Assembly: GCA_904063045.1 (NCBI GenBank)
Contig: CAJFCJ010000001.1
Span: forward strand, 2,790,001-2,854,000
Direction: 5' to 3'
DNA length: 64,000 nucleotides
From: Dimorphilus gyrociliatus
Taxonomy: Eukaryota; Animalia; Annelida
The notes under the pieces are model-generated. The model saw only the letters and a list, made by a program, of their open reading frames with translations. It had not been told where the DNA came from and ran no database searches. Shown piece after piece: positions 1-64,000 of the stretch (within the stretch, counting starts at the first letter, position 1; the number at the start of each line of letters is the position of its first letter). Both the position numbers and the translations under genes were made by a program.

Positions 1-430
1 AAGATGTAAAATTAGCCGGTTTAATTCAATATGAACAAACTGATAGTAAGTTATTAGAATAAGAATATATTTTATATGTTCATTGCTTATTAATCATCAT
101 TAATTATTTTTTGAAGATGAGGATAACTCTCAATTAAAAAGAAAGCACGAAGTAATTAATCAATCTATTTTCTCAAAAAAGTCTGGTTCTAAATCAAAAA
201 CTTTTCCATCTTTAAAATTATCCTCAAACCCCGTTCAAAAAGATACATCGTTAAAATTGTCGTCACCTTTAGTAAGAAAGAAACAAAAAATGGAGACTGA
301 TAATGTACCTACAGAATCTAAAACAATTGATGATAGTGGTGGTGATAAAGATGAAATTAAAGTTGAAAAAACTTCTGGCATTTTATCACTATGCAAATAT
401 GACAGTTCAGGATCATCTGAAGATGAATAA
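1..430 (+). CDS. YJU2B: 3' end of CCDC130/YJU2B-like splicing factor (partial; exons <1-46 and 117-430)
   Basis: The spliced translation DVKLAGLIQYEQTDNEDNSQLKRKHEVINQSIF...GILSLCKYDSSGSSEDE* resembles the CCDC130 C-terminal region as I recall it. GT-AG intron 47-116 keeps the frame; TAA at 428-430. Not in the ORF track. Confidence 0.65.
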
Positions 431-818
431 AAAGTTAAAATTATCTCACTTTTCTATTCAATTTACTGTTTTGTATATAATTTAAATGTAATAAAAACTG
501 TGGTCTTTATAACTCAGTCAAAGGATTGAAAAAGTAGTTTTATATGCAAACAGCTTCAATGTTTATTTTTATGTAAAGTTTCTTTAGTCTTGTTGAATAA
601 TATTAAATGTATAAGCAAGATATAAAATAGAGCGTATAGGAAAAAATAAATATTCCCGCCAATTAATCCGGATGTAGTAACCCTCACTATGGTATTCATT
701 GGTTATTCAAAGAGTTGGCGACTGGTCACCCTAGTAACATCGCAAATTATCGCTCGTCTATCATGACAGTTTTAAACTAATTATTTATATTTACTGTTGA
801 ATTTAAAACTAACGGAAG

Positions 819-3800
819 ATGACGGATATAATTTGTAATTGGTTAAATAATGAAGTAAAGTTATCGAAGACGATAGGTTAGTTTTTATATTTAAATAAGT
901 CAATTTTTTTCCTAATCGAATACTTTTCAAATAGACGAAAGAAATTTTGCTTCTGAGCTCTCCTCTGGTTTTTTAATTGGTGAATTATTAGATAAATTTA
1001 AACTTCTAAATGATTTTGATCAGTTTTCCCAATCTGCGTAAGTTTCACGATAATTTTATCAATGTAGTTTGCTGTTATTAGGCCTGTTCATTGTTGTTAT
1101 ATGTATAAAGACTATAATAAATTCTCAGGACCGAAGATTCTAAGCTTAATAATTTTACGAGACTTGAACCAGTTATGAGCCTATTAGAAGTTCCTTTCGA
1201 TATAAAAATTGCCCGTAAAGTATGCATTATTTATTATCTAATTATAGTATTCTAAAGTAAAAGTATAATAATTATAATCTATTTAGATTATGACTGAACA
1301 ACCCGGAGTTGCGACAAAGCTTCTATATGAGTTATTTATTGCATTGAATAAGAAAGAAAAGAACAAATTAACTGGAGTTGCTATGGAAACAATGAGACCA
1401 GCAGCACCAGTTAAATTGGAAAGAGTTGAATCGACAATTTATAAAAATGTAAAATATTTTGATAAAAAGACTAATTTTTAATTAAAGTTTAACTGATTTT
1501 TCATTTTTTCATTAATATTATTTCTATTATAGAAATTAAAGCAAGTTACACCAAGACAAACTGACAACAATCTTCAGAGTATCTCGAATAGATATATTGA
1601 TGCTAGAATTGAGAAGGAAAAGACCAACTTTCAAGAAGCTTACGAAGAAAAACTAGAGCATGAAAGATGGATACAAGAAAAAAGACAAGAGGAGCTTGAT
1701 CTACAGAAGAATCGTATTGAAAAACGAACGGAAATGTTGGCTAAAATACAGTAAGCATATCTAGCATATTTACAATATAAAAAACATGTTACATAAAATT
1801 GTTTTGATAATATTTAATCCTATTTTATTGTGTTATAATTAAAAATTAGATATATTACTTTTCCTTTCCTTTCCCTAATTAAGCATTGAAGAAGATTATT
1901 TGTTCAGGAACAAGAGTATTCAAAGTGGTACCAGTGTATCAACTAGGCATGAAATCAATTTTATTATTAATAGTTGCAAAACAACAACAACAAAAATATG
2001 ATAAAATATAAATATTTATGATTTATAGCATGATTGCTTTATATATTGTTTATACGTTTTACCTACTGTATGATCCTTGAACAAATTATACACCTTGTTT
2101 TTTTATGATTAACGTATAATCAACAAATTTGCATCTTCTAAAAGCATTCTTTTCTTTATTATTCTCTATTCTCTTTTAGTATCAATAAGTAAAATATCAC
2201 TCTTTATCACTTTTCTAGAGCTGCTATTGTAAAAATTCCAAAACCACCACCGAGTCAAACTGTTAAAGCTATACAGTACAGGAAAAAAATGAGAAAACTG
2301 CAAGAGGCCGAGGTAAAAGTTTCTTTCAACTCGATTAAAATCTTTATCGATTGTAGAGTAATTTAAAATTTAATTAATTAATAGAACATGAAGAATGATA
2401 TTGATGCTTTTGAAGCGAAGAAAGTTAGACAATTACCTCAAAGCATGGATGACGAGGACATGATGTAGATTATTTCCTTTTTCGTTGTTCTTTATATCAC
2501 ATACTCTAATATTTTTATGATAGGGACGGTGATCACGGAGGATTAGCTATGGGAACACACGTTGAAGGTGTAGAAATGATAAAACCACGCTCCAATGATG
2601 CTTATATCAATAAAATTAAGAAGAAATTAAATGAAGACCACTTGGCGCGGGAAGAGAGGGAGAAACGTCGGCGTAAAATTCTTGTCGATCAGATGAAAGC
2701 TCACGAAGCTCAAGAGGTAATTTAGTTTGTTATAATTAGTGACTTGTTTCTTTCTAACTAAAACCTTATATCTTAACTAGGAAGCTCGTAGGGAAGAGCA
2801 ACTTGTCAATAGATTACTTAGACAATCCCAACAAGAGAGAAGAATAGCTACTCAAATGCTTCAGTCTCGTAAGGAGAAGAGTGTTATTAGGCAAAATCGA
2901 ATTGCAAGAGAAGAACAGTACGCTGAAGCCAGAGCCAAAGAATTCCAAGAAGCCTTGGAGAGAGAAGCTGTAAGTTTTCTGCATATTTTAAATCATATGA
3001 AATTGACATTAGTAATCCTTTTTTTATCAAACAAATAAAGGAAATTGCAAGATTGGCTAAATTGGAATATGAGGATGAGGCGAGAAAGGAGAAGGAATTG
3101 CATCAACAATTGATGGAGGAAAAGAGAGCTGCTCAATATCAGAAACATTATGATAAATGTATGATCGACGTTCTCGATATCATTGATTTAGCAACAAAAA
3201 CTGCAGAATACAGAGAATTAACTCAAAAGTAACTGAATCAGTGGCAGACGTTATATTTAATTTAATAATGTGTTACATTTGTACAGATTAATACCCCCAA
3301 AAGTTATGAGAGACTGGTACACATTGTATACAAGCGGACTTCCTTTGTACGAAAATCCTCTTCCCGCTAAAATATCCGATGAACCAACTGTCGAAGAGGT
3401 ACTTGAAATTGAGAGGCAAAATCTACTTGATGAGGCTGACTTCAATGAATATAGAGTAAGAATTTTTTTAAATCTATCTAATTTGTTATTCTAATTAAAC
3501 CATAATTACTTTCCTTTAAAGAATTTCTCAGGAGAATGGAATCCACCCGATGGAACAGAAATTGATGGTCCACCCGGGAATAATCCTATTTTAGGACATA
3601 TAGTACAACGCTTATTTGATTTGGTTCATCCACCTTCGGTAAACAATTGTAAACGTTATAGTATTTACTACAATTAATATGCTAATTATAACTTTTAGCC
3701 TCCACCGGAAGCTCCGGTATTACCTGACTTCCCAATTAGATTAAGCGTACTTGGAAAACCCTTTGCTGGAAAATCAACAATCTTAAAGATGATTAGTGGC

Positions 3801-4423
3801 AGTTAGTTTATCACTTTGAGAGAGATATTTCTCTTCCGATTAAAAGAATGCGTTGTTTTCTTTCTCTAGCTCGAAAAGTGAAAGTTCTTCAAGTTGATTC
3901 TCTTATCGAAGAGTGTATTATGGCTTTTAAGAATAAGGAAGTAATCGAACCTCCTCCAGTTGTTGAAGAAGTGAAAGAGAAACAAGATACAGAAGATCAA
4001 GAGAAGAGTAATAATAAATTCATAAAGCGTAATCAATAAATCAATTCTATTTTTGTACTTTCTACCTTTAGGTGTAGAAAACCAATCGGAAGCCGAAGTT
4101 CCACAACCCCCTCCAGTAATTAAGAAAGAGAAAGCAAAGAAAGGCAAATCTCGAAATGTTGGTCCCAAGGTGATAGATATTGTAAAAGTCTAATAATGAC
4201 AAAAAAAACCCCTGCCAAAATATTAATATATAACTAATTTTACATATCAATTTTTGCTTTATTAATACTAATACCAGCAGTTATATTTTTTTAGTTCTGT
4301 TTGTTTACAACATTTATTCACAATAACTATGGGATCAATGATAAAAACAAAACAAACTCGGGTTTGGCTTTCATTGTAAATATTATTAACAATATAATAA
4401 ATAAAAATAGAAGAAGAAGAGAC

Positions 4424-4465
<42 letters not shown>

Positions 4466-7400
4466 CAGGAATCGGGATAATTGTTTTTATTCATTGTTAA
4501 TCTATTGTTGTGTTATTTATTTTAAGTTTATGTTGTAAAACTTTTAAACTTTACTAACAGCAATAATTAACTAAATGAGTAAATTTATGTAAGATATCAT
4601 TTTGACCCTTTTCCTTCTCTTATTAATCTTATATACTACTTAGCTTGTTAATAATAATACTAATAACTATTGGTCATTTCTTATTTTTGCCCCTATATAT
4701 TTTTATAGCCTTCAGTAAGGGCTGAATTAGGGGGAAGAGCTCTCGCTTTGTTGAAAAAAGGAAAGCCGATTGATGATGAATTGTTAGTAGAGATATTTAG
4801 TGAAGCCATCAAGTAAGTTGCTTGTGTATTTTCTCTTTTAGTCATACTCAATTAATTCCATCTTTTTATTAAATAGCCGATTAGAAAATGGTACTGGATG
4901 GGTACTTGATGGATTTCCAAATAATTTTAATCAAGCTAAGCTTTTAGAGAAAGCTTTAACAGGAGAGGATCCTACCATTGACAAGAAAGGGAAGAAAAAG
5001 AAGTCGGAATTGGCCCCTGATCCAAGGCCGCCTCCTCCCCCTCCTGAGAAGAAAAGCTTCTTGAACGTCATTGTTTATTTCAATCTTTCAGATGATCTCT
5101 GCATGAAAAGGAGCATAGGTCGAACTAGTTAGTTGAAGCATAAGTCCTTTCCTTCCTTAGTTAATAAACCCATATTTTTCCCCTTCCAATTCACCTAGAA
5201 CAATTGCAAAATGAATCTGTCGAATATCATCCAGAATTTAACCCTCCTCCAGAAGGTTCATCAACAGGCGTGAAGGGAGAAGAAATGCTCGTTGATGTAA
5301 CGGATTTCTCTCATGACAAAGAACAGCTTCAAACCAGACTAACAAACTTTCATGAGAATTGGCCTAAATTGGAGAAATTCTATAAAAAGTACTGTCGTCT
5401 TGAATCGATCGATTGCAGTTTACCGGCAACTAGCGTTGGTCTGGAATTGGAAGATATAATGGATGACACATTAGATAGGGTAATTTATATATAGCAATAA
5501 TTAGTACGGTATTAGTACAAGATTTCCTTCAAATTTAGATTTTGAAACGCGGCGCCTACGAAGAGTTGCCTCCCCCACCAGAACCAGAGCCTGAGCCTGT
5601 TAAAGAACCTGTGGAAGAACCGAAACCTGAGGTGCCAGCCGAACCTGAAAAGCCTCCTACTCCAGTTACACCACCAGGATCCGGTAAGAAGAAAGGAAAA
5701 AGATCAGCATCTCAGAGTCCTAGTTCGAGCAAACGTGGACGATCAGCCGGTAAGAAGGATAAAGAGGATAGTGGTAAGAAGAGTAGAGAATCTTCTGGCG
5801 GTAAAAAGTCAAAATCACCAAAAGGAGGTAAAAGGAAGAAGAGCAAATCTGAACCAGAGCCCGAACCTCCCGCACCTGAAAGCCTTTTGCCTCCTGCACC
5901 ACCACCCATTCAACCAGGTTCGGAGGAATGGACTTGGGTTGATCAACCACTTCCTGAAGAGCTTTCCGCAGCAATTTGTGGTCAGTGGGAAGCAATCGAA
6001 GGAACTTATTCGAAAAACAACAAGGCAGTATTTAGGAAGATCAGAGATGAAAGGGAAAATGTTATCCGGTATTTATACGATATCAGACAAGAATTTCTCT
6101 GCTATCTAAGGCGACCAGATCAGAAGCAAGATCGTATAAGAATTTGGCAAAAAGAATTTAACGCAATTCCAGATGACTTAAGAGATGATGAGGAACAACG
6201 ATCAGAACTTCACGAAAGAGTAGACGATCTTCAAGACACGCTTTGGGAAATGTCTGATGAACGGAAAGCTGCTGCAGAGAAAGAGATCGATGCTATAGTT
6301 AAAGATGGGTGGTTAGATGACCGTATCGGATTCCTAATCAATCATTATTTATCTCTTATGCAAGTAGAAGCCGATAGATATCAAGATTCAATGAGACTTC
6401 TTAAAGACTATTATAGAGGAATGGAAGGAAAAATTCCAGATGAGGCAAACAAAGGTTTCTTCCGAATGCCGTTAGTAGAGGTAATAATTGACTTTAGGCC
6501 TAAGTTTTATAAAGTAATAATATATTTTCAATAATCTTTGATACCATAACAGTTGGAAACTCAATCGGGAGTTGAATCAGTTAGCAGACCAGCAACTCCA
6601 GCTTCCCAAGGTAACATTGGAGATGGTACGAAATTGGAAGGTGCTGGCACTCCTTCCAACGTTACTTCCCCATCTCGGCAGGGAAGTGCCAAGAGTGGAG
6701 GTCGACGATCAGCATCTCCAAAAGCTAGAAAGGGTAGTGGTAAGAAACGATCTATATCGAAGATTGAAAAAGAAGAAGTCTTAACTCAACAGTTGATGGA
6801 TCCAGAAAGTAAAACTGTCTCGTTAGTATTTTAGAATTATCGAGTTGAAATCGTCAAGTTTATACTTTATTTTATTGGAATTAGTATACCTCTCATTCCA
6901 CGACGACCTACATCTCCAGATGGACAAGGTAAGGGAAAAGGAAGTACTGCTAAGAAGAAAGAAGCTCAAAATGACGACGCCCCTACTCCTCCCGAAGACT
7001 TGGATGAGCGTCTTTTATTCGACGGACTTCAGAATTGTATTCAAACAATTGATAGAATATTAGCAGCTGAAATAGCTGCTAAAGAGGCTGAGGAACAAGC
7101 TGAAAGGGAAAGTGAACTTCAAAAAGAAAGAGAGCAAGCAGCAGAAAAAGAAAAGGCTGCAAAGGGTAATAAAAAGGACAAAAAGGATAAGAAAGGCAAA
7201 GCAAGTCCAAGGAATCGCAGTAGAACACCATCTGGTAAGAAAGGAAAGAAGGAAAAAGTTGAAGAACCCCCTGTAGAGAGCACTCCCGCACGTGAGATCC
7301 ATATTTAACTAGAACTAGTTATCTAATCACACCATCAACAGTAAAACAAATGAAAAGCATGTTAAAAAACTAGGCTTCCCTTAATTCCTTGAAAAGAGAT

Positions 7401-10400
7401 TAATAATATTAATCGATTTTTTTAGTCGAAATTTTAGAAATATAGACAAACTGTATTTAGTTATATTAGTATATATAAATTGTTTGTAATTGTATATATA
7501 GCCGAAATTTCTGAAGAGGAAAAGGCGGCAAAAAAATTGAAGGAAGATATGAAACTGGAATATTTCGCTGCCCTTCAAAATGAAGGTTAATTAATAGTAA
7601 TTTATTCATATAAAACTTTATTAATTTATTAAACTTCTAGCCGAAAGTGTTAAAAAAAGAGTGAATTTGATAAGATACGTTGCATTGGCAACAATGGCTG
7701 ATTTAAGATCTAAAGCCGAGGTTGCTTATAAAGATATGGATGATTGGTTAGGTTCAAGATTCCTTAAGGAGATGGATAGGTAAAGATTAATTGTGTTTAT
7801 TAAAATCTTTACATCGCTCATTTAATTCCTATTTCAGCATTAAATATTTAACAACCGTTATGAAACACGCCATCGAAAGCGGAACAAAGATTAGAGAAGA
7901 GTTAGAAATTGATCAAGATCAATTTGTCATATCAGAGGTAAGTTCGCAAAAGTTTAGAATGTAATCACGTGACAAATTAAACAGTATCTACAATAATATA
8001 ATGTTACTCTATATTTATTACGTTATTGAAGCGACATAGCTCAACAAACGAACAAACAAAAACATAAATTTAATTTCTATGCCTAAAATGAGAATCATTG
8101 TAAAAAAAGAAAAACTAGACAAACAAACAAATAGTTAAGAGAATAGAAAATATACGAAAAGCTGTGAAAATGTTTGCTCCCGACTCCTTAGAAACCACTT
8201 TCCAATCGGCAACAAAATACCTATTTTGTGTATATACATATTTTAATATTACATATTTTATTGTATATATTAAAATATTTTATAATAATTACCTAATACC
8301 TTACCTGATTACCTGCCTACCTTTTAATCCTAATTTGTTTGCCCCCTTTAAAGATTCCATTAAAAGACCTTGAAGATAATATGAAAGTTGATCCCAGATT
8401 TTATGTAAACTCGGTATATATTTACCTTTTCTTGAGAATTTTCTCATTTTTATTTTTAAAAAAACGTCTTTTTTTAAGTTTATAGTTTTAGTTCTTTAAT
8501 TTTTTGGCTACTTTCTAACGTTTTTTATTTTATTGTTTCTTACAATTTTTCTTACCTTATGAATATTCATAATGTATATAAGAAATATGCATAAAGGCGT
8601 ACACTACATATAATGTATATTTTCATATAAATATATATATATATATATATATAAATTTATACAGTGCATTTATATATATATATATATTAAATATATACAT
8701 TTATTTTATATTTAAGAATTAATTTGCATATATTTGCATTAATTATAATAAGAACATTAATAATATTTTATCAAACTAACTGTGAGTATTGTTTTAAGGA
8801 CACCATATACTTTGAGGCGGAGGTTAATAAAGCACTTTCACTAGCAAACTAAGCATGGATTATTTAGAGATCAATTTAGATAATAATATTACTATTCAAA
8901 GCATGTTTGTTTATAAACTTGAACCGACATTCTCACTACATTTTTTAGTCTAAAACAAAAAAAAAGGTTTTATATAGCGTTTTTTCTTTTTAGCCTTACT
9001 TTTATATATATTATAATATATATATATATATTAAAATAAAAAATTATTCATGCATAAATTAATATGCAAATTAGTAAAAGAAAAAACCAAAACATTTACA
9101 CGGGACAGGAGTAAAATTTTTTTTTGCATTAATTGAATGTTTCCCCTTTTTATTTTAACATATTTTTTTTTTTAATTTATTACTTTTTTATTATTTTTGT
9201 TATATTTTTATTTTGTAGCTTTTTGTTATTAAAACAACAAACAAACAATTAAATATTAAAACATTTTTTTTTCTAAGCACCGCTCGAAACTTGGAGTTTT
9301 TTTTTTCTTTTTGTTAATTTGATACTTTTATCTTTTTTTTATACACGTTTTCGTAACCCAACCAAAAAAAAATCCCTCTCCCTTTACCACTTTTTGAAGA
9401 CTTCATCACAAGAAAATGTTAAAGAATGCAACAATTTATTTTTATTTTCCTTTTTCTTTCTATTGAATGAACTAGAGATTAAATTTGTGTTTATCTACAG
9501 GATACTAAAGTTGTTAGAACTCCTACGCCTCCTCCACCGCCTGAAGTTAAGGAAGCACTTCATCACGATACTTTTACGGTTGAACAATTATTAAATGTCT
9601 TTAGACAATTTTCCCAAACTGCCCCTGATGGCCTAATGTCGGTTCAGTCGTTTGTTGAAACTTTCTCGAGTTTAATATCCCTTAGCCATGGGACCGAACA
9701 ATTACCTGATATGTGGTTACAAGCCACTAATCATCAAGTTGAATCGTTGGCTTTTAATTTGTCAGCAGATGGCGAATACGTTGACTGGCATTTGCTTATG
9801 CTTCATATTGCCCAGCCTTGGCCTATGCCAACCCAAAGTCAACTCTTGGAGACTCTTGAAGCTTTCAAACAAATGGATCAACGATCAACAAACTTTGTAA
9901 CTAGGGAGCAGTACGACGCTATACATCTTTGGTTCCTTAGCGATGAGGAAAAGGCTAAGAAAAGTAAAGAGGAAAAGAAAGCAACCGCCGATATAGAGGA
10001 AGAGTCAACTGAACCAATAATTATTGAAACTTTTGATAGACTGGGTCATTTGAAAGCGGCATTTTTCGAAATATTTGCAGATCAAAGACAAAAACAACCA
10101 ACTGTAAATTATATCGATATGGTAAATATAATCATATTTTTCCATCATTAATAGTTAAATTTCCCCTATTTTTCAATTATTATTACTTTTTCAGTTATTA
10201 TACTTTTCCTTATCGCACGATTCAAACGATGGATTTTTAAGAGCTTTAAGTGTTGCCAGTGGAAAACATATGCCTCGCTTATCAGGCAAAATGCCTGTAC
10301 ACATTCCTATAAATCATACGTAAGGTTATTCTATACATAGTTTAATGGAATAATACCAACAAACAATTTTTCAGTGAAGATAAAGGACCTCAAATGATTG

Positions 10401-10919
10401 CTGGCGCTTCCCGTCATACAACATTAATGGCTAAGGAAACTTTATTCGAACCACCAACTGATATTCCCGATGATGCAATCGAAGCTGCCGTTAAAATGGA
10501 CGATCTTTATAAAGTTTTACATCATGCACAGAATGAAAGGGGCGATAGTCACCGCTTTAGCGTTATGACTAATCCGGAACAAGTCTTTTCAAGGGTAAGT
10601 AGAAACAACTCAACCGGATTCTTTTTCTCTTTTTTCTTGGCAAGTAAAAATATTCTTCTATAGGATCGACTTGCTGGAGTTTGGCATGAATTAGGTTACA
10701 CGGAAGAGGAAGCTATATCCCTAATACTATTAATAGAACATCCAATCATCTCCGAAATGATATCCATATGCAATACCTATACATTTGTGGTAAATTTTAT
10801 ATTGTTATTCAATTGTTTAAGCGATTTAACGTTTCGTTTCTCACCAGGATTTAAAGACTGTTATACCACCTCAATTTTTAGAGACAGCCGATATTACAAG
10901 TATTAAAACAGGCGATTAA
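819..10919 (+). CDS. SPEF2: Sperm flagellar protein 2 (multi-exon; CH domain, adenylate-kinase-like P-loop region, EF-hand-like C-terminus)
   Basis: ATG 819 MTDIICNWLNNEVKLSKTI, then ERNFASELSSGFLIGELL and TEQPGVATKLLYELFIAL (SPEF2 N-terminus), GKPFAGKST P-loop, GWVLDGFP and EYHPEFNPPPEGS. ORF-track pieces at 1290, 2856, 3270, 5204, 5542, 7000, 9636 and 10394 join across GT-AG introns; TAA at 10917-10919. Confidence 0.93.
4428..4458. repeat. (AG)n microsatellite in a SPEF2 intron
   Basis: Uninterrupted AG dinucleotide run. Confidence 0.95.
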
Positions 10920-11172
10920 AAAGAACACAACAATTGTATTATTTTATATATTCAATAAAATAGTTTATTATTTAATTACTTTATAATTTTAACAGAAAAA
11001 TATATGAATAATACAGTATATTCATAATTTATGTAAAATTTATTACTAAATTAAGCACTTTGAATTAAATGAATTAAGGAAAAGAAAGAATTATCTTAAT
11101 TCTAACAGTAACGTATTAGAAAATAGATATGCATGGAGAATGTTCTAGATATCTTTTAACATTTGTTTCAAG

Positions 11173-12129
11173 CTACAGATTTGTTTTTGAGAATTTTTGT
11201 GTAAAAGCAGAAATATCAACATTTTCGTTTTCTGTAATGAACGGTTTGTTTAAAAGATCAGGATATCTTGGTCTCTCTTCAATATTTTTCTTTAAAGTTA
11301 AATTAATAAAATCATTAAATTCGTTGGAATATTCGTCTGGTGGTAAAGTTGGCGATGGGTTATTTAAAACTTCCATTATAGCGTCGAAATCGCACTTCCA
11401 TTTCCTGTACGGGTATTTACCAATTGTAAATTCTAGAATAGTTATTCCAAGACTCCATACATCAGATTTGGATGAAGAAGAGATGATATCATCGGATGGT
11501 ACAAGTTTCTCAGGAGCTAAATACGGCGTAGAACCAGCATTTGATTTAGTTAGAGAATCACTCATAACAACACCACAGATCCCGAAATCACATATTTTCA
11601 CTTGGCCGCCTTTATTAATAAGAATGTTAGATGGTTTAACGTCGCGATGTGCAACCCCTACTTCGCTGCGTAAAAAGAAAAGACCGCTAATGATTTGATA
11701 TGACATATTCCCGATAATCCTTTCATCTATTTTATAGCTTCCTTCCATTTCTGTAATATTCTGTCGAAGTTTATCTAAAGAGATGTCCATTCTTTCCATC
11801 AACATCCATAGTTCTCCGTCTGTGGCCATAGCACCGTAAAAGTTTACAGTATAAGGACAATGTAAACTCTTTATTGCAACATAAACTTCCATCATACTTC
11901 TTCTCTCTCCTTCTGCAAATGAAGTCGAAGTCATTTTCTTGACAGCGAAAGTCTTATTCGATTGACGATCACGAACAAAGTCAACAAAACCGTATCTTCC
12001 TTCACCCAAACGTTCAATAATATGTAAATCCTTCACACTTAATAGTAAATCATCACCATCTATTCTAACTTGAGCTTCAGTTCCTATCTTTTTAAAAAAA
12101 TCGTCTGACTGCGACTCTTGATGATTCAT
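11173..12129 (-). CDS. Dual-specificity MAP kinase kinase, MKK3/6-like, copy A (intronless CDS, 318 aa)
   Basis: Complete kinase motifs GEGRYG, AVK, CPYTVNFYGA, HRDVKPSN, DFG, SLTKS activation loop and APE. The C-terminal PSPTLP..EF.DF...LKK...ERP.Y..LL..PF pattern is MKK3/6-like. Confidence 0.9.
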   Translation of the reverse strand: MNHQESQSDDFFKKIGTEAQVRIDGDDLLLSVKDLHIIERLGEGRYGFVDFVRDRQSNKTFAVKKMTSTSFAEGERRSMMEVYVAIKSLHCPYTVNFYGAMATDGELWMLMERMDISLDKLRQNITEMEGSYKIDERIIGNMSYQIISGLFFLRSEVGVAHRDVKPSNILINKGGQVKICDFGICGVVMSDSLTKSNAGSTPYLAPEKLVPSDDIISSSSKSDVWSLGITILEFTIGKYPYRKWKCDFDAIMEVLNNPSPTLPPDEYSNEFNDFINLTLKKNIEERPRYPDLLNKPFITENENVDISAFTQKFSKTNL

Positions 12130-13125
12130 GATTGATGAAGCTGTTTTCGTTTACTATCGAATCAATAATGGTTATAATTTATGATGTTTCGTTTTCGAAA
12201 TGCCGATCAATACGATAACAACATAAAAAAGAAAAAATGATGATCTAACACATTCCTGGTAGGAATTTTGAAAAATTCTAAAGAGAGTGGTGTCTTTCAA
12301 CTTCTATTGATTATTACTCCTTTTTTGAATGGTTTAGTATATATTTTCTACTGTTTTATATCAAAATATCATAATAGAATATCCAATGGTTCTTCTGTTG
12401 TATTTTATATGTATAATCTTTTCTTACAATCTTCATTTATGTTAAGTGAATATCGTTTAACTTCCTGTCTAAACGATTCAAGCAAGAAAGGAACTTGTTT
12501 TAACCAAAATAGATGATAATTTCGATAAAGTTAATAAATCTTGTTGGACAGTCTTACTCACCACACTATTCTTAAAGCACTTAAAATATCTATACAACTA
12601 ATCAAGCATCAGTTTATCCAGTTAATAAATAATTTAACACTTCTGTTAATTTTTGAAGTCGTTCTGTAGACTGAAGTCTCGCACAGAAAAGTTTAATTAG
12701 GCCTATTATGGTTATCAGAAAATATTTTTCAAAAAAATTAAAGTAAAAGTAAAAATATAGGTATTGGACTTTTGGCATCGAAAGATAATGTAAAATTAGC
12801 TACTTAACGACAATGTTTTAACATAAAATTCAAATTTTGATATGTTCAATTTCATAAGGTGTATTACTATTTAGCGACTGAATACAGTTTGCAAAATGGT
12901 TGAACATGAGAAAAGTACACAGAGACGCCATTTTAAAAAGACTTTAAAGTATGGTATTTTGTAGAAAAGTGGCCAGCTTTCCTCTTTCTTCCGGTTTTAT
13001 CACGTGGTCTCGTAAGGGTCAATGTGATTTTGTTAAGGACTATCAAAAGTGGGGTTAGAGCACGTGTTTTTATTTAAATTATTTGTTATCTTTACTAACT
13101 GGTAATTAGATTAAAAGAGAGCAAA

Positions 13126-13816
13126 ATGTCATATTGCAGAGAAGAAGGTAAAATATATATAAATTTAGTGCTGCAATTGCTAAAGATTTAATTTTTCCAC
13201 AGGAAAAGACAAAATTGTGTTCTTAGAGAAGGATTCAGCAGTAAAAAATGATTCTAAGACCATGTCACTACTGCCTAGTGATCTTGAAGATGAGCCTGGA
13301 TTAGTGTTAGAAAATGGTGAGATCAACTGGAATTGTCCATGTTTAGGAGGAATGTCCTCTGGGCCTTGCGGCGTACCGGTAATTTAACAAAATATACATT
13401 TGCTTTTAATAAGGCATTTTAATTACGTAATATTATGTGAAAAAATTAAATAATAATAATAAGTAAAAGTAATAAGTAACCACACTGAATATAAACATAT
13501 TATAATTCTTCTGCGACATATTTCTTTACAGTTTAGGGAGGCTTTCTCATGCTTTCATTACAGGTAATCCATTATAAGTATTTAGTATAAGTATTAAATT
13601 TTAAAATTATATTCTACCAGTCAAGCTGATCAAAAAGGCTCAGATTGCTATGAAGAATTTGCTAAGATGACCGACTGTTTTAGAAAATATCCAGATATAT
13701 ATGCAGAACCTGATGGTAACAAAGAGGAAAATGATACAGAAGAAAGCACACCTGATGCGTCATCCGAACAAACCAGTGATGAAACTTCTGCAACTTCGGA
13801 TGGAAAAAAATCATAA
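13126..13816 (+). CDS. CHCHD4: Mitochondrial intermembrane space import oxidoreductase Mia40 (4 exons)
   Basis: MSYCREEGKDKIVF N-terminus, GEINWNCPCLGGM (CPC motif) and twin CX9C (CGVPFREAFSC; CYEEFAKMTDC), then an acidic tail. GT-AG introns; TAA 13814-13816. Not in the ORF track. Confidence 0.95.
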
Positions 13817-14600
13817 AATACTTTTTTACTGTTACGTTTACTACATATGAATCATTATTCAATAATTTCAAATTTATTAACTTGTTATTCAATACACTCT
13901 CTAGGAAATTGTTTTGTGAGAAAACGAGAGAGAGAGACAGAGAAAGGAGGAGAGAGCTTTAAAATATTACGCAATATCGTTTTATAGGCGTACTTCTTAT
14001 TAACTCCAGAAGCTAAAAAGACCCATGAGTCACTCATACGGTATACACAGAAGTCTTCCTAAATTTGTAGCTATGTAGCATTTACTAACAAAATAAATAG
14101 AAAGAATAATAATATAATTCAAGTAAACTTGAAAAACTTGAGTTGCTCATAATGGTTATCCCGTATTCAATAGTTCATTAGCTAACTAGACTCTAATTTT
14201 ATCAAAGATACCCAAAAGAAACACCATTAAAATACTTGCTTTTTATATTTATTAATACTATTTTTTCGCCATTTTATCATCAAAAATATTTCGGCATATT
14301 GGAAATTTAATACATTCCATCAATTTAAAATAAAACAAAGAAAAAATCAAAATGACTAATACATACACGTCCTGTAGATTAGAGACTAAGAGTTGGAGAG
14401 CGAAAGAAAAGAACCATACATAATAGACGAAAACTATATTTTGTTTGTTTAGTGTTAGAGAACTTTGATTTACCTATTTAAAAAAAAAACAATAATTCGA
14501 CTAATGTAATATATTTTGTATTTTATTGGAATATTAGAAGAATACTAATGAATAAAGTACAAAGTATAACTCACTAACAAATCATCTACAATAATCGAGA

Positions 14601-14629
14601 ATGAGAGAGAGAGAGTATATTGATGTGTG

Positions 14630-14662
<33 letters not shown>

Positions 14663-14710
14663 TTGCTTGCATGTATGTGTGCATGTATGTAAGTATGTAC
14701 GGGTGTGTAT
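14601..14710. repeat. Compound (GA)n/(TA)n/(TG)n microsatellite just downstream of MAP2K copy B
   Basis: Direct reading of dinucleotide runs. Confidence 0.9.
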
Positions 14711-14723
14711 GCGTGGAATGACA

Positions 14724-15734
14724 CTATTCGTTCGCGAATTCTTGAACAAAAGAGGATATATCAACACTTTGACACTTTTCTATAAATGGTTTTTTCAATA
14801 AGTCTGCATATCTTGGTCTTTCGTTGACATCTTTCTTTAGTGTAGAATTTATAAAATCATTAAATTCGTCGGAATATTCTCCAGCTGGTAAAGTTGGCGA
14901 TGGTTTTGTTACAACATCATTTAAGGCTTCAAAAGCATTTTGCCATCCTCTATATGGAAATTTTCCCGTAGTAAATTCCAAAACAGTTATACCTAAACTC
15001 CAAACATCAGCTCTTGACGAGAAGCCTACTTGACCATCTCTGGGACTTATTTTCTCTGGTGCTAGGTACGGCTTAGAACCAACGTTTGAAAATGCCAATG
15101 ACTCCTTGACAATATTTCCGGATATGCCAAAATCGCACACTTTAACACGACCACACTTATTAATCAAGATATTTGATGGTTTAACATCTCTATGAAGAAC
15201 GGAAACTTCATCTCGCAAATAACTAAGGCCCTTGATAATTTGATAGGTAATATTACCTATAATATTCTCAGGTATTTTATAGTTTTCATCTGCTCCAAAA
15301 ATATTCTCTCTTAGCTTATCTAAAGACATATCCATTCTCTCCATTATCATCCATAATTCACCCTCCAAACTCATAGCCCCGTAAAAGTTGACGGTATACG
15401 GACAGTCTTTACTCTGAGCTGCCACATAAACTTCCATGAGGGTCCTTCTCTGACCTTCTTCGAAAGAAGCCAAGGTCATTCTCTTAACTGCAAAAGATTT
15501 ACCGGATTGTCTGTCCCTAACTAGGTCAACGTGTCCGTACGCTCCGCGACCCAGATTTTGAATAGTTTGCAGATTATCGGCGTGAAGAACAATTTCCTCG
15601 TTGTCTACATGTATCCTAGCTTCACTTCCTAAATTTCTCATGATAGCATCTAAATGCTCAGGACTAGGAGTTGTTGTTACCCTATCATTAACGGGATCTA
15701 GTTTCTGAAGTGTAAACTGCTTTCTTTTCTTCAT
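14724..15734 (-). CDS. Dual-specificity MAP kinase kinase, MKK3/6-like, copy B (intronless CDS, 336 aa)
   Basis: N-terminal basic/hydrophobic D-site-like KKRKQFTL, then GRGAYG, AVK, HRDVKPSN, DFGISG, SLAFS activation loop, APE and a DVD-like tail VDISSFVQEF. Confidence 0.92.
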   Translation of the reverse strand: MKKRKQFTLQKLDPVNDRVTTTPSPEHLDAIMRNLGSEARIHVDNEEIVLHADNLQTIQNLGRGAYGHVDLVRDRQSGKSFAVKRMTLASFEEGQRRTLMEVYVAAQSKDCPYTVNFYGAMSLEGELWMIMERMDMSLDKLRENIFGADENYKIPENIIGNITYQIIKGLSYLRDEVSVLHRDVKPSNILINKCGRVKVCDFGISGNIVKESLAFSNVGSKPYLAPEKISPRDGQVGFSSRADVWSLGITVLEFTTGKFPYRGWQNAFEALNDVVTKPSPTLPAGEYSDEFNDFINSTLKKDVNERPRYADLLKKPFIEKCQSVDISSFVQEFANE

Positions 15735-16421
15735 TTTTTGACTGTTTATACACGAAAAGATTAAAAGGTATAGGGGGGAATTTCAAAATGACTCACATAT
15801 ATACATTGTCAAATGGATAATAAAGTTTAACTTACTTTTCCATAAATTGAGTCGATTTTAAATTAGCTTAATTTATCAACAAAATTAACTCTAAATTATT
15901 TCGCAAAAATACAAGAAAAGACAACTTTTAACTAGTAAATGTCTGACATAAACATTACTAAATGTTGTCAGTCTAGGATAAAATTCCGACTGGTGTTTTA
16001 CTAGCTTATAACCGTTGGTTATAAACACGAATGGTGGCTCCCCTAGCGAGTCAAATTAGCTTCAAGTTTCAAGTACTGTACATTTATATCTAAAATGCTA
16101 AGATAATTTCAAGTTGAATAATAAATATTTCGTTTCAATAAAAAACATTTTACAGGAAGAAATATATACTAATATATTTATATAATAAAATATAGGCTTA
16201 GTTAATAAAAAAAATCAGTATTATTCTTATTTCTCACATAATAAAAATCATTTTTATATTATAGTTGTTTTTTGCTTTAAAATGTGAAATTATACAGAGA
16301 TATGAAAAGAAAACAAACAAATATTCAGTCAGCATTTTTTTCCCCACTTTTGTCAAAAGAAAAGACCGAAGAAAAAAACAGTATCCTCCTTTTCTTTGTC
16401 TTATTTCTTTCTATTAAAATT

Positions 16422-17223
16422 TCAGGTAATATTATAAGTATAGTTATTAGATGACTGCTGATAAAGTGCTGCTCCGTAATAATCTATAACATAATCAGAT
16501 CCATCTGCTGGTTTTACTACCTGAAGAGCAATTAAGAGAACATCAACAAAGTGACCAACAAACATTAAACCAAGAGTACATAACTTGATTAAACCTAAAT
16601 GGAAAATTAACAAGCATAAGTAGATTATCCGTAAGCAATCTATTTTAAATAATTGTACCTATAGCTGAATAGCCTAGATAAAACCTATCAACTCCCAACA
16701 TTCCAAGAAAAATAGAAAATAATAAGGCTGTATCAAATCTTTTGCCATTTCTGTTAAAATAGATAGAACAAATCAGAAAATATACTTTTAGGTCGTATTT
16801 TTTTTCCTTACGTCCATTTACAAGGCACAGTCATTTGAAAACCTCTTGTAGAGCCATTATGAACTTTCCCATCGCATAATATATTTTCTACTGGATAACA
16901 CCACACTGAAAATTTTATTTCCAATAAATCTTTTCATTATAAGAAACTATTTAATTTATCAGATTTTACCCCTAGATGTTCTTGTTTCCTCGTTACAATT
17001 ATCTGCGGCTTGTCTCTCTGGATCAATTAGAGGTTCGTCGCATCTATATCTTTGTCTAGCTAAGGAAGTTTATTTTATTCAACGGAGCATTTACACACAA
17101 AAAAGACGTTTTAAAAGGATACTGTCCCTTTCTTAGGGATGAGCACTTCAATTTAGTTAAATTGTCTCCAAGTATCAGTTGTAAATATGATAAAATGAGG
17201 AGCGTCAATACGTTTAGATGCAT
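16422..17223 (-). CDS. TM2D1: TM2 domain-containing protein 1 (multi-exon)
   Basis: Signal peptide MHLNVLTLLILSYLQLILG, then CSSLRKGQYRCDEPLIDP, and last exon LGLIKLCTLGLMFVGHFVDVLLIALQVVKPADGSDYVIDYYGA matching the TM2D1 C-terminus. Confidence 0.88.
17050..17122 (-). other. U12-type (minor spliceosome) GT-AG intron in TM2D1
   Basis: 5' splice site GTATCCTTT; branch-like TTCCTTAGC at 17067-17059 with the A 11 nt before the AG. Removing the intron joins CA+A TAT AGA TGC (QYRC) in frame. Confidence 0.8.
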
Positions 17224-17524
17224 TCTGGCGATCATCGAACTTACAGAATCGCGCGATATTCAAAAAATATCTCTTGAATTTCTCTAGTTTGGTTTTATAA
17301 CAAGGATTTAAACATTTTCTGCACTATCAAAAAATCTCACGAAGCGATCTCTTACTTCTCTCTTAACGATAACTAAAAATTATATTTTTATAGAGCTGTT
17401 TTCTTTGAATTTTAACATAAGTCTCAGCTTGGAGGAAAATTACTTTAGTTTTTATTTTATGGCGCATGCTCGTAAATAAACTGGTGTCATTTATTTCCGG
17501 TTTAAAAGACATCACAACCGAAAG

Positions 17525-18758
17525 ATGGGTCTCGAAGTAGAGGAATCAAATACAGCTATTCAAAACGAACCTGAGGTAATTTGTATTATATAGATGTTTA
17601 AATTCAGAAATATTATTTATATCTGGTGTTAGCTGTATATTTTTACATATTTATCATGTAGAACTTCAAGATATTTACCTTGAAGGTCACAGCGTGTTAG
17701 ATTTGTCCCTTGATCATTACCGACAATTGTATAGTAGGTAATCTAGCACTTATTTCTTTTTCTTAATAAATAAGACCGAAATAGTCCAAAATTTCGAGAA
17801 TAATGAAGAAGCTAGTGTAGAGGAAACTGTAGCTGACGAAGAACAAGTAGAGTCAACAGAAGCCGAGTCCAATCAAGATGAAGTATTCCCTTCTACAGAG
17901 TTTCATTTTCGGTAGCGGCAGCCAAATTTATAAGAAAATCATATATTGTTTTAACAAAAACCTTTAAAATGTATTAAATTTGAATTCTGTTCCATTCATC
18001 TTACATATTCTATGCGTAAGCTTACTTAAATTTAATCTATGTATTGTATCAAAAACATCTAGGCTTGCTACCGAATTAGGAACATCTGTAATATTAAATT
18101 AGGTTCTATGATCTCTGCTATTATAATTTTATTTTTGAAGCAATAGTTCTTATTTATTTATAATAGAGTGTTAGTGTACTTAATTATATTCCGTAGATAT
18201 TATCTTATGGTCTTACGGTCTAATTATTTTGAATGACAGAGGCATAATAATTTCATTGCTGGATTTGGCTTGTGAAACAGAGATGATCTTTTCTTCTTTT
18301 ATATCTTAATTAATTAATTTTTTGTCTTTTTAAAACAGGTTGAGGAGGAAGAAGAAGAGGTATGTTTCAATTTAATATTGCATTATTTTATTTATATTGT
18401 TTTATTTCATTCTTCCCTGAACAACAGGAATTAGAGGTGAGTTTTTTCTTTAAATTTTCTTGAATATCTTTCAACTCTTTTCCTTGATTATCTTTAGGAT
18501 CCTCTGGATTCGCTAAAGGAAAGCTGTGGAGAGTCGAGCGCTTGTGCTAGCTACAAAGCTGAATTGGATAAGTGTACTGAGAGAGTGACAAGCCATCCGG
18601 AAACAACTGAGAATTGTTCGCAAGAATTATACGATTTCATGCATTGCGTTGATAAATGCGTAAGTAATCAAAAGTTCATAGATGTTTTATGGCAATTATT
18701 AATATAGTATTTTGAATAATTTTAGGTATCAAAGCAACTATTTAGCAAATTGAAATAG
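17525..18758 (+). CDS. UQCRH: Cytochrome b-c1 complex subunit 6 (hinge protein)
   Basis: Exons 17525-17575, 18339-18359, 18428-18436, 18498-18660 and 18726-18758 give an acidic N-terminus then DPLDSLKESC...CTERV...ENCSQELYDFMHCVDKCVSKQLFSKLK*. Not in the ORF track. Confidence 0.93.
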
Positions 18759-18941
18759 AATACAACAATGTTCACATACATTTAAGTGACTTTAGATGAT
18801 AATTGAAAAAAAAACACCTAATAATAATATCATCCGAATGTTTTTCAATAAACAACAAGAAGTATAGCGTTTGTTTGGAATTGTTTTTTTTATTTTATAT
18901 TTGATAAAAATAACTCTAGATAAAATTTTTAATACTCCAAA

Positions 18942-21900
18942 CTAGGCAGCTCCAACCAATTCGTAGCAATCGCTACCTTTCTTCAATAGAAATCCGTGAT
19001 CGTTGATTTTTTGAATCAGCTTTCCAAAATCAGGTCCTTCAGCAATATTCTACAAGAAAGCAATATTTAATTTACTCTGAACGCTAATTTTAGCAATATT
19101 CATTTACTTTAGCTAGATTTCTTAATTCTCTAAAAGTGAACAACTTATTTCCTGTTGAATCGAAATAATGACGCAATTTTTGCAGATATGTTTTAACCTG
19201 TTCAGTTAGTAAATTAGATTATTCAAAAAAGGAACAATTCTGAAAGAGATATTTAAGTGTCTCACCTGACTGCGACCGGTTAGTCCGACTCCCATTTGGG
19301 ATCTTGAGAAATCAACCTTTCCTTCCTCATCAGAATACGTATCTAGGAGACTATATTCCATCATTTCTATAACATCCATAGCATCTTCTACTGTAACTTC
19401 CTCTCGAAGGTCGACTTTTGCTCTGGCTTCAGCCAATCGCATCAGGCTCTCCAGCTGTCTTGCAGTTATTGGTAAATAATCGGCTGAACTGTATTTTTCC
19501 AACCAATCAACATGAAATTTTCGAAGAACTTCGCCAGCTTCTGCGGTGAGTTTAGGTGCAACAAATTTTCGAGCATATGCAACATATTTTCGGAATAATT
19601 CGACAGGTAATAAATCGATTTCTCCATTCTTTGCCCTCAGTTGTCGATGTAAGCGAGAAGATTTCTTCTTTTTATTGAATTCTATGTCCTGTTATATTAA
19701 AGGTTTACAACAAACAATATAGTGTATACCCTAAATAAAATATCTTATAGTAATAGTAAAAAATATCTGATGAACATACTTGCATATCTTGAACCATATC
19801 AGAGTTATGCATTTGCATAACATGAGATGACAAAAGTCTATCTGTTTCCTTTAATATAGAAATATCATTGAAGATTTTGAAAAGGTTTTATTTTAAGACT
19901 CAAACCTCATCCGGCCTATCCAATAATATAAAAACTAGATCAAATCTTGATAGTAAAGCACTTCCCATTCTTAAAATAGATTAAATGAATTAAATAAAAT
20001 TCGAATATTGTTTGTAAATGATAGGAAAGTTTACCGTAAATTTTCTGACACAGTTTTCGATTGCTTATATTCTCCACCAGACGGATTAGCTGCAGCCATA
20101 ATTGAAGTTCTTGATGGTAGATTACAAACTATACCTCCTTTAGAAAAGCTAATAGTTTGTTGCTCCATCGACTCAAGGAGAGCTTGATGCTGCTTTGACA
20201 TTTTATCTAACTCATCAACGCAACAAACGCCTTTGTCTGCCAAAATAAGGGCTCCTCCTTCCATTGTATAGTCATTGCCATCGCCACTCTTGCGAGCAGT
20301 TACCTTAAAAATATAATTTGAAAGTTTTTAAAATTTACTCTCCGTAGCAACTCAATTAATCAGCCTATACCGTTAAACCTGATGAAGATGCAGAATTACC
20401 ACAGACATAAACGTTTCGGCTTGCAACAGAGGCAATACTTCGAAGCATTTGGCTCTTGCCCAAACCAGGATCACCAACTATCAAAATATGAATAGACCCT
20501 CGAGAAGGAATTATATTTTTCTTCGTTTGCTATCGTTATTACATTTTCAGCTAATTAGAAACATTTCAGGATTTACTTACGACTGAATTTTCATAATCAC
20601 CACCTCCAGAAAACAATGATAAAACTAATCCAGCCTTTACTAAATCATGTCCATAGACCATTGGACAAAGCGATTTAACCAATAATCTAAAGATATTCTT
20701 TTCAGAGTGAATAGCTCTTACGACTTGAAGGTCATTTTCGGAAAAATAGACATCAATAGATGAGAGAGGACTATCATTGCTTCTTTCGTTTACGATGGCA
20801 TTCACATCCAAATAAAAACAAAGTGAATTTTGCGATCGTCCCTTTCCCTTCCCTTAAAAACAAATCAAGATCTATTAAAGAAGAAAGTAATCAAAGAAAT
20901 AAACAAAAATACCTTGCTCTATATCTTGTACTTTAACGATACCAGTTACTTCTACTAAATCTCCCGGAATACAAGAATCCACTAATTGCAATAGTATTAT
21001 TAGACTTTATGATAAATTACTCTAAAATAACAATTTACTACCAAGTTCATTAAGAAGTTGGCATTCTATTGTTCTAGGAATATCACTTGCTTTAACACTT
21101 TCTTCTTTCTCTACTTCTTGAACCCTTGTTTGGAAAGTTAAGTTTGAAAATCTTAATTTTCTTTTTATAAGTTATATATAAATACCTGATGAATTGTAAA
21201 TCGGTACATATAGTTTGTCGACTATTTAATAAAGGCGTAAATGATTTACTTCTACAGTCTACATTCGGACACTGATAGTTAAGAAAAAATATTAACTTTT
21301 CATTAATTATCTAATTTAATTATTCTAATACAAACTAACGTCAATAGGTTCTTGAATTCTTCCATCATGGCACTGTTCAACCGCTATCATTCTACACTCG
21401 TCGCATCTATAAGCAATTTGTAATGTATACTGCTTATTATTTCCAACTGACACAACCACACCCCTTATACTTATAAATCTACCAAGAGTTTTATGATGAA
21501 TATCAGTAATAAGTGATAAGGGTTTCAAATTTATAATTCTAGCATAAATCTTTGGCGCGGTACATTTTTTTGAGAAAACTTTCTCGTGATAATTCAAAAT
21601 TCTCTAGATATTAAAATTGAATCTGGTATTAAAATTTAGTTTTTTAAAGATGAAATAAACTTTACTTGATGCATAGCCAATCCAAGGCAATTAATAATTA
21701 ACGATGGATTCGATTGAAATAAATCAGCTATTGTTGGTAAACGATTTGATATAACGTCTGTAGATGATAATAAGTTAGAATTAATCTAAAATTCTTAGTT
21801 CCTCTTACTTTCTTCTCTAATTAAATGAGTGAAATCGATAAAAAAGTATTCATTTGTTTTGATTTTTAACTGTAAAACAGTGATATAATTAATAAAAATT

Positions 21901-22364
21901 TGGAATAAAGTAGAGAAAATATTTACGAAATCAAATTCATTATCAGCTTCGTCTAAATAGTCCATGAATACTTTAACTTTGTGATCAATTCCTGGATTTT
22001 CGATGCATTCTATAGATATAAATTTAATGAATATTTTATATTAAACAATACGTACTTCAAACTTTTATATGATTTCAGACTTACTTTGGCCAGCAAAATA
22101 ATGATGCCAGCCAGCATAAGGACATATATCATCCATCTTAGATTGCTTGGATTGATGTTCGTTAGATTGGTCCTTATAATGATTTCGCTTCGATTCGGAA
22201 GTATCTTTCATAACGTTTTAAGAGTTAAATACAACAAAAGTAAGTTGAAAGAACATTAAGATTCACATACGATTCTTTCCTCTCCTACTGTAATTGCCTC
22301 TCTTAAACCATTTACCACGACCATCACCTCTTCTTTTTGAACTATTATTTTCCTCGATTGGCAT
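18942..22364 (-). CDS. MCM8: DNA helicase MCM8 (multi-exon)
   Basis: RG-rich N-terminus from ATG 22364; zinc site YRCDEC; LCPMVYGHDLVKAGL; Walker A GDPGLGKSQML; Walker B VDELDKM with the MCM8-typical QHQALLE; ITARQLESLMRL; last exon NDHGFLLKKG...TAG 18944-18942. Confidence 0.93.
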
Positions 22365-22761
22365 ATTCTAAATAGTTTTTCAATGTTAAATAAGATATTT
22401 TAGTTAAAAAAAATTTCGAAAAGTTTGAAAAGATAAACTCTTAGATTATCGCTCGGTTCCGACCAGTTTATAAAATAGAATAGAGTATGTTTTCTTATGA
22501 GTACATATAGATAGAGTGGTGTTGTCAGCAGCCATCTACTATGTTGAATCGCAGAAATTAAGATTTATCAGTCATGTTGTGAGATTATGTGAGACATTAA
22601 ATATTTAATTTCTTCTGAGTTCTGCAAATGGGTAGAAAACTTATAGGCAAAATTCACTGGTAAAAACGACATTGTTCTAGTTTGGTACGTAAACATATTA
22701 AGCAAAAAATATCCTGTTAATTATATAATCTCTAATTGTAGCTTGAAAGTTACTTGGAATA

Positions 22762-25004
22762 ATGCTTTTACAAATTTGTTATGAATGGAAAAATGAAAAG
22801 ATTACAAAGTCATTTGATGGAATTACCCTACTCCAAGGCTTTAGACCATGGTGTGACCTTATGGATAAAAACAAACGAGTTGAGGCTGTACCAACTTTTC
22901 AACCTATTCACTGGTTTAAGGTTTTTATGATAAAGCAAATAGATATAAGCTGCTTTGAGAGGAAATTAAGAGTGAAATGGAATAAAAATCAAAATGAATT
23001 TACTGAAAGAGAGTTATCGGATAATCTTATTCATAGTGATCTTTTCTCAAGAGCATTTAATTTATGTGTTCAACCCGTTAAACGGGAGGATCTCGGCAGA
23101 GTTTTGTTAGAGTTTCTAAATATTTCGCTATTCCCAGCAATACCTATTGTAGAAGATTGCGTAGAGGAACTGCATCAGGCTATAGCTCAACTGCAAAAAT
23201 ATGTTGACGATCACAATCGAAGACTTAATCTCAAAAATGACACGGTTAAAAGTAACCAAAAGCATGTGATATTACTTTTAATGAAACTAATTGAAGAGAC
23301 TGATGTTATTAATAATCCTATTGAATTAACATACTATAAAAAGGAGGAAGTTGAATGGTTTTCGAGAGAGTTAGAAAGTGTAAAAAGATGGATGGAAGTT
23401 ACACTAGAAGCTGAAATTAAATCAGAAATTTCTGATAATAGATTTAAGTTTTTAAATGAACTATTCAATCCATACAAAACAGCTATTGGAAATGTTGGCG
23501 ATATCCTTCGTAATTGGAGAGAAAGGAGTTTGTTTCGTTTTAAAAAATACAGCAAAAATTCAATTAGAGAAAAATTATACGCTGTGCAAGAAGCTAAAGA
23601 AAGTGTTGTCAAAGCCAAACAGGTAAAACTGCACTCTAGCTATATTGAAATAATATAAGGTTAACTATAGATTATATAAATTTATACTGTATATATATGC
23701 TAGTCTGTATAATATAATGGTTCTGTAGTTAGGACATCAATATAATAATTTTTTGATAATATTCACATAAAAGAGGTATCACAGCACTTACAAATTAATA
23801 TCAGTAAGGATCGACTGAATATGTTTTAGTAATTTCTTATCATAAGATATCGGACATTGACTTTAGACTATTGTTAATAGCACAGTCTAACATTTTTCAG
23901 GAGAGGCAAGTATCTCTGGATCGGAAAATGGTTATAAACGCTTTAATTGAGGCTGCCAAATCATCCTTTCGTGGAGTACCTAGTCATAATTTGTTGGGAA
24001 CATATCCAGAACTTTTTGTCTTAGATGGAGCTAAACCGTCAACCTTAGAGGAGAACATTGAATACTTGATAATAAAAAATGAGACAATTTTTGACAAGCA
24101 TCAAAATTTTTGCATGGAAATTGTTAAAAAATGTAAGACTCTATCACCGCCTGAAAGGAAAGCAACAGATACAAAAGCCAGAGGACTTCGAAGGAGCATG
24201 ACTTTACCAAATCGATTGTCTGGAACAATCAACTCTCTTAATCGCCCAGATTTCGAGAAATTTGAACAATTTTTGTCTGATTTCTGGAAAACTTCTGTTC
24301 CTAGTCACTTTCTCGAAATGACTGAACTGCTAATCTCTGAATTGTCCAGTGACTTTAAAGATAATGTTGATAGTATTGAAAAAATATATATTCGACATTT
24401 TTATGTCGCTATTCATCGACCTATATTGGAAGTCTATCAACGCTTTTACAGAGATCGTCTTGAAAATACTTCCTGTTTAACTTTTGAAGACTTAAAAATG
24501 GAAGAAAGTGACGTAGTGAAGGAGATATTTAACGAAATGGAATTTTCCGATGATGAAGACAGTTGTAGTACAACAAAACCCAGAAATGAATTTTACGACT
24601 ATCCAGACACAGCTGTAGATGCTATGAGATTGGAAGAGATAAAAATGAATATTCCTTGTGAGAAGCCGCCCTACTTTAACAGTCAATATAAAAAGAAATT
24701 GGGAAAAGTATATGAAAGTTTGTTACAAGCTAGCTCCTGTCCAATTCCCGAACTGGCCATGGAACATTTAAAAGCGGCATTCGAATCATACAGGCAGGTA
24801 CTCAAACTATCGAAGATAAACGGCGATACGATACCTGACGCTTTAGTTATATTATTATTGAACATTGATTCATCAATGCTTTTAGATTTGTTCTCAAACG
24901 TTTCATTTTTCTTTAACGTAAATCCTCAAAATCACAGCCAAGATAGTTATTGTTTATTGACACACTTTACTGCAGCAGGCCACTATTTATATTCCATATT
25001 CTAA
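22762..25004 (+). CDS. Divergent VPS9D1-like protein (2 coding exons, intron 23623-23900; start uncertain)
   Basis: The two long ORFs join in phase 0 (AKQ|ERQVSLDRKM). ESVVKAKQERQVSLDRKM..EAAKSSF resembles the VPS9D1 coiled region as I recall it, and the C-terminal GDTIPDALVILL...SYCLLTHFTAAGHYL resembles a VPS9 domain. Confidence 0.5.
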
Positions 25005-25426
25005 ATCATCTGTTTTCTTGAGTTGTTAATACTTTCTCAATAATCATCTAAGAAATTAATTGGGTAATTTTTGACACATAAAACTTACAATGAAAGATAA
25101 CCCAAAAGATCATACAACATAAAAAAAAGTCTGTTTTAAAGACGTCTCCTGTTTGTCAAAATGCCACTGAATTAAATTGTTACTTTCTCTCTCTTTTCCT
25201 TTCTGTTGTGTAAAAGATGATAAATGCAAAAACAAACAAAAATTTGATACCACTACAACTCCATTAAAAAAAATAAAAACACGCATTTAAAGAAAATAAA
25301 TAAACAAACAATAATTTAATGTTATTTTGTTTTTTTTTTCAAAAAGTTGAATTGATATTTTCAAATTATTTTTTTTTATTTAATACAAATAAATAAATAA
25401 AAACCAGAATAATATATGATTTATTC

Positions 25427-28046
25427 ATGAAGTTTCTATTAATTTTAATAATTTATTCAAATTTATTCACAAGTATAAAAGCTTTTAATACAAAATTAGG
25501 AAGAAGGAAAAATGTCTTTCTAAATAAGAAAAAGTAAAAATAACAAATCAAACAAAAATATGAAAATTGTATATTATGTTTTTTTTTAAAAAAACAAATA
25601 ATTATCAATAAAATAAATAGGGCTTTACAAATTCTTAAAACGAGAAGAAGAGTTAGAAGAGGACTGGAAAATGAAGCTTTGTAAGATTCTTATTAAATTG
25701 AAACAAGATTCTATGGATAAATATCAATTTTATATAATTGTAGCTATAAAAAGCTAGAGTCTGAGGAAATTCAAGAATTTATGAAAGTCTGTCCTCATTT
25801 AAAAGACATAAAATTGAATGGAAAAGAATATGGATACTATGTTACTGATAGATCCGCTTTCTGGGAAGAAACACTCTATTTAGCAGTTTCAGAAGTTAGG
25901 TTTTGTTGTCGTAGATACGTTGGTACGTCATTATTCTCTCTTAAGATTGGTTTATTCATTTTGCAATCTCACAAGGCGGTTGGTTTGGCTATCCTTTTAT
26001 TTATGAGAAAACAACTGGTACTAGAAGACCATTTAACTGGGGGAGGGTGGACGCAACTAACGAAGAAAGACAAGAAAGTTTAAAAAGCTTTTATATTCTA
26101 AAATATTCATTAAAAAACATTCATATATTGTATTCTATCTATTCATATAGCAAATGAACACAAATTAGAAACAATAGCGGAAATCGTTGAAGAAACTTAC
26201 GAAAAAACTCAAGGTACTCAGAAAGGCGATTTGAGTTATGATGAATTTCAAGCTGATAGAATAGTAATTAATATTAAAATAGATAAACAAACAATAGGAA
26301 ACATTTATCCATAAAAAATTAGGGCATATATATAGGAATTTGGGATTGTTTATACGTATCGAAATCGAAACTTTGCCCAGATCCGTGTAATCGTCCAGAT
26401 ATATGTAGAAAACCAAATACGGAGTCAAATATCCCGTGTAGATCATACGTATCGGATAAAATGAAACTTAAAGTGAAGAAATACTTCGACATTGATAAAA
26501 GTGATCAGTAAGATAAGAACAATTCCTTTAATATATATATATATATATATATATAGATATCTATACAAATCTTACATCTCCTTTTAGTATATATAGAAAA
26601 ACTGCTCATCTGTACGGTAAAGATTATTATTGCCAATGTAAACCTGGTTATAGTTGGCAAACAGAAAGAAAACAATGCGTTAAAAGTAAGAGTTTTAAGT
26701 ATCCTTTTTATATGTTTCTTATTATTATTATTATTATGTCTATATAGAAAATCGTTGTGTCTCTAGGGAAATTGTTTGTCGGAATGGTGGAACTTGTTTT
26801 GTACGAAAAGATAGCTAATTCATTTATTCAATAAACTATTGAACTTTATTCATATTTGTTGTTTTCATTTAGGAATCTGATGATGGTTTTACCTGCCTTT
26901 GTACGGGTGCATTTAAAGGACCATTTTGTAGAATAAATAGAAATCCTTGTAATTCACCAAAAGTGTCAATCTATGAATTAGGTTGTATTGAATTTTCAAA
27001 TTGTAAGAGAGATCCGCAAAATTCTTTAGGATATTGGTAAGATAATGAAACAAGAATTTGATGGATAATTTTTGAACTATTCCAAAAAAGGTGTCTATGT
27101 CCAAAAGGTTATGAACATTCTGAAGAGAATAATAATATTAACATTTGGAAGAGAAATCCTAGATGTTATGATATCAATGAATGTAAAAAGGTTGCATTTT
27201 GTCTATCTATTCAATTTTCTATATATATTATTAACTACTCTTGTTTAAACATATACAGAATATTCATAAATGCAATGAAGGATCAACGTGCATCAATACA
27301 AGAGGAAGTTATAGGTGTATCTGTCCTCCAGGAGTTGTTGGTATCTATTGCCAAAATAATATAGCAAAAGATAAAATTGGGTTCTTTGGCAATATTCACC
27401 TAAAGCATGATTGTTCAAAATCTTGCGGTATAAGTTACAGAGTTTACCAGCAAAGCTGCCTTTGTCGTAACGGTAAAATAATATATATATTTATTAAATT
27501 AAATTATAGAGAAAGCTTTATAATTAATAGAAGAAACTGGAAAGATAGCTACTTGTTATACACCAAGCTATTGTTTGGTCAATCCAATACCAAACGGCTA
27601 TAATTATTCAATAGAACTTGTTGGTAAAGACAATAGGCCGGTTCTTATATTGGAAAAATACGAAAAATGCGAAATACCAGAATGTAAGGAAAACTATTGT
27701 TCGGATGAGGATGGGAAATTAGTTCCTTGTCAAACTAGGAAAAATGACGCAAAGGAAGGAGAAGTTATACCTTCATTCTGTAAAATTTTCAATTAAATAT
27801 TACTTTTCTTTTATTAAATATCCATTTACAACAGATCAAGATGATGACATACTACCAAACAAGAATGATGATGATATATGGAAAAAGCCGGAACCTTGTC
27901 AATACGACGATTATAATCCTGGATGTAAGAATGTAGAAACTGATTATAGGTTTAAAGAATACGATGAAAATTTTGCATCAATATTATACATCAATTCTTC
28001 TATTCTTCTCTTTACTGTTGCAGTTGTAATAACACTTACTCAGTAG
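25427..28046 (+). CDS. Secreted/membrane-anchored EGF-repeat protein with TSP1-like module and a Gla-type propeptide (about 11 exons)
   Basis: Exon 1 25427-25533 (signal peptide MKFLLILIIYSNLFTSIKA), exon 2 25621-25680, exon 3 from 25744, all in frame. Later exons give EGF motifs (CRNGGTC..CLCTGAFKGPFC; CYDINEC..CNEGSTCINTRGSYRCICPPGVVGIYC), CSKSCG, and a hydrophobic C-terminal tail (GPI-signal-like). Confidence 0.8.
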
Positions 28047-28655
28047 GGTTTATTGTTTTTTATTTTCCTTGTTATTGATATTTAAAAACTTCTCTATTTA
28101 ATAGTAAAATTCCATTCTTAATAAAAAAAAAAGAAATAACTAATAATGCATAAAATGTTGAGATTTTTTTACTTTTGTTTTTCCTTAAAAAGGACAAACA
28201 AAACCAAAAAAAGAAAACAAAAAAAAATTGATAAAAACTCACTCAGACTAGAAAGTTATAAGCAACAAACAAACAAACAAAAAGACTTCATAAAGCAGTA
28301 TGAAAGAAATAATTTGAAAACTGAACAAAAAGAAAACAATTGTTTTTCGACTCAAAATGTTCGCAGGAAGGATGGATAACAAAAAGATAAAATGCCGGTT
28401 TCTGTGCTTTTTTTTCTAATTGAACATAGTAAAAACTATATAATTTATATTCATATATAGTAGCTAGCTATGTGTAATAAAACTTTTTTTTCTGATTTTG
28501 TTTAGAAGGGTTGAGAAAAAGATTTTTATAGTTTTTTTCAAATTCTACTGGTTGATTTGCATAAGTAGATAAAGAGAGAGAGAGAGAAAAGTGAAAGAAA
28601 TGAAAGTATGAAAAAAGGTAGTATCAAGGGATTCAAAAAAGTATACGTAATCCTT

Positions 28656-31600
28656 CTATAAATTAGAGAGATTTTCAATAAGAATTCTAGCGAATGCAGC
28701 GGCTGAGAGGGCGGCATAGTGCTTCCAGACACTCTTTTGATTAGCACCGTCCTCGTAATCGGAAACTCCTCTAATAAATATAAAAGAATCTTTACAATTT
28801 CCTACGACCGATTCCATTACTTGGTCAAACAGTGGTGGATCGAACCCAATTACTTGATGTCTTATGGCGAAATCAGATCGAAGGATTGACTCTTCAAACG
28901 GTCTACCAGATGCCAAACATCCTAAACGGACTATTGGCGTCTTCTGTTTAATATTTGCATCTTCAGGAATTTTCGGATGTTCAATTCTGATGAGTTTATC
29001 TTTATCTGGCCTCATGTACAAGATATCGCTGGAATCTTGAGGTCTGGAGAAGCTATGCGCATTCTGAAGTGTTCCAAGTTCTTCGGCAGCTTCTCCCATA
29101 TAATCCTCCAGAGTATTTGATTTCAAATCATTGAGAACAGTTTGAAGACTTTCAGAGAGTTCACTGACAACCAAGTCCTGATGTGGAAAAAAATGCAACA
29201 GTTAGATAACAATTTTTTTTTGCAATTACCAAATAAACTAAAACAGACTTTAGCATTCCACGACTTTAAAGAGAATTTCATTATGTTATCAGCGCTTCTT
29301 TCCACTTTGTCGGCAAAGATGTACGAAATTCCTTTAGAATTAGGAACTGAAACGATAATATCACCCAATCTAACGTGTTTTCTATAATCAACATAGTCCG
29401 GTACACCTCCGCAAATGCCCAAGAGTATTACATGTTCAACATCACTGAAAGTTCCCAGTAGTCGCGTTGTTGAATTTCCAGATGATATCAAGGCAGAACG
29501 ATCTCGACCAACAATCGGTAATTTAGTTGAGACTACGCGATGTTTACCAATGGAACCGATCGTGTAAACGTTGCCGTCTCCTTCTTGCTTAAATTTCACA
29601 AAAGTAGTTTTATCAGACATCATCGAATCGATGGCCATTTTCTCAAAGAACGACGATGTTATAATGGCAATAGAAGGTTTTTTAATTCCTTGTTGAACTG
29701 GCATCTGCTTCATTTCACGTACAGCTAGAAATAAATTAAAATATAGCCATTATTTTCATAAGATACAATTATTATTGATTTTGTTTTCACTGTGTCAACT
29801 TATTCTTATCGGACCAATGTATATATTCATACGTAATTTAAATGGTTGTTAAAACAGTGATATCAAAAAAACAAAAAGAAATACTATCGAAATTTAAATA
29901 TTTCCTTACAGTAAACAAATCAGGTATAATGACAGATTAAAGTGATTTTGTAGCTTTTTACATTTTGTATCTATACAAAAGTGGCATTTGGCTATAAATA
30001 GAACAATATCACTTTTCTCTATGGAAACAAAAGTTCTTTTTACTTACATTTATCGTAAAGTAAATTTCTAATATATTTGTTCCCTTCGTCATCCAAGCGT
30101 TTAATTAATTTCTTATCGATAAGCTGTTGAAGCTGACTTATAACCATATCATGATCTTCATTTGTTACTCTAAACAAAGAAAATAAGAAAAGTTATAGGC
30201 TGATTCTAAAAAACGTAAAAGCAGCAAACTTACTCTAAAAGTTTATTAATGTCAACACAATTTGGAAAGTGTCTTTCAATTTCTGAGAGTAATTGTTCTT
30301 GTACAATAACGTCTCTGGGTCTGTTATCCTCTTCAAATGCTATAAATAATTAAAAATAATTAATCATAATGGTGAACAACTTGTTTTCATATATAAAAGA
30401 TAGGAAGGAAAGTTTATGACTATAAGAAAGACAAGAGAGAAAAATGCCCATTCCTTTGTTTTAAGTTTTAAACTTACTGTCTTCTCCATAAGTGGGAAAA
30501 TCAAGTAGTTCATTAATAATTTCATTATTTTAACAATTGAAATGTACACAACTTTTTATTTTTGATTATATAATAAAGATACTTTTAAATGATGAGATAA
30601 ATACTTACGAGTTTGCGCACTTATCTCCGGTGAAACTGGGGTCATTTCAACTTCGACCTAGATTTTAATCAATTGTAAATATTTAATGTAAATAAATAAA
30701 TAAAATTTAAGATATACCAACCCTCAACACTGCATAATACTGATCACTTTTTTCCAAAAGCTTCATTGCTTTTTTAATAAAATGTGGATAATCTCCAGGA
30801 AAATCATCTGGATTAATGAGTTCCAGAAAGAAATCTCTTGCTCCGCATATCTTCTGCTCATGATCTGAATTTTCTCTAAACCAAAAATATAGAACACGTT
30901 TTTCCTGTTATAAACGAAAAACAAAAATTAAAATAATGTTATTAAATCAGCCTATATTAAAAAAAATAAAATGAAAAACTATTAAGATTACGTAATGCTA
31001 TTAAATATCGTAATTTTTTCATCTTTTTAAGTGGTTAACGGCAATTTAATACAATTTGCATTGATATTAATTGCTCTTTATTTTTTTAAGTCTACGTGCT
31101 TTGTTTATCGATAAAACAAAAGTTTGGTTTTGAAAACAATATCATGAAGGTCAAGGAGAATTCTTTAGATATTGCAAACGATTCTTCATTTTAATACTAT
31201 TTTAGCATAGAATTGATTGATCGAATAGAAAATTTTATTATTTACACAAATGTGTTCGCTGGTTTTCTTATTTACAAGAAAACATCGAAATTCCATGCTT
31301 AATTCAGCACACTCTTCTCCCCCATCTTCAATTTTAGCCATTTTATTAACGACAAGACGTGAATGTGCACCCCCTCCTGAATGATGAACCTAAAAACATA
31401 GAAATTCATGAAACACTGTTAACACTAAATAAAATTTACTATATTATTAATATTTGTTCTCCTTTTACCTGATTAAGGTCTATATTAGATTTTTTAATTT
31501 TCTCCAGTCGAATTGCAGTTGACTTGCCACGTTTAGTGGGTGTCATAACAATTTTTTCTGTAAAAGATATTAAAAGAATACAACAGATGCTAACGAATTG

Positions 31601-32934
31601 TAATAAAATTGTATCGAATGTCTAGCTTAATAAAACTCCCTTAAGTCATTAATTACATAATAACCTAATTAGACTCTGTTTCAATTCGTTATAGGAATCA
31701 AAAAAGGGACAAAGAGGAGAAGAGATAAAACAATAAAAATAGGTTGAAGGGCTTATTTTTTTTCAGAAAATATCATTCAGTTTAAATGGATTTAATCTAT
31801 AATATTCCCGTATCAAAATAATCAATCATCTCATTTTACGTTTATTCATAGATTTATTTGGGAAAATGTATATAAATATACGTGTTTCTTTTGTTTCCAT
31901 TCTCTCTTTTTTTAATGTCTAAAAAATAGATTAGGCTTAAAAAACGTGCTGGGCATATAGCAGTTTATAGCTATTTATGATATAAGGGTTCTAAAACAGC
32001 AATCTGTTGCCCGGTTCCCTAGCTTAAAAAAACAACTATAGGTTATAAAATATGTTCTGCACAAGGTTATAAAAAACATAACGAATGAAGAGAAAGGTAT
32101 TATTGTTCATTAAAAAGGAAGAAATGATGGAAGTAAAAGTGGAATAAATTTTTACATGTACTGTAAATCATTTCAATTTCTATATAATACAGTATATACA
32201 AATAATTCAATATAATAGATACTCATATGATATAATGAGCAACTGACAAAGTAAAAACTTTTGCGATTTAAAAGCAAGAGGAGGGATGGGAAATTGAAAA
32301 TGAAATTCTATACTTGTATAGTTTTATCTCTTGATTTATAACAGCTTGTGTACATCGTTTGATATACATTTATGTATATACCGTTTCTATAGGCTATTTC
32401 TCTCACTTTTTCTACATCAGTTTACTTATACTTTCAACTCGCGTAATTCAACGATAAAATTGTTAAATAATTCATTTAACAACTCTCTACTTATCATACT
32501 TAAATATAAGAAAATAGAGAAGAATGAGTGCCTTTTTTCTTTACGGCTAAGAAAGAAAACATGCCGATAATTAACAGCTTTCCCATTAATAATAAGTATG
32601 TCTTATCGAAGAATTTGCATAGCTTAGTCCGGGAAGCTTGTTAAACCGAACGCACACAAACACACACATACATACATACTGACTTTCTCCCCTCACCCTA
32701 GAGACTTAACACTAGGCTAAATGAAAAATAGCACCCAAATCTTAAAATAACGTAACCCCGTTCTGTTATAAGAACGGTTAAATCCTATTCATATGAATAT
32801 AGCGGGCGTGTGCTTATATATAAACAAATATCATAAGAAAAAATATCTACATGATGAAAAGACGACCTATGACGCTACTATGAATAATGCATCTGGAAAA
32901 ATTTGCAGAACAAAAATTACTCACCATCTCCCAT
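28656..32934 (-). CDS. Uncharacterised protein: N-terminal domain + winged-helix-like segment + PNP_UDP_1/MTAN-fold domain (multi-exon)
   Basis: PNP-fold motifs IAIITSSFFEKMAID, ILLGICGGVP, VRLGDIIVS, LGCLASG, FIRGVSDY and WKHYAALSAAAFA. Upstream exons splice in frame back to ATG 31546 and a candidate first exon ATG GGA GAT G|GTGAGT at 32934-32925 (start less certain). Confidence 0.8.
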
Positions 32935-35001
32935 TTTTTTTGGCTTATTTTCTTCGATATTAAAACCAGAAGTTAAATGAATAGTCTTCTCCAGCTAAAT
33001 AAACTGAAAAGAATAAATCATTTCAAACTTTTCATGACCTATCTTATAGCAATAGAGCATAGGCGTACGTACTACGATACTCACATCTCCAACAATTGAT
33101 GGGATGTGAAAAAGTAATCAAAATATCTATTTTATTAGTCCTGATTAAATTATATATAATAAGCATCAACTTATCAGAAGAATTACTTATTTTAACGGAA
33201 TAAATGGTTTACCGGCGATACTCGGGCTTCGTTAGACCGTTATAAACAAAACTACATTAATGAAACTGTGATATTAGTACATCGCCAAAAGAAATTACAT
33301 AGAAATAATTTATCTATAAGTATAGATTTAAAAAAATAATCTAGTGCTAAGAAAAACCAATAAAATTACATCTTATGCAGAATTTACCAATTACGGGCAG
33401 ATCCGAATTTCGACCGGAAGCCAAAAATGCAAAAGGTATTATGGGAAATCTAATATGACAGATGGCGCTTTTTTAAACATCTGTAGAAAGATTAACGCAA
33501 GCTGGTTTTTCTCACATTTGGTAGAGAATTAAGAAGTATAAAAATCAAAGAAAAACTTATAACAATTATAAACTAAAAGAAGATATTAAATATTTATTTT
33601 CAATAAATTATTCAGTAATTTTATAAGCCGAAAAAACTTGTAATCTACTTACATTTTATAAAGTAAAATTCAAAGATGCTAATAAGACTGGTTACCTCTC
33701 GTTCAGAGGAATGAACCAAAATTATTAGAATTTCTCTTTTATGTATAGTATGTGCAGACAGTAAATTTAATTAATGAAATTTAATCTCTTTGAATGAATC
33801 TTTCATTGTTTATTTTAATCTTAAATAGTATTTTAAATTAAGACTATGCAACGTTGCTGGTATGCTTCTATTACGTAATCTAGACTTTGGAAAGAGGGGA
33901 AGGTTTATCGTAAATATGCTAATTAGTTCAATTAATCTAGTTTATAGGTCGTGGTTAAATTGCCTTTGATCTTTTGGTATAAGATTACGTAAAAAAAACT
34001 CTCAATCACTTTAGTAAAAGTATTTAAAAGCCAAAAACAAAGAGCCTAATTGATCCTTTAAAAAGTTTCACCTTTCTTTATAACTATTCAAAAAAGGTTA
34101 TAATAATATATATTCTTTCTCTTTTTCATATCTTTTGACAGGTTGCTATCTTATTTCTCATAGTATTAAATTAATATTAATAAACCTTGAACCTGTAATG
34201 TATGTTAAATCATATGAATCCTATAACATATATATCTATACATTAAAACTAGACCGGAATATTCATAGTGAAGACAAAATAATAAAAATGTTTTCAATAT
34301 GAAATTTACCATATACAATAAAACTTTATCAAAAAAAGTTCTAAAATTACTCCTACATGTTCTAAAATGAATGTCTAATGTTACATAATTCATACATTAA
34401 CGTTTCTTTTGATTAATTCTTGCTGGTATATGGAAAAATCAAACTCAGTATATATATTCTGTACGTGAATCTATACAACAAATTCACAATTAGACTAAAG
34501 ACATAACATTTGTTATCTTGGATACTTGTATCTATACAAGACAAAACAGGTTGAAAGAAACGTAGTCAAGCCAAAAAGTTCTTTAACCAATTCAAAAGTT
34601 TTTATTATGTATTGCACAATTGATTCTATCCATTTATATATAATCAACAGGCCATAGAAAATCGACAGTCTGTATTAGTCATTTGCGAAAGGAATACTTT
34701 ATTGTAGGTTGTGTCTAGGTGCGGTATGTAAGTATTTAACAATTTCTCCCTTACTTTTTATATAAGAATTAGAAATGTGTAGATCATGCTTAACATTAAA
34801 TGTATAATTAATGTTCCTTATGAATATTTAGTCCTTAGAGAATGTAATTGTTTTAGCTTGTAAGAAAATCAATGATATCAATAATTTAGTTGGAAAAGTA
34901 TTAGAATAATAAAACACGTTTGAACATATCAATATATTTGAGTACCATTTTGAACTGCTCATTTGTTCTTTTCAATATCTTTTTCGCAGTGAAATTCAGT
35001 T

Positions 35002-35492
35002 ATGTCTTGGAATAGCTATATAGACAATTTAATTGCCCATTCCAAAGATGCTAGCGGAAAATGTCATGTTGAAAGTGCATGTATAATTAGCATAGATGGA
35101 GGTACACAATGGACGACTGCAGGGGCAAATGTTACACCAATCACCCCAAATGAGGCCGCTGAAATTGCAAAACCTTTTAAAAGCTGTGATTTTACTTCAT
35201 TTATGGTAAATAAATTTATACTCCCTTCTCTTTTCATTCAATAAAATTAACGTTAGTATTTTCTACAACGAAATAGGTCGGTGGCTGTACGATTTCATCT
35301 ACCAGATATCAATTTCTGAGAGAAATGGATAAAAAAATTTGTCTCTTCAAACTGAAAGATCATGGATCAATCTCTATGCAGAGCAGCAAAACAGCCATTG
35401 TAATAGCCAAGTGCCCAGAAGGAGGACAGCAAGGAAATGCTAATAAAGCTGTTGCAGTTATCGCCGAATATTTAGAATCTCTAAATATGTAA
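35002..35492 (+). CDS. Profilin (2 coding exons)
   Basis: MSWNSYIDNLI N-terminus; exon 2 STRYQFLRE...SKTAIVIAKCPEGGQQGNANKAVAVIAEYLESLNM*; TAA 35490-35492. Confidence 0.93.
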
Positions 35493-37594
35493 AACAATAT
35501 GATATCAATAAAATTATCTATTATAATTTATATAGTTTGTCTTCCATCATTATAATATCATTGTATATAGTTCTCTACATCCATTTTTACATCTTATGAA
35601 CGATGATAAAGACAGGAAAAGAATTTTTGACTATGTACTTTATGGGTGTTTTACATCATCAATAAATGTAATTCATTATTTGAACCAGAAGAACGTTAGC
35701 TATTTCATCACTTTTTTCCCTAGAATTTGTGATTATCAAAGGGGTTAAAGTAATACCTGTGGAATTATTACAAAGAAAATATATAATCTGAATCACTTAT
35801 ACATTGTTGCAATGTTTAAACATTCAATTGCGAAAAGATTAGTTTTATATTCAATAAAAGGACTTAATTTATGTCTTGAGTTTCGTCTCATTTTTATCTT
35901 TATATTAGTTTTGTATTACCTTTTTATATTAAATATATATATATATATATATTGTACTGATAGATAGGACTGTAAAACAAAAAATATGAACCGTATTCCT
36001 TTTCTAAATAGAACAACGATCGTGCTCCTCGTCATGTTTTTCTTTTAATTTAGGTTTTAAAAATATATGTTTATATATAAATTTTAAACCGCCCACATAT
36101 ATATCATTCAAGTAAGGTTAGAATTTTCACCTATATTGTATTACTCACTTGGTCTTGTTTTAAATAATTTACTTTAAACGATACAAAACATTTACAATTT
36201 GTTCTAGATATTCGTATAAAACATAAGGAACTAAAACTATTTACAGTGCTGTAGTCTAGATTCAGGAAAAGCCTATTGTAAGACATTTTTCTATATAATT
36301 TTTTAAAAATCCATAAAATCAATTATCTCGAGTTCTGAATTGAAACGACTCAAAAGAAAAGATTCAATTCGTCTATTTTTATGTCTAAAAACCGTAGATT
36401 AAGAGCAAAGAAATCGGATTTAAGCTATACCCCCAGATTGTTGTTCGAAACTATAAAAAACAAAACAAACATATACATATACTGTATATATAAATATATA
36501 TATATATATATACCTACGTGATAGTATCAGCCTTTAATTTCAATAAGGAGTTGCTATCATGTTGTTCTTTGAATATCTATTGAAATCTTATGATTTAAAT
36601 GAAGTATTAAAATCTTTTATACTCGCAGGATATACTATAATATTTAATATAAGTAGTAAAGTTCTTGAGATAAAAGCTTAATAAGTAGGGACATGAATAG
36701 AGCAAATTCTTGTTGCTTATTATATATATATCTTAAACTATTAAATCCTTGTTTATATTTCTACCATATATGCATATATATATATATATATATATGTGAG
36801 TGTACAATACAATGATCATTCATTAAATGAATTATTACATTCATTTTTCACCAAAGCTCTCATTCGCAAACTTTTTCTTCTCAATCTTTTATGTTTTCTT
36901 TCTTCTCAATAATGAATGACATAAAAAGAAAATTCTCCTCGCTTCTCTTGAATTCATAAAGATTTATCATACTTTAACGGCATTGTAATACTAGAATAAA
37001 ATAGTATACTCTTTACTTTTTAAAAAAATCTATAGATTTTTGAACGTTTCGTCTTGTAGAATATTAAGTTTCATCGTAAAGAAAAATACTTTATAATTTG
37101 TATTAAACTAAAATCTAATATCTGAAAAATATACTATAGAATATATAGAATATAATAGCTTGAATTTTTTTTTATCTGTCGGTTTTTTGTGAGTCATTTC
37201 TTTTCATGAAAATATCAAAGAAAAACAGTATGATTGCTTTTTGCTTTTATTAATGGCCTAGTCTTCTATTGAAAAATGGTATAATGTAATTGGTCTTTTT
37301 CTGAAAGTAGATTTATTAGTCCTATATATGTTAGGGAAGGAAAAGAATAAAAACAAATTTAATTGACATTTTCGTATTAAGTTTCAAATAATTCATACTA
37401 AAATTGTTTATTGCTTTCTCAAATAATTTTGAATTATTTTAAACTTGATAGCAGCTTAATAAAAGAGAAATAATGTGTTTGTGAAAATTCACTAGTTTGA
37501 ATAATTGCGCATGCGCGTAAAGATTACTTCCTGTAAATTGCGCTTATGGAGCGCTGAATTGCCGATAACTTATTATCGCTCAAAATACAGAATC

Positions 37595-40028
37595 ATGAGC
37601 GATTTAAGGCCAAACCACACGATTTATGTGAATAATTTAAATGAGAAAGTTAAAAAAGATGGTAAGTCTTACAAATAGACTTTAACAAGACCCGTTAATA
37701 GTTGACTTTATCCTGATAGAACTTAAAAGATCTCTCTATTACCTATTTTCGACTTTCGGACAAGTCTTGAATATAGTTGCACTAAAAACTATGAAAATGA
37801 GAGGACAAGCATTTGTTGTTTTTAAAGATATTAATTGCGCAGCTGTAGCAATGCGCTCAATGCAAGGTTTTCATTTCTACGGCAAATCATTAGTAAGTAT
37901 TAAAATCATTCGTTTTAGGTATGAAAAGCGTGCCTATAAACGTTTTATTTTAATCTAAGCAATACACTTTCTACATTAAAACTTTTACTTGCCCTTTTCC
38001 TAGAAAATAGCATATGCACGTAAAGACTCTGAGCTTATAGCTCGAATGAAAGGCACATTTCAGCAGCAGCAGCAAGCTGCTGCTGCCAAAAAGAGAAAAG
38101 AAGAAGATGCTGAAAAGAAAAGAAAGAAGGCTGCAAAGTAATAAATTAAATATAGAAAAATAACCTAAAACAATTTATAGCATTCACATATCTATTTTAT
38201 TCTCAATATATATAATTCCTTCCAGAATTGTTGGTGGTACACAATCAACTCCTGCCGCAAGTACCTCATCGGATATACCTACTATTGAGGCTCCACATCA
38301 CATTTTGTTCTTAACCAATCTACCTGATGAGATAAATGACATGATGTTATCCATGCTTTTCAATCAGTACGTATTCAAAGTATTCATATACATCTACATT
38401 TATAAACTAAAAATTTCTTTTGAGTTATGTAATAGGCCATAAATAAGATTAAACTTTATTAATTTTCAAACTTTATAATATTTTAATTAATTTATAAGAA
38501 AGAAAATAGAAATCCTAATAGTATTTATGAGCATAATAATACTACAATAATCTAATTAAATTATGTGTGTCTTAGAGGAAAAAAGTAAAGAATAAATAAA
38601 GTTATTAAACATATTATAAATAAGTTAATTAAATGGTCAAAGGAATGTGTTTACTTTCGCAATAGAATTATTTTCAGTTAATGTAGTACTCGAATCCTTT
38701 TTGAACAAGCACTTCAAAGTCCTCTTTTTACTATATTTAACTTTAACAGAAATGCTTGTCATATCTAACTAATGTACTATATACTTATAGTGAAGGAGCA
38801 AAGAAAAAAATCATTTAAAGTGTTCATTAAACATGTTGTAGACAACTTTGATCTTCCTTATAATTAGAACGAAGAAAAGAATTGAACTATTTAAAGAGTT
38901 TCACGGTATAGATTTATTGTTCTTGAAGAAAAGAGAACAGGTTATTTATAATTTCAAAGATAGCATTTATATATATGCATTTATATATCTTTATATATAT
39001 CTTTTCTATAAAACCTTCAAAGTTCTAATTATTCCTTTTCAATCATCTCTGTGTCGTATTTACACGACAGATGGCGTGCAAAACAAAGTAAAAAAAAACT
39101 TTCACGACAACAGACCTTAACAGTATCTAACACATGATATGTTTTGTACTGTCCACGCTTTAAGTGTACAACATCGATTGACTTTTGAGCTGATATGAAC
39201 AGCATAGCTTTAGTGATAATGTTTCCTACCAAATCAATTAATTAATTAGTTATAATTAGACTCTAGTGACCTTCAAAAACTAAAATTTGACCCAAGTAAT
39301 GTTCTTCACTCCACCCTGATAGTTTTATATTACAAGTTAGAAATAGCCAAACAATATATCGGTCGATGGTGAAAAGTAATACATTATGTACCACGTAAAT
39401 ACTCGAGTTGGTGTATTTGTTTATACGATAAAGGGACACCGTAAACTACTTAACATAGACATAATTGTTAAAGGAATAAATTTGACATTCTAACTCCATG
39501 GCTATGACTTCGTAACAGTGTACTCTATAAATATTTTCAACTTTTTATCACTAGCTCACTATCATTTTTTCCTTTTAGCATTCATTAATAAATAGGGCGA
39601 TTGGTATTAGGAAATATTATTATGATTTAGACAGTCTATCCATCTTATCTAAATAATTATTTGTTTACGTAAGGTTTTGTTCTAATAAATACAAATGAAT
39701 AAAAATGGGTGAACTAGTTTTGTCCACGTATGCTATAACACAATACAATAAAATTGTAACAAAAAGCTGGAGTAACAATAAAATCCATTGAGAAATTATT
39801 GACTTAACTTATTATTAATAAAACAATATATTAAGATGTGTTCAATACTAAATGTAATTTAAACACAGATTTCCCGGATTTAAAGAAGTTAGAACCGTAC
39901 CCGGCAGAACAGATATAGCATTTGTTGAATTTGAATCAGATCAACTTGCTGCCAACGCTAAAGACGCTTTACAAGGCTTCAAAATAACGCCTACTCATGC
40001 TATGAAGATTACATTTGGAAAAAAATAA
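37595..40028 (+). CDS. snf: U1A/U2B''/SNF family snRNP protein (two RRMs, 5 exons)
   Basis: [42 protein letters not shown] (SNF/U2B''-type loop), [42 protein letters not shown]. Confidence 0.93.
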
Positions 40029-40628
40029 TTGTAACCTTTTTATTGTTATAAATAGATTTGGGTTTTTTCGTACAAAAGATATCTCTGTTGCCGCCGCTGA
40101 AAATTATTACGCGGAACAGGTTCCAGACTGGAAGATAGGCCTCGCCTAATCTAACCTGGAAACTTGCCAATTTAATAACCTTGCGTAACTATTGCGGTCG
40201 ATTATTTGACGAGTAAACATGGACTCGATGACCTCGTCGTTTTACGTACACCTTTTTGCAGGTGTTTTTTTCTTTTATTATTATTATTATTATTATGTAG
40301 ATGTATAATAGATATATATAATACAAACATATATATATATATATATATACATATATATATTACTATAAATATATATATATATATGATTAATAAAGCACAT
40401 AGTGTTATGTAACAGAAAAAAAAACAAACAAAGCACACTTGTTGTTTTTAAGAGAGGTGTAGCGGTGTACTGTTGAAGATGAGGTCGAACAAAATGTCTT
40501 GCAGCCCTGAGATTGAGAACACCGACCAAAACAAAAAAAAAACAAAAATACAAAAGAAAACCGTTACGTAAGCTGAAAAATAAACAACAGCTAAAAAAAA
40601 TCAATTCGCAGTCAATAACGATCGATTA

Positions 40629-41246
40629 TCAACTGTTATAGAGCATGTGACGTAATTTGGTCGTTTCATTCTTTAACGCCGCAACTTCGACGCGTAACTT
40701 GAGGTTCTCTTGTTCAAGGAAAGCCGCTCGTATAGCGATTTCATCTTCTTTCGCTCGTCGAGCGTCCCTTGAGCGTTTTGCGGCCTCATTGTTTTTCCGG
40801 CGTCTTTCCCAATAGGCCTGATCTTTCATAGTGTCCGGCAATGATTTGGCGGCGCGGCGGCGACTGGACGCTTTGTTGTGACTTGGCTGTTGGTCCTCTG
40901 ATGATGGTGATGTTGAATCGTCACTTTTGGTCGCAGCGTCTCTAAATTTAGCATACATATCTTCTGTGGCTTGTGTTAGCAGACCCGGTATTGCATACAA
41001 GCCCAGGGAGAGGGGATAACTTTTAAAAGGCCTAGAAGTAGCAGCATTGGTACTAGCCAAAATGCTAGAAGCCAAGAGGGTTGGATCAATGCCATTCAAT
41101 ATTGGCGTCGCAGGTGACGCTGTTTCACTATTGCTGTCCGAAGACGACAGAGGAGGTGTTTCGCAACGACGTTTCTTCATACTGAAATCAAGTGGGGCGT
41201 CATCTGAAGACGTCATATCATCAGATGCTGCAGGTGAAGTCGCCAT
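40629..41246 (-). CDS. gt: PAR-type bZIP transcription factor, giant-like
   Basis: PLDFS (CtBP-type motif), RPFKSYP, and b[40 protein letters not shown] characteristic of giant-like PAR factors. Orthology is inferred. Confidence 0.8.
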
Positions 41247-42595
41247 GGCGAGAGGTAGCTAGCTGTAGAGCAACGATATCAATTTGATTTACAAAATCTA
41301 TAAGCTCAGCACATATGTACATATACATACATATATTATTATATATGTATGTACATCATATTTGAATATATATACAGTATATATATAAATATATATATAT
41401 ATATATACGTATATGAATTATACTGTATATATATAGTACGTCGAATTATTCATCAGGGGCGGTCTTAGCAGGGGCTAGTCGAACAGTTTTTTATTATCTA
41501 GATCTAGTTACGATTGTGGGAGTCCGAAATTCGGGCTAGATAATTCTCGTGGAGAACGAGAGGACAACATTCATTAGGCCTATAGCTTAGTAAATTGACT
41601 ATAGCAAACACACGCATATGCACATATATAGACTATGCACATAAAGATAGAGAAAGAGAGCGAGAGATACACACGAATAGCGGATAGAGGGGGAGTTTCT
41701 GTATTGTTTTTTCAGTTTTTTATCTATACTTTCTATAATTAGAAAAAGGTCTTATCAAATTCGGGAGTTTCTCCTTTTATCTTAATTCTAAAAGTCTGGG
41801 AGAGAAAGCTTTTAACTCTTATCGTATTTTATCAACCGGCTACCAGTTTCTGTACAAACTTTAAAAAAATGTAAATAAACAAGATCAAACCCAATTCTAC
41901 TAGATCGGAGTATAATTTTGAGATTTGATAATGAAGGCGTTACATAACAAAACTACCTAGTTACGCAATCGATGATGACTATAAACAATTAATCGACTAA
42001 TCTAATACTCAGTAGTTAAAATAATAGTTCTAAATACACAAAATCTAAAAATCTACACGAGAAAAGTAAGAAATTTACCTGATTTCGAATTTGAAGAGAA
42101 ACGGCGTTTTTTTGTCGAAGAAAGATTCTGTTATTGGGCCATGCCATGGATTGACCCGATCATGGCATGCTGACGAGTATATTTACACTCCCCCCGCGTT
42201 TGTACTCCCTAGCGGCAAATGCTCTACTGCTAATATCTACTCTATTAAGTACTTATGACTTACCAATTCTATCGCTATTCGTTTTAAAAATTGTGAGTAA
42301 ATTTTCCCGTAAGTTATTTTTCCATAACATCAACATAAAGTAGTGTTACGTGGCAATTAAGGTCACACCGGAAGTCGGCCATCTTTTCTACGGCTATTTG
42401 CGTTATTACGTAACGGTTTAAGGTTATCGTCAGTTCAGGTCAAAGAAAACCGTCCCTTTTCAGGGTTGAACGAGCCCGAACTCTTTCCCTTTCAACTTTT
42501 ATCGACATCCCACCGCGTCGGAATACTTACCGTTTTGAAATTCCAATGATTACGTAATAATTTCGAATTCACTTTCGAGCGTCGTGACCTGATTC

Positions 42596-42622
42596 TGAAA
42601 TGGCGGGAGGACACCTTTTATA
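42596..42622 (-). promoter_or_regulatory. Candidate TATA + Inr core promoter of the giant-like gene (non-coding exon about 42596-42531)
   Basis: TATAAAAG at 42622-42615, TCAGAAT Inr-like with A at 42596, and a strong donor ACG|GTAAGT at 42531/42530. Confidence 0.5.
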
Positions 42623-44056
42623 TGCATAAATAACTGCATCGATTATCTAACTTTATCTTAGCCAGACGGCTTGAAAATTTGTTATCCGTTACGTAATTAA
42701 CCTGATTTTGTACGAGGCAACTTAAGCAGGTCAATAAAAACATGAAGAGATCGGCTTACGGCATATTATTTCGCTTTCACAAATAATCACACGCGTATAC
42801 GTGTGTGTTGTTTTACTCGATACATACTCAGGGATTATTCTTTAGAATGCGGTTAAATTATTACGTTTAAGTGAAACAGCTGTTGGAAACTAAAGTGGGT
42901 CAACTATTTTTATAAATATAACAAAAATCTCAGGGATTTCAACTTTTTACCTCTACAAGCCTATACACGAAATAATAGTCTGGTCGAGTATTAGTACAAC
43001 TTAATTTTTCTATTAGTAGCATATTTTTATCATTCGCTCGCTAGACGGCAATACTACCTTATTGTCTTTTGTTTGAGCTGCATCGCCATCTTTTGGCGAC
43101 AATACGTAAATGTTATGCAATCGTTCGATTTTTCTTTCTTTATATAATCTGATTACACAATCTCCTTATCTAACAGTTATAAATATGCCTTATTTTTTAT
43201 TAGACATAGGTTAAGCGGCGGAATATATTAACCGACTATTAACATAGATTTTTTTACGTAATAGGTGTAATATATAGATATATACTATATATATATTTAA
43301 CAACAAAAACAGATCAAAAATCCCCTTTCAAAGCTTGGCTACCGATTTCTATTATTCTATTATCTTCTTTTTTACTTATGTTCCTTATACAATACATATT
43401 CAAATTCCTAATACCACCGTAATCATACACTAAAAGGATTTATATATGAATGTATATAGTATCTGCATATATTATATATGATAATGTAAATGTGTATGAT
43501 GTATATGATTAATCATTCAACGTACCTTCCAATCTTCAATTATAATTTTTATATACAGGTTAATGTTGATTAAAAGAGGTTAAGGTCTCTTATTTGTTTA
43601 TTTGTAATTTTGTAGTTTCCGTCCCTAGTTTCTTTGAGGGAAGGAGGGGGGCGGTTTTATTATTTTTATTACTATTATAAACTAAACTGCTTTTATCAGT
43701 TTTTCTTTTTCTTTAGTTCGATATTTTATTCATTCAATCATTCGTTCATTCATTCTTTCTTTCCTTCGCTTACTCATTCATTCACTAAGAATTTTCTTTA
43801 TTCTTCCTTTTATTTCTTTTCCCTTTTTGCTTCCAGCAACGACATTCAATGAGTTCAGTTATTGTTTTCTTCATAAACTTAATACTCAATTAGCAAAGAA
43901 TCAATTAAATAACGTATTGTTAATCAATGTTTATGCACACACTGTACATTTAAATACAGTATATGTAGACTTTATGTACAAATATAAACAATTACGTTGG
44001 TGATTGATAGAGGTCAAGGTTTCTTTGTTTTATTATTATTATAGTTATTATTATTA

Positions 44057-46758
44057 TTATGAATTTTTTCCTTCATCCGAGCTAGATGTATGTCTCTCCC
44101 TTAAATATTTTGCAATCTTCCTCCTTTTCCTAAATGCTGGATTTTTTATATTTTTTAGTTTGTTAAAGTTTCGGTTATCTTGCTTTGAATCATCTTCAGA
44201 GGATTCAATTTCAAAAGGACTTCGCTTTCGTTTTAAATCAACACTCCAATTTGCTAATCTTTGACCAATCTTCTGTGAATCTTTTGGTGTTGTAGATGAA
44301 GATGTCGCTGCAGTAGGATTTATTATTTTCTCGTCGCTCGTCCTTTTATCCGTAAAAAGTTTATTTTGATAAGGATTTATCTCTGTTGCTTTACTTAATT
44401 GCCTTTCACATATTATATCGTTAATTGTCTTCTTTTTTCTGCTATGTTTCCCTCGACTACTGTTTTCAAAGAAAGTTTCTTCTTCGTCATCGTCGTCTTC
44501 ATCATCTTCATTATCATCGACATTATCATTGTCATCACCCCTTTCGTCATCACTATCATCGCTACTGTCTTCTTGTTGACCATTTGTGTTTTCATCTTTC
44601 ACTTGACTAGTTAATGAATGATCGATTCCATTTCGCCGCCCCTTTTCATCCTGATCTTCTCTTTCGCTACCGTTTTGCTTTTCTTTCTTGTTGTCACTAA
44701 TCTCTGTTTCATCTCGTCCGTCTTCCTCTTTTATCCTCTCCACTTTATCATTATCATCATCATTATTATTATCATCATTATCATCATCATCCTCCTTATC
44801 GTCATCATCATCATCATTTTCATCATCGTCATCATCATCTTCTTTTTCTTCTTCCACGTCATCTACATCTTCTTCGTTATTATTATTATCATCGTCATCA
44901 TCATCCTCGTGACTTTCATCGTTTTGACTGCTGCGTAAACCATTTTGGTAGAATTCATCGATACTGTCGATGTCATCACTATCAAATTGGAAAATTACAT
45001 TACTCTGTCCATCATCATCTGATGAAATGCTCTCTTCATTCAATTCCCTTTGAACTAGAGAGTCAAAAAAAGCCATCATTCTAGGATCTTCTTCTGTGCA
45101 TTCGGCAGTATAATCATGGCTTATGAATGAATCTCTAGATTCAAGTATTAAATCAATATATTCTTGATGACTATATGCAGTTCTGGCCCTGCTTTCGTCC
45201 GTATCAATGGTACTGGTTGGCTCTATTTGAAATAGACTCCAAAGTTTGATAATTTTTTCAACACCGCAAGAGTAGATGGTGTGATCGTGATCGCTGAAGC
45301 GAACTTGATTGACAATCGAACGATGTCCGTGAAGAACCATATGAGCTTCCGAAAATGTATTTTTCTTATCATTATTTAATCCAGTCTCTGAGGGTATTTT
45401 CCAAACATAGACGTTATGATTGTCCGATCCAGAAATAACATATTCATCCCGATCGCCCGCGAAACAACCACTTTTCATTGTACATGAGTTAAAATAACCA
45501 AGATGAGAGAATTCAGAGATATTTGTTTCTGAATTTAAATCATAAACTACAGCCGGAAGACGACGCCTCAAAGCTAGCATACGACGACCAGATTTGTCAA
45601 AACAAACACTCATGGCTGTTCTCTTTGACATTCCATCACCGTAACGCAATAGACAAGTCCGCGGTTTCCTAACGTCCCATAGTTGAACGCCTTCCTCAGA
45701 ATTAGCCGTGGCAACTAAACGAGGCTCTGCAGGATTATAGGACACACCATGAAAAGGCTTAGTGTAGTTGGCGAGGACAAAAGGATCTACAGAGAAGAAA
45801 GCAAAATATTCAAAATAAATAAAAAGTAAGAGCATTCCAGTGTATATATTTATACTGAACCCTCGCTATCGGGAGCTCTCATATCATACATTAGTACTCG
45901 ACCATCGTCTCCCGCACTTAAGAATAGCGAATCAATGTCAGGATGAGTACTTATCCGATAAACAGGGTTCCTATGTAGATAAACATTTTTTGATTCCGTC
46001 CTATAGAGAAAAGATAATAGTTAATGCTACTTTCACTTAATATATTCATAGTTTTTAATAATAAATATGATATAGTTTTCTTATTCATAATCTTAAGGTT
46101 CTTAACTATTAAATGTATAAATGATTTGTTTACGTTTCAATGTCGTGAACAATAACTTGGTCATCATTCCCTCCCGAAAATACAGTCTTGTTGCAACAGT
46201 CGAAGTCAACGCAGAAAATATTTGAATCGTGTTGGCCTTTCATTACTAGTGGCTTATAATTTGAGATTTTGCTTGCTTTTTCCAAATGCCAGAGAAGAAC
46301 TCGTCTATCATCGCCTCCTACGGTAAAAAAGAATCCCTTTAAAAATTATAGATAATGCAATCACAAATCGATATATTTAATATAATACAATAAATATTCA
46401 TTTATATAATAACATTTACATCATTTCGAAATATTGACCTAGGAAATTCAGAGGGATGGACGACACAAAAAAATCGTCAACAACGAATATCTTATGTAAC
46501 ACTCTTTTAGCGTGCTCTTTTTAAATTGTCAACATTTAATTTACCTGACAGAAGATATTCTCCTCCATTATATGACAATTCCAAGGCATTCACGCATCCA
46601 AAGTGAGATTTTAAATCCTTTTTGAACATATTTTTAGCACTTTTAAGACGTTCACGCAAGCATTGATTGCCCAATCTAGAACGGTCATTCTTTTGGCAAT
46701 AACCTATTAGATACGCAGTATTTTTCAGCTCTGGCCCAGGGATCCTTTTAGTTAACAT
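44057..46758 (-). CDS. DCAF5: DDB1- and CUL4-associated factor 5 (WD40 protein, acidic C-terminal half)
   Basis: KKDLKSHFGCVNALE, NPAEPRLVATANSEEGVQLWDVRKP, YFNSCTMKSGCFAGDRDEYVISGSD, GHRSIVNQVRF, EEDPRMMAFFDSLVQRE. ATG 46758 chosen over the TTG start in the ORF track. Confidence 0.92.
44745..44905 (-). repeat. Asp/Asn/Glu-coding trinucleotide low-complexity tract in DCAF5
   Basis: GAT/AAT/GAA-rich tandem codons giving poly-D/N/E. Confidence 0.85.
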
Positions 46759-46991
46759 TCTTTCGCCTTTATTTGCCTGGCGCAAAACTGCTAAGACCGA
46801 ATTAAATCATCGAAAAAGCGCAAACTCTGATAATCGCATCCCATTTTATCATTCCGTTTAATTCGTCTGCTAAATCTCGCGAAATACGAGAAAAAAAGCG
46901 AGACTACACGCGAGTTGGCGATAAAATTAAGACAAAAAAATTCAGTTCACAAGCAAACATTTATGTATTCAAACGCATCGAATATGTCACT

Positions 46992-47993
46992 TTAACGGTT
47001 AGATTTGGCGACACGTTCCAATTCGTCCTTCTTCTTGATGGCGTACGAGTTTGACGAACCCTGTTCATTTTTAAAAGCTTATTAAAAATCATAAATATAT
47101 ATATCCTCGTTTTTTGTTTTATAGAAACTGTCTATTTGTTTAAGGGCAGGCACACCTTAATCTTTTTTTCTAGAAATTAGTTTTAGTTACTATGTTACTA
47201 AGTTTTTTCAACTTCTTTTAATAAAATAATCTATGACAAATATTTGTCATAGTGGGAAAATTATATTAGTATTATAGGGTTTTTCATTGATAATTTTCAA
47301 ATTTTCTTCAATGGCTATTTAAACTTCATTGACGGTAGAACTTTATATAAAGTACGTATAAATCTAAGTCCCTTCATCACTTCTAACTTATACTGTAAGG
47401 TAAAGATTTTCTGGTGTGTGCTCTTAAGGGACAAACTGTTTCTTTACCTTTGCAGCGTTGATCAATTCGTCAGCCAAGCATTCAGCGATCGTTTTAATAT
47501 TTCTAAACGCCGCTTCTCTTGCTCCCGTGCACAACAACCAGATAGCTTGGTTTACTCTTCTCAATGGCGAAACGTCAACAGCTTGTCTTCTGACTGTTCC
47601 AGCTCTACCAATTCTGGTCGAATCTTCTCTAGGTCCAGAGTTGATAATTGCGTTAACAAGTACTTGCAATGGGTTTTCACCAGTCAGCAAGTGAATGATT
47701 TCAAAAGCGTGTTGAACAATACGCATTGTCATCAATTTTTTACCGTTGTTTCTGCCGTGCATCATCAAAGAGTTGGTCAAACGTTCCACAATAGGACATT
47801 GAGTCTTGCGGAAACGTTTTACTTGAAAACGGCCCGATGAATGAGGGACATATTTAGCAAACTTCTCTTTTATCGGGATATAATCAGTCAAAGATATATC
47901 GGACACCTGAACTTCTTCAGTTGGCCAGCGTCCAAACAAACGGACTTCGGGTAATTCGGGAGCGCCAGCAATTTCTGCGTCGAAATCGGCCAT
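46992..47993 (-). CDS. RPS5: 40S ribosomal protein S5 (uS7); coding exons 47993-47448 and 47060-46992
   Basis: [59 protein letters not shown]; last exon [22 protein letters not shown]. Confidence 0.98.
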
Positions 47994-48192
47994 CTGTAAA
48001 AGCGAGGGAGCGATAATTAAGGGTGTAATATAGAAACGGTCTAAACTGTGTTAATATTGAGAAAATTATGTAAAATTATGATTAGGAGTGTTAACGGACG
48101 TTTATTTAACAACCAAAACGCCTTTATTTTAATCGAAACATGAAATAACTATGAAAAAAGTAGCTAAAATACACATCACATGTAGCACCAAC

Positions 48193-48212
48193 CTTAAGCG
48201 GAAATGAAAGGA
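48193..48212 (-). promoter_or_regulatory. TCT initiator / 5'TOP non-coding first exon of RPS5
   Basis: TCCTTTCATTTCCGCTTAAG followed by donor GTTGGT; the intron ends TTTTACAG directly before ATG 47993. This is typical ribosomal-protein gene architecture. Confidence 0.7.
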
Positions 48213-48795
48213 CGGATCATGGGAAGGGACTTTCCTAAAACATGGAAGGAAAACTTTATAATAATCGAAATAATTTTTTAAGACCATAGCTCAAAGTTTA
48301 TTCTACTGTATAAATAATAAATAAAACGGTTTTTTAAAAGTTTTTTAATTTTGAAAGAATATGAACATTTTAACTGTACAAATCATGTTAATCATTTTTC
48401 GTTAAACTATGTTTTTAAAGAAAGAGATATTAGTATAACAAGCACATGAGAAAAAATAAATTCCATATTAGCTAACCGACTGAATGCAAATTTATACGCT
48501 TAATGGTAAAAATTAATTCCTTCTTCAGAATTCTTTCCTTGCATGACTTAGTAATAGCCAACATCATGCTTTCAAGAATACTTTTGTGAAGAGTGATAAT
48601 TAAGAAAATAACGAAACTACGAAATATCGCCCGAGACGATTAAAATACATATTAAAAGATATAATATATAGCTTTAATAAAATATTTAAAAGTAAAAAAA
48701 AAAATTTAATACTTAAATCTTTTGCAAGATTAATATAAAATTAGTTTATTCTATTAGAATTTAAAAATTCCTTTTTTATAAATAAGTCTTTGTTA

Positions 48796-50267
48796 ATGGC
48801 TGATTCAGGAAAAGAATCTGAAATATCATTAAAAAGATTACCAGTAAGTAACTTATTCGTTTTCAATTAAACGCGCGTGCAAATAATCTTTTCTACGAGT
48901 AGAGATCTCAGAAAAAGAAATTAGCAAGAGCTAACAAATTACAAAAAATTAAAGAGAAAAGGAAGTCAAAGAAAGATCTAAAGAAATTAAAAGATAAAGC
49001 TATTCCAAATGATACCACGAGAAAATACAGTAAATCAATTTGGAAACAAAGATTAAAAACTGCTCTGGAAGATGAAACTAGCCAGAAAATTTGTATAGAT
49101 TTTAGCGTTTCGAATATGATGGACTCAAAAGTGAATTATATATATTATACAGTTTTATAAACATAACGAAATTTGTCGTTTGATGTACAGGAATGTTGTA
49201 AATTCGCCCATCAATTTAATCGTCTATATGGGGCTAACAAGAAAAGCTCTAGTCCAGTTCATTTACATATTACTGGTGTAGATAAAGAAAGCGAACTATA
49301 TAAGCAATGTTCTGAAAAGAACGAGGGCTTTGAAGACTACTTGGTATAATAGACTAAAGAGTAAAAACTGAGATTATCTTGTTGTTTTTACAGATGACTA
49401 TTAGCGAAAAAAAACACTTTGAATTGTTTGATAAAGAGAAATTAATCTATCTCACTCCTGATTCGGATACTCCTCTAACTGAAATTGATTCGTCGAAAAT
49501 ATACGTCATTAGTGCTCTAGTGGACGAAACTGTTGAAAAAAATGTAACTTTAAATTCAGCAAAGGCGATAGGAATTAATACTGCTAGATTGCCAATTGAA
49601 GAATATATGAAAAGAGCCTATGGAAATTATACTTTTAATCAGGTTCTCACAACAAATCAAGGTTCTTATCAAATTGTTTATATAATATTAGGGGCATCCT
49701 AAAAATTTGTGTCTAATAGCTAAAACAAGAAATTTGCCTAATATACAAACATAAATACTTATTAATGTCTTAGGTATGTCTATTTAGCTTTGTATTCGTC
49801 AGTAAATACCCTTACTGCCCTTTTTCAATTCATCATCATTCTCATGTATTTGACCATAAAGATGGTCCTTTAATTTCCAGAAAAAATAATGGTCTGATGG
49901 ACCAAGGTCTTGGCTTGTAGACTGGATAACACAATTCTGTCCAACTTGATTTTGGAAGGTTTGCAGACTGGTACCTGATTTTATATTGTCATGAAGTAAA
50001 ATCACCTCGCTATAGGCCTAATTCTATTCCTTTCTTCAACTTCTTTTCGAATATCTAGTAGTGAAGAAAATATACGCGTACAGCGTACTATTTACAAATT
50101 ACAGCAAAGCTACGAGAATTTTTAGGATGCCCCTAATAGTATACGTAAGAATAATAAACATCTTTTTTCCAGTTTTTGACATCCTTCTGCAATTCACAGC
50201 TAGTCAAGACTGGCAAAAAGCCCTTCAATTAGGTATTCCAGAGCGGAAGGGTTTCATACCAAAATAA
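48796..50267 (+). CDS. TRMT10B: tRNA m1G9 methyltransferase TRM10 family, TRMT10B-like (5 exons)
   Basis: KICIDFS, QFNRLYGANKKS, LIYLTPDS, KIYVISALVDETVEK, TARLPIEEYM, LTTNQ|VFDILL, WQKALQLGIPERKGF. The B-paralog assignment is less certain than the family. Confidence 0.85.
49688..50136 (-). mobile_element. Internally deleted mariner-type element (449 bp) in the last intron of TRMT10B
   Basis: Perfect 20-bp TIRs TTAGGGGCATCCTAAAAATT (49688-49707) / AATTTTTAGGATGCCCCTAA (50117-50136), TA on both sides. The internal minus-strand remnant ILLHDN...SQDLGPSDHYFFWKLKDHL matches mariner HDN and YSPDLAPSDY motifs. Confidence 0.9.
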
Positions 50268-50346
50268 TTTATTAAGTTTTGTAAATAAATTTTTTTCATC
50301 ATTTTTATTTGTTCGAACAATTAATTGCAACATCATATACGATACT

Positions 50347-50960
50347 TTAAGCATTTAACAACTTAATGCATTGATCTATATGATGAAATAGAAACATATT
50401 CTCCCAATTGGGAGCAAATCCACATTCTGGATTCATTTCTTGAAAGTTTGCAAGGTTATCAAGACACTTTTGGGCTTGAGTCGGAGAATATTTTTGACAT
50501 ATAATAAGAACCCCTATAGGTTTGAATAAAAACACGTTCAATCAGTTTATACTTCTTGACTTATTATAGAATACATACCATGACAAACATCAAGTACTTT
50601 AGTAATTCTTCTAGCTGCCTCTCTTCTCTCTTCCATATTGTCCCATCGGGGGTCTTCAAGTATATAATTAGGAGCAGGGAATGCGACAATATTTCGGAAA
50701 AAATTTCGTATACGTTGAGTCTCTGCTGTTAGCTGAACTCTCTCCAGTTTCCTAATGTTGAAGCATGAATAGTAGTTGTCAATTGGTGATGTAATCTCCT
50801 CACGGATTTTTATCAAACATTTGAGCTTAGAGAACATTGTTGCAAGTCCGATACGATGTTGATTTAATAGTTCATGTGAAATATTGGGTATAATGATATT
50901 TTTGACATTCCTTGAAATATATAAATTTATTTTCTTATTTATCAATTCAATGTTTGACAT
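50347..50960 (-). CDS. Hypothetical two-exon protein (about 185 aa), no recognised family
   Basis: 137-codon ORF; a GT-AG intron of about 60 nt (donor CATG|GTATGT near 50577, acceptor CCTATAG near 50518) joins it in frame to the 50347 ORF. Confidence 0.6.
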
Positions 50961-51100
50961 TGTGATTGCGATTGATATTAAAGTAAAGTGATAATTGTTA
51001 ACAGCAGTTCTGATTTTTTATCTCGAATAAATATTCTATAAACAGGTTAAGACTATATTTTAATATTTATGCTATTTAATTAATTTTTTATTTTAGCAAT

Positions 51101-51995
51101 TTAAATTTCCCAAGGTATTGCGCTTTCTATAAAATTCTGCAAAGAACATGCATAAAGACACTTAATGTTTCGTTTCTCGAATTCGTCTAGTTCTTTAAAC
51201 CGTAGATCGCCTTCTTTCGGGTTGTATGGAGAGCAGAGATGTATAATTTCTAAAAAGAAAAAAGTAATAACAAACATTTAAAGAACAATATTACAGTCTT
51301 TTTCATTTTCTTTTCTAAAAATATATTACCTCTAGATAACTTCAGTAATCTAGAAGCATCTTCAATCATTATTGCCTCAACCGTAGCGGGTAGATTGAAT
51401 TCAAACGACTTTTGCAAGTTATCATCAGGCGGTTTAAAGCGATATAAGAGAGCATTTTCTAAAATGCCCCTTAGTTTTTCTCTTGTCATTTGGTCCTCCA
51501 TACCATTTGTATCTTTCAAAAAGTTATTATAGCTGTTTCTAAACTCCTGAGCCCAATCTTCGCCATAACGTCCAACAAGATCAATTAATTCTAATGTTGA
51601 AAAAATTTACCCCATAGAAAAATAATGAAAAAGCGAATAATTAGGAAATGTTATACTTACTTGAAATATCTTCAGTTATTTTTTGTGTTTCAAAAGCCTG
51701 TAAAGCTTCTTTAGGGGAACTTTTCTCTACAGTTTCATTAGTTTGGGTTTCAGGTAGACAAACTGGGGGTTTATCAGATAAATCATAAAATTGGAAGTCT
51801 AGTTGATCCCTATCAATCCGTTCATTTTCATCATCACGTTTTTGGTCCTTGTTTACCTTAAATCGTTCTGACATTAGTATATATTTTTAATAACTAATAA
51901 AAGCTGTTGATATAAACCTAAATATCTAAAATATTAGCCTTTTAATATGTTTAAAAGGTGGCTACAAATAATTTGCTGATACTTACTTCGTCCAT
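51101..51995 (-). CDS. Hypothetical multi-exon protein, no recognised family (start 51995 or 51874)
   Basis: The ORFs at 51641-51874 and 51250-51519 plus last exon EIIHLCSPYNPKEG...ESAIPWEI* (TAA 51103-51101) are joined by GT-AG introns. Confidence 0.6.
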
Positions 51996-52258
51996 GTTTT
52001 TGTTCTGACTGACTGGTTCCTATTCCGATCACTACAAAAGCACCAGTTTAGTTATTGTTTCTGCTACCAATTTAAAACCGTCCGGAAGTACTTTTAGACC
52101 TAGACATAACCTCTCTACTCGAACAAAAAAAGCTAATCGTGGCTCCAGTTAGTTCGGACTTCGAATTTAACAAATTCTCTTTAAATTGCTCATTATAAAC
52201 GATGGCAGCCGAAATGCTGTAGGATCGCTTAAATCATTTTTGTAAACATGAATAGGAA

Positions 52259-54065
52259 ATGGAATCTATAAACGAATTAATCCCTGGTGAAATAGACGAA
52301 CCTTTCTCAGATATAGTCCCTGAGCATGTAGATCTGCTAGAAAATATAACAAGAAGCCTTAAAAGCGATAACGATCCAATAAAGCTGGTTGATGTTGGAA
52401 AATTATATGAAGATGGTCCCATACAGCTAGAAATCCTCCAACCTGGTATTACATTAAATGAACCAAATAGTAATGAACTGCATCTTCCAAATGGTTTACA
52501 ATTTAATGTTACAAATGCCCCAAATCATATCGAGAATGATGCGCAACAGGATATTGAAATATTCGAAAAGAACGATTGTATTGAGCATTTGAATAATTCC
52601 GAAACCAATAAGAAAATGAATATTGTTTACGAAATTGTTCAACCGGAAGTGACAAACTATAATTATTCGATAAATGATGAAGATTTTCCAACGTTGACGA
52701 TAAAAGAGAGAAAAGAAAGGAAAAGGATGCTTGCTAAAACAAGATCTGGAAGAGTATCGAAACCCCCGAAACATTTGGCTTTAGATTATAAAAGAATTCA
52801 TCTAGTAGACTGGAATGAAGAAGCGGAAGATTCAGACGGCGGTTATTCCGATATTCATTTGTCGGAAAAGGATATAGCAATCCGTAACAATGGTAAGATA
52901 TGTTATATAATTGAAACCAATTTATTTGTATTTAAAGTATTCAGTTGTTTCTTTGTTTAAAAAAGAAGAAAGTTCAACAAAGAAGCAGTACGGATGTTCA
53001 CTCTGTAAAAAGCAGTATATAGGTGTTGCTGGCCTAGCTAGACACTATAAACTCAATCCAACTCATGGTAAATATCAATATTCAGTTCCTTGTGTATTAT
53101 ATCGCTTTTTATACAGCGTGAAAATATATATCAGTATATATATATATATATATATATCTTCTTTTTAGGTAGTCAAAAAGATCTTATCCAACATTATGAT
53201 AAGATTGTGAAAGATGTTAATCGGAGTATCAACGATAAATTATATAATGAATTACCGGATGACGGCGAAGAATTGAAAGCTAAGAAGCGAATGAGAAGAT
53301 TGAAGCATGTAAGTAAATTTATTTTATATATTTATTGTGTCTCTTTTCAATAGTAAATTTATCCTTTTTTAAAAATATAAGGTGATAAAAGACTGCTCGA
53401 ATGAAGAATTGATGGATATAATCTTACCGAAGCTTTGTCCAGCTGTGACGCCATGGGAATATTTACTAATGAGATCAGAATTTGGTTTTCCCCCAAAACC
53501 GGATCCCAGCCAAGTTTACAAGGATGTTAAAAACTTATTAGAACGTGTCAGCTCCTTCTTTCAAGTTAATATTGAACCGTCGACAGAACCTGCTAATCTT
53601 CACAAAAACCCAGGAACCTTTCAAGTAGGGTTTTTTTCCGATCTAAGTAAAACACCTTGTCGATTCGATAGTGACTAAGTAATGCTATAAACATTCCTCT
53701 CTGAGGACTGTCTTCTCTCATGAACTTGCGCAATTTAACATTATTCGTAATTTCAACTAGACATACGTGACGTAAAAACTGTATTATCGCTTTTTCTTAT
53801 GGCAGTTATATTATTTTAGCAATTTATTACACAGATTGAAGACGATTCCCTAGCGTCCGCACTGGACCTTACCCCAGGCTGGTATTGTCTAAAGAGCAAA
53901 GCTCCATCTATCGACAGACTAGACGAAAATGTTTCTGAACCTAACGACCTCAATTTAACGGACCAACAAGACGTGATAAGACGTAAAAACTGTTCGCTAG
54001 ATGAGAACGAATGCAACTTTTTGTCCAGCAATCCGCTAACGCTGTTTGATAAAGACGATAACTAA
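52259..54065 (+). CDS. ZNF839: ZNF839-like single C2H2-type zinc finger protein (5 exons)
   Basis: KTRSGRVSKPPKH..DYK..DSDGGYSD, YGCSLCKKQYIGVAGLARHYKLNPTHG and CSNEELMDIILPKL..VTPWEYLL match ZNF839 motifs as recalled; TAA 54063-54065. Confidence 0.75.
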
Positions 54066-54183
54066 ATATCCTGTCAATCAGGTAAACGATTGTTATGTTT
54101 ATGTGGTTTCAATTTTTTCCATCATATTCCTGTAGCAATATTATTGGACTAGATGTAAGAATAAAAATTAAAATCTTAAATCT

Positions 54184-57100
54184 TTACAATTCCTCAGTCG
54201 GCTCGTCGTCTGATTTTACGACGACGTCGACTAATTCGTTGCACTTTCGCTGAGAGACAGGAGGAACAACTTGCGCTACGAGACTATAGCGATGCGTCGG
54301 GATTAGAGGGCATTGGCCCTGCAGGTCGAGATTAGTGGATTTAGGACGTTGGCCAATCGAGGCTGACGACGTTGGAATGGACGAAGCGGGATTGTGGTGA
54401 TGGCAGTTCCATATTAGAGCAAATACTAGGGCGATAACAGCTATCGTTAGCATAATAACAACTCCAAGAAGAAGCCAAGTTATCCAACTTGACTTAAGTG
54501 AGTCAGGGTTCGTTGTCTTTGGAACTGTAGAAAAAAAAATTAATGAGAAAAGGTACCTATAAAAGTTATATCATCTATTTCAAACAACGAAAAAGCATTT
54601 GCATTAATTGGAATAGCCCATTTATATTTATTTATTTATTTCGGCCCCCTTTTCTCTCTATCTCCCCTACCAACTTTTTCTCTCTTTCTCGAACTCTCTT
54701 TGTCTCTTTATACTCGCCTTTTTCCTCCTTATAAACTACATTCTATTGAAAAATGATTTATTGCAATCAGATAAGTCTACTTTCTCTCTTAAGATTAAAG
54801 TTTACAATTATAAAATGGCTAGATTTTCTTGTGTTTCTTATCAATTTCACGCTTTTCGATTAATAAGAAAATCTAACTAAAAAAACTGAGATGTTTAGTA
54901 ACTCGAAGTGATCTTCGTTGGTTATGTAAGCAAATAGTTCACTAAAATTTCTTTAGAAAATGGAGTAGGTGAATAGGCCTCTGCAAATCAATTTCAATAT
55001 CTGGAATTTATCCTTTAATCCAATCTATGTTCCTTACGTAACTGTAATGTTAATCTATGACTTACTAATGGATTGTTTAATCTTGGAGACCTTAAAAGCC
55101 AATTAATTGGGCTAAACACTGCAATAAAAAGATTTTCGTTTGCTTACTTAAATCCGTGTCTACCGAAGGATTCCGTACTCTCTTCGTAATGGAAGACGAC
55201 ATTTTTTGAGTTACGGAACTGGTTTTGTCAACAGTCGTTTGAATCTCAACGTACGTTGTTGGAAATTTTGTAAACGGCGTCGGACGAGTTGCAATTCGAT
55301 ATGACGCTAAAGGAGTGAAGAAAATAAATAAACAACTTGTGTTCGTTAGGTAAAAAAGTAAACGCACCACAGAAAGGGCAGCATCTGCCTTCTAATAAGA
55401 GAGCCTCTTCGCACTGCAATTCGGGACAAACGTGCACATAGCAGATAATTCGCCCATCAACACAACTGCACGAAGTGCACGCATTTTCTCTCCAGGAATC
55501 CCCATCCTTGTGAGAGAGTCCGCAATCGTGACCGTCCAAACTCGGTCCCTTGACGGTAGATTGACTGTTAGAACACTGCAGGCAGCATTCACCTTCTTTG
55601 CGAGTTGGATGGGTACACGTGAGAGGTGGGCATTCTTTAACATGGCACCAAGCGTAACCTTCTCTACAAGTACAAATTGTACATTCGTCAAGACTCCAAG
55701 TAGAAGAATCATTATCTTTCCTTAAAGTCGCACAGGTGGCTGTTTTGTTGGTATTGAGCAATGGTTTATCTACAAAGAGAAATAAGGGGTCAGCAGAAAA
55801 ACTAAAAAAAAATAAAAATTTTAAGTGGCTCTCTGTACAGGAATTCGCTATCTCTAAAATTGTTTAAAGGAGTTAATTTTGATAATTAATGATTGATTGA
55901 ACATTAAAATGCTTATGTAATAGTTACTAAACTGATAAATTTTTTTATACAGTTAAGATAACCTCTTTGTGTTTTACTTATTTTTAAGTCTTCTATCTCA
56001 ATCTTTCGTCAATAATACTTCTATATAGATATTTTCGACGCTTTATAATATTTGAAGGATTTTTTTCTCAAGAATGCTGAAGTGAATTATCGTAAGGGAT
56101 CTATATTTATGTTAGACAGTTAGATTCTCCAGATAACGTAAGCAGATACTTGATTCGATAGACCATTCGCCTTTTGCACTCACTGAATATCATAATATCG
56201 CGTCTATTAACGTCTAAGAGTAAGGCACAGATAAAAATATACCGGAAAATAATACAATTTACTTGAAAAAGTATCATAATTTATGATACTATAATAACCA
56301 TTTCGCATTCCTGCGCGTTTGTGGGTGTGACTATATGAGTAAATATTTTCTAGTATTCGCATATTTTTGTTATTTAGGCTTACAGTTAAGGGTATAAACT
56401 CATCTTGATAATATTTTTCTTCGTTTTTGTCTACAAAGAAAAATGATTATAAAAATAAAGTTTTTGAAAGAAAGGTTAAATGACAAGTCGATTGGAAAGG
56501 GTCCTATTAAATAGACATTCTATCAAGGGGAATGTATGAGAGCTATTTTTATGATTTCTTCTATTAGAACTACAGTCATAAATAGTGAATAACCTGGGCA
56601 TTGAGGACAACATTTATCCGCTTTAACGACCGGATGAGCGCATTTCGCTGTAGGACACGTGAGAACGGTGCATAGAAGTCTACCAGACTCGCATAGACAT
56701 TTCTTGCAGCCGTCAACGAACGTTTGCCCGTCTTCTAAGTACAAACCATTTCCCGCACAGACTGATGCAGCAGATGTCACTGTTATTAAATTATGATTGG
56801 AAGTCCTATCTGCTTGCAAATAAGAGAGGCAGGCACACATTTCACAACCCAACAGATCTCTTGCTAAACCATATGGGCAAGCCAACTTTTGGCATCTCGG
56901 TGTCAATTGTTTGCATTTCCTGCATTCACATATTTCGCAGTTAAATTCGTCCTTTTTGAAACCAAACTCGCAGCTTAACGAACAATGGCTAATTGGATTA
57001 CAAAGAAATAACGGTGCACATGCGCATAAATCGCGACCCAAAGAATCCTTATCGTAACCATTGGGGCAGTGCAATGGACAGGGAATTTCTTCCGGTTCTG

Positions 57101-60100
57101 TAAAATCGATTAGATGTCGTTAAGAAAATTGACGAAACTTAGCATAATTCGATTATATAATCGTAAGAGGTCGTCTTTAGCCAAAACATTATTCAAATAT
57201 TATCGATTAAAAACGGTAAAAGATGTATAAGATTACGACTTTGACGAACAGATTTTCGTATCGGTCGTGAAGCTTTTGCGACGCAATAATTCAATTTGTG
57301 GCTAACAATATTACGATTTTCTCTTGCTATTCGTTTACGATTTATAGTTATGCATATGAATTTATACAAATTTACGACAAAACCGGATATTCGGGCCATA
57401 CTTACTAACTAAGGATTGAGGACATGTCGGACAACATCTATCCGAATGACGTATTGGGTTGAGGCATTCAACTGGGGGGCACTGGAATGTCTTGCACGAC
57501 ACAATACCATCGTTACAAGCACATTTTTCGCAAGAACCCGTCATCCAAGTCTGGAAATTTTTCCAGTATTTGCCATCAACGATGCAACCAGCGCAAATTG
57601 AACAACAACTTTCAGGTTTGTTGTAGTTCCATTTACAATGATCGGTTTGCGGACATTTTTCGGCCTCGCATAATACTTTCCCACTATGGCATTTACAAAT
57701 TTCGCAGCTACGTGGCTTCCTCCAAGTTGTACCATCCTCCCTAGTCTTTTCTCCATCATTACAAGATTTCCAGTGATCTGTGTGGGCGTGAGACAAATGA
57801 TCTCATTTTAAGATATCAAGATAAATCACAAAGATATTGACTGATTGATAAAATATAGCCTGTTATTGTTTAAATAAGTTTAGTAGAGGGAGACGAACAA
57901 CGTCGTGTTCTAAACAGAAAAACGCCCTTTCTCTCAACAAAGTGATTAATTGTAAATCAATTAAGCAAATTCTTCTCTTATGTACATAGTTCGCTTATAA
58001 ATTAAATATCCGCCGCTAAAGCAAATTACCTTCTAATGTTTTTTACAATAATCTATAAATGAGTCCATAAAGAGAGAAATTAGCAAGAAAGCAAATAGAT
58101 AGGACATGGAAAACTTCTACTTTACTATTATTATATGTGTAGCATATTAACATATTATTTAATAACAAAATATTACACCCGGAAAGTAGGCCTTATGGAT
58201 ATTTCCATCTTGTTTTTTACATGGAAACTTCCAAAACATTTTTCTTTATTTGCTTACTTCTCTCTCTCCCTCTCTCTCTCGTTCTCTACCACTCTCGTAT
58301 ATTCTTTCTCTTTCTTTTACATACAAGTAAAGTAAATTGTGTAACAGGAATTATGGGTAAAACTGTCAACTTAAAAAGCAAATTTTTTCCCTGCATCTCT
58401 TTTTAACTTTTTAATCTGACATAAAAACATCACTTTTTTTAAAGCTCACAATGCATTAAATATGTGAAATAATAAATTATGATAGATCCTGTTTGGAGGG
58501 TATAGAACGTAAAATGTTTGCTAGATCTAAAGCAATTTTGTTCTTTTTTATCAAGATCTTTCCAAGTACCTTCTCTCGATGAAAAGTAAAAAATTAGTGA
58601 CTTTTTTGCTGAGTAGCAGAAAAAAGGGAGGAGGGGGAGGGAGTTTTGTGGGTGAGAAAGAAAAAGAAAGAAACGTTTATTTTCTTTTGTCAAAAAGAGT
58701 ATTATAACACATTTTATATACTGCAAAGGTCTAAATTTAGTATCTATATATACGTATCTATAGTTTGTTTGAGTACAAATATATAAGATATATGGATAAA
58801 TAGTATATAAACGGTATATGAGGTTTCTAAGCTTCTTCGAGGTTTTGCATATATCTTATACATCTATACAATATATAAATATAGATATATACTGTTTAGA
58901 TATCTTACTTTCTGTTTATATTTTTTCATAAATTTTTATAATATACAGTAAAAAATAAAGATAGAAGCTGAGTAAGATTTATTCATTGAATACGCGATAT
59001 ACTGTATTCTGTAGATTTATATATACAGCCGCGGTCAAAAATGTTTATACATGAAAAAAAAGAAAATATTTTTTTTAAAAACTCATTTTTCTCTAATTTT
59101 GAGAAATAAAATTATTTTTCTTAAATAGAATGATGTTGTTTAAAGGGTATTTTATGTAATTTCATACAACATTTGTTTTTTTCAGCTTTTAAAAGTACTT
59201 TTTTTTTTTAATTTTAGACAACAAGTGCTTTTTGCAATTAAATTATATAATTTAAAAATGGCCATAAATATCTATAAAAACATGTTTTTTGTCTAAATAG
59301 TTTTTAGAACATTTGAATTTAGAACAAATCTGACTCCTCAGATAATTACTTACATTTCTTTGTCAAAATGAAATATCATTCTCAAATTAGAGAGCTAGCA
59401 AGGGCGAAAAAAGCTGAAATGACCTATAAAGAACTTGAGGCGGACTTAAATATCCCAAAACCTTCACTCCAGTATATCTGTGAGAACAAAAGAGCAGGAA
59501 AACCTGACAAAAGGGGAAGACCATCCAAAGCCAGTGAAAGACTGAAGTCACTAATTAAAAGAGAATGCATAAGATTGCAGGAAAAAAGAGAGTTGGCAAC
59601 TGCTAAAAAAATTAAGGATAACTTAAGCCTGGATCTTTCTGAAAGAACCATTAGAAGGATTCTAAATAAAAATGGAGCAAAGTATCTGCCCATTTTGAAG
59701 GTATGCCCTTTGTCAGCAAGAGCAAAAACCACATGATTAAATATACTGGGTGGATGGATTCAGAGCCAAGTTGAATATAAAAATGTGGTCTTCACAGATG
59801 AGTCCAGGTTTTCGCTGGATGGTCCCGATCATCTGTTAACCTGGCAGCTCAATGACAGGCCAAGGCTCTTTAGAGATAAGCTTCCAGTTGGTGGAGGAGG
59901 AGTGATGGTGTGGGGGTGTATATCCTCAGATGGTGAAGTTTTTATCCAAAGACTTCCCTCCAACATCTCTGGAGAGATTTATGCCGAATTTCTTCAGGGA
60001 ACAGTTTTCCCAATTTTGAGGGAAAAATTTGGAGAAAACTTCACCTTTCAGCAGGATAATGCACCCCCACACACTGCCAGAGTAACAATGGATATCCTGG

Positions 60101-62621
60101 AGGAGAATGGAATTCAAGTCCTTGATTGGCCTCCATACTCTCCAGACCTCAACCCCATAGAGAATTTGTGGGGTTATTTAAAAATTAAAGTGTATGAAAT
60201 TCAAACACCAAAAACCCTTGACCATTTATGGGACAGGATACAGGAAGAGGTGGACAAAATCAATACAAGCAATAGAGATTTTGTGAAAAATTTATATAGA
60301 GGAATCGGGGAGAGAGTTTGGCAAGTTATTATCAATAAAGGAAACAGAATTAAAAAGTAGTTTTTAGACTGAGACAAAACGCAAAAATTTAGAAAAAAAA
60401 CCTTGACAAACTATGTAATTAAATTTATATAAATATTTTTGGCCATTTTTTTTGGGACTATTTTTAATGATAAATAAACATAGAATTAAAAAACATTCTT
60501 TTTTTTATATAAGAATATTTTTTTCAGTAAACTAAATCCATTTTCTGGTTTATAACATATTCTTCAACAAATATTTAAAAAAAGAACAAACAATTTTGTT
60601 GAAGAAATCCAAAAAAAAATTATTTTATAGAAAAAAAAAATTTTTTTTTTCATGTATAGATATTTATGACCGCGGCTGTATATATAGTATATTTGTAAAC
60701 GGTTTGTTTGCTTGTAGCCCCCCTCCCCCCTTAAGCTTTTTAACGTGAAAAGTTAACATAAGTCGGTTCCCTCTGACCGCAGCAAAGTTTGGATTATATC
60801 AAATTCCTGGCCACTTAAAATTGAATTGATAGTATTATTTTTCTCGAATTGTCATCTCGTCCAACATTTAAGTTAAATAAATTTATTTAAGATGTTTGTT
60901 TATTATTTAATGTAACACGCATATGTACCAGCTTACATATAAGAAATTTATGGAGATAGGTATGGCGTTATATAAATAAATAAATAAATAAACTCTAAGG
61001 TATTGTATATCAGGTGTCGTTCATGATTTTTTGTCTAAAATATCCTCAGTGTCTATATATTTTTCCTTGAGCTTTGATGAAATAGTAAAGAAAACGAAAT
61101 TTAGTGCGTAATCGGATTCGTTGTTTACAAGACAATCATTCTTTATCCAACTGAGAAAGAGTGTTTTCTCAAGTCGTTTTTCCCTTTCTTCTCGCCTTTA
61201 AACGGTTGGGAGGAGGGTGATTAATGGGTGCAACTGTTGTGTCTGATGGATGGCTAAGTGCCTCGGTTTGGCGGCTTATTTACTCGCTTAATCTACACGC
61301 ACACTGTGATTTTGTAAAATCTATTCTTAATAAACGATTAGGAGATAATGTGAGACTAATTAACGCCGATAAAGAGTCAAATTAGATTAGATAGTAGATA
61401 TCTACATCAATTTTCACCTGGAAAAATCTTCTCTATAGATTACAACTTACTGTACATAGTATACTGTATATTAAGTACTTAAGTCAATGAAGTCGATACT
61501 AGAAAGTCTGTAGAAATGACTAACAAAAAGCCTCACCTGGAACGCAAACGTACGACGGGCAACAACGACCTGGCCTTCTCGTCGCCGCTTCCACTCGCAT
61601 AATATGACCGTCCGGACAGGAAGCTGTAAACGGGCACTGATCTTCGGCTATACATTCGCATCTGTTTTATTTATAAAAAATTGAATTTATAGTGTCTATA
61701 TACCTTCTGGAAAAAAATCCTTATTTGGAAGAAGGGTAAACACTGGTAATTTAAGGTTAAAAGTACAGACATTGAGGTTAGAGTTTAACACGTAAAAGTG
61801 ACCCTTGTCATTTACTCTCTGCATCGTTTATTTTACTGTACATATTGACAAAAGCCGGATATTAAGTTATGAATTGCAAACATATTTTCTAAATATATAT
61901 ATATTGCTTTATAAATAGTAGTCCAGTATATTCATATGATTCCAAGTATTCACTAAGAAGAGACTTCAATAATACTAGTTAGTACAAATTCGTGTAATTT
62001 ATTGGGTACATATTTCTACAAAGAATTTCAAGACTTCATATAATTTTAGTTTACTTGAGGGGAAATTATTGTATGTGGTCATTATACAGTATTTTTACAG
62101 CAAAATATCCAATTGTTGACATAAGTTCGGGAATTCCTAACAATAACACCTAGGATAACAGTAACTATAAAAAGTCATTATTTAACAATTAATGTTAATA
62201 TGGACAATGACTGATTATTAAGTATTGCGAGTAACGTACTATTTATGTGTGTAAAGTGAATAAAAAGAAGATTTTCCGTGTGTTCTGCTAGCCATATGCT
62301 GAATAAACAAGGCAACCGTCGTTCCCCTTTCCCCTTTCCCCTCTAACATAATATAGGCGGTGAATTTTCTTCACAAAGCCCTCACAATATATCGTTGTCC
62401 CGACCTACTCGTATTCTATATACGGGTTCATACGGTCTATAAGCCTAATTAATATTCGTACAATTTTATGTATTATACTTACTCTTTTGGTATTATGCAG
62501 CAATTATTCAACCTCGATCGCGGCCTAATACTGTCCGGAGAACAGGGATGACGATTGAATTTCGGGCAATTCACGTCCAGACATTTTTCGAATCCCTTCA
62601 GAGAATCATCCGGAAGTGGAT
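54184..62621 (-). CDS. CRIM1: CRIM1-like type I membrane protein (VWC + antistasin-like repeats); 5' end not found in window
   Basis: Exons 62621-62483, 61661-61537 (CECIAEDQC...PGRCCPSYVC), from 57801 (VWC W.P.SCE.C.C..G), from about 57114 (antistasin-like CEFGFKKDEFNCEICEC) and from about 55772 (VWC x2). Last exon has TM helix WLLLGVVIMLTIAVIALVFALIW; stop 54184. Confidence 0.88.
59026..60678 (+). mobile_element. Full-length Tc1-family DNA transposon (1653 bp) in a CRIM1 intron, antisense to the host gene
   Basis: Termini CAGCCGCGGTCA / TGACCGCGGCTG, imperfect inverted match extending about 40 bp, TA flanks at 59024-59025 and 60679-60680, internal transposase. Confidence 0.95.
59368..60360 (+). 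pseudogene. Tc1 DD34E transposase interrupted by one in-frame TGA (59734-59736)
   Basis: HTH with GRP motif; VVFTDES, FQQDNAPPH, WPPYSPDLNPIENLW with 34 residues between D and E. The two ORF-track pieces are in the same frame with 16 sense codons between them. Confidence 0.92.
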
Positions 62622-64000
62622 CTGTATAGGGAGGCAAATCGAATTTTGTCTATACTATTCATGGCCGATTATTAATGAGACGTCAGTGACTGACAAGAGC
62701 CGTATATTTATATATCTTCAACTTTATAGACGTTATTTTTTATCCTCGTTTACCTACTAACTATATAAATTGTATTTATGGTTTTATATAGTATATATCG
62801 TAGCCTCGTCGAGGATAGTAATAGCACTATATTTTTCTCTAAGACCCCGCCCGACGATTCTTATACATGTGGCTAACAGTTTGAATAATAAAAAGGGTAA
62901 GTAATTAAAAATTGAGGCTAACGTCCGTTAATCGCTAGATTACGGGAATTTATCAAGCAATAACGCGTAGGACGAAAATATGTGGCTGAAAGCGCCCTTT
63001 TGTTGGATCAATCTTATTAATAAAAGAGGGGGTTGAGGAGTTATACGAGCAAGTGGGAGTAGGAACACCAAAAATCGACTTTGCTCTCTGGTCTTTTCAT
63101 CTTCCGTTTGACTTTAAACGGAAGTTGAGCCCCACCCAACAACAAATTATCATACTATACAGAGCCTTTTCTCTTTTTTTATTGAACAATAAAAGAACTT
63201 GCTAATTAGGGGTGAAACTTTTTAAATAAAGAGGTTAATCGATACTAAGCTGCACGTGTGATCAAACAGTAGTATATGTAATTACATACATAATCGATAT
63301 GCAATAACGCGCGCTCTCATCAATCATAAAAGCTGTTTACGGACGGCATACTAGAAATTCTTGTCAATCTCGCCGGTGCACCAAGTCAAATATTCAATAA
63401 AGCTGATAATGGATGATAGCGTACGGGATTTTTTATCTTATTAAAACAATTATACAAATTTTTTTAAAATGGATTATTGCTGTTTCCAAAACTGTCTTTC
63501 TCGTTAATCTCTACTTCTTTTACTTTACTTGCTATTCCAGCTATCTATCTCTATAATTTCTTTTCCTTTTTAGTCTTTCGCTATTAATCTTTTTTTATAT
63601 ACTTCTCTCTCTCCTACTCTTTGCCTTTCTCCTTCCCTGCCTATTTATCTCTCACTCCCTCTCTGTCTCTTGCTCTCTTTAGCTCGTTCGCTCTCTATCT
63701 ATCCCACTCGCCCACTCGCTTTCTCCTTTGTCTTCATCCTTCATTACTGCTTCCGTCAATCCCCCTTTTTTAAGGGGTAGAATTTATGAAGCTGACATAG
63801 ATTTTCTACAGCGATAACGCGATTTTCGCGTGATAGGCCTACATTTCACTTCTACTTTAGCCTAACGAGTGTTTGACGAATGACTCGACACATTCTATAA
63901 CTGGCTTAAGACGACGACAACCAAGAATAATCTATCGTTTTATTAAAAAAATTTCCTCTTATAAAATAAGAGTAATCCTACATAATTTTTGAACAAAACA

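Follow-up and report, generated by a model that had tools for sequence, protein, structure and literature searches.

The window analysed here, 64,000 nt of Dimorphilus gyrociliatus DNA (contig CAJFCJ010000001.1, positions 2,790,001 to 2,854,000), is AT-rich, with a G+C content of ~30%, and belongs to an assembly of 77.9 Mb in 349 contigs. Positions 25427-28046 of its plus strand hold a gene of 13 exons encoding ~590 residues, with a frame that stays open across every junction. We built the gene model manually from the sequence and corrected it against an ortholog from a related species, which lies on a 23-kb Logan contig (L009) reached through the downstream neighbour, a minus-strand gene of PNP_UDP-like type. 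Each of the 12 introns is GT-AG and measures 54-228 nt, and the phases are consistent over the 13 exons. The features are listed below, with percent identities to the ortholog.

25427-25533, + strand: exon 1, bounded by the ATG at 25427, the donor GTAAAA at 25534 and ortholog alignment; signal peptide (~residues 1-19), conserved R/K-R-K at 25502-25510, propeptide positions -18 to -12 (25511-25531) and the first two bases of the Lys codon at -11
25534-25620, + strand: intron 1, 87 nt, phase 2, splitting the propeptide at -11
25621-25680, + strand: exon 2, bounded by the donor GTAAGA at 25681 and ortholog alignment; propeptide positions -11 to -1 (to 25651), with RRR at 25643-25651 and VRR at 25652-25660, then GLENEA as the predicted mature N-terminus
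25744-25922, + strand: exon 3, 179 nt (same in the ortholog); N-terminal region rich in Glu and poor in Cys
25976-26077, + strand: exon 3b, 102 nt (same in the ortholog); GWFGYP...TG..R.FNWG
26151-26213, + strand: exon 4, short acidic segment, probably helical; 44% identity
26336-26507, + strand: exon 5, start of the first Cys-rich EGF-like module; 59% identity
26588-26685, + strand: exon 6, remainder of EGF-like module 1, with weak cEGF and EGF matches; 69% identity
26748-26800, + strand: exon 7, start of EGF module 2; 67% identity
26873-27036, + strand: exon 8, remainder of EGF module 2 and first part of module 3; 63% identity
27091-27190, + strand: exon 9, remainder of EGF module 3, then the first part of module 4 with its calcium-binding DINEC, with weak Pfam matches to cEGF and EGF_CA; 64% identity
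27259-27472, + strand: exon 10, calcium-binding EGF module 4 and start of the Cys-rich region; 61% identity
27531-27779, + strand: exon 11, Cys-rich region without a known family; 44% identity
27835-28046, + strand: exon 12, acidic stalk and, up to the stop, a hydrophobic C-terminal tail; 34% identity

Exon 1 translates as MKFLLILIIYSNLFTSIKAFNTKLGRRKNVFLNKK, followed by the two Lys-codon bases, and unless spliced runs directly into an in-frame TAA, so that the GTAAAA donor at 25534 is required. The first downstream AG is at 25619-25620, leaving a single usable GT..AG pair between exon 1 (25427-25533) and exon 2 (25621-25680). Exon 2 finishes the Lys codon and reads ALQILKTRRRVRRGLENEA before it, in turn, needs the GTAAGA donor at 25681. 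Exon 3b was revealed only by comparison with the ortholog, which took the model from 12 to 13 exons; it is 39% identical between the two species, and its WFGYP and FNWG blocks are invariant. In exon 3 the conserved residues are P.LK, KE, FW, Y and E.RF..RY.

The predicted protein begins with a signal peptide (hydrophobic residues 1-19 in both species, judged by eye), a pro-segment of ~27-30 residues and a basic convertase site, and continues through a Cys-poor N-terminal region of ~125 residues to four EGF-like modules, including one of the calcium-binding type, a Cys-rich region, an acidic stalk and a hydrophobic tail. Homologue and profile searches were run one exon at a time. Exon 10 scored above the Pfam cut-offs for both EGF_CA (28.0 bits) and EGF (27.7 bits), which bears out the description of this gene, in the sequence-only reading, as one for an EGF protein. 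No Pfam family was matched by exons 3, 3b and 4, which make up the ~125-residue region. Among 1.84 billion representatives, exon 3 found no homologues except repeat proteins, which share one LRR-like CP.L..L.L unit with it and were rejected as orthologs. A search for proteins homologous to exon 11 gave zero candidates, and a PDB search with exon 2 returned nothing meaningful. Exons 1, 3 and 11 find no paralogs in the worm's own genome, and the gene is thus single copy. The tail reaches the stop codon in both species and by eye resembles a GPI signal; the EGF protein is probably GPI-anchored. The same reading had proposed a vitamin K-dependent cell-surface protein; the C-terminal hydrophobic tail is compatible with the surface part of that proposal, and vitamin K dependence is a candidate property to which we return below.

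In the spliced reading, the signal peptide leads into NVFLNKKKALQILKTRRR and then VRR, the 18-mer being encoded by 25511-25533 plus 25621-25651 and VRR by 25652-25660. Counted from the third R, the 18-mer has V-17, F-16, L-15, A-10, I-7 and L-6; a propeptide-like motif that follows a signal peptide and precedes a basic site for cleavage had been described here from the letters of the window, and its peptide, coordinates and numbering proved exact. The cryo-EM structure of GGCX with factor IX (FIX) identifies the propeptide anchors as -17 Val, -16 Phe, -10 Ala, -7 Ile and -6 Leu (PMC12647623), and the worm propeptide matches all five of these positions (V, F, A, I, L). It shares with the vertebrate vitamin K-dependent propeptides of FIX, FX and their relatives not only its placement between signal peptide and mature chain and its length of ~18 residues but also the hydrophobic -17, F-16, A-10, hydrophobic -7, L-6, a basic -1 and a basic -4 or -2. 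Identity to the FIX propeptide is 7/18 here and 8/18 in the relative; published papers confirmed both the FIX and the FX sequence. The 18-mer carries a net charge of ~+4 with amphipathic spacing.

Comparison with the related species, in which one ortholog was available (L009, n = 1), indicates that this pattern is conserved. The flanking genes on L009 are 78-81% identical at the DNA level and lie in the same order, and all exons of the EGF gene are found there in order, at 32-69% protein identity. The propeptide on L009 is NIFLPKEKAFQVLKRNKR, within a pro-segment that reads ...LKRKNIFLPKE(K)AFQVLKRNKRFFYRNKG. Ten of 18 residues (56%) are identical: N-18, F-16, L-15, K-13, K-11, A-10, Q-8, L-6, K-5 and R-1. 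Positions -17 and -7 exchange V and I between the species, so that Phe -16 keeps a hydrophobic neighbour (VF here, IF in the ortholog), as does Leu -6 (IL here, VL in the ortholog), and in both species the first complete codon of exon 2 encodes Ala -10. Conservation of the F, A and L positions, which had been named as a test of the motif, was therefore found in this ortholog. Both splice junctions are conserved in position and phase, which supports the earlier proposal that an intron splits the motif; the two ends of intron 1 align between the species and its interior does not. Codons differ at 6 of the 10 identical propeptide residues, including the split -11 Lys (AAG here, AAA in L009), and R-1 is encoded by AGA in D. 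gyrociliatus but by CGT in L009; in other exons ~40-55% of the codons for identical residues differ. Silent sites are thus well diverged, and the identity of the propeptide reflects selection. At 56%, the 18-mer is about as well conserved as the EGF modules (59-69%) and better than the mature N-terminal exons (32-39%); given 35% identity in the N-terminal exons, the probability of four key residues being identical and two similar is ~0.004. More distant syntenic loci, reached by way of that neighbouring gene (P0013, P0012; L014, L016), showed nothing of the EGF gene.

The ortholog also bears on how the residues are to be counted. The basic site at -1 is TRRR here and RNKR in the ortholog, and a second, furin-type RVRR lies three residues further on in D. 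gyrociliatus only. The one furin-type site of L009, RNKR, aligns with TRRR, and VRR has no counterpart there; this supports the F-16/A-10/L-6 numbering and answers the caveat that RVRR would shift it. The numbering is in any case a convention; the recognition element of matrix Gla protein (MGP) needs no fixed distance to a cleavage site (PMC4537219). The motif is real, conserved and in a canonical context, and as far as the comparison of the two species shows, its splicing is correct.

We estimated how often such a motif would arise by chance from the pattern [VILM]F[LIVMF]x4Ax2[VILM]L with a basic site at the appropriate distance, using the amino-acid composition of the window. This composition-based probability is 0.7-1.2e-7 per residue, which for the ~14,200 genes of the proteome (14,203 genes on about 350 scaffolds; PMC7854359) gives well under one expected match, and ~0.003-0.005 per genome within 40 residues of a signal peptide if ~10% of proteins are assumed to be secreted. 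In the available DNA, the core motif had no matches in 364,258 six-frame positions as compared with ~3 expected, which argues that the chance estimate is not too low. Because amphipathic helices are not independent draws, we allow a several-fold error on these figures. The motif is short, and in an AT-rich genome whose proteins are rich in K, N, F, L and I an amphipathic helix arises by chance more easily than independence assumes.

Both the carboxylase and the vitamin K cycle, the presence of which had been named as a check on the earlier reading, were found in the genome. GGCX is encoded at C19 (HTTM domain PF05090, 157 bits; lumenal domain PF22777, 127 bits), and VKOR matches (PF07884) are located at C8 and C13. 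Compared with human PDB chains of 758 residues, from which native numbering was taken, the worm GGCX conserves the catalytic residues H160, K218, W223 and D263. The residues of GGCX that contact the FIX propeptide include Tyr415, Leu426, Val430 and Phe431 (PMC12647623), and the propeptide groove Y415, Y425, L426, V430 and F431 corresponds to F, Y, L, V and Y in the worm, so that the docking site has been kept. Fly GGCX is reported to recognise human propeptides (PMC12112360), and recognition thus appears to be conserved in protostomes; flies have an active GGCX for which no substrate is known, and its knock-out has no phenotype (PMC12112360, PMC5578492).

The region that follows the cleavage site is unlike that of the vertebrate proteins, in which a canonical Gla domain, marked by a Cys loop and by Glu residues that do not vary, comes after the propeptide; in the worm an unrelated region of ~125 residues takes its place. 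A canonical Gla domain was considered and rejected: PF00594 has zero matches on any exon, there is no Cys loop, the two-species alignment shows no conserved Cys in exon 3, and the best match in a six-frame scan of the whole genome (E = 2.55) is noise. With no canonical Gla domain in that scan, the substrates of the worm GGCX must be of another kind. Glu is enriched from +1 to +40, where it accounts for 7 of the 40 residues here and for 6 of 40 in the ortholog, as against ~7% elsewhere (P ~0.02 and 0.06, respectively). Only two Glu positions within the first 40 are conserved (+17 in D. gyrociliatus with +15 in the relative, and +38 with +36), and Gla residues in known proteins are usually strongly conserved. 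The FW...Y of exon 3 was also considered as a Gla-type aromatic stack, an idea left unsupported by a differing spacing and no profile match.

Taken together, these observations could be explained if the pro-segment of the worm protein were a true carboxylase substrate signal, that is, a vertebrate-type recognition site, a reading to which we assign a probability just short of even. Under such circumstances, the 18-mer would dock in the endoplasmic reticulum into the propeptide cleft of the worm GGCX through V/I-17, F-16, A-10, I/V-7 and L-6, and GGCX, recycled by VKOR, would turn some Glu in the following ~40 residues into Gla. A furin-type convertase would then cut off the pro-segment, behind RNKR in the relative and behind RRR or RVRR in D. 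gyrociliatus, and the mature protein would stand at the cell surface, its EGF modules preceded by an acidic N-terminus that binds calcium. Binding of the 18-mer, carboxylation, the position of cleavage and GPI anchoring are features that we infer. We suggest more tentatively, at somewhat below an even chance, that the protein may be the first endogenous non-venom protostome GGCX substrate, one in which a vertebrate-type code would place Gla in a new module unlike the Gla domain.

Alternatively, one could envision an ordinary convertase-cleaved pro-segment, in which the cationic amphipathic helix is kept for folding or sorting or to mask the N-terminal region, the match to the consensus is a coincidence and GGCX does not act; this is a serious possibility, again rated at somewhat under one half. 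The lack of a Gla domain and the poor conservation of Glu positions speak for it, and the conservation of the non-anchor residues N-18, K-13, K-11, Q-8 and K-5 alongside the anchors would also suit a different binding partner. The scan covered this entire genome and many more, moreover, and rare chance matches are expected somewhere. Periostin and beta-ig-h3 provide the precedent for such a failure of motif-based prediction, having been predicted from the F/A/L/R pattern and then found not to be carboxylated (PMC4537219); their motifs, however, are buried in folded FAS1 modules, in contrast to the N-terminal pro-segment that holds the worm motif. An ordinary pro-segment would also have to match all five structure-defined anchors at exactly the right spacing to the basic site, and to retain them across well diverged silent sites, by a coincidence that, in this context, is expected ~0.003-0.005 times per genome. 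The conservation of the groove residues in the worm GGCX also weighs against it.

The 18-mer could instead be the product itself, a free cationic amphipathic peptide of signal or antimicrobial-like kind. Basic sites do lie on both sides of it (RRK here or KRK in the relative before N-18, and RRR or NKR after), the upstream one being conserved in both species, and its charge and amphipathic spacing would suit such a function. However, a single copy on a large GPI-type EGF protein would be an unusual precursor architecture, an amidation signal is absent and there is no paralogous family in the genome, so we consider a free peptide unlikely. That the motif is an artefact of the gene model, with exons 1-2 lying outside the EGF gene or spliced otherwise and the motif never translated, is very unlikely, since, apart from the weak exon 3b donor (GTTTAA), the 12 introns are regular, exon 1 meets a stop without splicing, and L009 keeps the exon order, junctions and lengths (179 nt for exon 3 and 102 nt for exon 3b) though not the intron interiors.

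To our knowledge, the only known non-chordate GGCX substrates are the venom peptides of cone snails, though GGCX and VKOR are kept throughout animals, and our literature search for Gla in annelids found no paper. The worm protein is a conserved, testable candidate for the long-sought natural non-chordate substrate of GGCX, and it makes the question of invertebrate carboxylation approachable by ordinary experiments, the candidate host being a small culturable annelid whose GGCX keeps the human propeptide-binding residues. If the carboxylase reading is true, the propeptide code either predates or outlived the Gla domain, in animals without clotting or bone, and can serve protostome proteins that lack a Gla domain.

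The known systems resemble this candidate in different respects. In the Gla proteins of ascidians (Ciona, Halocynthia), an N-terminus that directs the carboxylase is joined to EGF modules and further extracellular ones; these proteins belong to chordates and have canonical Gla domains, in contrast to the worm protein, which is from a protostome and has none. Conus is a lophotrochozoan, as is the worm, but its substrates are venom peptides, the sole well-established ones in protostomes of which we are aware, and as far as we know the F-16/A-10/L-6 spacing of vertebrates, which is present in the worm, is absent from its recognition sequences. According to Bush et al. 1999, as cited in PMC4537219, the Conus recognition sequences are propeptide-directed and defined by hydrophobic residues. 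In osteocalcin and MGP, a recognition sequence and a few nearby Glu suffice without a coagulation-type Gla domain (PMC12647623, PMC4537219), and the MGP recognition site has no fixed distance from the cleavage site (PMC4537219). Unlike the worm protein, osteocalcin and MGP are small mineral-binding vertebrate proteins without EGF modules or a membrane anchor.

Two further features set the worm propeptide apart from those of vertebrates, namely the intron at -11 and the conserved tribasic site upstream. Vertebrate Gla genes have their intron at a position unlike the -11 site of the worm, and the difference gives no support for common descent with them. The R/K-R-K just before N-18 is kept in both species; we know of no vertebrate counterpart of this site, which leaves room for another peptide role.

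The EGF gene, the locus of the candidate gamma-carboxylation propeptide, lies between two neighbours whose order and orientation are the same in L009, a contig from a related species that carries the syntenic ortholog:

window 23871-25004, plus strand, 377-codon open frame, upstream neighbour
window 28656-29713, minus strand, PNP_UDP-like gene of two exons, downstream neighbour

Because identity to L009 is only 32-69% for the EGF gene, whereas the downstream PNP_UDP-like protein reaches 94%, we conclude that, on this sequence comparison, the EGF gene is fast-evolving. In the signal peptide (window 25427-25483), all eight residues identical between species, Met excluded, also use the same codons, whereas in the rest of the gene the codons of identical residues differ in ~40-55% of cases; this contrast suggests that the 5'-most coding stretch is constrained at the level of nucleotides. 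A tribasic R/K-R-K (window 25502-25510), also conserved between species, immediately precedes N-18, the first residue of the 18-mer propeptide, which thus has basic sites at both flanks; we know of no comparable tribasic site before position -18 in vertebrate propeptides.

Elsewhere in the D. gyrociliatus assembly (G000) there are two separate VKOR-like loci, as against a single GGCX:

C8:424862-425275, VKOR-like locus
C13:1308738-1310336, VKOR-like locus
C19:2420059-2421641, GGCX locus

A six-frame scan of the whole genome, which could miss a domain on short split exons, found no canonical Gla domain; its top match (C15:742414-742464, E = 2.55) was dismissed as noise.

Within the EGF gene, one further coding exon is the following:

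window 25976-26077, plus strand, coding exon 3b (counterpart L009 14023-13922, minus strand)

It is 102 nt long in both species, its WFGYP and FNWG blocks are unchanged between them, and its donor in the window, GTTTAA, is weak. In exon 3, EIQEFMKVCPHLKDIKLNG (window 25760-25830) is similar to one unit of ribonuclease-inhibitor-type leucine-rich repeats, and a search of 1.84 billion protein representatives with this exon matched solely repeat proteins of this type (P0001-P0006); the likeness of this lone unit may well be due to chance.

Simple repeats occur in intron 5, an (AT)n microsatellite (window ~26535-26556), and in the intergenic region 3' of the gene, a (GA)n run (window ~28574-28590).
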